From contig CP158635.1 in NCBI GenBank assembly GCA_050273025.1, positions 17,422,001 through 17,486,000 on the forward strand: DNA of 64,000 nucleotides. Reading direction: 5' to 3'. The number at the start of each line of letters is the position of its first letter. The stretch's first letter is position 1. Positions 1-64,000 of this stretch are shown here, piece after piece. A program made the position numbers and the translations under genes. The DNA is from Cenococcum geophilum. Its lineage: Eukaryota. The notes beneath the pieces are model-generated. The model searched no databases. It saw only the letters and a program-made list of their open reading frames with translations, and was not told the DNA's origin.

Positions 1-2710
1 GAGCTCGCAAAAGCTAAGATCGAGCTTCGCTTTACTGGAGGGTGGGTCCGGGACAAGCTGCTCGGCGTGGGCAGCCACGATATTGATGTTGCTATCAACA
101 AGATGACTGGCTTCCAATTCGGGCTAAAAATGAGAGAATACCTCGAGATCCCTGGAAATCCAGAGAAATACGGAATAGCCCCAGCCTCATCCAGTACTAA
201 AGCCAACGCGAATGGAAAGGGTAGAGACATCGGGCACGGTCTGTATAAGATTGAGGCAAACCCGGAGAAGTCAAAACACCTTGAAACAGTCACGACCAAA
301 ATTCTAGGCTTAGATATCGACCTTGTGAACCTTCGCAAAGAAACGTATACTGAAGACAGCCGTAACCCTCAGATGGAATTTGGAACGCCGGAGGAGGACG
401 CAATGAGGCGCGATGCCACTGTTAATGCCATGTTCTATAACCTTGAAACATGTGCTATCGAAGATTTCACGGGTCGTGGCTTCCAAGACATGCAACTAAA
501 GATTATTCGAACCCCTTTGGAACCATATCAAACATTCAAAGACGATCCTCTAAGAGTTTTGAGATTGATCCGATTTGCAAGTAGGCTGAACTACAGCATC
601 GACCCTGATACGGAGAATGCGATGGAAAACGAAGACATAAAAAGCGCCTTAAAATTAAAGATTAGTCGTGAGAGAGTTGGTATCGAGATAGAGAAGATGC
701 TCAAGGGACCAGACCCACACAGGGCTCTAGCGCTCATCGATCGGCTTGGTCTCTACGACACTATCTTCACAGACCCAACAAAAGAGATATCGTACAAGCC
801 CGATATTTCCTACATAAAACCCGCATATGACTGCGTTTTCGAGCTTTCGCGGTCTACCAGCGATCAAGAAACTCTCTCTGTAATATCATCAACCCTTCTC
901 AGAAACTTTGACGAGAAATATCTAGCCTGGATTGCCGCCGCATTGGTTCCATGGGCCGACGCTCCATTACCCAATCCTCCTAAAAAAGGCGGCAAAACAA
1001 CTTACACTGCCCAACTAGTCGCTCGCGAGGGTATCAAGGCCCCCAATAAGATCTCTGAAGTGATTACATCTTCAGTGGAACATTCCGAAAATATTCGAGC
1101 TTTGAAGGACCGATGCGTGACTCAGCTGAAATATCCACATCGACGACAGGAAGGTGAGGATGCCACAGCAAGAGACACACTAGGGATGGCAATCCGGCGC
1201 TGGGGTCAAACGTGGAGGAGCCAAGTTCTATTCTCCTTGTTATACGAGGTCTCGATTGGATCAATTCCAAAAGACAGTGAGTATTTGACCTTAAATGTAT
1301 TTCATTCGTTTCTAACCTCATCACGTAGCGGTTATTTCGTCTTATGCCACCTTCCTCTCTCAATTGGTCAAGCTTGACGTTCTCGAGGCGTACAAATATA
1401 AACCCTTAGTCACAGGCACAGAGTTAGCAAGCGCTCTCTCAACACCCCCAGGACCATGGATGAAAGATGCGCTGGAAGTGGTAATGGCCTGGCAACTCCG
1501 GTACCCCGAGGTTAAAGACCGAGCCGCTGCAATCGAAGCAGTGAAAGCACACAACGAGGCTAAACTCCAAGACGAGACTAAACGCGAGGAAAAGAATAGT
1601 GAGCTCCCTGCCCGTCTCGCCACTCATTTCTTGCAGCTTACCATCCGCCCTCTGTTCACCTCCTCACAGAAACAGTCTCATCCAAATCTCACGGCGGCGG
1701 GTCGTAAAGCCACACAACCCAAACCCCACAAAACGCTCAATTTCGATGAGTCCGTCAAAGAGCTTTGGAAGGATCCACACTATGGATGGGCCTTAGACCT
1801 CCTTCGTTGGGTACTTTGTACGCTAGACTCCAAAGGTGTTGAAACGAATTGGGGTCTCATAGTTCCGCCCATTCTAAGAATGCTTGATGACATAGAAACG
1901 GCGTGGAAAGCAGCGGGATGCGAATTACTGACAATGCTATTGAATATCACTCCACCTGCACTACTAGCAAAAACTGGGCTTGGAAATGTATTCGAGGAAG
2001 CACTCATGCCATGTTTAACCTATCTACCATCCTTAACCCCAGAAAACGAGTCCGTCATGCTACTAGACAAAACTTATCCGGCTTTACTGGCACTAGCGAA
2101 CGTTATGTTCCCTTCCCCCTCCGCTTCCACCACAATATCCACTCCCTCCCGATTCCCCACCACCAAGAAGGCAGAAGAGAACCCCCGAACGTACGAGAAA
2201 TTCCTCGACACGCTCCTACGCCAAGGCATCCTCGCCGGCTTTGCGCACGCAGGCGAGCACGTCCGCATCGCTGAGGTGCTGCTCAAGCACCTCATCCCGC
2301 TGCTCGAGGCCATGCAGATCAGCTCCGTCAAGCACCTCAAGCACGTCCTTCCCCTGCTCTCGAACGTGCTCGCCGAGCCGCTCGGCCCTGCCTATCCGCC
2401 GCTGCTGCGCGCGGCTGCGAAGGCGGTCCGGGTGGTGCAGCTGAATGCGTGGCCAAGGATCGCGGCGCATAGAGGAGAGGTGCTGCGGGGGGTTACGGTT
2501 TGTTGGATTAGGGTTTGTGAGCAGGGTCAGCGGGGAGGGCAGGAGGCGGCGGAGTTGGAGGCGGTGAAGCAGGAGCTCAGGACGTGCGTTGAGATGCTGG
2601 CGGCGGTGCTGAAGGAGGATCAGGATGTGGATCTGCAAAAGGAAGCTGCGATGTTGGTCGAGGCTGATGAGCGTCTGAGCGGGCTGCTTGAGGGATCGCC
2701 ATTGTTGTGA
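1..2710 (+). CDS. CCA1: CCA-adding tRNA nucleotidyltransferase (5' end outside window) fused in frame to a C-terminal Tti2-like domain; exons <1-1276 and 1329-2710
   Basis: Frame open from base 1: LRFTGGWVRDKLLGVGSHDIDVA, DLVNLRKETY, EDAMRRDATVNA, DDPLRVLRLIRFASR, SRERVGIE (class II nucleotidyltransferase motifs). A 52-nt intron at 1277-1328 (GTGAGT, CTAAC, TAG) joins to the 1364-2710 frame, giving the CCA tail (KPLVTGTEL..PGPWMKDALEVVMAWQL) and then Tti2-like WGLIVPPILRMLDD..TGLGNVFEEALMPCLTYLPSLTP..YPALLAL and NAWPRIAAHRGEVLRG. Confidence 0.9.
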
Positions 2711-3070
2711 ACGGTAGCTGAGAAATTGATGTATTTCGTGGAGACGGGTCATTATGAGATCGGGCACTTTGGGTGATGGACGACGGACGCATTTTGCACT
2801 TGCATTGGTGTCTCGGCTCAATCATAAAATTATAGAGCGTATTTACAGATCACTTTAAAAGTTCTTTGGAGTGACACCTCACTAATAACACTACCTTCAT
2901 TCATTCGTTTACACGCAAAGGTGTCAATCTGCCTAAAACTACCGTTATTCTCTAAACTAACTGAGAATCTTGCAAGCATTTTATACAACTTCCATTCTCG
3001 TTTTCCAGACCTCAGCTATTTCAAGATTTGAAACGCCCTCGAAGAGATACTCAAAGGGGGCCAGTACTGC

Positions 3071-5648
3071 CTAGTCCTCCAGCTCACCCAGCTTGCCCAT
3101 CAACAAAGCATCCACTTTCTCGCCCTTCTTCATGGAACCCTTCCCGGCCGGCATGCACAAAAGCGCATTCGCGCCCTTGAAACTCCCGATCCTCGAGCTG
3201 CGCTGTCCACCAGTGCTGCTAGCATACAGTAACCCGTCCTTCTTCGTAATAACCAAAGAGCGGTGATATTCCGGTCGTTGTGGATCCAATCGAATCTCGT
3301 CATCCAGCGTAACCTTGACTTGCGGTAAGCCAGCCGGCGTGATACCAGAGGCCTGATGCAGTGATGGGAGCACAAAAAGATGGAACGTCACAACAGCGGA
3401 AGCAGGGTTGCCAGGCAAAGAGAAGATTGCCTTTGTGACGTGCTCGCCCGCGCCGTCCTTCACGGGCACGGTGGCGAAGGTGGTGGGTTTGCCAGGCTTC
3501 ATGTTCACGCGGCCGAAGTGGATTGCACCACCGAGCGAGCGCTCGATGGTCGGTTTAAGCAGGTCCAGCTCGCCCATCGACACGCCGCCGCTGGTGATCA
3601 CGACGTCGACTTTGCGGAATGCATCGCGGAGTGTTTCTTCTAGAGCTCCGGGCCTGGGATTGGTTAGTTGTGATTAATAAGAGACGGGGAAGGGCTGGCT
3701 ACTTGTCTGATACGATACCGAGATCGACCGCTTGGAACCTGTGGCTCCGGACGGCTGTGATTAGTGTCGGTCTATTGGTATCTCGAACTTCTCCCAGTTT
3801 CAAGGGCCCGGGCCTGTCATGCGGAATAATTTCGTCGCCAGTGCTAAGCACGCCAACAACAGGTCTCCGGTAAGTCGCCAGTTCTGTGGTACCCACAGAA
3901 GCTAGGAGGCCGAATTCTCCTCCGATCACTGTAATCCCTTCTCCTTTCTTCATGATGAGATCACCGGCCTGGACATCACTGCCAATCTCTCTAACATTCT
4001 CGCCGCGCTTGATTTGGTCGGTGAGGATTTCTACCTCTTTCTCCTCCTTGTCATCATCGGTCTTAGTCTTGAGAACTGTGTCTTCTACCATAACCACTGC
4101 ATCTGCACCTGGAGGTAGTGGGGCTCCTGTCGTTATACGGGCTATCTGGCCTTCTTCTAGAGGCGCTATTTCTCCAGCTTGAGCGTGAGATACGAGAGCC
4201 ACTGGGTAAACGCCTTTTGGGAAACAGCCTGATTCTGGGAATTTCACCTGCCAGTCCGTAAGCTTTAATACAAACTTACTGTCACTGAGGTAACAGCTGG
4301 TAAGCCGTTTAGAAGTGAAAAATGAGAGCTTAGAGAAACACAGCAGTGGCATTGCGTAGGGGAAGCTTTTCGTTGGTACAACGTGACATGGTAGTGGAGA
4401 TATCCAAAATGCCTTGACAAAGACTTACCGCATAGCCATCAACGATGCTTGCACGAAAAGCTGGTACAGACTCCGCAGCTTTTACATCTTCCGCTAGCAC
4501 AGATCCACCCAGAGCCATGTCGACGGGTACTCTTTGGATATTTGGCTTAGGTGTATGCTCCGAGATGAGCTTCAATGCATCACTCACGGACAGCATGGGA
4601 TACGGAGACGACCGGTATCTGCGTGAAGGGCCCGCACTCGGGTCATTCGATTGCGGGCGAGATTCAGGATCTGTATGGGCCCTAGGACCTCCATGTCCAT
4701 GCCCATGACCGTGTCCATGGCTGTGACCATGGTGGTGGTGTGCTCCTGAAAATTGTATCAGTCTTTAACGAAATTCGCTATCATTTTAGACAATGCAAGA
4801 ACACTATCATCCTAAAATGGCTTAAATAAGCTCTTTTGAATGATAATTCCAAGAGATGGTTGGAGAAGAGAAATTTAACAGAATAGAAGTACCTTCTGAT
4901 TTTGATGATATCACAGACGCTGCACCGGATTGGACACCAGCATCTGCTTCCAGCTTCTTGACTCCTCCAACATGAATGGCACGCGAATCAGCACCAGCTG
5001 CTTGTATGCAAGCGTGTGGCAATAATTTGAGGACTGCCTCTAAATTCTCTTTGGCACCTTTGGGGGATCCGGGCAGCGTTAGTATTAGAGTCTTCTTCCG
5101 TACACCAGCAACAGGCCTCGACATAAGGGCAACTAGAAGCCATCAGCACGTCCACAGACCGAAGGGAAGGTAAAGAAACCATACATGGAGTAACTGATAA
5201 CGAGGCAGCTAGCATTCCATGACTGAGCAAGTATTAGGCTAATGAAGAGCTTAAAGTTGATTTAATCACAATACTCACACTAGCCCTGGTGCATGTCTGT
5301 GTATAAGGGGCAACACAGCCTTTTTGCTCTGCTGTTAGTCATATTTGATTTGAATGTAAGCAGATACAGCAGTTTTACCTCTGGGGTGCTATCTTTGACA
5401 GCGAACCCAGTGCCACCACTGCTAATGATTAGATTGACAGCATCCTCGCTATCCGTCCACCGCGTTACGAATCTCTGAATTTCAAGAACGTCGTCTGGAA
5501 TTATCTGCGTAACTGATACCTCCCATTGGTCATTCCCTACAGTTTCGAAGACATCTTGGAGAATTGCCGTGCATTTATCCGAAGAGGGATCTTGCGATGC
5601 AGTCTCCGAGACAATCAGTATGGCGGCTCTGAGCTTGCTGGTGTTCAT
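3071..5648 (-). CDS. cnxE: Gephyrin-like molybdenum cofactor biosynthesis protein (MogA/G domain + MoeA/E domain), multi-exon
   Basis: G domain: AAILIVSE, SSGGTGFAVKDSTPE, TLPGSPKGAKENL. His/Gly-rich linker at ~4690-4745. E domain: PAFRASIVDGYA, RITTGAPLPPGADAVVMVE, GVLSTGDE, TSGGVSMGE, MKPGKP, LPGNPASA, GGQRSSR. ATG at 5648, stop at 3071. Introns include 5378-5320 and 5278-5223; others not mapped to the base. Confidence 0.95.
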
Positions 5649-6072
5649 GTTCGAGGGTGGGGGAAGAAATGGTGAGAGATGACCCGAGATGGCCGAAATC
5701 GCGCAACGGCTATCCACACGCTTTTTTATGTGGTGTTCGAAGCCAATATACAATCGTCATATTTTCGCGCAGTCAGTTAAGCCCAGTAATCTTTGAATCA
5801 CAATATCACTTAGGGTATAAATATCAGCCGCGATAGAATAACGGTTGTATTTCGGATCTCTGGTCATGATACATGGATGCTACAAGAAACTATTTACAGA
5901 CTGAACCTATGCTTCTTCAGAGTACCAGCATATATTGTGCCTCGCCCTAAATCTGACTGCTTTACGCAGACGAAGTCTACCTGGAACCTTCATCCCCAGG
6001 CGACCAATGCTGAACCAGGTTTAACATTCTCTGGCGTGCTCTATCCTGCACTTCGTACAAATCCAGGCCTCT

Positions 6073-6892
6073 TCAATCAAATTCTGGAGCATTCCCCGAT
6101 ACCAGTAGCCCAATAATAAGTCCAAACAGTCCGAGGACAGAGCTAAAAATCTCAATAACCAAGATTTTGACGAATCTGATAACACTGATGTTAGTCCCAT
6201 CCACCATATTTCACCATAGGATCAGATGTGCCTTACAAGGTTGGGTCTGAAGCATCAGCCAATGCTGCACTGCTGCCGTTGATTCCAACCGAGACACCAC
6301 ACACTAGATTGCACATTCCCACAGTTATACCCGCCCAGAACAACGCATAGCCAGTGTAGAAGTTGCTGCCTGAATAAATGTTTTCCGGGGGAACGACCTT
6401 AAGCTTGGAGGAGAAAACAATCGCCATGATGACACCGTAGATGGCGACGACTTCGCAGAAGATGATGGATATCAGATTCTTCGTCCTTATCCGAGGAGCT
6501 TTAACACCTCCACCGAGAATGGAGACTCCGGTCGTGAATATTCCCCTTCAACAGCTTCCGTTAGTAACAGAACAATGTTTGAAGGTCAATGCAGATGTGC
6601 ATACCATGCTGCTCCGACTACAGATAACCCGATACATAGCCCAATGCCCATGTCCGCCCACGCGTAAGGTGAAACACTCTCAAGGAATTGGCCAACCTGA
6701 GAGAGACACTGTCAGTCACAATCCAGAAGGATTCGTTGGGTAGTACACACATTGAAGGCTTCACCCTCGCCATTAAAAAGCATATCTAGCTCTCAATCAG
6801 TGGTTGCCTATCGTCGTGAACCCTTTTAACTCACAAAGCCCTATAACGCCCAAGGCCAGTGTCGAACCGCCCACGCCATATTGGAGAACCAT
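6073..6892 (-). CDS. VMA16: V-type ATPase proteolipid subunit c'' (21 kDa), multi-exon
   Basis: Spliced reading gives [132 protein letters not shown]. The extra N-terminal helix and the CEVVAIYG glutamate mark subunit c''. Confidence 0.93.
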
Positions 6893-7080
6893 CTTGGATA
6901 GGTATTCTCAAGGAAGATCGAAATGTGAGGAGTTTGACTGGGCTGGAGCTCCCTTGGTGATAGAAGTTGATGGTGCGGATCGCGCCGCTGCTAGATCACC
7001 CATTAGTCATCCGGGGTCCTCAACATATCCGCTGCGCCTCTGACTCTCTCCTCTACAACTCACTCATCGCAGCAACTACG
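6893..7080. promoter_or_regulatory. Probable bidirectional promoter between VMA16 and TOA2
   Basis: Only 188 bp separate two divergent start codons (6892 minus, 7081 plus). Pyrimidine-rich tract before the TOA2 ATG. Confidence 0.6.
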
Positions 7081-7546
7081 ATGGCGGATTCGAAGTATTA
7101 TGAGCTCTACCGGCGTAGCAGGTACTGCCTCTTGATTGACAGCTTTGCTGTGCACTTAGATAACCCATATTAACATTCCGTAGCCTGGGAGGCTCTCTCA
7201 CAGATACACTGGACGACCTCATCAGTGAGCGGCGAATCGAGCCACAGCTCGCCATGAAGATCCTCACAAACTTCGACAAGGCAGTTGCTGATGTTCTGGC
7301 CGACAAGGTCAAGTCGCGCCTGACTTTCAAGGTATATCCGGACAGATACGTGCAAGCGGTCTGTTCGGCTCATTGACTTACGTGCTTCTCTAGGGTCATC
7401 TTGATACATATCGATTCTGCGACGATGTCTGGACGTTTATTATCAAGGACATCAACTTCAAGCTAGAAAACGGCAACCCGAACCCGATCCAAGCAGACAG
7501 AGTCAAGATCGTCAGCTGCAACACCAAGCGTCCTGGTGAGGCTTAG
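7081..7546 (+). CDS. TOA2: Transcription initiation factor IIA gamma (small) subunit; exons 7081-7121, 7184-7331, 7394-7546
   Basis: Spliced: [95 protein letters not shown]. Canonical GT-AG introns. Confidence 0.95.
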
Positions 7547-9291
7547 AGGCTTAGTCTTCAAGGCCTTTATTCGGAGATGTGTTGCTAAATATCAGTACTT
7601 TTAGAGGACGGTGATGAGGCGGCTTAGCGGTGCAAACGGTGGTCCGGACTTTCAACCGCATGAGGAGGGAACGAAAAACTGAAACATGCAACTGAATTTG
7701 AGGATCTGCGAAATACCACGCGACCAGGGTAAATTTCTGGGCTTTTTCTGTTCTGCTGGTATCAACGGTGTCATGGGGCGTTTCAGACAAAGTTAAACAG
7801 TATGGGGATGGAGTTCACAGGAATGGGTCAGCGGTCTTTGTGGCCCTGATGTACTTCAATCAGCATTGTCCTACAGGTCTAGCGAGTTATCTAATCATCA
7901 ATTCATCCGATGCTATGTCCAGTATTCTCTGAGTTTGAAGAGTGAATTTACCATGCCGTAAAAGACGGACTTATGAACTATGCTCCCCTCTGTCTTTTAA
8001 TGATAAGACTTCCTCTCCTAGCGAATTAATCACCACAATTTTGGGGGGCGATAGGTTTTAGAAATTGTTGTCCACGATTGCCATATGATCATCGATTAGT
8101 CTGTCAAGCTGCACGTCTCGCTTCGCACTTCCCCTGCCAGTAAAATCTTGCCAGGCACGCTTTGATGACTCGAATAGGATAGTCAGTGAACAGGTTGTCT
8201 CCCACCCTTGCCGTCCCACCTTTGTTTATAATAGAAACCGGCCTAGGAGGAGTTCCTTCCCAGTTCTCGCCCCCGGAAGGTAATAGTGCGGGGGTCGAGA
8301 TGCAGGAAGACAATCTGTTGCTACATGTTACACATATGCATGTGGGCACGGGCATGGGCACGTGCACGGGCGTGATATCGGTGAACTGGAAATCTAAGCA
8401 ATCAAAGAATACGCATCCGAATCCCTCATTAAAAGGCTGGACGACAGTTCTCGTAGGCATATGTTGTGGAAGAAGGTGAACGCTGAATGAGGGCGCACCG
8501 CAGTGTCCTCGACCTGCTGTTTGACAAGCCGGAATGACTCAACGTGTCAGTTGCCAAGTTCCCTCGAATCACACGTCTTAGGCTTTGATGTCTTCTAGAG
8601 TCGTGTCAGCCTCTGTTTAAGGCCGCAGCTACAGTTGTCCCGTCCGTTAATGGTGGGTTCACCTCTGTCTCTGACGCATATGTTTCATTGGTGGTAACGA
8701 TGGGAGGCCTTTCATGGAACTACTACCCTGCCTGCGCTCTCGCCGCGCTCTCCCACATGAACTCATACTGGTCTTTTACGGTTTTCTCTAGGCAGCACAA
8801 CCAGGCCTGACGCACGCTGGGATGATTTGGCTTACCTGCGCCAATCTGCTATGTCCACGCTTCGAGATATTTTTGACATGTGTTTCTGGTGCTCTTCAAC
8901 CCTAGAATTATGGTCTTCACAGGAATGTTGTGTAAGGGTAAATCGCCGAATCTGTCCACATACATTGCTACGGCAGCTAGGCTCCGACAGAGAACAACAC
9001 TACAGGTAGATATGTCTTGCAAGCGCGGAACAACGGACATATGATTGAGACCAAAGAAAGCCTGATCAACCGTTATAGGCTGTAAGGAAGGATTGGACGA
9101 TCATGATGTTACTGACCCGCGAAGCAAGTCGAGGATTTACATTCATCGGGGTCCCCCATGAAGAACTTGCCCAAACACTCTCCACTCTCCTAAATTCCTC
9201 ATAGAGGAATACCTAATCTCACGAAAAGTTCTGTTCTGAATTATTTTTTGTAACTAAACCTGTGATATCAATACTTCACATTCAGTACATC

Positions 9292-11040
9292 ATGTCATCA
9301 ATACAACACTCCCCTTCAGGCCCTACCCCCGCTAGGAGCCCCACTCCGCCACCATCTCCTACTGGGACAGTCCATTCTTTCCCGGCAATGGAGAACCTTG
9401 TCATGGCCCTCAGGGCTATAACATCGAGTGATGGTTTCAAGGAAATTGCGTGCGTGTATGATTCTACCACGAGTTTGAACAGGCAGCTCGAAGACGAACG
9501 TGCAGAAGTGGAAAACCTGCGCGCTGAAATGAAAAAAATGCAAGATCATCACGACATCATTCACCAAGGGAGCCTGGAAAATTATCGAAAGTCTCATAAG
9601 AAGCTAGAAGACGAGAAAGCTTCTCTGTGGGCAAATTCGTATACCTTGAAGGCAGCCGTAAAGGAAAAAGAGGATGCTGCTGCAAAGTGTAAAGAAAAGA
9701 GTGATGCTTTGCAGAAGGAGGCTGATGAACTGAAGGCGTCGCTAGAGGAGGAGAAGAAAAAGGCCACTGCAGCTCAGGATGAAGTAGCAGAACTGAAGAA
9801 GAGCGTGGAAGGAAAGGATAATGAGATCGGGAAACTGAAGGAAAGTTTGGATAGTGAACAGAAACAAGTTTTAAGCTTGAAAGATGAATTGAACGCGTCT
9901 CAAAAAGATAATACTTCGCTACGCGGACAGTTGGAAGGAGCTACAAAGAAGATAACAGATCTGGAATCATTCGCCTCCCAACTTTGTGTGGAAGACGAAG
10001 ATAAAATGTAAGTTGTGCTCAAGACCAGGGAGTTGGGTTTATTGGTGCTAACATCAACCCCAGGATTGAGAAACTGGGTGACTTATGGAAATCTGCGTAT
10101 AAGCTAATGGAAGCAACATTTAAAGAAGACCTCCCGGACCAGATTCTTGGGGTATGTATAATCTTACGATTGAGGGAGATGCCCAACTAACAACCACCCT
10201 TAGAACCAAGTCGCCTGGAAACGGCTCAAGGAACTTGAACTTGGACCCCAACACGGCCAACATCAAGTCCCTCTTCCGCAATCAAACTCTCAGGCCGCTA
10301 AACAGATGCGCATTGCCATCATGCTCGCAATTCTCGCAAGGGCGATCGACAAGGACATCTTTCAGCCTACCTACATTCTCGATGGGGAGAGTGGGATCCG
10401 GGAACTTTTGCTTCACCAAGCGATTGCCGATAGCGGAAAGGAAGCGTATTGCCGGTCCATCCTGCTGTCAATGTTCCCAGAGGAGCAGGCAAAGGTTTCT
10501 GAGGAGAGAGTGAAAGAAGTTATCGGTGACGTGGGATGGTACGCCCAGGATTTGCTCTCTGTGGCCCAGTTCGAGACCTTCAAAGCTGGCTTAGAGCAGG
10601 TTGTTCAGAATGCATCCGATCTTTGGAAGACTGTTCAACGTGCCAAGCAGAGATACGAGCCTAACTTCGCGCTCGAGGATTATGAGGACTTCGACTGGGA
10701 AGTAATTGGCTTTGAAGAAGGAACTGCTGCCGACGGAGAGGAAGGCCCGGCCAAGGTTACTGGGGCGGGGAATGACGAAGATTTGCTTGTGATCTTCCCC
10801 CGCGTCTATGCTGTTGACGATAGTGATCCTGACCCGATCACTCACGGAGTTGTGCTCAAGAGATCCCAATCGGCCGAGGCAACTCAAGAGCTGGAGAGGA
10901 CGAGGACAGCCAATCCAACTCTTGGAAGGACAGCGACGAGCCGCGCCAGGCAACTAAGGCCGCGGTCTATGTCATTTCCTATAAACGAAAATCGTTTTTT
11001 ACCGCCGGGCGCCCTGCCAAGTGCATCTGGAAGTGGTTGA
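9292..11040 (+). CDS. Uncharacterised coiled-coil protein, paralogue A; exons 9292-10007, 10064-10151, 10204-11040
   Basis: Pro-rich N-terminus, long E/K heptad region, then PLPQSNSQAAKQMRIAIMLAILARAIDKDIFQP..EAYCRSILLS..LVIFPRVY. Introns 10008-10063 and 10152-10203 have GT/CTAAC/AG signals and keep the frame. Confidence 0.85.
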
Positions 11041-11820
11041 AGAAGGTAGCTGAGAAGAAGCCGCGTTAGATGTTTGACTAGTTGTATAGTCGTTTACATC
11101 AAAGAAGCCGAACTAGCCGCCTTACGCTGAAGGATCGTAACAGTCGAAGCTAGGGAAATACCGATCGCTCAGGTGATTCGGTTTATGGGGATTGAGTACA
11201 CGCTGTTAGGGATGAACCATCTCTGGCGTCCGTCTGTATCAAGTCTGCGGGTCTCTTTGGTTCCTGTTCTCAGTCACATTAGTATCTCTTATAATTCTGT
11301 ATCTGTGTGCAATATGTAGCAATGTCGTCCCTTTCCTCACAATAATAGATTTGTTTTGTGATAGTACATGAATTCGTTCTTAATCCCGAAAAGGACGACA
11401 TAAGTTTCGCCATCACGCTTGTAAGTTTTCCAGTGGAACAAAGCATGGCCCTCGGGTATGTCTCATTGCTTGTTTGATCTCCCGCTATGCTTCTTCAAGG
11501 CAGCTCATGAAGTGTGGAGTTGCTGCCAAAAAGAGCAGCTATACTTCGCGACCATAGTAGTGTTCACACGAAGTCGCAAATTAGGCTCTTATTAGCAAAG
11601 CGAATATGAGCTTTTATAAAGTGACTATGGGCTCTTTTAATAAAATTATACTGACCTGGATGGGAATTTGGCTGGGTGTGGGTACTCGAACAACAGCCAG
11701 ACTTGCTAACAATCAATCGATCAATCTAACGACCCTTCCGCTTAATTAATTGCCCATTTTGGTGGCCTCTTAATTAATTAATTAATTGTTCGCCTAAATC
11801 TAAGCTAATTAATTAGAAAG

Positions 11821-12110
11821 GGCTCCATGAAACCGGCCTCTGCACCTCCACGCGGTGGAGCCCGGGAACCTAGCAGCTACTATTGATGTTCCATCAGGAT
11901 CGTGCCATAGACTGTTAGAGCAAACGCAGAGACGTACGTACGGCAGCGCGTCGCAGGCGCTGTGACGTGGTGACGGGAAAAATTTTCTTGCTGCGAGGGT
12001 GAGCCCTAGCAGAGACTTAAGAACACAGCTCCTACGTCTCGACGTACATATTCGAGCTATTAAACCACGGTAATCTACCTTTCGGCGACCCCCTTCCTTC
12101 TATACGGTAT
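11821..12110 (+). repeat. Unclassified ~0.5-kb repeat, copy 1, first fragment (continues at 14416-14610, 19848-19859 and 44488-~44530)
   Basis: Aligns by eye with 45472-45758 (ggctccatgaaa..ccacgcggtggagcccgggaacc..gagcaaacgcagagacg..ggtgacgggaaaaa..tatacggtat). Confidence 0.85.
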
Positions 12111-14415
12111 CCCTTAACCTGCTGGTTCGGGTCCTACGTTATCGATAAGAATCTGGCCAATAGGAAGCTCTTGCTCGAGCCTTTATAATAAGAACTGCAG
12201 TGACCTAAGGTTCTTCGAATATGTGATTTCTGTCTATATATCTATCTGTAGAGCTAGTCCTTGGTGTTAAGCCTAGCTAAATATTCGCTCCAACAGGGCC
12301 CTCTCATACAGAGTGGAATTTCGCACACAGAACAGCCCTAACAGGTTCTAACTGACCTCATACGCCGCTTCCAGCCTGCACTGTTCTCTCTACGCTTTCT
12401 TATAGTGTTAACTAATAGGTCTGCAAGAGGCTTCTAAGTGCCCATGTATAGTATAGCAGTTGTGCGCCTGGCCTTAATACAGGCTAAGCAGAAGGCCTGT
12501 TTTAACCACAGTTTCTTATATAGATGCTCCTTAACCGGGCGCCATGTTATATCCACCATTCCTTTACGCTTTTATAAGGCTAGCTACTATCTAATACGAA
12601 TAGAGGCGTGGAAGAGGGTATCGCGTAGGCGTTAACGGAACGCGAGGTATATGTAGTATTGTGAAGTTCGCTTGCCCACAACTCTATAGTTAAAGAGCTA
12701 ATAGCTATTACCCACTATAGTATCTAGTAGGAAGGAGAATAGAGGTTTCCATATCTTCCTATGGACTCTCTTAATATTATAGTAAGACCGTAGCTGGTTA
12801 GCGATATTAATACCGCACATCTATAGATTATACTTATCTATAAACTCTAGTATATCCAATAGCAACCTAGGCTCATTCCCGAATATCTTAACCGTCTGCC
12901 TGTAGCCTATAGCCGTCATAGAGGGTCGCTTTCGAAGCTTTATAAGGTAGTTTTAACCTAGTAATATATAACATTAGCGGCTCTACAATATAGTATTAAG
13001 GAAGAGACACCCACCATTATATACTGTAGATAGGAAAAAAACTACTGTAGCGTCCTTTTATACAAACTCCATTACCTAGTAACTCTTAGATAGCTCTACG
13101 TAGAGTGTACCCCATAAAATCTGGGTGTCGTGGGCTAATTTAAGGTCGGTAAGTGATGCTAAGAAGGCCTCTACAGGCACCTTCTTTTTACGCTTTATCT
13201 ACTTCTTTATATATAGCGTAGACGCTATAGACGCAGCTTGGTCTACCGGCTTAACCTCTATTATCTCCTCCTAGATAACCTAGACGTTATACTCCTCCTC
13301 TCCCTGCTCCTCTTGACGTATATATGTTGTTCTAACCGTTCTAGCTGCCCTAATCCCTAGCTCTCGTAGCCGTTTAAATAGCTTTACGCTACTAAAGAGA
13401 TTATTAAGCCAAATGACGTGCTTATACGGCGGATAGAGTCGCTTATTAATAACGTCGTCGCGCTGCGTAAGGAGGTCTAATACTACAGCCTAGGTCTTTG
13501 TAAAGCCCTTATTAAGGAAGGCTTCATTAAGGTCAACCGGGCCCTTCTTATCGCCTTTAGCATACCACAGCCAATCCAGGACGTAGCCCCAGTTAGCTAG
13601 TACCCATATCTTAAAGCCCTTAGGCGTAGGCTTGCTGGGTATATTAACCGTCTCAGCTACACGGCCCATAAACCTCTGGATAGTCTTATTAACCGCTAGG
13701 TGTAGGCCAGGCCTCCAGAATTTGCGACAGAGTACCTACAGGTGCTTAGAGAGCTCATCTACGCGGTTAAATGTCGTGTGGAAGCCATCCTAAGGCATAG
13801 GACTGCAACGAATGTAGCGCTTAAGCTGCTAAAATCGGTTCTTTAATATATACTCTATCACCTTATACGCAGCTCCCTTTATAATTAGCCCCCAGTAGTC
13901 CTTTATAGCTGGCTCTATTGTAATTCCTATATGAATTACAACTCCAAAGTATGCATACAGCTCCCGCCTGCATGTAGGAAACCATGGCCTTGCCCTGCCC
14001 TCTAGCGCCTCCTCCTCCGGCATAGGATTTGCCTCTGCATAGGTATTTGTCCAGCCAGCCATCTTATCTAGTATCTCATCGGTAAAAAACAGGCGGAATA
14101 GGGCCATAGGATCGCTGCGATCAGTGCCTAAGGGGACAGCAGCTTCTCCTGGGTCCCAGTAGTTGTCTACTCAAAGGGGAGTAAAGGGCGGTACAGTCTA
14201 TGGCTCTGGCGGTGGCTTCTTCAATTTTTTGGAACGAGGATCCTTCCACTTCACATAGTCGATGTCATTAGATGTGCGCGGCATTATATAGTATTAAAAT
14301 GGGCAAAAATCACAGCTTTTATTGACTATTTACATGCTCTGTTATGCCCTGCGTACAGCTCAGTACGGTGTTCGTGCACGGTGCAGCTTGGCATTGCACC
14401 CCAGCAGGTTAAGGG
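12111..14415 (-). mobile_element. piggyBac-like DNA transposon, RIP-inactivated
   Basis: Perfect 15-bp TIRs CCCTTAACCTGCTGG at 12111-12125 and 14401-14415. Minus-strand transposase relic from ~14284 (LFRLFFTDEILDKMAGWTNTYA, ELYAYFGVVI, degenerate AVDE, NIPSKPTP.GFKIWVLA) with many TAA/TAG stops. Confidence 0.9.
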
Positions 14416-14610
14416 ATAACCACATTACACGCGTAATTAAACTATATATACCTCGTAGGCGGGTGGCCTGCGATAAGCCTCTTAACCACCCGCCTTATAT
14501 ACTACCCTACCCAATAGCCTAGATTTACTAAACGTACGGTATTTCTTTTATCTTCCTCTACGCATCTTTTTAGCTAGGAAATATAGTAGGGGATCTAGGT
14601 TAGGGCCCTA
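14416..14610 (+). repeat. Unclassified repeat copy 1, second fragment
   Basis: Collinear with ~45757-45931 (ataaccacattacacgcg..cctcgtaggcg..cttcctctacg..ggggatctaggttagggcccta). Confidence 0.8.
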
Positions 14611-15105
14611 CAAGGGGGTAACCTAAGCGGGCTGCCGCCCTCCCTGCTAGCGCTGGCGTGGGTTTAGGCCAAACAAAGTATAGCTCTTCGTATTATAAAT
14701 GCATACAAAAGCCACCAGAATAGAAAGATAATATAAGACAATAAAGGGAGCAAGAGAGCCTTATATTTTGTATCCTAAAATGCCAAATCTTGTTCGTCGG
14801 CAGCGTAGCCACCACCCTATTTAATATCCTATTCTTCAAGATTCAGGCACCCGACTCTCGTACCGTAAGCGTAATATTACCTTTTCCCTCTCTTAATACG
14901 CTGGCTGGCAACACCAATAGTATGTCCACGGTTCGATTTGTATGGCTGAATCAGCCGCTGAGTCACGATTTGGCAGGCAGGAGGCCCGTGCGCTCAGCGC
15001 CATGTGGATGCAGACTTGCGGAGGATAAATTATCCTATCCGGTCGGGCGGATAATAATCCTATCCGAGGATAGCCCGGATATCGGATAATATCTGGATAA
15101 TATCC

Positions 15106-15447
15106 AAATAATATACCCCCTATAGCCCCACTAATATAACTCTATATTTTATAAATAGAGGCCTATTTTATAGCTCTATTCTAGGGCTATAAAATAAGCC
15201 TTTATTTATATAATTTAAGGCCATTTTAGTAGAGTTGTAGGGGGTACTTATTTCTAGGAATAGAGGGGCCGGATAAGTCAGCGGAGAGCCTTAAGCCATT
15301 GTAAAGCATCCCCTATAACCCTACTAATAACGCTCTATATTTTATAAATAATAGCTTATTTTATAGCCCTAAAATAGAGCTATAAAATAGGCCTCTATTT
15401 ATAAAATATAGAGTTATATTAGTGGGGCTATAGGGGGTATATTGTTT
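15106..15447. repeat. Foldback structure with ~95-bp inverted arms inside the hAT element
   Basis: atataccccctatagccccactaatataactctatattttataaatagaggcctattttatagctctatt.. (15111 onward) is the reverse complement of ~15353-15441. Confidence 0.85.
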
Positions 15448-16267
15448 TAATAGAGGGCAATACACGCTGCTACGGCTTGGCGATTTTTTACCGATCTTTT
15501 ATAGTAGATAGTAGAGGCTCTACACAAAGCTCTGCACGAAGCTCTGTAAAAGCTCTTTATAAAGCTCTACTTAAAGCCCTATCTAGATCTCTAAGGCTTT
15601 ACTAATACGTAGCACTAATATACTATAACGCTCTATATAATGCTCTGTACAATACTCTATATTAAAAACTTTATATATAGAGGCTCTATACGATGCTCTA
15701 TATAACGATCTATATATAAAGGCTTTACGTATAGGGCTCTATACAACGCTTTATATTAAAGACTCTATATATAGAAGCTTTACGTATATAGCTTTATATA
15801 AAGCCTAGAAATAGCTATATTTATAGTATTATATAATAGAAATAAAAGATTTAGTTTTATAGTTAAATTTTTATAGATACTAAGCCTTATCTGGATATTA
15901 TATCTAGGCTAGATAGGCCTCTTAGATAATAGACCTATTAGCTAATAGTATTCGGAGACTATCTGGATAGTCTTTAGATAGCCTTGGCTATATTTCTTAG
16001 CATATAATTATTTAAAGCTTAGAGAGGTCTAGATGTCTATAATAAAATAAATATTTATCTTTACAAAAATAAGATTTATTAGCTAAGTAGTTATATATTT
16101 TTTTAATTAAATATTATTATATTATATAGAGGCTTTGTATATAAAAGCTTTATATAAGGCTTTATACGAGAATCTACACGAATTTCTACGTATAGAGGCT
16201 CTGCGCGACGGATCTGCGTACGACGGTTCTGCGTACGACGGCTCTACTACGGAGGCCCTATATAAAA

Positions 16268-16505
16268 GCTTCGTGGAGAGCTTCGTGTAGAGCTTCGTGC
16301 AAAGTCTCCATACGCAGAGCCCCGTGCAGAGCCTCCGTACGCAGAGCTTCATGCAGAGCCTCCATACGCAGAGCTTCGTGCAGAGCCTCCATACGCAGAG
16401 CCTCCGTACGCAGAGCTTCGTGCAGAGCTTCGTGCAGAGCTTCGTGCAGAGCTTCGTGCAGAGCTTCGTGCAGAGCTTCGTACAGAGCTTCGTGCAGAGC
16501 TTTTG
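16268..16505. repeat. 12/15-bp minisatellite (GCAGAGCTTCGT / GCAGAGCCTCCATAC)
   Basis: Tandem gcagagcttcgt units at ~16410-16500, with degenerate RIP-eroded units upstream (~15510-15800, ~16125-16270). Confidence 0.9.
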
Positions 16506-17112
16506 CTGAGCTTTGGTAGAGCTCCGTGCGCGGCTCCCCTGAAGCCTTATTTTCGCAGAGCTCTTGTAAGCTTTATATCTATATAATATTACTTATCCTT
16601 AGGATATTTAGATAAAAGTGGTACCATTTTAAAGCGCTTTATAAGCTCTATAAATCTCTACTAATAGAAAATTTATTTATTTAATATTGGGAGGTGCATT
16701 ACAAGTATAAGCATATTAAGGGGATTTTGCCAAGACTATCCGGAGACTATCCGGATAGTCTCCGGATACTATCAGCTGATAGGCCTATTATCCGAGAGGC
16801 CTATCCGGCCTATCCTCCGCAAGTCTGTGTGGATGTTACCCCATATCCACGGTCGATCTTCGATCGCCAGCAACGCCGCAGCAACGTCGCGCTCTCGACA
16901 CCCGTCGAGCGGTATGCGTAGAGCTGTCCAAGGGCTCTCTGCTCGCACTAGGATGGCAAGAATTGGCCGTGGGTTGATAGAGATATTTGCGTTTTAGATT
17001 AGGCGCCGCTATCGTATAAGTACCCCACCAAACTTATACCGCACCAAAATGAGCCCCTAAGGGGCTATAGATAAAGGCTTCAAGAGGACTCCTTAGAAGT
17101 TAGATACATATA

Positions 17113-19343
17113 CTATTTTAAAGCTTTTCTACCCGCTTAAAGCCGTTTATAAAGCTAATCTAGCGAGCACTGTATCCGCTCCTGCTATTAATTAACCTAC
17201 CACATAGCCGCTTCCTCGCTGACCCTTTGGGCCTACGCAACCCGCCTAATCTCCTTAATAACCTTAAGCCGTAGGGAGTACCATTAGAGCTCGTTCTGCC
17301 GGCCGGCCCGCCATCTGCTGCCCCATTTAGAATCTAGCGCTGCTACGGAAGGATTACCTCTAAGCCCTTCAGTCCACTCGCGCTAAAGGGCCCGTACGGA
17401 CTTTACCGCACAGCACATACGATATGCGGGCGGCTGCTCAGGCGGCTGCTTGGGCTCGGGCCCTTGCTGCGGCTGTAGCTGTAGCTGTAGCTACGGCGGC
17501 GCCGGCGAAGGGGAAGCTACAGCGCTTACCCGGGCCGATATATCCTGGCTCGATTCCGCGATAGATAGAGGCGCCGGTGGACGTGCCGTTGGTAGACGTG
17601 CCGTCGGTAGGTGTGCCGTCAGACATAAATATACAAATGCCGAAGGGACCTTAAGCCGAAAGGTAAGGCTGCTAGATGTAAGCAATTAAAGCTGCGAAGA
17701 CTGCGCCCACTAGGACTCGGCCATACGGTCAAACGACGCCTGTAGCTCACGTACTCGGGCGTCCATAGTCTTTAGGCGGTCCGCGATAGCCGGCACGGCC
17801 TAGTAGAGTATTAATAACTAGCTAGGGCCTTCTTCCTTCTGCTATAGGCAGGCTTTAACCTTCCGCGCGAAGGGTAGATAGACCTTATGCTAGAAGACTG
17901 GGTGGTTCTATATAGGGCTGCTTAGGAACATCTCGCGGAGGATTACTAAGTCCTATAGGATAACCTCCCGGAGATAAAACAGGAGGTTTATAGCGCCTAT
18001 AGCTGTAAGATCATTAACCTGGCCGACCTAAGGGCTAAACTAACCCTTCCAGACGTCTAGCTCTGGCTAGATCGTCAACAGTAGTACGTTAGGGGGGGGC
18101 GACGCTTGCCCTATGAATTTTAAAGCAGCCTATTTACGGCGAATAGCCGGCCATCGTCCGCATAAACTCCCGCGGTAGCGAGTTTAAGTAGCAGCCAACC
18201 ATCTACTTCTGGTTCTACCTGCCAGCATATCTAATCTAGTCCTCGCTAACCCCTTTTAGCTCCGCTGTCTTAGCACCAGCGCTTCGCCTAATATAGGTCT
18301 TCTTCTGTAAAAAGACGCCAACGGCCTGGAATACCTTAGTAACCTACTCCCGCTGCGAGTTGTACAAGAAGGCCGTCTTACAGTCCCCAGCGCTGCTCTT
18401 AATTAGGCGGATATTATACTATACTAACCGCTTGCTAAAGTCTAGGAACGGCTCGTCGCTAAGGTCCCAGCGGTATAGGAGGTAGAAAGCTAGCCCGCTA
18501 AGTATACAGACAAGCGGCTTCTTATTACGTAGAGCTCCGATAGTCTTAAGGCGGCCATACTGGTTCTACTTACTAGCGCGTATAGTAAATATTAGGGGCA
18601 TACAACGTGTAGGACCTTCCCCCTTAAACTTAAAGGTAAATAGGTCTAAGATCTCGGCGGAGCGCCTATCGCCGCCGCGGGTAAGCATATAGTGGCCTAG
18701 CAGGATATCCACAAGCGTACGGAGGTAGCATTCTGGTGAAGAGTCTCCGCGGGCCCATAGCTCGCGGCAGACGCTTTTAAACTCGTCCTCCGTATATCCG
18801 TTAAGCAGCGTGTCCCTACCTTTGTCTGCAAACTGCTCCTTTTCCCACTACGCGTCCCTCCGTTATAGAACCTTTAGGTAATCCCTAACGTTATCCTCCC
18901 GCGGGGACTAGTGGCTGTTTATCCCCATACCCTTCTGCGTCCGGTAGAGGTCCGTTAGGGCAGTAATATAGCCGTAAACTAAGCGCTAGGAGAGCCGCGT
19001 CTCGTCCTAGGGCACGTCATCACTAGCCTTACGGCTTTTTACTTTTAGTGGCCGGCCTATAACCTCCTTAATAAGGAAAAGAAGTAGCTTCTCTTCTGTA
19101 ATGGTATTACCGTTATAGTACTACTTCCGCTTGTAAAAGGCCTAGGAAGACGCGCGTTAGTTATAAGTATACTACTTTATAAAGCACCTACCTACTTACC
19201 TTAAACTCTTTCTGCTTCGGCTTATAATTTAAAGACATATTTTTAGGTCTCTCGGAACACGTAAGAGTAAGGATACTCTGCGCGTTAGCGCGTAGTTCGG
19301 CATTATTCACGACGTTAATCTTTACGTAACTAATTGACGGCAT
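17113..19343 (-). pseudogene. Crypton tyrosine recombinase (Ndc10-like domain) with C-terminal GCR1_C-like domain
   Basis: Minus-strand translation through stops: ATG 19343, intron ~19200-19143, LRTLVDILL.HYMLTRGGDRRSAEI.DLF, K.NQYGRL.T.GALRNKKPLVC.LSGLAFYLLYRWD, and C-terminal PPAYRMCCAVKSVRAL.REWTEGL.GNPSVAALDSKWGSRWR. Confidence 0.88.
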
Positions 19344-19859
19344 TTTTAAGATATATAGGACGCTGCTAGAGAAGCTGCGCCCTAAGGGGGGGTTCCTATT
19401 TTCCTATATACGCAGACATAGACCGGGGAGGAGAGGTAGAGAAAGCATACCTACCGGATAAGTAACCTTACCGCATAGGGTAAATAAACGGGCGCACGGC
19501 TGGGCCAATAGGCCAATAGTACGCGCGCATCAGCGACTCGATCAGTAGGGGTAAAGACATTCGAAGATGTCCACGGCTTGGCTGCAGGCTCGGCCGTGGA
19601 CATCCGCGAATGTCGACGGGGGTCGTATGTATCACGTGCGGCTCAGCGACTGAGCGGGCGCTCAGCCGAGCCGTGAACACCATAAGATTACTACCTCCCT
19701 TAGTATACCTCGCTGTAATTGCTGCAGATGGGGGTCTAACGAAGTATTAATACTGAATAAGCAATTGTTTTAATGTGGCGATGTGGCAATATAAGCACTA
19801 GAGGAAGCACTAGCAGGGGGCGGCAGCCCGCTCAGGTTACCCCCTTATAGGATACGATA

Positions 19860-22800
19860 ATGCAGGTAACGAAAGGTGGTGAGGAAACTTTTGAAAGAGG
19901 AGGATATTCATCTCGGACATTCTTTTAATTGAATCCTAGTCTTTTGTTTAGCTAGTTCCCGCTATAAGGCGGCCCCTGCGGCCTACTGAACGAAGCCCCG
20001 GAGCCCTGATGGCTGCTTTAACCCCTAAACGCGTATTAGCAACACCACCTCTAGACCCGCTAGTAGCTCTACTAAGATGTATAAAGAAACCGAGCGCGAA
20101 GGTGTAAGAGGCCTAGCAGTCGCTGAGGATATGAGCCTAAATATTAGTATAGTTTAAATAGTAGATAACCGCACTATAAACCGCACTATAAGCTATACAG
20201 CATATACTGCCTCTATTTCCTATAGTAAGAGTCTTTACCTTACCTAAATATAAAGGAGGAGGTATTAATTATAATGAATTTTATTAACTTATTAAAAGCC
20301 TTAAAGAAACTATAGTATAGTAAAGCAATATTATTATAAACCAGAATAGCATTATTAAGAGTATTAGAAATAACCTTATAGACATTAAATTGGAATAGCG
20401 AAGCCTTAAAAAGCAAAATACTAAACTCTAAAAGGCTATCTGGTCCTTATAAGCGTAACTAAATACTCCCTTAGCTCTAACATAATTATAGGCATTAGTA
20501 GCGGCTAATAGAGGCATGGTAGGGTTAGAAATAACCTTGCTATAAATAATAAGCGCTAGGAACCCTAAGGAACCTAATTAGTAGTTGGTAATAGACGTTA
20601 GCTAAGTAGGTTTAAAGGTAATAGAGAGGGTAGCTACTACTAAAGTAGTAAAGTAAACTATTATATAAGGTATAAAGGATGTTAAGGGGCTTACGGGAGC
20701 TATACTTAAGGACTTCCGCGTATAATAAATAAGCGACAGCGCAAGCATTATTAGATTCTTAGTGGAAAAAGATAAAGAAGCTGCGTTTAGGTAGACGACT
20801 GCTTAATAGCTTAAACCGCATATTCCTAGGGCGAGGCTTATTAGACTTAAGTAGTATATAGTTAAGGTGAACTGGGTTAAAGTACCTTTAGCAATAGATA
20901 TTAACAGCGGAAAAGTAAGTAAGTTAGTTATAGAGCGCTTTAGGGTAGAGAATGGGGTAAAGGTATATATAATAAGATAGCTAGGACAACTAAGGCCGCG
21001 CGGCTAGCACGTATTAGTAATTATTAAAGTAGCAATAAAGGAGGATATAGAGAAGCTGCTTATGTCGGATAATATATTATTTAGGGGAGGCGTGATTATT
21101 ATATTACTATTTAAGAAGTAATATACCCCTATAGTATGCTATAAATATAAAAGGTTTAGATATAAGGCTAGAGACTATACGCGACCTAATATATGCGAAA
21201 TATATAGGCGGGAAGGCTATCTTTAGTGTAAGACGGTAAATCTATACTACGTAAACTGCTAGGGTCCTTACTAAGCCTTATACCGTAAATGCCTAGTATA
21301 TAGGAAAGAGATAAATAGGATTCTTATATGATAGCGCTATAAATAGAGAACTCTAGATCCTTTAGGCGAATATAAAGAAGTATAGGGAGGCGTAGTATGC
21401 GCTACACAATAATAAAGCGCTAGTGGACTTCCACTTTATTCTAGGCTAGAAGCCTTACTGCTTTCTCTTAGATAGGGAAGTGGTACTAGCTAGCTTAAAT
21501 CCCTAGTAGATAAGGTTCGTCCTAATAGGCAGGCAGCAGCGGTATCCCCTAGTTAGGTTATATATCTAGGCATTTAGAGAGCTAGCAGCTATACAGCTAT
21601 AGGTAGATTTAGTAGATATTACGGTGGTGATAGCGCATGTTAGCTAAAGGAGACTTATAATTATATTAGTATATATTCTAAATAGATATTTAAGGAGAAC
21701 TAAGGAAGAGAACCTAGAGGAGCTTTCTAGTAGACTAGAGATAATTAATAGGCTAATTTAGGGTGAACTATTACGCGACCTACACACTAAGGTAGTAATT
21801 GTAGATAACTTTAATTGGCATAATTCGCTATAGGGAGGAAGTTATATTAGTACCATATTAACGTAGGAAGAAAGCGTACTAATTATTGACTTTATGGCGG
21901 ACCGGTTACTCTAAAGCCTACTTCTAGTGGGAATACCTACGTTTAAAAGTAATATAGGGCGAATATTAATAATCGACCTTATGCTTGCAACCCCGGGCCT
22001 GGTAAGTAAACTAGTAAAGTGCGCCATCTAGGAGTATAAGTACGGATTAGACTATAAAGCTATTTATATTAGCTTTTAGGTTAATATAGGCACATAGGAG
22101 AGCTAGGAGAGGCTACTTATTAAGAATATAAACTAGGACAAGATACGAGAAGACGTGGAGCGATAAAAAGAGATAGGATTCCCTATAGAAGATATAGACG
22201 AAATAGTTGACTACCTTAATAGGTGGGTTAATAAAGCCCTTAAAGCACACTGCTAACGGGCTAGACTATTACTATATATAAAAAGATAGTAGAACGAAGA
22301 CCTTATAACGCTAAGGAAGTTATATATATACTAGAGGAATAGGAATAGCGTAATGCGGAGGTAAGGAAGGGACGACCCTAAGCTATGTAATATTGTAGTA
22401 AGAGTAAAGAAGCTCTTTTATAGGACTATTCGGCGATATAGGAAGCTCTATTGGGATGAATTCCTTAGTAATAGTGATAATATATAGAAAGTATCGAAAT
22501 ACCTTGATCCGTAGGCTATATCCACGTTCGCTAAAATACCGCTAATTAAGAAGAATAGAGGATAGGGAGAAGTTATTATAGAGAACTATAATATTGTAAG
22601 AGAACTACTCTAGGCATTCTTTTCGGTCCCGCCGCCGTGTAAATAAGAGGAGGAAGCTATAATTAGCTATAACCAATTACTATAAAAGCCTATCGCTAAA
22701 TACGAGGTTAAGGTAGCTGTGTTTAGGGCTAGCCTAGACAAGACTCCTAAAAGGGACGGCCTACTAGCTAGGGTGTGGCGAGAGCTATGGCCCGTACTAA

Positions 22801-25586
22801 GTAGTAAAATCACCACTCTCTTTACTAAATTACTTAAGATAGGAAAGGTACCCTAAAAATAAAAGGTAGTAAAGATTATACCGCTATAGAAGCCGAAGTG
22901 GGGGGACTATATAGTAGCAAATAACTATAGGCCAATCTCCCTCCTCCTAACGCTAGGAAAAGTACTTAAATTGCTAGTAGTAGAGAGGATAGTATACCTA
23001 GTGGAGGAATATAGCCTACTACTTAAGACGCACTTTGGAGTTAGGAAGTAAAGGTTAATAATATATACGCTATCGTATCTCTATAAGGACGTATTTAGAG
23101 CGTAAAAAGGAAAGAAGACGCTATCTTTAGTATTATTTAATGTTAAGGGTACGTATAATAATGTGGCCATAGAGCCAGAAATTAGGAGATTACGGCAGCG
23201 TTAGATACCTTAGACGATTATATAATGGGTGTAGGACTTTTATATAAACTATTAAGCCTATATCCTAGTTAACGGATATATATTAGAGGTATAGGCGCTC
23301 CTATAGGCGGGTCTCCCGTAGGGATTAGCACTAGCCCTAATACTCTTTTTGTTCTTTAACGCGGATCTTATATAAAGTGCACCTAGAAATGGCAGCTCTA
23401 TAGCCTTTATTAATAACTACTTGGTATAGGTTATAGGCCCTATAGTGGAGGAAAATACGCAGATTATCTAGGGTAAGATTATACCGATGCTTAAGAAATA
23501 GGAGAGGACTAGTGGAGCCCAATTTAAAGTAAAGAAAACGTTATTTATTTACTTTACTAGATATAAAGAAGTAGGTAGGGATACCACCACGCCGCTCTAA
23601 TTTAAAGGAAAAGGGATCCCCCCGACTTAGGAAGTTAAAATCCTTAGGGTAATCCTTAATAAGGAGCTACGGTTTAAGGCGTACCTAGTGGATAAAGTAG
23701 GTAAAGCTACTAAGGTAGCGCTAGCGTTGCGTAGATTAAAGGGACTATAGTTTAAAAGTGTTAAGCAGCTAGCTAAGAGCTTGGTCCTACTAGTAGTAGA
23801 CTATATATTACTAATATAGTACCCGCTTACAATATAAGAGTTAATATAGCTCCTTTAGTAGGCGCAGAGGATTACGGCATAAGCTATTATTAGGGGGTTC
23901 CACTCCGTCACCCTACTAATAGCGGAAGTAGAAGCTGGCTTACTCCCTCTTAAGTAAAGGCTATATAACCAGGCTATTACATTCTAGGTATTAATTTATA
24001 AACTAGGCAAATTATATCCTTATTAGATGATTTAAAGATAGAGGCTTTATAAACGGCACTAATTACCGCTTTAGAGGACAGTAGAGATATATAAGGATGT
24101 CTAGGTAAATGGGGTGCTAGAGGTTAAACCGTATACATACCCGCCGTAAGTGGCTAAGCCTAATATGGTAATATATAAGGACGAAGATTATGCTTAAGCT
24201 ATTATTAAAGACTATAAGCTAGGGCAGGTTAACATATACGTTAATATATTGGTACGTAATAGTAGGGCAGGAGTTAGTATATATACTACGCCATCTAAAG
24301 TAACGCTTTTAAAAATGGTGGTAAGCTCTAATTAGGCTAACGCCTACCTTATAGAGCTTCTAGTAATTAGTAAGGCAGCTAACTAGCTATAGGACCCTAT
24401 ATATACGGCTGTTAACTAAGTAGGTTTTCTAATACCTGTATCTAGTATAAGAATATTCTTTAACTTATAATTAGCGTTACTGTTAGTATAGAGCTAGAGG
24501 GCTAGAGCCTGCTAGGAAATAGTTATAGAGATCTTAAAGAAGCTTTGGCTAAATAATGTTACACTATACTAGATTTTAGGCCACTTAGGATTTATAGAAA
24601 ATAAGAAGGCTAATAAGCTTACTAAAGTAGTAATAAGACTGGAGAGCGAGGAGCCACTATAGAGAGACGGCCTTCTATGGTACCTTGTGATGTAAGCGTT
24701 AAAAAAAGCTAAAATAATAATAGGACCGCTTTTATTAGGAAGATCTAATATAGGCAAGTTTATAAGAAAGATTAATATAATACTTTACCTTGGAAAGGCT
24801 ATAGGATTATACTAGTAGCTAATTAGCTTAGAAGCTGCTATCCTTATATAGCTATAAACCGGTAAGTTATTTCTAAAGGAATATCTCTATAAAATTAATA
24901 TATTAAAGACGGCGTTATGCGACTATAGGCTTATAGAGTTAATATAGCACTTTCTCTTCTCTTATAGGAGGTGGGCGTAGTAGAGGATTAAACTAAGAGA
25001 GCAATATAGAGATTAATTTAGGGATCTATTATATGCATTAGGAGGCTACTTACGTAGACAAGAAGAAGGCAGGAATATTAACGGCCTAATTAAGCGCTAG
25101 AAGCCAGATATTAGCGTAGTTAAAGCTATAATTGAATTTATAAAGGAGACTAGACGTTTATACCTAAGCGTATAAGATATAGAGAGCATAGAAGCCAATA
25201 TTAATAAGTAAAGACTCTTAAGAATTCCTTCTCTAATTATCTAACCAAATACACCGCAAGCCTCCTCTATACGTGCCTTTATTAGTATGTCGCTAATTAA
25301 GAAGCGTATAACGCTAGAATAGCCCTACGGACACAAGGCATCGAAAACTACTTACTTAGGCTCGCCTCTAAACTCTAACTTTCTTTAATAGTAATATATT
25401 ACTTTCCTTTATTTATTCCTTAGTTAAGTATAGCGTTAGGTAATAGATATATAGTTCTTATAGTTGGCTTCTAAACTAGAGCAAGCATATTAATGGCAGG
25501 AAGTATTTAGTTAGCGCTCTGTAACGGCTTATACCCTAGATAGTGCATGGCTATAATAGAATATATATATATATATACATATATAC
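19860..25586 (+). mobile_element. Tad1-like LINE copy A, near full length (ORF1 with zinc knuckles; ORF2 APE-RT-RNase H), RIP-inactivated
   Basis: Degenerate CCHC at ~21135-21290. APE start LQAN.. at ~21360. RT NYRPISLL.TLGKVL at ~22922, GLP.G..LA.ILFLFFNADL at ~23310, degenerate FIDD at ~23405. RNase H at ~24230-24625. (TA/CA)n tail. TSD GGATACRATA at 19850-19859 and 25587-25596. Confidence 0.92.
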
Positions 25587-25596
25587 GGATACAATA

Positions 25597-25672
25597 AGCG
25601 CTTTATAACGGCCCAAACCCTAGATAGTGTATGGCTATAATAGAATATATATACATATATATATATATACAT
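25597..25672 (+). mobile_element. ~75-bp 3'-terminal stub of the same LINE family
   Basis: agcgct..aacggc..ccctagatagtg.atggctataatagaatatatatac.. matches the 3' ends at ~25514-25586 and ~44417-44487. Confidence 0.85.
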
Positions 25673-28228
25673 TTTTGTGGCGTCCCGATGGCTACTTTAA
25701 CCCCTAAACGCGTATCAGCAATACCACCTCTGGACCCGCCAGCAGCTCCACTAAGACGTATAAGGAAACCAAGCGCGAAGGTATAAGAGGCCTAGCAGTC
25801 GCTAAGGACACGAGCCGCTTAAAGATCAGCATAGTTTAAATAGCAGACCGCACTATAAACCGGAATACAAGCTACGCAGCATATACTGCCTCTATTCCCT
25901 ATAGTAAGAGTCTCCGCCTCACCTAAATATAAAGGAGGAGGTATTAATTGTAATAAATTCTGTCGACTTATTAAAAGCTTTAAAGAAACTATAGTATAGT
26001 AGAGCAATATTATTATAAGCTAGAATAGTATTATTAAGAGTATTAGAAATAAACTAGTAGACATTAAATTAGAATAGCAAAGCCTTAAAAAGCAAAATAC
26101 TAAACTTTAAAAAGCTATCTGGTCCTTATAAGCGCAACTAAATACTCCTTTAGCTTTAATATAATTATAGGCATTAATAGTAGCTAGTAGAGGCATAGTA
26201 GGGTTAGAGATAACTTTACTATAAATAATAAGCGCTAAGAACTTTAAGGAACCTAATTAGTAGTTAGTAATAGATATTAGCTAAGCGGGTTTAAAGGTAA
26301 TAGAGAAGGTAACTACTACTAAAGTAATAAAGTAAACTATTGTGTAAGGTATAAAGGATATTAATAGGCTTATAGGAGCTATAATTAAGGACTTCCGCGT
26401 ATAGCGAATAAGTAATAGCGTAAGCATTATTAGACTCTTAGTAGAAAAAGATAAAGAAGCTATATTTAGGTAGACGGCTACCTAATAACTTAAACCGTAT
26501 ATCCCTAGGGCGAGGCTTATTAGACCTAAGTAGTATATAGTTAAGGTAGACTAAGTTAAAGTACCTTTAGCAATAAATATTAATAGTAAAAAAGTAAGTA
26601 AGTTAGCTATAAAGCGCTTTAGGATAGAGAATAGTATAAAGGTATATATAATAAGATAGCTTAGACAACTAAGGCTACGCGGCTAGCACGTATTAGTAAT
26701 TATTAAAGTAGTAATAAAGAAGGATATAGAGAAGCTGCTTATATTAAATAACGTATTATTTAGGGGAAGTGCAATTATTATATTACTATTTAAGGAGAGA
26801 TGTACCCCTATAGTATGCTATAGATATAAAAGGTTTAAATATAGGGCTAGAGACTATACGCGACCTAATATATACGAAATATATAGGTGGGAAGGCCATC
26901 TCTAGTATAAGGCGGTTAATTTATATTACGTAAACTACTATGGTTATTATTAAGCCTTATACTGTAAATAACTAGTATATAGGAAAGATATAGATAGGAT
27001 TTTTATATAATAGCGCTATAAATAGAGAACTTTAGATCTTTTAGGCAAATATAAAGAAGTATAGAGAAGCATAGTATGCGCTATATAATAATAAAGCGCT
27101 AGCAGACTTCTATTTTATTCTAGGTTAGGGACTTTATTACTTTCTCTTAAATAGGGAAGTAGTGCTAGCTGGCTTAATCCCTAGTAAATAAGGTTCGTCC
27201 TAATAGGTAGAAAGTAGCAGTTTTTTTAAATTAGGTTATATATCTAGGCATTTAGAGAGCTGGCAGCTATATAGCTATAAATAGATTTAGTAGATATTAC
27301 GGCAGTAGTAGCGTATATTAGCTAAAGGAGATTTATAATTATATTAGTATATATTCTAGATAGATATTTAAGGAGAACCAAAGAAGAGAATCTAGAGGAG
27401 CTCTTTAGTAGGCTAAAGATAATTAATAGTCTAATCTAGGGTAAACTATTACACAACCTATATATTAAGGTAGTAATTATAGGCGACTTTAATCAGCATA
27501 ATCTGCTATAGGGAGGAAGCTATATTAGCACTATATTAACGCAGGAAGAAAGCGCGCTAATTATTAACTTTATAGCGGACTAGTTACTTTAGAGCCTATT
27601 TCTAGTAAGAGTACTTATATTTAAGAGTAACGCGGGGCGAATATTAATAATTAACCTTATATTTGTAACTTTAGGCCTAATAAGTAAACTAGTAAAGTGC
27701 GTTATCTAAAAGTATAAGTACGGATTAAACTATAGAGCTATCTATACTAGCTTTTAGGTTAGTATAGACACGCAAAAGAGCTAGGAGAGGCTATTTATTA
27801 AAAATATAAACTAAAACGAGATTTAAGAAGATATGAAGTAATAAAAAAAGATAGTATTTCCTATAGAAGATATAGACGAAATAGTTAATAGAGCCCTTAA
27901 AGTATACTACTAGCGGGCTAAGCTATTACTATATATAAAAAGATGGTAGAACGAAGATCTTATAACGCTAAGAAAGTTATATATATACTAGAGGAATAGA
28001 AATAGTATAATATAGAGGTAAGAAAGGGACGACCCTAAGCTATGCGATATTATAGTAAGAGTAAAAAAGCTCTTTTATAGGACTATTCAGCAATATAGGA
28101 AGCTCCATTAAGACGAATTCCTTAGTAATAGTAATAATGTATAAAAAGCGTTAAAATACCTTAATCCACAGGCTATATCCGCGTTCGCTAGAATATTACT
28201 AATTAAGAAGGCTAGAAAATAGGGAAAG

Positions 28229-31200
28229 TGTTACGGGACGAGGGCAGTGGCTACAAAGCGTATGTATTCGAGGAGTCTATAAGACGTTGCGCGATCGATC
28301 GTAAGGGTTAAGGGCGTAAGGAGGTGATATACCTACGCGTAGCTGACATAAGCTGTACGCGAGGTATACGCGAGAGCACGGGGCTCTCCTATAGAGGCCC
28401 CTGCGGTAGGGTTCCGTGATACTACCCCCCCTCTTATAGAGGCGGAGCTCCGGCGACGCTGTGGTTACTATATATATATAAAAGAGATACTTAAGGTATA
28501 GAAAAGAAGAAAAGGGGGGTATTGCTAAAGGCTTAAAACAATGTTATGTAATAGGGCTTGGCATCTAAGAATCTAACTAATTAGACAACTTCGACCGCCG
28601 GTTAAAGTTTTTAGACATCTTAACGATATTCTGGTTACGTAATCGCACTTTACTGCAATCTAACGGCAATTTAACGGCAATTTACCCTTATATAGTAATA
28701 TATAACGGTTTAACTCTATAAGGGCTCCTATAGAGGATTAGGTATAAAGTCTCTGCTTAGGCCCAGTTTCTATAGGTTTGCGTAGTAAAAGTCGCTAATT
28801 AAATCCTTTGCATTTTTAAAGTCTTCCTATAGTTGCTATTCTAGCTAATCTATATTAAATCCTATATATATAGCTCTATAGTAGAGCCATTATCCTCTGC
28901 CTTTGCTAAAGTATTTAGAGTTAATAATTCGTTTAACGGTCTACTCCTCGTAGTTCTTGTCTTCATTCTCGTCTTAGATTAATACTAGTAGGGGTTTAGG
29001 CTATATCTGCCCTAGTAAGGGGTTAGGCTAATAGAGGTGTAATAGCTATAGGTAAAATACGGGCTATATCCCGTAAGTAGCTAGGGTAGGTAAGAGTTCT
29101 AGCTTATATACGGCTCCCCTATTAATAACTTGTTTAATTGGATAGAGGCTAAGGTTCTTATAATTAAGTAACTTTATAGGCCTCTACGTAGAGATATTAC
29201 GTGCATTTAGCTATACCTAGTCGCCAACACGCATCTCCGGTGGTGGCGTTCTATAATAGTCGGCGAAGTAGGCCTACTTTACTTAAGCCTAGGCCATTTC
29301 TCCCTTGCAGTAGTTAAGTAGATTTTTTATACGGTCTATATACTAGTCGGTAAGTAGCATTTTAAGGCGTTTTTTATATAGTAGTTTCTTATTAATAGGT
29401 TCTAGTAGCTCTATGCCGGATTAGGGGTAATAACCCTTGTTTGCGAAGAACGGGGTAAGTCCTATAGTAGTTAAGACGTAGTTATTCGCTGTAAATTTAC
29501 CTAGTAGGAGGTAATCTACCCAGTTATCTTAACTATAGGCGACTACCTGTTATAGGTACGCTTTTATATTGGCATTAGCGTTTTCTGGTTACCCAGCAGT
29601 TTTATAGTAGAAGGATATAGATATCTTAACGGAGATGCCAAGGCGTTAGCAGATTCGTCTCTATATATTAAAGTTAAATTATATACCTTAGTTGGACGTA
29701 ATCGAGTTAGGTAGCCTATATAGTCAGTAAACTTTATAAAGGAAGGCGTTAGTAACGTCGCTGACGGCTACGCCTTCGGTTAGGACGTAGTGGCGCTCTT
29801 TTATAAGTCGGTATATTATTATAAGGATGTTCTTATAGGTACGGCCGTATTATGTATAGGGTAGTAGGTTAATAACGAAATCTATGGCGATATCTGCCTA
29901 TCGTCGTATAGGTACTAGTAGAGGGTGTAGTAGTTCTTAGTACTTTGTATTAAAGGCCTTAGCGCGCTTATAACCATAGCAGGCGCCTATAAAGCGTTTA
30001 ACTAAGTCTATTATTTTTAGCCAGAAGTAGTATCGGCTAAGAAGCTTGTAGGTTCCTCCTCTGCTTAGGTAGCCGCTTAATTAGAGGTCGTAGGCCATTT
30101 AAATTAGTTGCCGTTATAGATTTTCTAAGTTAGGGATAAATAGGCGGCCTCTATAATAGAGCCTATTCTCTTTTACTTTTAAGGCTGCTATATTAATCTA
30201 GCCTAAGCTTTAGAGGTTAGTAGGCAGCGTATAGGCGCTAGCAGTCTTTACGGCAATAAGTTGATATAGTAATAGGTCGATAGAGGCGTTATATACCGTA
30301 GTAATAAGCTTATTAATTTCGGGAGGTGACTTTAGTTCTGTAATATAAAGCTGGGGTATAGTTGGCTCTATTATAGGTAGTATACCTAGGGCTAAATTTC
30401 GTGCTTTTAGGATTGTCTATTATTGGAACTAATTATAGGGGTTATTTTTAGACTAAGGAAGGTCTTGCGAGCGGCGTGTTAGGCTATTAGGTTTAGTACC
30501 TTATACTCCTAGTCTATATGCAATTTTAAAGTTAAAACTAGAGAGGAACTTGTTTTAACATGCTTAGCATTAGTTTAGCTACTTTATAGTTATAAAGTAC
30601 TTAAGATTATAATGGTCCGTAAGGACTTTAGTTGGCTAGTTAGGCTTTACTAAGGAGAGTTCTAGTTAGAATTCTTTAAATGCTTATATAATTGCAAGGA
30701 GTTCTTTATTATAGATCTTGTAGTTATACTCTTATAGTATAAGCTTAGATAAGTAGAATGCGACTAGGTAAAGGAAACCGTCATTACCTATCTAGGAGAG
30801 GACGCCTACGTTAACGTAGTCTAAGGAGTTGGTTTTAAGGTAGAGTTGTTATCCTAGTGTAAAGTAAGCTAGGATAGGTGCTTTAGTAAAGGCATTTTTA
30901 AGGTCTTAGAACGCCTTCTCGTATTTAGGCGTTTAGGTAAAGCGTAGGTGCGTTTTTCTTCCTTTTGCCAAAAGGCCCTTCGTTCGCATTATTGCTATAA
31001 GTAGTGCTACTATACCTAAGAAGTTATATATAAATTTCTGATAGAAGTTAGCGAAACTAAAGAAGGCTTATATGTCCTTAATGCAGTTAGGGGCTTACTA
31101 TTTAGTAATTATACGTACCTTCTCGGGGTCTATACGGACACCCTTAGTAGTAACAATTAGTTTAAGGTATTTTACTTCTATAACTAAGAATTTGTATTTC

Positions 31201-34200
31201 TTTAAATTAATATAAAGTCCTGCGTCCCTAAGGCGCTATAGAACCTTTTAAACGTGTTTGGTATACTTAAAGGGGTTATTACTATAAATAAGTATATTAT
31301 CTAGGTACGTAGAGCAGAAGTCGTTAAGGTAGTCCTATAAGGCGTTATTAATATAGCTTTAGAAGGTACTTGGGCCGTTATATACGCTAAAGGGTATAAC
31401 GGTATATTTAAATTGGCTGAAGCGCGATGCAAATGCGGTTTTCTATTTATCACCTTCCCGTATTTAGAGATAGTTAAAGGCGGTAATAATATCGAGCTTA
31501 GTATAGATTTTGGCTTAACTAAGCCGCTTAAGGGTCTTATGTATAAGTAGTATTGGGTATTAGTTTTTAATCGTAATAGCGTTAAGTCCTCTATAGTTAA
31601 CGCAGAATTAAATACCTCCTCCTAGCTTTTTAGCAAGAAGAATAGGGGCGGCTGCTAGTAATATACTGGGACGAATAAATCCTTTATTAAGGTGCTTGTC
31701 GATATACTTTTTTATAACTAAAAGCTCGTCTTTTAATATTAGGTAGGGTCTCTTATAAGGTGGCATTTTTCCTTATTTAATATTAATGGCATAGTTATTA
31801 GGTTAATGTGGGGGGAGTATATCTACGCTCTTTTATAAGTATATATCGGTAAAGTTATAATACCTCTTAGGGAGGAGCTTACGGAGTTCTTTATTAGTAA
31901 GTCCTTTTTTAAGCTTTATAAACTTCTTAAAGTCTAAAGGTAAAAGTCCGTAGAGTTTTATAGGGGCGTCATCTTCTAAAAGGTTAACTATGTCTATCCT
32001 ATTACTATAGAGGACGTAGTCCTATTCTTTATTAAGCTTATATAGTCGTAATTAGGAAGCTATAGTAACGGTCTAGCCTTTTTTATGTGCTATATAGTAG
32101 AAGGCCAGGGCACTTATATAGTGGTAGTTAGTTATAGGTAGGGTAATAAGGGGTTTCTTAGGTTAATATCCTAGGGAGTAAATAGAGGCGGCTAGGCCAT
32201 GCCCTAAGCAAGTCTCTCTGCAGTATTTAAAGTTAAAGGTTACTTCTCTCTTCTTCTAGTTAATAGTAGGGTTGTATTATTTAAGCTAGTTTATTTTAAG
32301 GATAATAGGGTAGTTGGTAAGTAGTATTATATAGGCCTAGAGTTCTTCCTGGTACCTATTTATATCTAGGTAGAGTTATACTATATAGGTAATCTTCTAT
32401 ATAGTATAATTACCGTTAGCGAGTTATAGGGCGCGGGCTTTAGTAAGGGGTAAGGTAAGTAGGTTATAAGTGCGCACGAATTAAGTATCTATAAATTTAT
32501 TAATAGCTCCGCAATTAATTATAGAACGGCTTTTATATTATTTTTTAGCAGTAGTTCCTATTATAGGTAAAACTATCTATTTCCGTCTATTTATTTTTAT
32601 AGAGTTATCTATTAAGTAAGCCAATATATAGATCCCTCCGTCGTTAGGGCGTCCTAACCCACGACTTAGGGCTAGGACTTAGCGTTTTCCATTTCTATAT
32701 CTAACTCTACCGCTATTACTACGTCTTTGTCTTATATAGTAGTAGCACGTAGTAATGTATTTAGTATTTAGGGTATTAGGTTAGGTATTAGGCGGTAGCT
32801 ACTAAACCTAGCTATTAGGTAGTTTAGGTTATTATAATAACAGCCTTTTTTAATGGCATCTATAGCAGCGTCCTAGTTTCTAGAGTAGCTTATATTCTCT
32901 ATCTAAAAGTTTCTATAGAAAGGTTAGTATAGAGAAATCGATATTAGTTCTAGTAGTACTTAAGGTAGTAGGCGTCGGTAGCTTAGTATATATAGGTTTA
33001 GTAGGCCCGGGGGGCTTCTATAGAGAGGTCTTTAGGTAAAGGTTAGTAGTAGCAATCTAATTTAGTCGTTGTTTAATCTTCTGTAGAGCTGCTACTATAT
33101 TATAAATATCGTTATAGTTATAGCTAGCGGCTACGTAATTAAGGCGATAAGTAACTTTTTTAAGGGGGTCCTTTTAGTTTTTAGTATTGTCTCAGGTAAG
33201 GGCTCCGGTATATTCCTAGAATTTAATATAGAATTTATTAAATAATTTGGTAGGGCTTATCTTTAGGGCACGTAGTTTAGCTTAGTTAGTGGCTAGTAGG
33301 TTATAGTCGCGGTATATTAGGTTAAGATTATTAAGGACTTCTTAGTAAGACTGCCACTTTTAGGGGCTACTAGTCTTCTATTAGGCGAAGAGTCTGTTAA
33401 ATAGTATACCCTTTATTCGCCTAATAATATAGCTAATCTTAGTATCTTCTATAGGAAAAAGATAGGCGCTCTAAGTTAGTTTTTTGCGGATTTATATCTT
33501 CTAGTAGCTATATTCCTTACGGTCTCCCTAAAAGACTAAGGAATTAGGGTAGCGTGTATTAGACCCTACGGTAGCAGTTTAGGTCCAATTATTATAGCTT
33601 TTATCGTTGCTACTTTAGTAGGGGTTCCTGTTAGGTAAAGCTGCTTAACGCTGGCCCTCTATTAAGTGTTAAGTAGGTAAAGTTGCCGGGGGCGTAGAGA
33701 CTTAGGTGGCGTTATATATAGTAGAGAGGTATTTAGCATTATTATGAATATACTCATTAAGCTAAGATTATAGGTATTTAATTATGCCTTCTTTTTTAAT
33801 AACTGTAGCAATTAGTGTAATCTCAGCCTTCTTTAACTATTAGATGTCGCGTTTAGATACGCAGAGGTTATCTTTAGTTTCTTAACGTATATTGTTAGCG
33901 AGCGCCTCACAAGCTTGTAGGTCTTAGATAATATCGCAATCTTAGGTAGTACGCATCTTAGCTTATATAAGCTTTAGGTAATAGTTCTATAGAAGGCGGT
34001 AGTATTTATTAGGGTCTCGTGCTACCATTTTTGCAAACGTCTCGGCGTCTTATATTTTAATTTTAATAGGTAGTAGCCCTTCTGTTTACTTATCCGTAGT
34101 TATATAGTTAATAAAAGATAAGATATTATCAGTGTCCGTCTCCTTAGGGGTTAAGGCTAGGGCTAATAAATCGAATTCTCCTGGGATTGATTGGCGTTGT

Positions 34201-34592
34201 AGGTTAGGTATAGGTATTAGATTATTCTTTAGGTTTAATATAGTAGCTAGTAAGGGATATTATCTTACTATTATGGGTTCCTTAGAAGTATAAAGTGAGG
34301 TAATTCGTAGACACGCTGCTTTTAGTAGCGTCTGCAGTATTATAGAGATATAGAATTGGTCGTAGGCTAAGCGTTAGTGGTAAAAAAGGCGCAACGTAAT
34401 GTTATGGGACGAGGGCAGTGGCTATAAAGCGTATGTATTCGAGGAGTCTACAAGACGTTGCGCGATCGATCGTAAGGGTCGAGGGCGTAAGGAGGTGATA
34501 TACCTACGCGTAGCTGACATAAGCTGTACGCGAGGTATACGCGAGAGCACGGGGCTCTCCTATAGAGGCCCCTGCGGTAGGGTTCTGTGACA
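28229..34592 (-). mobile_element. Ty3/Gypsy chromovirus LTR retrotransposon, full length, RIP-inactivated
   Basis: 193-bp LTRs at 28229-28421 and 34400-34592 (TG..CA). 5-bp TSD GAAAG at 28224-28228 and 34593-34597. PPT next to 28421. Minus-strand order gag, protease, RT (FCV.YRGLNAIT at ~31590, degenerate YLDD at ~31300), RNase H, integrase, chromodomain-like region at ~28760-28950. Confidence 0.93.
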
Positions 34593-36219
34593 GAAAGGTT
34601 ATTATAGAGAACTATAATATTGCAAGAGAACTACTCTAGACATTTTTTCTGGTTTTACCGCCGTGTAAATAAAAGGAGGACGCTATAGCTAGCTATAATT
34701 AATTACTGTAGGAGCCTATCGCTAAATATAAGGTTAAGGTAGCTGTTTTTAGGGCTAGCCTAAATAAGGCCCCTAAAAGGGACGGCCTACTAGCTAGGGT
34801 ATAGCGAGAACCGTAGCCTATATTAAGCAGTAAAATTACTACTCTTTTTACTAAATTACTTAAAATAAGGAAAGTACTATAGGAATAAAAGGTAGTAAAG
34901 ATTATACTACTATAGAAGCTAAAGCGAGGGGACTATATGGTAGTAAATAACTATAGGCTAATCTCCCTCCTCCTAACGCTGGGAAAAGTACTTAAATTAC
35001 TAGTAGTAGAGAGGATAGTATACCTAGTAGAGGAATATAGCCTACTACTTAAGATATACTTTAGAGCTAGGAAGCAAAGGTTAACGATATATATACTATT
35101 ATATCTCTATAAGGATATATTTAGAGCGTAAAAGGAAAGAAGACGCTATCTTTAGTATTATTTAATATTAAGGATATATATAATAATGTGGCTATAGAGC
35201 TAGAAATTAAGAAATTACAGCAGTAATAGATACCTTAGATAATTATATAATAGGTATAAGACTTCTATATAAACCGCTAAGCCTATATCCTAGTTAACGG
35301 ATATATATTAGAGGTATAGGCGCTCCCGTAGCCGGGTTTTCTATAGGGATTATTACTAGCCCTAATACTTTTTCTATTTTTTAACGCGGATCTTATATAA
35401 AGCGCACCTAGAAATAGTAGCTCTATAGCCTTTATTAATAACTACTTGGTATGGGTTATAGGCTCTATAGTAAAAGGAAATACGTAGATTATCTAGGGTA
35501 AGGTTATACTAATGCTTAAGAAATAGGAGAGAACTAGTAAAGCTTAATTTAAAGTAAAGAAAATATTATTTATCTACCTTACTAGATATAAAGAAGCGGG
35601 TAAGGATGCTACTATACCACTCTAATTTAAAGGAAAAGGAATCCCCCTAATATAGGATAGTAAAATCCTTAGGGTAATTCTTAATAAAGAACTAAGGTTT
35701 AAGGTATACCTAGTAAAAAAGGTAGGTAAAGCTACTAAGGTAGTGCTAGCGTTGCGTAGATTAAAGGGATTATAGCCTAAAAGCGTTAAGTAGCTAGCTA
35801 AGAGCTTAGTCCTACTAGTAGTAGACTATATATTGCTAATATAGTACCTGCTTATAATATAAGAGCTAATATAGCTCCTTAAGTAGGCGTAGAGGATTAT
35901 GGTATAAGCTATTATTAAAAGGTTCTATATTATTGCTTTACTAATAGCAGAAGTAAAAGCTGGCCTGCTCTATCTTAAGCAAAGGCTATATAACTAGGCC
36001 ATCGCGTTCTAGGTATTAATATATAAACTTAGCAAATTATATCCTTATTAAATAATTTAAAGATAAAAGCTCTATAGATAGTACCAGTTGCCACTTTAAA
36101 GGATAGTAGAGATATATAAGGATATCTAGGTAAATAGGATGCTAGAGGTTAAACTCTATATATACCTGCCGTAGGTAGCTAAGCCTAATATAGTAATATA
36201 TAAGGACGAAGAATATACT

Positions 36220-39200
36220 TATTTATACCAATTTAATAGTATAAGTAAGTCAGATCTAGGGGCACGAAATACGTATAGTATCGTATGCTCTTTTAGATAA
36301 TGGTAACTCTCTCTTATATTAAAGAAGACTACGTAGTCTATATACTAATGTGTCCTCCCCCTAATTAGTTAGTGCTTTATAAGTGCACCAAACGCGTAAG
36401 CAAGTGGTTGGTACACCGAACGCGTAAACGCGTACCTGGCGTACCGAGCGCGTAGGCACGCGGTTAGTACGACAGGTGCTATAATTATACACTGGCGGTA
36501 CTTAAAAAATAAAACCACCTATGTATAGCCTCCGTAATTGCTCTAGTGGAACCATAAAATATAAAAGAAAATATATAGGAAATAGAACTATAAGATATAA
36601 AGGAAGTATATAGGAAATCTCCCCCCCCTAAGGTGCCTTCTGGGCTGCCTTCCAAACGGTGCTCCAAGCTAGTCGTAAGTTAGATCTTAAGGGCCGCTAA
36701 GGCGCTAGTGCTAAGCGAGCCAATGGCGATTTTCTATCCCGGGGATAGAAAATCGTAATTGGTTAATTTAACCACCATGGCAGAATACGGCAGAATTTAG
36801 TAGATTACGTAAGTCCACCAAGTTCCACCGCAGCTTTTCCACCATTTTCCACCTGTACCGTAACATAGGCAGTCTGCGGTAATCTGGGGTAATCTACCTA
36901 TGCCGATTGTCTAATAGCTTACGGTCCGTAGAACGGACCGTATAACGAGCCGTACGGCCTTCTAACGGGCCGTAGACGTACCGTAGGTGCTCCGTTAATC
37001 CCGTTCTACCCATTTCATAACTTCTAGGTTAAGCTTATTCGTATTAATTAGGGTTTTAAGGGCTTAACACGGCTTTGCCTTAGTTATGGCGTCTACTAGG
37101 TTGTTTCCACCGCTAATCCATTTAACCTCCGCAATTTCACGTCGCTCGTAGGCCTAATGTAAGCACATTAGGTCGACTATAAGCCTCTTTTTTTGTATTA
37201 TACCTAGTTTAACTAGGCAGTTATAGAGGGACTTTAAATCGGTGTATAAAACCAGGGGTAACTGCTCCAGTTATAAAATCTTTTAAACCGTTAATTTGAT
37301 TGCGGCTGCTATATTAAAACCATAAGCTAGTGCATATAGTTTAGAAGCTAGTACACTGCGGGTTACTTATTTGCACTTAATTAAAGACCAGTACAGTATA
37401 TTTACGTCCTAATTACGGTCTATAAGTACAATTACGAAGCTGATTTGTGATAATAGGTCTCTATTATTAGTAAAGGAGGCGTCCGTAAATGCCAGTAAGC
37501 TAAAAAAACTTAGGTCTAGTGGTACAAAAGTAAGTCCCCTTACTATATTATCAATTTGCCACTAAATGCGCTTATTAAGCTGCTTAATATTTTCTTCTTA
37601 TAGATCTACTGCCTGGGCCGTAAAGGACAAATTATAGGTAGATTTGGGTTAGCAGACTGTGGCAATATAGGCGCCTCTTACACGCTATGCAACGTATTAG
37701 TCCTTTATATTTACGGTCTTACGGGTCTCTCTATGGGAGCTAGTAAGGTCCATAGGCTTTGCTATAATAGGCTTTAGGTTTTAAGCTTAGCGTTCCTAAG
37801 TTAGCTTAATTAGGTTGCCCTTTTATATAATTAAGCCTCCATTAAACTTAATCGGATTCTACTTAGTTAACTACTCTTACGGCTTTGCTAAGAACTTAGC
37901 CTTTTATAGTTTAGTTTCTTTAGTGTCTATAAAGGTCTAGTTTACTAGGAATAGGGTATCGTCTATTTAGAGTCTAATAATACTAAGGCCGTTTGATGGG
38001 CTGTATAGGAGGCAGGGGTTATAGGTCAACTATTCCATTTTAAGTTTACTAACGTAGTGCTAGTAATATGTCTTAAACTAATAGTTTCTAGCTTCTGGTA
38101 CTCTGTATAGAGGTTTTATAACCCGTAAAATTGTTCTTAGTTGCAGATTAAGCTTAAGCGGTAGTTATATAAAGATATCCCTACTTAGGTAGGTATTAGA
38201 CTGCACGTAGGCTTACAAGATGTCCCGTAAGTAGAGGGCTACGGGTCTGGTTTGCTATAGTCCAGGTATAAATGCAAGTATAATCCGTTGGCTAACCCGT
38301 TAAATTGTAAGCGATTGCGTAAGGACTAAGTCTTTTCCCTAGTCGTTATAGGCTTATATAATAAGCCTTAACTTTTTAAAAGCTTTGTCAGTACTAGGGT
38401 GCTTAATTTCGTTAATAAAGCGTAAGTTAAATATACAGACGCCTTGCGGAACGTCTTTCTCCATTATAACCGCAAAGACACCCTTTTTAAGTAGTCCGTT
38501 AATCTCTTTATATTATAAGTCCGTAAATGGGGTTTCCTATACTAGAACTAATATATCTATAGGCAAAGATTACCTTACGGATATTCCTACGGAGGTTAAG
38601 TAATTCTCTGTTATAGGGTTCTTGGTTATAGGGTGCTTTTAGGGGCGTCCTCGGCCACGCTTTATAGTAGGTTTAGTAGGTTTAGTGGGTTTCTAGGGGA
38701 CCTTTAAGGTAGGTAAGGGTGCTTCTAGTTTATCTAATTCGGCGGGTGCTTCCAGTTTATCTAGTTTAACGAGTGCTTCTAGTTTATTTAATTTGGTGGG
38801 TGCTTCTAGTTCATCTAGCTCGACGTTATAGGTGTTTTTAGGCTAAAAGTAGGGTTTTACAGACGTGCTTCTGAAGCTAGTTAGCCCGCTAGGAAGCTAT
38901 ACGCAGCACGTCTTGTTTTCTATAGCTAGTAGACAATAGGGTCCATTTTAGCTACCGCTTTTACGCTATATAAGGACTTCAGAGTTAAGCGGGAGGTTGT
39001 ATACTAAGGTTGTATTAGGTCCGTTGCGGTAGTACAGGGCGTTATTAATAGTTTATTTGGCCCGTAGCTTAACTATCTCAGCTATCGCCTTCCGTATTGC
39101 AGCTGCTCGTTCTATAATAGACGGAGTAAGAGGGCCTAGGTTGCTTATCCTTAGGTAGGCTCCGTAAACTAAGAGGGTAGGTACTAGTTCGTTAGGGCCA

Positions 39201-42200
39201 GCAGTGTTGTTAACGGCTTTTACGGCTATCTGTAGAGCCAGTTCCTTTTAGATATTCTTATATTCGTCCGTAATAATCTAGTAAGCTCTTTATAAGGCTA
39301 GGTAAGCTCGCTTAATAAGCCTAATAGACCAGTACGCCTTAACTGAAACAGCTTTTGTTAATATAGCTATGGCCATAGCGTACTGCTAGAATTTCTTGCT
39401 AATAAAGTTCCTACTAGCGTCGTGGGTAATATACTACGGAGGTCCGACGTATATGTTAATCTAGTAGGTTCGTAAAATATCCTAAGTATATTTTATAAAT
39501 ATATTTTACAACTAACGGGCGGCTTAATAGCGGGTTACCTCGTCAATTATATGTAATACTGGGCTGCCGTTAATATACATAATATCTACGTATACTAAGT
39601 AGTTAAAGTTAAGGTCCTTATAAAGGGTGAACTTAAATCAGCCTGGGGAACGTCCGTATTTCTAGCAGAAGGAGTAGTATTTAGTTAGGTAATTAACTAC
39701 CTTCCTATTAATATTGTTGTGTTTAAAGCGTTCAAGGACTCTATATAGCTTTTCGGCTAATAGGTAGCCGAAACGGCGGTATAAACGGTGGATTTCCGTA
39801 CTAGTAAGGTAGCATGGGTTATAGTCAAAAGATTCCTAAATATAGGTCTGTAAAGTCTCTCCCTATATAAGGAACGGGTGTCTAAATTGTCGTATAATTA
39901 GTAGGGTAATATACTTGCTTCCTAGGGCAGTTGCGGGGCCAATTAAGGTATCCGTAATATTGTTGTAGTATACCTATAACCTGTTTATATCTATAAGACA
40001 GAGTAGGAAGGGGGTGTCTGCTTTTACTATGTAGAAGTTAACTAGGCTAATTAGAGTCTTGACTTTAACTAATTTAATTAATGCGGTTGAGCCGATGCCG
40101 AATTAGACGTTTATGGCCCCAGTTTGCGTAATATCAATATCCGTATTGTCATTTATGGTGGTCCTATATGCGAGGTATTGTTTATAGCCTGCGGTAGACT
40201 TCTTAGAGGCACCTATATCGATTATAACGCTGTAGAATTCCTTAGGGGTATAGCGTTCTGTAATAATATATATAAATAGGTCCTGCTTATAATCTATAAC
40301 GTCCGTAATAGGGGTACTTACGGAATAGTTTTTAGGCGTAACTAAGTGTATAAAGGAACGGTCGGCTAATACGGTTGTAATATTAAAGGCTTAGCTATCC
40401 GTAAAAGGTCTAAAAGTAGTTAGGAATATCTCTAAGGTCTCTTATTCCTAAGCGTTTAAGTTAAAGTTAATTATAAGGGCTTCTATTGACTTATTAGGGG
40501 GCTCTTCTACTTCCTCTCCTTTGTATTCTAAAATAAACTGGCTAATATAGTTATTAAGTCTCTTCCTAGACTTATTACATTCTTTTTAGGTATACCTTAT
40601 AGACTAATATCCTTCCTTACTATACACAAAGCACTTCTAGCTGGTTTATCTACGGGGGTATATTTTTATACGGGAGTTATTATAGGGGTTGCGGGTAGGG
40701 CCTGGTCGATACGGGTACTGCTAGCGGTAGCGGCGGTCCGTAAAGTAGACGTCTAAGTCTATTTACGGATATTAAATATCCGCAATAAAGGCTTAAGTAC
40801 TGCCTAGTGGGTTTAAGACTTTATATATTATAATAGAGGAGTATAGATTATTAATAAGGCCAGCTAAGGTGTCTATAGGCTTATAATAGGCGTACTTATA
40901 GGGCTCTACTTCCTGGTAGGCCGTAATAAGTTTGTTGTATAGGAAGTTGTCTGTTTAAAGCTTGGCGTTAAAGCCGTACTATAGGTGCTGGAGGTCTTTA
41001 ATAAGAATTTGCAGGTACTCTATAGTTAATTTTTCAGTATTCTTATTAATTACGGTCCATAGCTTAGTTGTATTCTATTAGGTAAGGATATTACGCCTAT
41101 ATTCTGGTCCTTTAAAGTAGTTATAGGTAGCTTTATATAGCTTATTAAAGGGAACACTAAGGGGGTTACTCTTAAGGTTAGTGTAGTAGTGGTCAAGTGC
41201 TAGGCCGCATAGCATAGTAGAGTAGGCTTAGCTAAACTCTTGTTTAGAAATATTAGCCTTTTAGCAAAGGTCCGTAAAGATAGTTAGTTTAAAGTTAAAA
41301 TTGTTGTTTTCACTACTGTACTTAGATTTATTAGTATAGAGCTTAGCTAGGTTAGCTAGTTCCTTACCATAGGTCTTTACTTAGGTGCGTTGCGGATCTA
41401 TAACTTATAGATTTATGGCTTACGGATATATGGCTTGCGGATATATAGTTTACGGATATATAGCTTGCGGATTTATAACTTAGGTAGGTTATGGATCTAT
41501 AGCTTTATTAATAGAAGGGTTTTAATCCGTATTTTGGTTTACAGGGGTATTACGGTCCGTAACTTGGGTACTAGGTATGCTTTAGCCCGTAAGATTAATT
41601 CCGAAATCACTTAGGTTTATAGAACAAATTTGGTTAAGTAGGTTAGGTATAAGGCTAGCGATGCTATTAAGTTTAGGAGAAGCAGAGAGATTATTAGTAG
41701 CTTTAACCTAGTCTAGGATTTTCTCTTTAGTCCATTCTATTTAGTCCTCCTCCTATATTATATTGTATAAGGACCGTATAATAGTAACTCGTTTATCCTT
41801 TTTAACCTATACACCTTAGTAACGTAAAAGGGTTTATAGGTTATAGATAGTAGTAGGGTTATAAGCCTTAAAAATAGCTTCCATAAAGTCCGTAAAGTCT
41901 TCCTTATATTACTCCTATAGGTCGTTATTTAGAAGCTTATAGTATCCGTATTTAAGGATTTTAAAATTAATATAGTTGTTAACGTTATCCATAGACGTGA
42001 GGTCAACTCCTTAGCTCCACTTCTTTTGACCTTTACTAATTTGCTTGCTTATATCTGCTATATTATATAGCGTTATATATCTATATAAGCTATAGCAGGT
42101 TATAGTAGTTTATAGCGGGTCCGTAATAGTTTAAGGGGTCTTATAGTGGTCCGTAAAGGCGATTAACGGGTCCATAATGGTTTATAAAAGGGTAGGGGGT

Positions 42201-42761
42201 TTCCATAAGGTCCGAAGAGGTTTAAGGTTTAAGGAGGTTTAAGGATAGAGGTTTAAGGTTTAAAGGTAAGTTAGGGTAGGGGGTTCCGTATAGGTCTATA
42301 TTTACATCTATAACTTCTAGTAAACCGTACTAAGACTTAAATAAGTATACAGAGTTGGTGATAGTCCGTAATCCCCGACTTCCGACCTTTTAGCAGGTTA
42401 TACTAGGAGTCTAAACAGGTAATCGCTATCGTGTATCGCTCGGGGGGAGGTGTTAAGTAATTGCTGATCTGTACGCGCTTACTAATCAGTGTTTATACCA
42501 ATTTAATGGTACAAGTAAGTCAGATCCAGGGGCACGAAATACATATAGTATCGTATGCTCTTTTGGATGATGGTGACTGTCTCTTATATTAAAGAAGACT
42601 ACGTAGTCTATATACTAATATGTCCTCCCCCTAATTAGTTAGTGCTTTATAAGTGCACCAAACGCGTAAGTGAGTGGTTAGTGCACTGAACGCGTAAACG
42701 CGTACCTAGCGTACCGAGCGCGTAGGCACGCGGTTGGTACGACAGGTGCTGTAATTATATA
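36220..42761 (-). mobile_element. Ty1/Copia LTR retrotransposon, probably GalEa clade, RIP-inactivated
   Basis: 272-bp LTRs at 36220-36491 and 42490-42761. TSD ATACT at 36215-36219 and 42762-42766. Integrase (degenerate HRRFGH at ~39775) lies upstream of RT (degenerate QTDDTL at ~37960) and RNase H (FTDASF, SVLAS.LYALAYGF, WISGGNN..DA.TK). Confidence 0.9.
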
Positions 42762-43479
42762 ATACTTAAGCTATTATTAAAGACTATAAGCTAGGGCAGG
42801 TTAATATATACGTTAATATATTAGTGCGCAATAGTAGGGCAGAAGTTGGCGTATATACTACACTATCTAAAGCAACGCTTTTAAAAACGGTGATAAGCTT
42901 TAATTAGGCCGATGCCCACCTTATAGAGCTTCTAGCAATTAGTAAGGCAGCCAACTAGCTATATAACCCTATATATACAGCTATTAACTAAAAAGGTTTT
43001 TTAATACCTACTTTTAGTATAAGAATATTCTCTAACTTATAATTAGCGTTACTATTAGTATAAAGCTAAAGGGCTAAAGCCTATTAGGAAATAGTTATAA
43101 AGATCTTAAAGAAGCTTTAGCTAAATAATATTACGCTATACTAGATTTTAGGCTACTTAGGATTTATAGGAAATAAGAAGGTTAATAAGCTTACTAAAGT
43201 AGTAATAAAACTAGAGAGTAAAGAGCCACTATATAGAAATGGCCTCCTATAGTACCTTATAACGTAAGCCTTAAAAAAAGCTATAATAATAATAGAACTA
43301 CTTTTAGCGGGAAGATCTAATATAGGCAAGTTTATATATAAAAAATTAACGTAGTACTCTACCTTAAAAGGGCTATAGGATTATACTAATAGCTAATTAG
43401 CTTTAAACCTACTATTTTTACGCAGCTATAAACTGGCAAGTTATTTCTAAAAGAATATCTTTACAAAATTAATATATTA

Positions 43480-43798
43480 TTATTATTATTATTCATTGCT
43501 TAACGTCCGATTCGGATCCCTATTGGGCCCACGCGGACTACTCCTTATATACATGTGGGGAGAAAACTCTATTTAAGAAAACCCCGTAATCCATCTCCCT
43601 ACCTTTTAGGACTCGCCTATAAGGCGCCTGCGAGGCGCCTACAAGTCACCTGTGGTGCTCTACTACCTTACTTTTTAACCTTCTTAGAAACCACTGCTGC
43701 CGTAACAAGCCTACGGACGCGCTAGTATCGCAAACTTTACTCTACCACTGTAGAGTCATCAGGGGGCGCCCGTTGCTCGCCCTCCCCACCCTCCATTG
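43480..43798 (-). mobile_element. 5'-truncated (~320 bp) copy of the LINE C family, antisense within LINE B
   Basis: Matches 46375-~46685. (TAA)n tail. 14-bp TSD AAATTAATATATTA at 43466-43479 and 43799-43812. Confidence 0.9.
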
Positions 43799-45471
43799 AA
43801 ATTAATATATTAAAGACGGTGTTATGCAACTATAGGCTTATAGAATTAATGTAGCACTTTCTCTTCTCTTATAGAAGGTGGGTATAGTAGAGGATTAAAC
43901 TAAGAGAGTAGCATAGAGATTAATTTGGGGATCTATTATATATATTAGGGGGGACTTACGCAGATAAGAAGGAGGCAGAAATATTAACGGTCTAATTAAG
44001 CGCTAGAAGCCAGATATTAGCATAGTTAAAGCTATAATTAAATTTATAAAGGAGACTGGATGTTTATACTTAAGTGTATAAGATATAGAGAGTATAAAAG
44101 CTAACATTAATAAGCGAAGACTCTTAAGGATTTCTCCTCTAATTATCTAACTAAATATACTACGAGCCTCCTTTATACGTGCCTCTACTAGTACGCCGCC
44201 GATTAAAAAGCATATAACGCTGGAATAGCCCTACAGATATAAGGCGTTGAAAACCATTTACTTAGGCTTACCTCTAAACTCTGACTTTCTTCTAATAGTA
44301 ATATATTACTTTCCTTTATTTCCTTAGTTAAGTATAGTATTAGGTAATAGATATATAGTTTTTATAGTTGGCTTCTAAACTAGAGCATGCATGTTAATAA
44401 TAGGAAATATTTAGTTAGCGCTCTGTAACGGCCTATACCCTAAATAGTGCATGGCTATAATAGAATATATATACATATATATATACATAGGATACAATAC
44501 CTAGTTTATTCCGCTATTCCTCTAGGGTAAAAGGTTAAGCTGATTTAACCCATTTAGAGAGTGCTTTTATTAATATTTAGAGGGAATTATATTATTAAAT
44601 AATAATATAGGTATTTAAACGCTTTTTAATTTATATTTAATTCAATAATGTTATTGTGGAGTTGTTTAGGAATACTAAGTCCTTATTAATAAGAACCGAA
44701 TATTGATAAAAGCTCTAGACGGTTTAGAGATTGTCCAAGCGGTATTAACACTGTAGCGTTTTCGCCGAATGGCAACGTAGCGTTTATAGTGGCAAAGACG
44801 GGTTATAAGGCTGTATTAGCTGGACTATAAGGTACATACGCCACGGTAGATACTATACGCGAAAATATGTTGTAAGCTTTTGCAGTGTGTGGGAATTAAA
44901 CGAGTAACTTGATTGTAAATCTATGGAATCAAGAGGTATATATACATGAAATGGTGTAGGTAACAGGATGAAATGGGAACAGTGATCTGCAAGCAATATT
45001 GATCTGCGATCAATATATAGGGTGGCGTTGACGCTGTCTTGGATCCTTCCAAGCGGTGATCTTGTGTCTCAGCACAGTGTCGGTAGTCGGTTACATATGT
45101 ATTTATGGGGTAATTATTATACCTAGCCTAAGCCCAATTAATATGTTAATGTATTATATATTAGGACTGTTCTTAGGCTTACTAAATCTTAGCATAGGGC
45201 TTCTATATAACAAGCTAGTATAAGGTAGTTAGACTTGCTAATAAATAAACAATTCAAACTATAGATCTTCGGTTTAGTTAATTGGATATTTTAAAGCTTT
45301 ATACTTATTTATTTTATTTAGTTAATCAAACTAATAAATGGTTTAGTTAAATTTAACTATTTAGATAGATTTATATAAATTTATATATAATAGTAGAAGA
45401 ATCTAAAAACTCTACGCTTTAATTTAGTAATATAATCCTTATATTAAGCTTAAAAGTTAATTAAAGAAATA

Positions 45472-45990
45472 GGCTCCATGAAATCGGCCTCTGCACCCCA
45501 CGCGGTGGAGCCCGGGAACCTGACAGACAGCTATCGGCGTTCCATTAGGATCGTGCCAACAGACTGCCAGAGCAAACGCAGAGACGTTACGTACGGCAGC
45601 GCATCGCGGGCGCTGCGGCGTAGTGGTGACGGGAAAAAATTTCTTGCTAGGAGGGTAAGCCCCAGCGGAGACTTAGCTACCGTATCTCAACGTACGTATT
45701 CGAGCCATCGAACCACGGCAATCTCTACCTCCGGCGACCCCTTCCTCCTATACGGTATAACTACGTTATATGCGCAATCGAACCATATACACCTCGCAGG
45801 CGAGAGGCCTGTAATAAGCCTCTCATTCCCTATCCTACCCGACAGCCTAGACTTACCCGCGCGGCATTTCGTCTTCCTCTACGTACATCTTTGGCTGGGG
45901 ATATGCATAGGGGACCTAGGTTGGGGCCCTAGGACAAGACGCCTAGTTTTACACTACATTCGTCCCGCTGTTCCTATGGGGTGGAAATTA
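45472..45990 (+). repeat. Unclassified ~0.5-kb repeat, uninterrupted copy 2
   Basis: Continuous version of the fragments at 11821-12110, 14416-14610 and 44488-44530. Supplies the empty sites for three insertions. Right edge approximate. Confidence 0.8.
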
Positions 45991-46374
45991 TACTGTAAGC
46001 AGGAGGACCGTAGGCAAGGGCGTTTAAATAGGAGCAAGGGCAGAATTATATCAATCTTACGGTATTCCCAACTTTAAAAGGAAGCATGGTACGAGCGGCA
46101 GATAGGGCAAGATAGGCAATTAGGACACTCCCGTTTAGGAGTCTCAGAGCAGCAACCTAACGGTATTTTTCCTCCCGTTAATGTAGTACGGATGTTATCT
46201 AAAAGTATTACCTCTTACGTCTCCCTTGGAGGTGTTTTATACCTATATTATGGCATGAGTCTGCATAGACCTAGATAAGGACCGCATCAGACGTTAAATA
46301 GAATCAATAATAATTAAAGAAATATAATTAATCACCTTTAGTATTAATAATAGCAAGGTCTAGTTCTATTAATA

Positions 46375-49300
46375 TTATTATTCATTGCTTAACGTCCGAT
46401 TTGGATCCCTATTGGGCCTACGCGGACTACTCCTTATATACATGTGGGGAGAAAACTCTATTTAAGAAAACCCCGTAATCCATCTCCCCGCCTTTTGGGA
46501 CTCGCCTACAAGGCGCCTGCGAGGCGCCTGTGAGTTACCTGTGGTGCTCTACTACCTTACTTTTTAACCTTTTTAGGAACCACTGCTGCCGTAACAAGCC
46601 TACGGACGCGCTAGTATTGTAAACTTTACTCTACCACTGTAGAGTCATTAGGGGGCGCCCGTTGCTTACCCCCCTACCCTTTATTACTATTTCCTTTATA
46701 ACCCAGAATTGGTTTAGTATATTTTAGCTAATAAGCTACTAGGTAACCGCCTTAAGGCCTTTTTATATTAAGAGTAGTATATTATAGTTCTCTATGCTAG
46801 CTACTAAAAGTATTACTTCTTAGTTAGTATATAAGGGGCATAATAGTATTATATATTTTGGTGTCTATCTTAACTAGCCATATTTACATCTTAGGCTACC
46901 TACTAAAATACCCACCTAGTAGAGCCAGTCTTTTAGTCCTATTATTCCTATTCTTAAGAGTATTGCTATTATATTTTCTACCTTTATTAGGCCTTCTTAG
47001 AGCCCTAAAGTATTTACCCCCTATAGCGTTAACTATGCTACGGCTTGGGTTCCTCTTACCTTAGTTAGCCTCTGTACCTTTAACTCCTATATATCTCTCT
47101 AGTATTGGTCTAGCCAGTATTATATTATGGTAGATAGTTTCCTAGCATTCTTTTATACTTTACTTTTACTTCTTTTTCTCTCTTACTGTTGTCTTTACTA
47201 GCCTCTTATACGTCTCCCTTTCTCCTTTATATAGGCCTAGGCCCTAAAGCAGCATTATTTTTCTTCTACTTTCTTTACCTGTTTCTCTAATATGTCTTCC
47301 CTACTTTAGGGTTATTGGTTTATTCTCCTATAGGGCGCCCTAGGGTCCCTCTATAGTTTATTTAGGCGTATCTTAATATACTTTATAATATTAGAGTTAC
47401 GTTTATTTTGCGCCCTTTATATTATAGCGGCTTTAATATATAGTTATAGGGGGGGAATATTGGCTTCCTTTTTAAGTAGTGCTGTAGCCGTTCGCTTATA
47501 TCCGCCTATTATACTCTAAAGGTAGGCTATTTGGACCTTTTAGAGTGGTTTAAGGAGCGATTTAGGGGGGCCTTTCTTAGATTCTCTAATAGCCTAAATA
47601 CTGGACCTATACGTTATGGTTAGCCGGATAACTGCTATATATAGTAGGCGTAACCTCTAAAAGCATAGACCCTATATAGAATTAATAATCCTAGATAATG
47701 TAATATACTATACTTAGCCTTTATAGGCCGCTTATACCGTATATACGCTCCATTGGAGCTTACTATCTACCTATACTCCTAATACCCTTAAACCCTAAAC
47801 TAGTTAACCCTTAAAGCCTTAAATGTGGATTATATACTAGAGATCTATAGATTGGTTGCGTTTTCTTATAAAGTAGATTAGCTAGTATTTCTCTAGTAAG
47901 AATTGGACTCTATGTTGTCTTGCCCATTCTATATAGGTATTATAAGCTTTCTCTAGTGTTCTGTAATTTTCTACGGCTGTTGGCCCGTATATAATTAGGT
48001 TTGTATTATTAATAAAGCCTATTCCCTAGGTCGCCCCTTCCTTAAAGGAGTTAAGTAGGTTGCTTATAAAGAAAAGGAAGAGTATAGGCGAGAGGGGTGA
48101 TCCTTATAGTATTCCTATTGTAACTATAATAGGGGGGCTCTGGTATCTGCTAAAGACTAGTAATGTTTCTTTTTAACCTATAAACCCTTAAACAAATTAT
48201 ATAATCTATTCTAGAAAGCCTTTTGCCCTAAGAATATATAGGAGACGCTTATAGGGTATATTATTATAGGCGCCGCTAATATCTAGGCTGAGCATTAATA
48301 CTATAAAGTCCCTTCGCATCGCCTATGCGGATTTAATAGTGGTAGTAAGTAGCGTAAGTGCTAATAGTGTTAAGCGGTTCTTTCTTGCCCCTATTTAGCT
48401 TTATAGTAGTAAATTATATTCCTTAGCCGTGTCTACTATATAGTCCGCTATTACCTTTTTTAAGATCTTGCTAAGGGTGTTTTCTAAGGTAATAGGGCGG
48501 TAGCTTTCTGGGATTAAGTAATTTGCTTTACCTTCTTTCTATAAAATAACCGTTATTATAGCTCTTCCGAGTCGCGGGTAGTAGCCTATAATAAAGTATG
48601 CCCTAGCTATATCTGTAAGCTAGGGTGCTATAAGTAGTCCATATATTTTTAAGGCCTTATTTAGAATCCTATCTGGTCCTAGTACTATATTGTTTAAAAG
48701 GCGGCTAATAGTTCTAGCTATTTCCTCTATTGTTATATTGCTGTCAACCCTTAGGTGAGTCACCGGTGTTTTACCTATAATATCGCTGAGGTCTGCTAGA
48801 GCTGGTTAGGGGAAGAACCTTTCTATAAGGATCTTTACCTTCTTATTATTGTTATTAGTGGTTTATAATTCCCCTGCTCTTTATAGGGGTAGTAAGTATA
48901 AGTCTTTTACTAGGCGCCCTACCTTTTTCTTTACCTATTTTGCTATAGCCTAAAGGCCCTTATTATAGGGGAGGCTTGGGTTAAAAGTATGCTCGTTTAT
49001 AAACCGTCTCCAGTTATTTCTTACTTCTTTCTTTAGGGTATTCTTTAACTGGTTTCTTATGTCTTTATATTATCTTTTGTCTTTAGGGTTGTAGCTACTT
49101 ATATATTTCCTTCTTACTTATTATTAGCTAGTAATAAGAACCGCGTATTATATGGACTATACGTATCGCGTATAGGGGCCTAGTTTTAAAACTAGGCAGT
49201 ACTCTTCTAGCCCATTTTTAATTGCTACCTAGATCCTTTCTAGTCTTTAGTTAATTTCCTTAGGGGTAGCTAATAAGCCTCGCTTGTTTAGAATTAGGTA

Positions 49301-51935
49301 GATTTCTTTTAAGTCTTAGAGTTATTGTTTAACTATATTAAGGAAACTATTTGTCTTAAGCTTCCTTATTACGTATCTTTTACTACTTAGTTACGCCTTA
49401 ATATCCAAATCTAGCTGTATTTGGATGGGGATATAGTCTAAAATAAGTGCCTATTCTTCTTTGGGGTTATACCTTTTAAGTCTCTAGTATAGGCCTTCGT
49501 CTATAAATATGAGGTTAATTATACTTTTAAAGGTTCCTTATTGCCATATAGTTGCTTCTAGGGGGGTGGCTGACTTAAGGCCCTAGGTGTCTATAGCTTT
49601 TAATAGGCACTCTACCTGTTAATTAGCAGCAATATAGATACCCCCCTACTATAGGTAGTGGAGGTTTATATCTCCTAATAGGATAGACTCTATGCCTTCG
49701 GTTTCTAGTAAGCTTATTACCGATATAATATTCTCTATTTATAGGACCCCTTTGACCCTAGGGTTATATATATTAATAATTTATACTGGTCTCCTATATA
49801 TCTGGATTATTATAACTATAATATCTAGGTTAACTACCTACTATAACTATAAGGATAGGCTAATAGCCTTACTAATTATAAAGTATACGTGTATAGCTGC
49901 TTTTGGTTTATATAGGAGCTAGAATCCTTAGGGGCAGTATATTGATTGTATATAGGTATTATAGTACGGCTCTTATATAGTAAGGATATAGTATTTCTCT
50001 AGGTCTAGACCGTCTAGTAAAGGCCTTATAAGACGGTAGTTTATATTACTGCAGTTATACTATATAATAGATAGGTAGCGGACCCCCGGCGAGGGTCCTT
50101 TACCTTTTCTTTATTCCTCACTTCTTCTATTTTTACTTTTTTTAAAATATTTAGAACTTTTATCTCTTATATCTATACCCTAGTTACTACTTATTTTATA
50201 TAGAGCTTTCTATTCCTATATCTTATATTCCTACTAGCGCTTCTATATCTAAATCTATTATTATCTCTAGTTTCTCCCCTATTCTTACTAGCTAGCTATA
50301 TGCCCTTTATAGGTTAGCTATAAATGTTATATTTACCGCGTTAAATCTAATTCTTAATTATCCTGGTTTTAAGCTTACTATAGCTGTCTATAGGGGTCTT
50401 CCTATAGGGCGTCCTCTCCCTTATATCCCCTATAACCCTTATATCCCTATATGGTCTAGTAATATCGCGTGGCGCCACTTCTAGCCCGTTAAGGCTTGGG
50501 ATAGCTAGCCTAGCCCCCTAGTACTAAAGGTAGGAAATGCTAAGAAGGCACCTATATCCCTCTAGCTTATTGCCTATTGTTTCCATTTATATAACCTAGT
50601 ATATAGTTATTCCCGTAGCTATTAAGCCCTTACCTTCTACCTCCTATATTTAATACAGTCTTCTTTCTCCTACACCTTATATATACTTTAGTAGCAGTTT
50701 ATATATTTTATTTAGTCTTAATTTAAGCAGTGTCTTATATTATAGGGGCCTGTATAGTAGCCGTAGCACACCTATACTGCGTATATAAATTAGGTGTGTC
50801 CCTATTATATATAGCGGTAGTATTATTTTAGGCGTAGTTTATAGTTATAGAGCCTTATATTATATATAAGGCCATTTATAATTATTCCTTTTTAGATAAG
50901 AAGTTTTTGCATTCTTAGTGTATATATACTGACGATAAGGGAGCTATATATTTAACTAGTATCTCCCTAATAAGTCTCTAGCGACCTTTATATCCTCTTA
51001 TTATTCTTATTATTTACTTAATTTATATTTTCCTATTAAAGCTATTAGATTTAGGTAATCTTAAGGCCTAGTATAAGGCGTTCTATATATTTTACTATCT
51101 TTTATATAGTTACTGTATTATCCGCCTAGCGTCCCTTTTTTACCCTAAGGCTTATAGAAACCACTAGGACTTTAACTAAGTAGTCTTTATAGAGCACTTT
51201 TATACTAATATATTCTCCTAGCCTATCCCCTACCCTTATAGCTTATTCCTTTACCTATTAGTCCTTTAGGGTAACTCTAATATCTCTACTCCTAAGGTAT
51301 TGGACTATAATTACGTTATAAACCTCTTTATAAATCTCTATAAGGACTTCTATTTCTAATTATCCCCTAAGCCCTTCTACTTTTTCTATATTTAGTTATA
51401 TTATAATTATATACCTAGTTATTATTTTAAGGGGGGTAGGTTCCCTATAGTATAAAAGCGCGGCTATAGCGGCCTAGGTGCGGTTTGCCGGTAAAGGGGG
51501 GTTTTATTTATTTTTAATTTTGCTTAGCTATTAGAGGATTTAATTAAGGGTTTACTAAAGGGGCGCCTAAGGTTTACTAGACTAGCGGAGCTATTCTACT
51601 AGCTATATTAGTTTGTTATAGCTAATAGTTACTTTCCTATAATTTTAGATACTAGACGCGTCTAGTAGGCTTTATATTTTATTAGATGCCTTCTTAATAG
51701 AGGTATTTCCGCTTTATAGTGTGGTATTCGCCCGTCTTTATTATAAAGGGCCGTTGTTAGGCGTGGATTTGGCGGTTGCGCGCGAGTGCGAGCCACCGTC
51801 GGTTGACGTGTGCCTCCCCTGCGATGCATGCATCTCAAGGGGATTCTTTGGGTGTTTTTCAGGGTTCTTTTTGGTTTTTTTTGGTCTTTTTGGGCCGGGT
51901 ACAGCAAGAGCTCCAAATTTTATAAAATTTCCGAT
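46375..51935 (-). mobile_element. Tad1-like LINE family C, full length, RIP-inactivated
   Basis: 16-bp TSD TCTAGTTCTATTAATA at 46359-46374 and 51936-51951. (TAA)n tail. ORF2 minus: degenerate QYNC APE start at ~50060, SYRPITLENTLSKI at ~48490, GI..GSPLSPILFLF at ~48100, degenerate FVDD at ~48010. ORF1 with degenerate zinc knuckles at ~50600-50780. Confidence 0.9.
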
Positions 51936-52649
51936 TCTAGTTCTATTAATACTAGTTACTATAATAGGATTAAAATATTATATAAGAATAGTTTATTATA
52001 AATAGATTATGCCTTATTATTGTTTTAGCAATTTTTAGAAAGGTTATATAACTTTAAATTTAATATAGATTTTTTATATATATAAAAGACAATTAAAATA
52101 TTAATTACCTATTATTATAATAGTAATTAAAGGTAGTTCTAGAAGAGTTCTCTATATATATCTTCTACTTATATTAGTAGATTCCCTTTATTTATTTTTA
52201 GTTTATTTCTATAGTAATTACTTATTAATTACTGTACTATATAGGCCTATATTAAAGTCCTATATTTATAAATCCAGGTTTCTTCCTAAGCTTTCTTGTT
52301 AAAGAGGATAGCCTCCTAACGGGGCAAGATAATGAGGCACTAGACCGGGTCTTTCGCGCATGCCAAGGCGAATGCACGTCTTCTTACCCCGCATGCATCA
52401 CCCACAATGATCGAACGACACGTGGACGACGGGTTCTCACGAACATGTAGGTAGTTAGCGTTATGAAAGGTATTATGAGAAACAAGATATTCCACGGAGC
52501 CACAAAATGGTAGCCTAGAGGGCGCAATCATAAGAGCACCAACGGATCATTCACCATTATCCATCTTTTCACATATCTTCTGTGTCTTCGGGGCGAACTT
52601 TAGAATCGTATATAGTGCTAGTGGCAGACAACTTTGAAACGCTTGGGCC

Positions 52650-54206
52650 ATGACTGACCCCCTAGAAGTCACGCCTGCCTCCGTATCCCAGAGCAATCAG
52701 ACTGATGCAGCAACAGAAGCGCTTCATCGTCATACCCAATCAGTCAAAGATTTCCTCAGGTATCAGTCAATCTATGCAGAAGGAGCGGAGGCGAAAAAAA
52801 CGCTCTCACTAAAGGAAGCCGAAATCAGGAAGAAAAATGAACAGATCGAAAAACTAGAGTCGGCTGTCGCAGTATACATTCACGGAGGACATAAAGAAGT
52901 CGCTAAGATAAAATTGGAGAATGCTGAGATAGTAAAGGAAAAAACTAATCTGGATATCAAACTACAGCAGGCACTAAAAGAGAAAGGGAAGGCAGAAGAG
53001 CAGGCGGAAAGGACCAAATGCCTGTTGGATGAACAGGATACAGAATCGGCCAAGTTAAAAAACGAGGTGCTTGTACTGAAGGCTAGAGAGGAGGCGCTGA
53101 AGACTGATCTAAGAAAAGAGACAGCGGCGAAGGAGAATTTAAATGACCAATTAAGCAAGACTCGAATTAAACTCGAGAAGTATGTCGCTTATAGAGCGAA
53201 TCTCGTTGACCTTGACCTGAGCAAATTGTATGGAACCATATCCACAATGTCTAGCAGATTGTATTGCTTATCAGCTGTCCGTCTAGCTCTAAAGGTGTAG
53301 CGAAGATATGGGAACGCACAAATACTCTAGTGAAGAAGTACTTTTCGCTTGATATCTTGACCGAGTCGTCCGAGGTTAGTCTGCAGCGTTGTATGGCATC
53401 TCGACCAGCTAATGACGGTCTTGCGCTGCCAGGAGCACGAAAATTGGATCCAGCAAGCATGCGGGTTTTTACATCCACCATCCGGGTCGATTCTCATTCC
53501 GCCGACAAACTCTTCCGCAGCCAAAGCTGCACGTATGGCTGTCATGTTGAATGTGTTCGCCCTTGTGTTTGTAAAGTATATATTTACGGCGACACCACCA
53601 CTTCTTGCACAAGCTGGCCTTGATAGTATCCTGTCTGAATTAGTGGACAAAGACGAGGCGAAGGAAGAGCTGTGTCGAGCAATATTATTGTCAGCATCGA
53701 GCAGTTATCCATCACAAGACAGAGAACTCCAGCAGCTTGTGAAATCGATCCTGGAAGCATTTGGAACCTTACTCTCCTCGAAATCTCGCACGGAATTTAA
53801 GTCCGACGTCAAGGATTTGATGACAGAGGCTACAAATTTCTGGACTAAGTCACGATGGAGCCGTCAGAAGCTCATTGCTACTCTCAACTACGAATTGTAT
53901 CCGGTATCATGGAAAGATTTTCCTGTACCTAGCCACAAGCACCAACAGAACACAAAGAATGCCGAAGCTTCCGATCCCGAGGACCAAGAGGAGGTGACTC
54001 TCGTTGCGTTTCCGGCAATCATTGCGATGAGTAGCGGAACATGGGAGACGATTCGCCCTGGCTTCCTTATTCGTTATTCTCACCTGTACGAGGCAGAGGG
54101 CGAGTGGCGAAGCGAACAGAAGAAGAGACGATTTTCCCGCAGCGGGGTGCCCAACGGCATATCAGGTCTGACTTCCCTGCGAGGTGCTGGAGGGGCAATG
54201 GTTTGA
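52650..54206 (+). CDS. Uncharacterised coiled-coil protein, paralogue B; exons 52650-53227, 53287-53374, 53433-54206
   Basis: E/K heptad region, then ILIPPTNSSAAKAARMAVMLNVFALVFVKYIF..EELCRAILLS..LVAFPAII. Introns 53228-53286 (GTATGG..TAG) and 53375-53432 (GTTAGT..CTAAT..CAG) keep the frame. Confidence 0.85.
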
Positions 54207-54479
54207 TACCAGAAGTTGAGTTCGGCAGGGTTAGAGTGTGATTTATGAACGGAAGACGACAAAAGTGAGGCAGAGTGGTTGATTTGGCACAGGGACCAAG
54301 GTATGATTATAGCAAAGCCAAGTTAAGGAATTTGAAACAGAACATGTGCAAGCAGGTCCCATAAAGTCTTCGGAGCCAGTAATCTTCTTAGACTGGACTG
54401 GAGTGGATCCGAGCTCAAATCCACCCTATCCAGCTAGTAAATTGTTTGACTCCAGGAGCCCAAGGGAGTTCCAATGTGC

Positions 54480-55030
54480 TTATATACTATATTTAGAAAA
54501 GCTTAGCATTATTATAGTATTATAAAAGGAAGCGTAGACATAGAATAACTCGCTAAAAGCTACCTATATTACGCCTTACCGATAACCTTAGTCTTATAGT
54601 TAATCTTAATAGTCGTATATTACTTATCTAGCTCCTCTTCCTCCTTATTAATTATATAATCTTCTATCTAAGTAGACTCGGCGACTACGTTCGCAAGGCT
54701 CTCCTACCATCTTATCTACTTACTTATTATTAAATACACCTTTTTATAGTAGCTCGTATAAGTACTAAAGAACCTTATTTATCTTAATTATATATGTTTA
54801 TAATCGGGAACGTCGGTCCTTAAGAAGAATCTTATAGCTACTAAAGAGCCGCTTATATTTGTCGCCTATAGAAGGCACGGCTAATATATTAAGCATAAAT
54901 CAAGTAAGATTTGGCTGGCTCTTACAGCGATCCTACTAGTATTAATTCTTAGCAAGAAGTACGCGGTTAGTAGTAAGATATTCCTTAAAGCGATTAATTA
55001 GTAATAGGATACTATATTCTTAATAAGTCC
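54480..55030. repeat. RIP-degraded repeat relic, family not identified
   Basis: Abrupt TpA-rich, CpA/TpG-poor island between normal-composition flanks. Confidence 0.5.
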
Positions 55031-55623
55031 CTACGAAGGCACGATGTGTGGGCCGCACTGCGGTCAGCATACTCCGCCATAGAGTCCATGTTCATGTCTT
55101 CATTTACCCTGACCTCTACCTTGTCGGGATATGCAGGCTACTTGTCAATCAGAAGTCCGCGCGCAGATTAAGAATGAGAAGTCTATCTATTGAAGGTGGC
55201 TCTAGGGCCTTTATATATACATGAGGGTGACTGAGTCGGTGACCGAGTCAAGGGGTCAGTGACCGAGTCAAGGTGGCAAAGAAATCCGATTCAGGTCGAC
55301 ACTACTACTACTAGGGCTATCTTTGTAAATTAAAGCGAAGTGGTGGCAAAGCAACTATTTGCATGGATCTCACGGGCTATAGAAACTTTCGCAAGGAGCC
55401 TTCCATGACGGCTAGACCAAATACAATAATCGGCATGATTACATTGGTCTATTCGTTCCGTGTATCGAAGGCGTACAGTATAGACCGGTAAAGCCACGTG
55501 GATAATAATAAAAATTTGTAACTTATCAGTGCTCATCCGTACCAAGGAAATCATGGATGGAAAAGGATGGATCGATTTCTATTATAAATTGCTTGGACAA
55601 ATCTAATTACATACTATTAAGCC

Positions 55624-57988
55624 TCAAGCTTTCAAATTATCCAACTGGCCCGGGCATACATTCTCATTGACATCAGGAGGAACACCTATATCCCAATTAC
55701 TTTCAAACAAATTAAGAGCACCACCACTACATGCACCAGGATTATATCCAGTGTTGTACCACGCATTGATATCATTTGGCCAGCCATCAGAAGCATTCTC
55801 ATAGGCCGACCAATCACCGGCGACACCATTTGGACAAATAGCTGGCATTTGCCCACCAATAGGGTAAATACCTGTAAAGTAGGCAAAAGTGCATGTTCCA
55901 GGGGACCATATGTCGTTGGGGGTATCGGCGCCGAATTCGAAGTTCCACCAGACGCAATTGAAAATTCTAGTACAGGCATGGCAGCAGTCGAGTTTGCTAA
56001 CAGTAGTTATAGAAGGCGCAGTCGAAACGTTGTTCCCGGGCACTGCTGCAAGAGCTGGAGGAGGCGAAGGAAGGTTATATGCGAAGCTCGGCTCGCAATA
56101 CGCTGGGACGGTAGTTGACCCACCATTACCGTAAGTAGTGCAAGTGGAGGACTTAGAGTATATTGTCAGCATTCATCCAACAGATTGCGGAAGTCGCGTA
56201 CCAAAGTGGTTTCAGAGTAGAGGTATGTAGACACCAGGGCTCCCAACGATAACGTTATTCATAAGCTTATCGCGATAATATTAATAATAATAAGCGATAT
56301 GAATATAATATTTGCTTGTGAATATTCATAAGCTTATAAATATATATAGATATTTTAAAGCTTTAGTAGCAGTGTAAAAGAGTGGCTTATAGTAAAGGAT
56401 TCGCTAAGAACTATAGATACTCCGCGCGTTCTAATATATATCTATACATAGGTATATAGGGTGGGTGGTAATTTAGAAGAATTCTAAGTAATTTAATACT
56501 TTGCTAAGACTGGTTGTATAGCTTACATAAGATACTAATTATCGCGATATTATCGCGATAATGAATATCTTAGGGCTCTTAATGATATGAATACGATAAG
56601 TGGTATGAATATACATTCATTCATCATTGGGAGCCCTGGTAGACACGGTATGTGTAATTACGGTTGATGGGACGCAAGATGAGGGGTTATCTCTGGCCTC
56701 AACTAGATCATCCCGCTTATCCCTGGCCTCAATTGGAACATGTGGGCCATCTCCGGTCTTAATTGGCACATCCGGAGGCGTAGTTGGCTCTGGTATTACG
56801 GCGCGTTTATTATCTCCTGTGCATCCTGGTCCGATCCATCCATAACATCGAGGGCCTCCCGGGATCGTAGAAGGAGACGGTGTTGCACCATAGGTTATCG
56901 GTGTTTCTGAGGGAAAGACGGTCTGCAAATTGTATTGGTACTCTTCAGTGTATAGTACTGACGTCCACGGGGAGATTGTATTGATGGATGTCGACTGGAT
57001 ATCTGTTATCAGGGGTATTCTAAAATAACAAAGTGAACATACCGTATAAATGGTCGTAGTATAAGTCGAAATTCCAGAGTAGCACGGGGGAATCCAATAG
57101 GCAGCGTTGACTGCGTCGTTACTAGACGGGGGATTGACGGTACTTTTCAAGTAGCAGGGACCTGTAGGATATCCCCAATGCCAGGCGATAGCGATACAGC
57201 CTGGGGTTAAATCGCATGTTACCATACATTCAAATATACCAGTCGTCCAGACGGGACTCCCCATATCCCCTCCATAAAGGTCAGCGCCACACATGAGATG
57301 GTATTCTCTCCGATAATATGTTTCGTTCGCCCCGTTTTGATTTGGACAAATAGATGACCGAAATGCTCCCCATGACCCCGAAGCCGGTGTTAGGGACTGC
57401 GAATACGTGCTCTGAAGCGTACATGTGCCTCCTGGTAAGATAGTTCCTTCGCCCGGAGCAAAGTTGACGTAAGTGCAACCATTTAGAAAATTGGCCTCGC
57501 ACTCGTCAATGCAATCCTAAAACGTGGTTGTAATGACCTGGAATATAAAATCGCCCGCACGCTGCGAATCGCACTCAGTAACATAGCATGTGCCACCGTC
57601 GGGGACATCCAAGCATACACCATTAGATGCTGGACATTCTGGACCTTCGGCGCTAGGTAGATGGGCGGCCATCATACCGTTATACGCGACTGGAGCGTTA
57701 AGAGCGTTCTTCATATAGCAGCGGCCAGGAGAGCCGGGAATGTATGAAACATCTACACACACAGATGTAGTTGAGCAGAGTGCAACACTCCTCGAGAGTA
57801 TCTGTCCATCCTGGACTGCCGGGAATGTCCGCACCAGGACGATCGTATCCGCATTCGATCACGTACGTTAATTGGGAGGCCGGGTCAACATATGTCTGCT
57901 TGTTGTCGTTGGGGCACTTGAGCTGAGCAAGCGCGACATTCGTGAAACTTGATAAAGAAAGGAACACGAGGAAGACTGGTGAAATCAT
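55624..57988 (-). pseudogene. Secreted Cys-rich protein with PAN/apple-like repeats and a Thr/Pro-rich linker, disrupted
   Basis: Signal peptide MISPVFLVFLSLSSFTNVALA. Repeated C..D..G.D....C...C.....C..V.....C.LK modules. Lesions: frameshift at ~57785, in-frame TAG at 57517-57519, MITE at 56235-56638. Confidence 0.82.
56235..56638. mobile_element. hAT-type MITE (404 bp) in an exon of the PAN/apple gene
   Basis: TIR CAGGGCTCCCAAYGAT. 8-bp TSD GTAGACAC at 56227-56234 and 56639-56646. AT-rich interior with TATCGCGATA repeats. Confidence 0.92.
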
Positions 57989-58591
57989 CCTTGTTGAAGA
58001 GAGATCAAAAATGATTGTGAATTTTTAGATTGAAATCTAGACCCTACGGACCCGATCCAAGTCTTGTACTTACTATGGCAGAATCGAACGACGTGCGGCC
58101 AAGCTAGAGGGATAGAAGTTTGACCACTCAGGTCTCTTCAATGCGCCATAAGTCAAGACCGACTACCACCGCTCATGTCGACTTTTCTTCCAATTACGCT
58201 AACGCAGGGGTCTTACCCATCTTGACGCTGGTTCTACCGAATATGGGTAAAGAAGACGTCTGATAATATGGCAACAAGATCCTGGCTTGATTTGGTAGCT
58301 TAGCGCCGTGCCACATATAAAAGGCGGCGGTGCCTCAGCGCCCGCCAAGATTCACCCATATTTATGCTATCGCGGCCAGCCGCTCATCTGGCCCGTTGTT
58401 GTGGGGGATTTTTGCGATTGCTTTACGTAGCCTGGCACGCTTCTTAAAAAGCGCTCAAAATGCTCACAATACTCAAGGTATACTTGGTACGCTGGTTACC
58501 GGACTGCCATATGCTAGGCCTTCAATTGCTCGACGAGCCTGAATTGGATGCCCGTCCGCATCTGCTGTAGTCCATTAAGTTAACGCCACAT

Positions 58592-58668
58592 GGCCTACTC
58601 TTGCTGCTCCACTAGGGCCTACTCTTGCTGCTCCACTAGGGCCTACTCTTACTGCTCCACTAGGGCCT
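58592..58668. repeat. Three tandem copies of a 24-bp unit
   Basis: ggcctactcttgctgctccactag x3 (one G>A change) plus ggcct. Confidence 0.9.
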
Positions 58669-58842
58669 TGCCATCTGCTTGATCCCATTACATAGGTTTC
58701 GCAATCCTTGTATACTTCGTAAAGTCGCTCAATCTAGAAGTTGAAGCCGTCGATTGAGCCTTGATCAACACCCAGTGGCTTGACGCCGTTGCATACACCC
58801 CGGTTTTTAGATCCGCATAAAATCCGTCCTAAAAAGCTACTC

Positions 58843-59468
58843 TACAGTGGACCCCTATATTTGCGTAATGTAGGCTTTAAATACTTAGTAAAATAAGATA
58901 GTATTTTAAGCCTGCGTTATCTCGCTTATATACCTATATTAGGTAAAGTTACTTAGTAATCGTCGTAGTCAATCGAGCCGTAATATAACTATAGAGACTT
59001 AACGTTATAGTAGCTCCTTTTTACTACCCTTATTTTCCTTATAATTGAATTACCTATATTACGACTTTTAAAGGCAATATATCGCGGTAATTAAGCCTTA
59101 GGTAACGTCGAAGACGTAGTTTTAAGGTTGTAGCTCTCGCGGGGGCTTGGATGGAGGTAATTATAATAAGGGTAGTCGTTATTAAGTATTTAGTAGGAAG
59201 GAAGACTCGGTAAGGCCTTTATAAGAAAGTAAGTAGAAGGTAACAAGATATAATTCTTAACTCTTAATTATATTACTAAATTAAACTTAGAACTAGTAAA
59301 AACTAGCTATATTTACTATTTGGAGAAGCCTAAGTTAACCTAAATATCTATAAGTTCCTCCTAATTGCGGTAATTAATCGAGTTATATAACTATATAGCA
59401 GGGCTAGGTTATTTTATGTACCATACCAGCAGGGGGGGCGTCTGAGCAATTCGTGTTACCCCCTTGTA
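58843..59468. mobile_element. RIP-degraded DNA-transposon relic(s)
   Basis: TpA-rich island starting TA-CAGTGGACCCC and ending ..cagcagggggggcg..gttacccccttg-TA (59466), similar to the TIR of the 14611-19847 element. The two ends do not match each other. Confidence 0.5.
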
Positions 59469-59865
59469 CTTCGCTTAAGTTACTCTAAGTTAAAGAAGAT
59501 CCTTAACTAGGGCGTACTGATATAGGCCTATTCGCGGAGCTATATTATAAATGGTATTGGAGGAAGCCTTACGATATTAAACAAAGATTACGACACTGCG
59601 GAGGAAGGCCAATCGCGAATAGCTTTAAGTCCGCTGGAAGCAAGGTTCTTGTAGCCAAGTATACGGCTTCGCTACAATTACTATATATAGCTGGTGGCAA
59701 TCAAGCGAGATTAGATGCGCCTCCCGAATTTAAAAATTTCGCAGCGCCCCCTTTGGCGAGATTTAAATTCGCTACGCGCATCTTACAGCTCTGTGCCCTT
59801 TGGCGAGATTTCAAATTCGCTACGCGCATCCAATCTCGCCTGATTGCCACCAACTGTACATAGTA

Positions 59866-60256
59866 ATTGTAGCGAACGGCTATGGCTACACGCAAGGACC
59901 TTTTTGGTTGCCCTGGGGAATCGCCTAGGTTGGCCAGGGGAATCAAAATTCAAGCAACTCAGAACTTGCTTGACGTACGCTTCCTCGACATACGCTTCCT
60001 CTTTTGCCTATACCTCCGCCAAAACGCGAATACAACGCTGTCCCTGCAATTGCCGATGAAATTTGGCAGTATCGTACGGGTGGAAACCTTACGATATTTG
60101 ACAAAGATCACGACACTGCGAACAGCTGAAGTTCTTGCAGCCAAGCATTCGGCTTCGCTACAATTACTATGTACAGTTGGTGGCAACCAGGCGAGATTGG
60201 ATGCGCGTAGCGAATTTGAAATCTCGCCAAAGGGGGGTGGAAGCTGGTCGTGCACA
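59866..60256 (+). repeat. ~390-bp direct repeat, left of pogo relic (partial third copy ~59567-59735; inverted part ~59805-59875)
   Basis: aattgtagcgaacgg..aattgccgatgaaatttggca..cggcttcgctacaattactatgtacagttggtggcaaccaggcgagattggatgcgcgta..ggtggaagctggtcgtgcaca is shared with 62446-62835. Confidence 0.88.
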
Positions 60257-60464
60257 GAGCTGTAGCGAGTGCTCCAAAATTTTAAATTCGGTACGTCCAT
60301 CCAATCTCGCCAGTAGAAGGTCTCCCGCCAGCGTGCACGTCCCTGCGGCTTGCACCACTTTTTTTTAAACAACGCATTACTCTAATTAATTAATAATAAT
60401 TCAACCACTGCATTAAATAGGCTCAAATTTTAAAGTTATAACTAGGAATACTATATAAAACTTC

Positions 60465-62403
60465 TATCCAACTATATAGTCCGTTAGGTAAGCGGGCGCA
60501 TTTCTTTGCCACCGAAGCCGCGGGCTTCTAATTTTTACTACCTCTTTATCATCACTAGACTCCACCATTATTGTTACCCGTTTCTTTAAGGGCGAGCCTC
60601 TAGACTACTTAGTAGGGCTCTAAACTTATTGTTATAAGTCTCTTTTAAGCTATAATAAGGCTAAACGTTAAGCAGTTTCATCGTCTTTTGCCTACTTCTT
60701 TTGCCGTACCAACTTCTCCCAATCTTAACGCCTTTGTTTTACCGCTTTCTCGTTATTCTTCTTCTCTTCCTATTTCTAAATTTTCGCCTAGGCTTTCTCT
60801 AGCGCTATCTATTATTTTGTAGCCTCCTCGTCCCTAATAGCCTACTTTATAGTCTCAAGTTTAGTCGGCAACCAGAAGGTAGCTTTACCTTCATTTATCG
60901 TACAAATATTCTTAATACACAACTTCCCTTTCTTTCGCCTTTTCTTCTTAATAACAACAGCATTCTTAAGCCCCTTAATTTGGGCTTGTAAAATGCTATT
61001 CTTAGCTACTATCTTCTCTACTAAGTTACCTAGTTTAGCCGTATTACGTAACGGCTTAATACCACTAACGTGCTTTATAAGTCTCCGTACCTAACGGATA
61101 TTTAATGCTAAGTATATAGTTAATATAGATAACGCAGATCTACTTATACTAGGCCGCTTAGGGGCCGCCGGCTTAACCTGGTTAAGTATTAGGTCTAGAT
61201 CTAGGGGCTATAAGCCGGTTTTGCGCCAGCCGCTAAGGATATTAGTTTCTGTAAAGGTACGTCACCAGGCGGCGCAAAATAAGCCGTAAAACTCTCTCTT
61301 TGTAATACGGCAAAGCCCTACCATATTATAGATCCATTTATTAAGCTCCTAGGAGTAGTAGTTTACTAGAGGGTTAAAAAGGCTAACGTCTAGAGGCTAA
61401 AGTCAATAAGTTAAATAGGGGGGGTATACTGCTACTAGGATCCTATGCTCGAGGCACCAGTCTAAAAATGGTATATTAACGTGGCTGCCGTGCCCGTTAA
61501 TAAAGAGAAGCCGCCAGTCACGCCCGTGTCTAGCTTTTGCTTTAGTATAGCGATTAAAAACGGTAGTTAACCACGCCATCCCTAGCTTATTATTCGTCCA
61601 CCCTAAAGGTAAACTTATAAAATAGGCCGCATCTAGCTTATTAGGCTTAAAATTATTAAGCTAGGTATCTTAGATGTTGCCCGTTATAGCCTAGTAGATA
61701 AGGGAGAGTGGAATATATGTCCCGTCTATGTAGATTATTACCAGGCACGTAATCCATTCACAATTACCATCCTAGCCAGCACCAATTAATTTACCCCTCT
61801 TTTCCGAATCCTTATTAAATATCCTCTTTTTTAAAGGATACTAATTAGGAAGCCTTTTTTATCCATATTATATATGTTTTGCGAAAGGACGTTATATTGC
61901 TCAATTTTGGCCCAAACCTTCGAGATATTAGTATAAATACTATTATTTAGGAGGCTACAAACCAGCTTAAAATAAAGAGTATATTAATATGCATTATCCG
62001 CCTTTTTACGGCTTAAATCTGCCGCCGCTAAGAAGCCAGATTTAAGACCTTTTAATGCCGCTTAATAAACTCGTACGCCTAATTTTTTCCAGGGCGTTTC
62101 TTAACTATATCCTTAGCAAAGTTTCGGACTATTACACAAGTAGGAGGTAGCCCTTAATTAGTTAATCGATTAATCTCATTTACTAGGGTAAGCTACTGTT
62201 GTGCTGATAGTAATGAGACATTATCCCGGTAGATATGCCGTGGGTCGATTTTGCCTTGTGCGCGCCTTGCGAGTGTCGTACAATGGGGCTGTCGTACTAG
62301 CGTTGTAGGAGCTGAAAGAGGCACGTTTTGTAAAGATAATGAATTCATTTTTATGTGATTTGGTAAAGAATTGATAGAGATAATTAATTTTGAAGCTTTC
62401 CAT
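60465..62403 (-). pseudogene. pogo/Fot1-type DDE transposase relic (CENP-B-like HTH + DDE_1)
   Basis: Minus strand: TTLARRAQG, GLPPTCVIVRNFA, degenerate YNMDEKGFLI at ~61860, DGNCEWITCL, GWTNNKLGMAWL, RLLFI.GHGSHV, degenerate QPLDVSLF. Multiple stops and frameshifts. Confidence 0.88.
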
Positions 62404-62445
62404 CTTGTGGGTAAATGCACGTGCACGCTGCAGGGAGACCTTCTA

Positions 62446-62835
62446 ATTGTAGCGAACGGTTGTGGCTACACGCAAGGACATGGAGAATTATTCTGGTTGG
62501 CCGGGAGAATCAAATTCAGAACTTGCTTGACGACGCTCCCCCGACATATATTTCCTTAACGTACGCTTCCTCTTTTGCTTATGCCTCCGCCAAAACGCAA
62601 ATACAAAGCCGTCTCCGCAATTGCCGATGAAATTTGGCAATGTCGTACGGGTGGAAACCTACGATATTGACGAAGATCACGACACTGCAGAACCAAAAGT
62701 TCTTGCGGCCAAGCATGCGGCTTCGCTACAATTACTATGTACAGTTGGTGGCAACCAGGCGAGATTGGATGCGCGTACCGAATTTAAAATTTTGGAGCCC
62801 TCGCCAAAGGGGGGGGTGGAAGCTGGTCGTGCACA
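62446..62835 (+). repeat. ~390-bp direct repeat, right of pogo relic
   Basis: Collinear with 59866-60256 apart from small indels. Confidence 0.88.
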
Positions 62836-62866
62836 TCACTGTAGTTGGCCAGGAGAATCAAATGAA

Positions 62867-63251
62867 GGGGTCGTTCGGTTGCAATCTGGAGGCCTCAGAT
62901 TCAGTTCAGAATAGAGTGATCTGGAGCTCCAATCTGATTCTGAGGCGACTGTTCGGTTGAATTCCAGTGCAACTTGACCTCAGCCACAAATTTTTCATGT
63001 TCCTCTGACCGCCCAAAAAACACGATAAAACTAGGCGCACTTTACCACCATATATAGGATCTGCACTGAAGGTCTTGGCGTCAGTTTGAAAATGAGCCTC
63101 GAGCTCCTCATTTGAATCTGAAGGCTTCAGATTGCACACGTTCGTGCGACTCGTAGAGCCACAGACGCGTGTCGAATCGGCAAGGAACGCGTTCTTTCTG
63201 CCGGACTTTCGGTTCAGATTCAAAAGCGTCAGATTGTAACCGAACGACCCC
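62867..63251. mobile_element. Tourist/PIF-Harbinger-like MITE (385 bp)
   Basis: 22-bp TIR GGGGTCGTTCGGTTRCAATCTG with one mismatch. Followed by TAA on the right but GAA on the left, so the TSD is imperfect. Internal AATCTG/CAGATT repeats. Confidence 0.72.
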
Positions 63252-63736
63252 TAAAGTAGTGAAGAAGTTGCCTGACGTATACTTCCTCTTCTCCCCTTTT
63301 CTATATACGCCCCCGTTGTGTCTGCTAAAACACGAATCCAACGCTGTTTCTGCAGAGAGGTTGATGAAATTTAGTTATATTTTATTTAAAAGAGGTATTC
63401 CTTTTATCTTTCTTTCTTTTAATAATAGGGTAGTTACTAGGCCGAGCGGATCCTATAGTAATACTTTGTGCTAGGATTAGTAGAGTAGAGAATCGTGGGA
63501 GGGTACAACAGGCATTATAGAATATTTGGAGACTGCATATTAAACTTTAATTACCTAGGAATAGGGGGGAATATATTTACTTAGGTAGAGCAAGGGGGTC
63601 ACAATGGCGGCTCAATTCCTTAGAGTATCGGCATGCGAGCTATGAAATAATAGGTTAATCATTATAATCACAACGGATAACGGTCAATTTCCCACACACA
63701 CACGGACGCGCGCGCGCGCAAATAAAGGTCATGCAA

Positions 63737-64000
63737 TCACTGAGGCTTCAATCCAATCACAGAAAGCTTCCCGGCAACACCTGCCTTAACAATTAGCTCC
63801 TGCCCACGCAACATCCAAGCTTCAAACCCCCTAATCGACTCCGTATCCGGAAAATCATCAAAAATAGGTAAACTTGTATCCGCATAGCTAGACCAAACGC
63901 CAAACAGATCTTTCTTATTACTGAAACTCGGAATCTTGGTTCTCACCCTGCAATAATAGAAATAAAGTACCCTGCATAGATTATTGACACGGTACTCGAA
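63737..64000 (-). CDS. 3' end of a hypothetical protein continuing beyond the window
   Basis: Frame open from base 64000 to the stop at 63737: FEYRVNNLCRVLYFYYCRVRTKIP..FDDFPDTESIRGFEAWMLRGQELIVKAG..KPQ*. Non-RIP composition. Confidence 0.6.
   Translation of the reverse strand, partial: FEYRVNNLCRVLYFYYCRVRTKIPSFSNKKDLFGVWSSYADTSLPIFDDFPDTESIRGFEAWMLRGQELIVKAGVAGKLSVIGLKPQ

Follow-up and report, generated by a model that had tools for sequence, protein, structure and literature searches.

A CCA-adding enzyme gene fused in frame to Tti2 in Cenococcum geophilum and related fungi, with a frame-shifting intron spliced or retained at the joint

Introduction

Eukaryotic class II CCA-adding enzymes (yeast Cca1, S. 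pombe cca1/cca2 and human TRNT1) share a head and RNA-binding domains and stop after a C-terminal tail. Tti2 is a subunit of the Tel2-Tti1-Tti2 (TTT) co-chaperone of the PIKK kinases (TOR, ATR, Tra1). In the model organisms where they have been studied, CCA1/TRNT1 and TTI2 are separate essential genes. Yeast CCA1 has alternative starts. Retained coding introns, termed exitrons, are also known, and the fungal SKI7/HBS1 gene gives two proteins by alternative splicing. In our literature search, Tti2 was linked neither to tRNA nucleotidyltransferase/CCA1 nor to Dothideomycetes, and no relevant report of a Tti2 gene fusion in fungi was found.

Here, we describe a locus of Cenococcum geophilum that lies in the first 2,710 nucleotides of the window, a stretch of 64,000 nucleotides (contig CP158635.1, positions 17,422,001 to 17,486,000). 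The locus has the same head and RNA-binding domains and the same GGWVRD..DIDV and RRD motifs as the eukaryotic class II enzymes, but its frame goes on into Tti2 unless an intron at the junction is removed, and the choice of C terminus is made by splicing, not by start-codon choice as in yeast CCA1. Like exitrons and genes of the SKI7/HBS1 type, it has a GT..AG intron in coding sequence and two RNA isoforms that encode proteins with different C-terminal parts. In contrast to these systems, the intron splits two unrelated essential functions and itself encodes a conserved helix of the second protein. The frame-shifting intron at the joint (1599-1669) is new here; an earlier sequence-only reading of this DNA had proposed the fusion, and foresaw neither the truncation of Tti2 nor the helix inside the intron.

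Results

The window opens inside a class II CCA-adding enzyme gene, and all features described below lie on the forward (+) strand. The main coding exon (1-1276) is incomplete at its 5' end because the window starts inside it, and it lacks some 47 codons, counted back to the nearer of two in-frame ATGs in locus L002, which is 98% identical to the window and whose frame is open upstream to both. These two ATGs, together with the existence of ORFs with (P0377) and without (P0376) an 80-residue N-terminal extension, recall the situation in yeast CCA1. A Pfam profile search of 1-1275 returned PF01743 (E 1.8e-22, 80.5 bits against a cut-off of 23) and PF12627 (E 1.7e-08, 34.5 bits against a cut-off of 22). 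The window translation contains FTGGWVRDKLLGVGSHDIDVA and EEDAMRRDATVNA, which we take, with GG.VRD...D.D as the definition of the former, to be the catalytic carboxylate motif and the RRD motif of class II tRNA nucleotidyltransferases.

The main exon is followed by intron 1 (1277-1328; 52 nt, GTGAGT..TAG), which is constitutively spliced, and then by a segment (1329-1598) that encodes the CCA C-terminal tail, with its PGPWMK..AWQLR motif region, and a charged linker of variable length. In a comparison of the A1 profile with solved structures, the tail of about 65 residues aligned to 9ns4_A (residues 410-473 of 487, E 2.6e-12) and 9ns2_A (424-486 of 502, E 1.6e-08), almost to their C-terminal ends. 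Judged from this alignment, the C-terminal body/tail domain is complete, as in solved eukaryotic CCA enzymes.

Once intron 1 is removed, the frame is open from 1329 to a TGA at 2708-2710, which gives a fusion reading of 885 codons within the window, or about 932 when counted from the nearer of the two L002 ATGs. Everything that the sequence-only reading had stated about the sequence itself held up. The frame it had described runs after intron 1 with no stop into a Tti2 family match, and the profile search it had suggested places PF01743 in the CCA half and PF10521 in the C-terminal half. The intron it had placed at 1277-1328 is spliced in RNA, where the 1276 to 1329 join is carried by 37 raw X19 reads and by one contig each in X1, X10 and X6. 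The stretch from ~1484 to ~1880, which it had described as having no in-frame ATG, is bounded by methionines at residues 470 and 478 (nt 1484) on one side and 610 (nt 1880) on the other.

The Tti2 match (PF10521, window 1331-2707) has an E-value of 2.5e-74 and 250.8 bits against a cut-off of 25.2. It spans positions 33-278 of the 279-position profile and, in the exon-2 protein, residues 88-353 (nt 1592-2389), and the first 32 profile positions are unmatched in the window. The A1 profile also matched human TTI2 chains (9wjy_B, E 5.2e-07; 7f4u_C, E 6.7e-07; 7ole_J, E 3.9e-06), aligning to human residues 213-436. When the Tti2 part was compared as a single sequence with solved structures, no TTI2 and only a chance match (E 0.45) came back. 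The AF2 model of the exon-2 protein is an all-helical solenoid with a mean pLDDT of 85.6; in a Foldseek comparison with the PDB it matched nothing at E <= 0.001, and only generic ARM/HEAT solenoids appeared, at about 5e-03. By its Pfam match the fused Tti2 falls in the PF10521 family, and by the A1 profile it is related to human TTI2 of the TTT complex (7F4U, 7OLE, 9WJY).

The fused Tti2 does not have the full-length Tti2 architecture. Free-standing fungal Tti2 proteins (P0212, P0221, P0227, P0238) align to it only from their residues 172-200 on, and it lacks the N-terminal domain of about 160-200 residues (roughly 190 in free-standing Tti2) that is present in free-standing fungal Tti2 and in human TTI2. 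Compared with these proteins, the N-terminal domain is gone, an own start codon is absent and a complete enzyme stands in front.

To describe how widely the fusion occurs, we examined 120 listed long homologues, which come from Dothideomycetes, Arthoniomycetes, Xylona, Sarea and Pycnora. PF01743 and PF10521 are both present in 120/120, which bears out the earlier proposal of a lineage-wide fusion. Most of them are named as CCA or poly(A) polymerase proteins and only two of the 120 rows (P0057, P0120) name Tti2, so that the fusion is, as had been suspected, hidden under CCA-only names. At the DNA level, we compared 81 sources (80 related loci and the window), 77 of which had both a CCA-tail and a Tti2-core anchor. 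In 74 of these 77, the two anchors share a frame that no stop codon interrupts; the remaining three are spliced cDNA-like contigs. The spacer between the anchors has 15 different lengths, from 42 to 78 codons, and since no stop occurs in 74/77 sources despite this variation, the open frame is not a product of chance.

Gene models from other fungi invite the reading that two neighbouring genes have been taken for one by an assembly or gene-model artefact. Merged or adjacent CCA1-TTI2 pairs, in the same order and on the same strand, occur in Aspergillus sect. Nigri (P0307), Helicocarpus (P0289), Fusarium (P0323) and Teloschistes (P0496), and some models join the two ORFs into a CCA enzyme with a full-length Tti2. 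Relatives of these merged models have a separate Tti2 annotated from its own Met (P0238, P0227), so gene predictors do merge the two. Unlike the window, however, these pairs retain the whole of Tti2, N-terminal domain included (Pfam positions 1-279). Moreover, the ORF is continuous in the raw DNA of the window and of 74 related sequences, independently of any gene model, the joint is covered by RNA contigs and reads, and the splice donor at the joint is conserved in 77/77 related loci. For this lineage, we therefore regard the artefact reading as ruled out, with next to no probability left to it.

The sequence-only reading had also deemed a separate Tti2 start at the junction unlikely, and the alignment agrees: of the columns that separate the CCA tail from the Tti2 core, none has Met in over 50 of the 120 sequences. 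If Tti2 were nevertheless made alone, from an internal promoter or a non-AUG start, the in-frame junction would be incidental. The RNA depth in X19, which reaches ~100 in the Tti2 part and exceeds the ~5-56 of the CCA part, would fit such a transcript, as would an ATG two codons before the donor in one clade (7/63). An internal transcript, a 3' bias or divergence that is uneven along the locus could each lie behind this excess. Piled-up read beginnings in X19 (at 1501 and 2400) and its zero-depth bins were considered as transcript ends and rejected; they are attributed to reads below the 95% likeness limit in diverged stretches. Against an internal start, the first ATG of the window beyond the junction (1880) is Met in only 50/120 sequences and lies 95 codons into the domain, and a conserved Met is absent upstream of it. 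The frame is kept without a stop over all 15 spacer lengths in 74/74 unspliced sources, and because of this preservation the junction does not look incidental. We consider a separately initiated Tti2 very unlikely.

The linker itself varies from 0 to ~45 residues among species, and in the AF2 model it is of low confidence (pLDDT 60-67 at exon-2 residues 71-90). It could thus be accessible to a protease, in which case the fusion would be translated and then cut in the linker, the free CCA enzyme and free Tti2 core would do the work, and the splice switch would only tune the dose of Tti2. The linker alignment has no conserved cleavage motif, and we judge this course of events to be unlikely.

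Separation by alternative transcripts, which the sequence-only reading had raised as a side option, is what the RNA supports. A second, conserved intron (1599-1669; 71 nt, GTGAGC..CACAG) lies exactly at the joint and shifts the frame. Its 5' splice site, GTGAGCT (1599-1605), is read in frame as nGT GAG CTn, and its 3' splice site, CACAG (1665-1669), is placed by the RNA joint from 1598 to 1670. When intron 2 is retained, the frame is preserved and continues through the rest of the all-helical Tti2 core (1670-2710; PF10521, A1 profile and AF2 model), so that CCA enzyme, linker and Tti2 core are encoded together. When it is removed, the message reads into a frame-shifted tail of 12 residues and a TAA stop at 1705-1707 (tail and stop, 1670-1707), encoding a CCA-only protein. 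The retained intron contributes the first helix of Tti2 (exon-2 residues S90-Q113; AF2 helix 91-114, pLDDT ~91), in which L92, L96, H99, F100, L101, T104, R106, P107 and F109 are invariant or nearly so in the homologue alignment.

Both forms were observed in the RNA of the window's species. Two of the runs, X1 and X10, carry a metatranscriptomic label; that X6 is RNA is a guess, and the three possibly derive from the same sequencing campaign as the source genome. The contig graphs of these runs split only at 1598/1670, into a retained branch of 131 letters and a spliced branch of 60 letters. Branch depths in X1, X10 and X6 were 122.6, 151 and 99 for the retained form and 90, 100.2 and 57.5 for the spliced form, so that intron 2 is retained in ~58-63% and spliced in ~37-42% of the bubble depth, with the reservation that contig depth is a poor measure of isoform levels. 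A retained-form bubble for intron 1 was absent from the X1, X10 and X6 contigs. Since intron 1 occurs there only in spliced form, neither genomic DNA nor bulk pre-mRNA accounts for the retention of intron 2. The X1, X10 and X6 contigs break at the bubble, and no single record keeps intron 2 while extending over the whole fusion, CCA start and Tti2 stop included. X19, a set of raw stranded RNA reads from a strain 95-99% similar to the window, listed no joint at 1598, with 16-18 reads over 1585-1597 and a mean depth of 9 over 1601-1700. In the three runs X1, X10 and X6, the 1599-1669 segment is a GT..AG intron within an ORF that is both spliced and retained, so the locus has coding capacity for the fusion and for a CCA-only protein.

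The signals of intron 2 are conserved across relatives. The donor nGT GAG CTn is identical in 77/77 related loci with a tblastn match spanning the joint, a count which we use as the unbiased figure for the donor because the codon-use set of 63 distinct relatives was chosen by a pattern that includes it. In that set, the donor codons are GGT for Gly in 45/45, AGT for Ser in 18/18 and GAG for Glu in 63/63 cases, while in the same sequences the Gly of the PGPW motif is encoded by GGC (22), GGA (18), GGT (15) and GGG (7), and a conserved Lys by AAA (34) and AAG (28). Among the listed fused proteins, 118/120 have [S/G/C/R]-E-L at the donor, exactly the four residues encoded by NGT codons. The fungal branch-point consensus is CTRAY, on the basis of which GCTTACC (1636-1642, A at 1640) is a putative branch-point region; its conservation extends to synonymous sites, with CTT in 62/63 and ACC in 58/63 distinct relatives. 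At the acceptor, most relatives use an AG that lies 6 nt earlier than in the window, at +65, where AAG or CAG is found in 58/63. All candidate introns have a length of 2 mod 3, and in all lineages the shifted frame meets a stop 1-28 codons past the acceptor, a stop within ~20 codons being expected by chance in a shifted frame. As the splice signals are conserved at synonymous sites and the same stretch is conserved as protein, selection appears to act on both readings.

In other lineages, three cDNA-like contigs (L072, L076, L080) lack exactly the predicted homologous intron of 65 nt, and L076 and L080 are identified as cDNA because intron 1 is also absent from them. Among the 80 related loci, no cDNA-like contig had intron 1 spliced and intron 2 retained. 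L064-L067 were considered as fusion mRNA in a relative and rejected; intron 1 is present in them, so they look genomic. CCA-only ORFs or gene models with the predicted shifted tails also exist (P0376, P0377, P0378, P0384, P0386, Coniothyrium glycines P0406 and Ascochyta lentis P0433), and the ORFs P0376, P0377 and P0378, from close relatives, end in the same kind of shifted tail as the CCA-only form described here.

The spliced message might still be unstable, as it carries ~1 kb of former coding sequence 3' of its stop as a long 3' UTR. Long 3' UTRs can trigger decay in fungi. The spliced form would then be a regulatory dead end, with a premature stop followed by decay, and the fusion would be what provides the CCA activity as well as that of Tti2. 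Set against this, the spliced form accounts for a substantial share of the bubble depth in all three runs, the cDNA assembled in three other lineages has this form, full CCA-only ORFs exist with up to 45 member sequences (P0376), and every lineage has kept a stop soon after the acceptor. In our view, a dead end is improbable.

Discussion

We then propose that one locus probably gives rise to two products because a small intron exactly at the domain joint, which shifts the frame, is retained in part of the messages. The spliced message would yield a stand-alone CCA enzyme ending at the TAA and may supply the bulk of this enzyme, while the retained message would yield the CCA enzyme followed by the linker and the Tti2 core. 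Since a conserved internal start is lacking and free-standing Tti2 was not seen from these classes, the fused polypeptide is presumably made and would be the cell's source of Tti2 for Tel2-Tti1-Tti2, whose other two subunits are encoded outside the window. Specifically, the 13 named free-standing Tti2 proteins, which have their own N-terminal domain, come from Lecanoromycetes, Eurotiomycetes, Sordariomycetes, Leotiomycetes and Coniocybomycetes, and none comes from the fusion-bearing classes, a distribution that is consistent with a lack of stand-alone TTI2 there. The non-consensus branch site may hold splicing partial and thereby set the ratio of the two products.

One splice decision that chooses between two unrelated essential products would make a clear and testable case. 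A whole fungal class and several allied classes appear to be without any Tti2 start codon, and Tti2 appears there to be readable only as the C-terminal half of a CCA enzyme, and only from messages that keep an intron of 65-71 nt. Such a protein would show that Tti2 without its N-terminal domain can suffice, and it raises the question whether the enzyme moiety plays a part in the TTT complex.

It is tempting to speculate that the body of the CCA enzyme takes the place of the lost Tti2 N-terminal domain inside Tel2-Tti1-Tti2, and that the efficiency of the weak intron sets the dose of PIKK folding against tRNA maturation; we hold this to be a long shot. If true, the only Tti2 of these fungi would be a physical part of the tRNA 3'-end enzyme, and translation capacity would be hard-wired to the biogenesis of growth kinases (TOR, ATR, Tra1) in a class that holds many crop pathogens.

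The fusion may have originated where CCA1 and TTI2 lay next to each other, when a deletion took away the stop codon of the former and the N-terminal domain of the latter. The case also suggests that the neighbourhood of CCA1 and TTI2 in filamentous ascomycetes is long-standing. For annotation, the locus corrects well over 100 public gene models that are named only as nucleotidyltransferases.

The CCA-Tti2 fusion gene and its spread among fungi

The window opens inside a gene for a class II CCA-adding enzyme, whose fusion frame with Tti2 spans 1-2710 of the forward strand. Pfam profiles place the enzyme domains in 1-1275 (PF01743, E 1.8e-22; PF12627, E 1.7e-08). Intron 1 (1277-1328, 52 nt, + strand) is spliced out of the RNA, the joint 1276 to 1329 being carried by 37 raw reads of RNA run X19 and by one contig in each of runs X1, X10 and X6. 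The frame is then open from 1329 to the TGA at 2708-2710, and the Tti2 family PF10521 is matched within 1331-2707 (E 2.5e-74), profile positions 33-278 of 279 falling on nt 1592-2389. In-frame Met codons occur at nt 1484 and then not before nt 1880. The sequence-only reading, which had proposed this intron, a stop-free run from the CCA tail into Tti2 and an ATG gap from about 1484 to 1880, is thus confirmed on all three points, and the profile check for Tti2 in the C-terminal part is positive.

A search for homologues longer than the exon-2 protein, the translation downstream of intron 1, found 130 proteins, of which the best 120 were examined. All 120 of these listed matches, 807-1009 residues long, contain both PF01743 and PF10521, and only 2 of the 120 mention Tti2 in their names. 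The named sources represent all major orders of Dothideomycetes, the closest listed match being Lophium mytilinum (60% identity). The fused type also occurs in Arthoniomycetes (Coniocarpon, Chrysothrix), Xylonomycetes (Xylona), Sareomycetes (Sarea) and Candelariomycetes (Pycnora). Judged from these protein sequences, the fusion is lineage-wide, and the earlier suspicion that it lies hidden under CCA-only annotation holds.

The open frame was examined in 81 sources, namely the window and 80 related loci with DNA from one scan of metagenome contigs. Anchors in the CCA tail and the Tti2 core were both found in 77; in 74 of the 77 they share one frame with 0 stops between them, across spacers of 15 different lengths (42-78 codons), and the remaining 3 are spliced cDNA-like contigs. 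This pattern indicates that the frame across the joint is under selection; that the fusion is an artefact has almost no credence. Between CCA tail and Tti2 core there is no conserved Met, no column holding one in more than 50 of the 120 fused proteins, so that a separate Tti2 start is not conserved. Independent translation of Tti2 is accordingly given a very low probability.

An alternative intron at the joint

Two mRNA forms are present. RNA contigs aligned to the window contain a second joint, 1598 to 1670, which skips a 71-nt intron 2 with GT..AG ends (1599-1669, + strand), and spliced and retained branches occur together in X1, X10 and X6. Spliced depths are 90, 100.2 and 57.5 and retained depths 122.6, 151 and 99, respectively, or 58-63% retained, contig depth being a rough measure of isoform share; the run labels are metatranscriptomic, and one run is only guessed to be RNA. 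A retained branch of intron 1 is absent from the same contigs, so that DNA contamination or bulk pre-mRNA does not account for retained intron 2. In X19, whose raw stranded reads come from a strain 95-99% similar to the window, the joint at 1598 stayed below the threshold for listing, the donor being covered by 16-18 reads, and retention seems to dominate.

Since 71 is not divisible by three, the frame shifts when intron 2 is spliced out. In translation, the retained form yields the fusion frame, and the spliced form ends the CCA reading 12 codons further on, at TAA 1705-1707.

The splice signals and coding sense are conserved. All 77 loci with a tblastn match across the joint have the donor nGT GAG CTn at the homologous site. 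At the donor, E-L is preceded by S, G, C or R in 118 of 120 aligned fused proteins, and these four are exactly the residues of NGT codons. Among 63 distinct junctions, which were selected by a pattern including the donor so that 77/77 is the unbiased count, the donor codons are invariant (Gly GGT 45/45, Ser AGT 18/18, Glu GAG 63/63); by comparison, all four Gly codons occur (22/18/15/7) at a conserved Gly 50 codons upstream, and a conserved Lys is encoded 34 times by AAA and 28 times by AAG. Codons 13-14 of intron 2 read CTT in 62/63 and ACC in 58/63 with a G in front, giving GCTTACC (window 1636-1642). The fungal branch-site consensus is CTRAY. GCTTACC is a putative branch site departing from this consensus, which would fit inefficient splicing. 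An acceptor AAG or CAG at +65 nt is kept in 58/63, and the acceptor of the window's clade lies at +71. Every candidate length of intron 2 is 2 mod 3, and the shifted frame meets a stop after 1-28 codons.

Spliced forms are also found in other lineages. Exactly the predicted 65 nt are missing from the three loci that had no match across the joint, namely L072 (Aureobasidium-like), L076 (Alternaria-like) and L080 (of one species with L064-67). Their CCA frame ends immediately or at most 11 codons on. Intron 1 is missing as well from L076 and L080, which are thus cDNA. Predicted shifted tails terminate the CCA-only ORF P0376 (572 aa, 96% identical, 45 member sequences), the ORFs or models P0377, P0378, P0384 and P0386, and the NCBI CCA-only models of Coniothyrium glycines (P0406) and Ascochyta lentis (P0433). 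That the spliced form is a regulatory product directed to decay is rather improbable. Two public fused models, that of Elsinoe fawcettii (P0120) and P0076, leave out the first Tti2 helix wholly or partly. The omitted stretch runs from the conserved donor to a later in-frame acceptor, which looks like a compromise made by gene predictors at the alternative intron.

Yeast CCA1 has alternative N-termini. Locus L002, 98% identical to the window, has two in-frame ATGs ahead of the CCA domain (L002 790-1170, upstream of window position 1). P0377 and P0378 begin at the upstream ATG, and P0376 begins at the second. The additional 80 residues of P0377 and P0378, in which Ser, Leu and Arg abound, are probably a mitochondrial presequence. 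The CCA-Tti2 gene therefore probably has alternative N-termini as well.

Truncation and origin of the Tti2 part

In free-standing Tti2 proteins of 530-615 aa, from Letharia, Lambiella, Emmonsiellopsis and Emmonsia, the alignment to the window begins at residues 172-200, and the match of a profile of A1 to human TTI2 (7f4u_C, 7ole_J, 9wjy_B) begins at residue 213. All-against-library matches fall into two types. The first begins at query residue 1-5 and comprises the fused type or ORF fragments; the second begins at residue 93-103 with about 170-217 own residues in front, its nine further named representatives being Lecanoromycetes, Coniocybomycetes, Sordariomycetes and Leotiomycetes, with no Dothideomycetes among them. 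By these alignments, the Tti2 part of the fusion is truncated. The AF2 model of the exon-2 protein is all-helical (mean pLDDT 85.6), with a low-confidence linker at residues 71-90 and a confident helix at 91-114, the stretch encoded by intron 2. Cleavage of the fusion in the linker is unlikely.

Uniseriate black Aspergilli (Nigri), Helicocarpus, one Fusarium and Teloschistes have gene models (P0307, P0373-P0375, P0289, P0323, P0496) in which the CCA enzyme is joined to an entire Tti2, covering Pfam positions 1-279; in Helicocarpus the CCA tail is joined to residue 10 of Emmonsia Tti2. These models, which may stem from read-through transcripts or annotation merging, hold full-length Tti2, whereas the window fusion holds a truncated one, and they imply that CCA1 and TTI2 lie side by side on one strand well outside Dothideomycetes. 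We infer an old CCA1-TTI2 neighbourhood, in which a deletion in dothideomycete-type lineages would have taken the CCA stop together with the N-terminal domain of Tti2. The class distribution of the fusion is patchy and compatible with one or more origins.

Proposed working of the switch

We then propose, as the probable reading, that the retained message would be translated into a ~105 kDa fusion serving as the cell's Tti2, that the spliced message would supply the stand-alone CCA enzyme, and that partial splicing of intron 2 would set their ratio. Both protein families and this type of splicing event are already known, and two-domain models are public, almost all named for the enzyme only. 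Our literature search found no report linking Tti2 with tRNA nucleotidyltransferase, CCA1 or Dothideomycetes, and the finding deserves the attention of biologists who work on tRNA or PIKKs.

Surroundings of the gene

Four X19 reads depart from the window at 2691-2710, just ahead of the stop codon, with a loose end of ~13-19 letters; in that strain the C-terminus of Tti2 is probably different. The convergent neighbour (3071-4424, - strand) encodes a MoeA/gephyrin-type molybdopterin molybdenumtransferase (PF03453, PF00994, PF03454). RNA contigs over the Tti2 3' end extend ~2 kb into it, so the 3' ends of the two transcripts may overlap. Only 7 ORFs of at least 220 aa overlap 2700-64000. Long ORFs are nearly absent from 20001-52000, a long AT-rich stretch (GC 0.30-0.39 versus 0.47-0.55 around the CCA-Tti2 gene) that looks like a repeat-degraded AT isochore. 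A 299-aa ORF at 56620-57516 (- strand) matches PAN-domain profiles weakly, with 23 bits for PF14295, short of its cut-off of 27, and 22.1 bits for PF00024, whose cut-off is 21.4.
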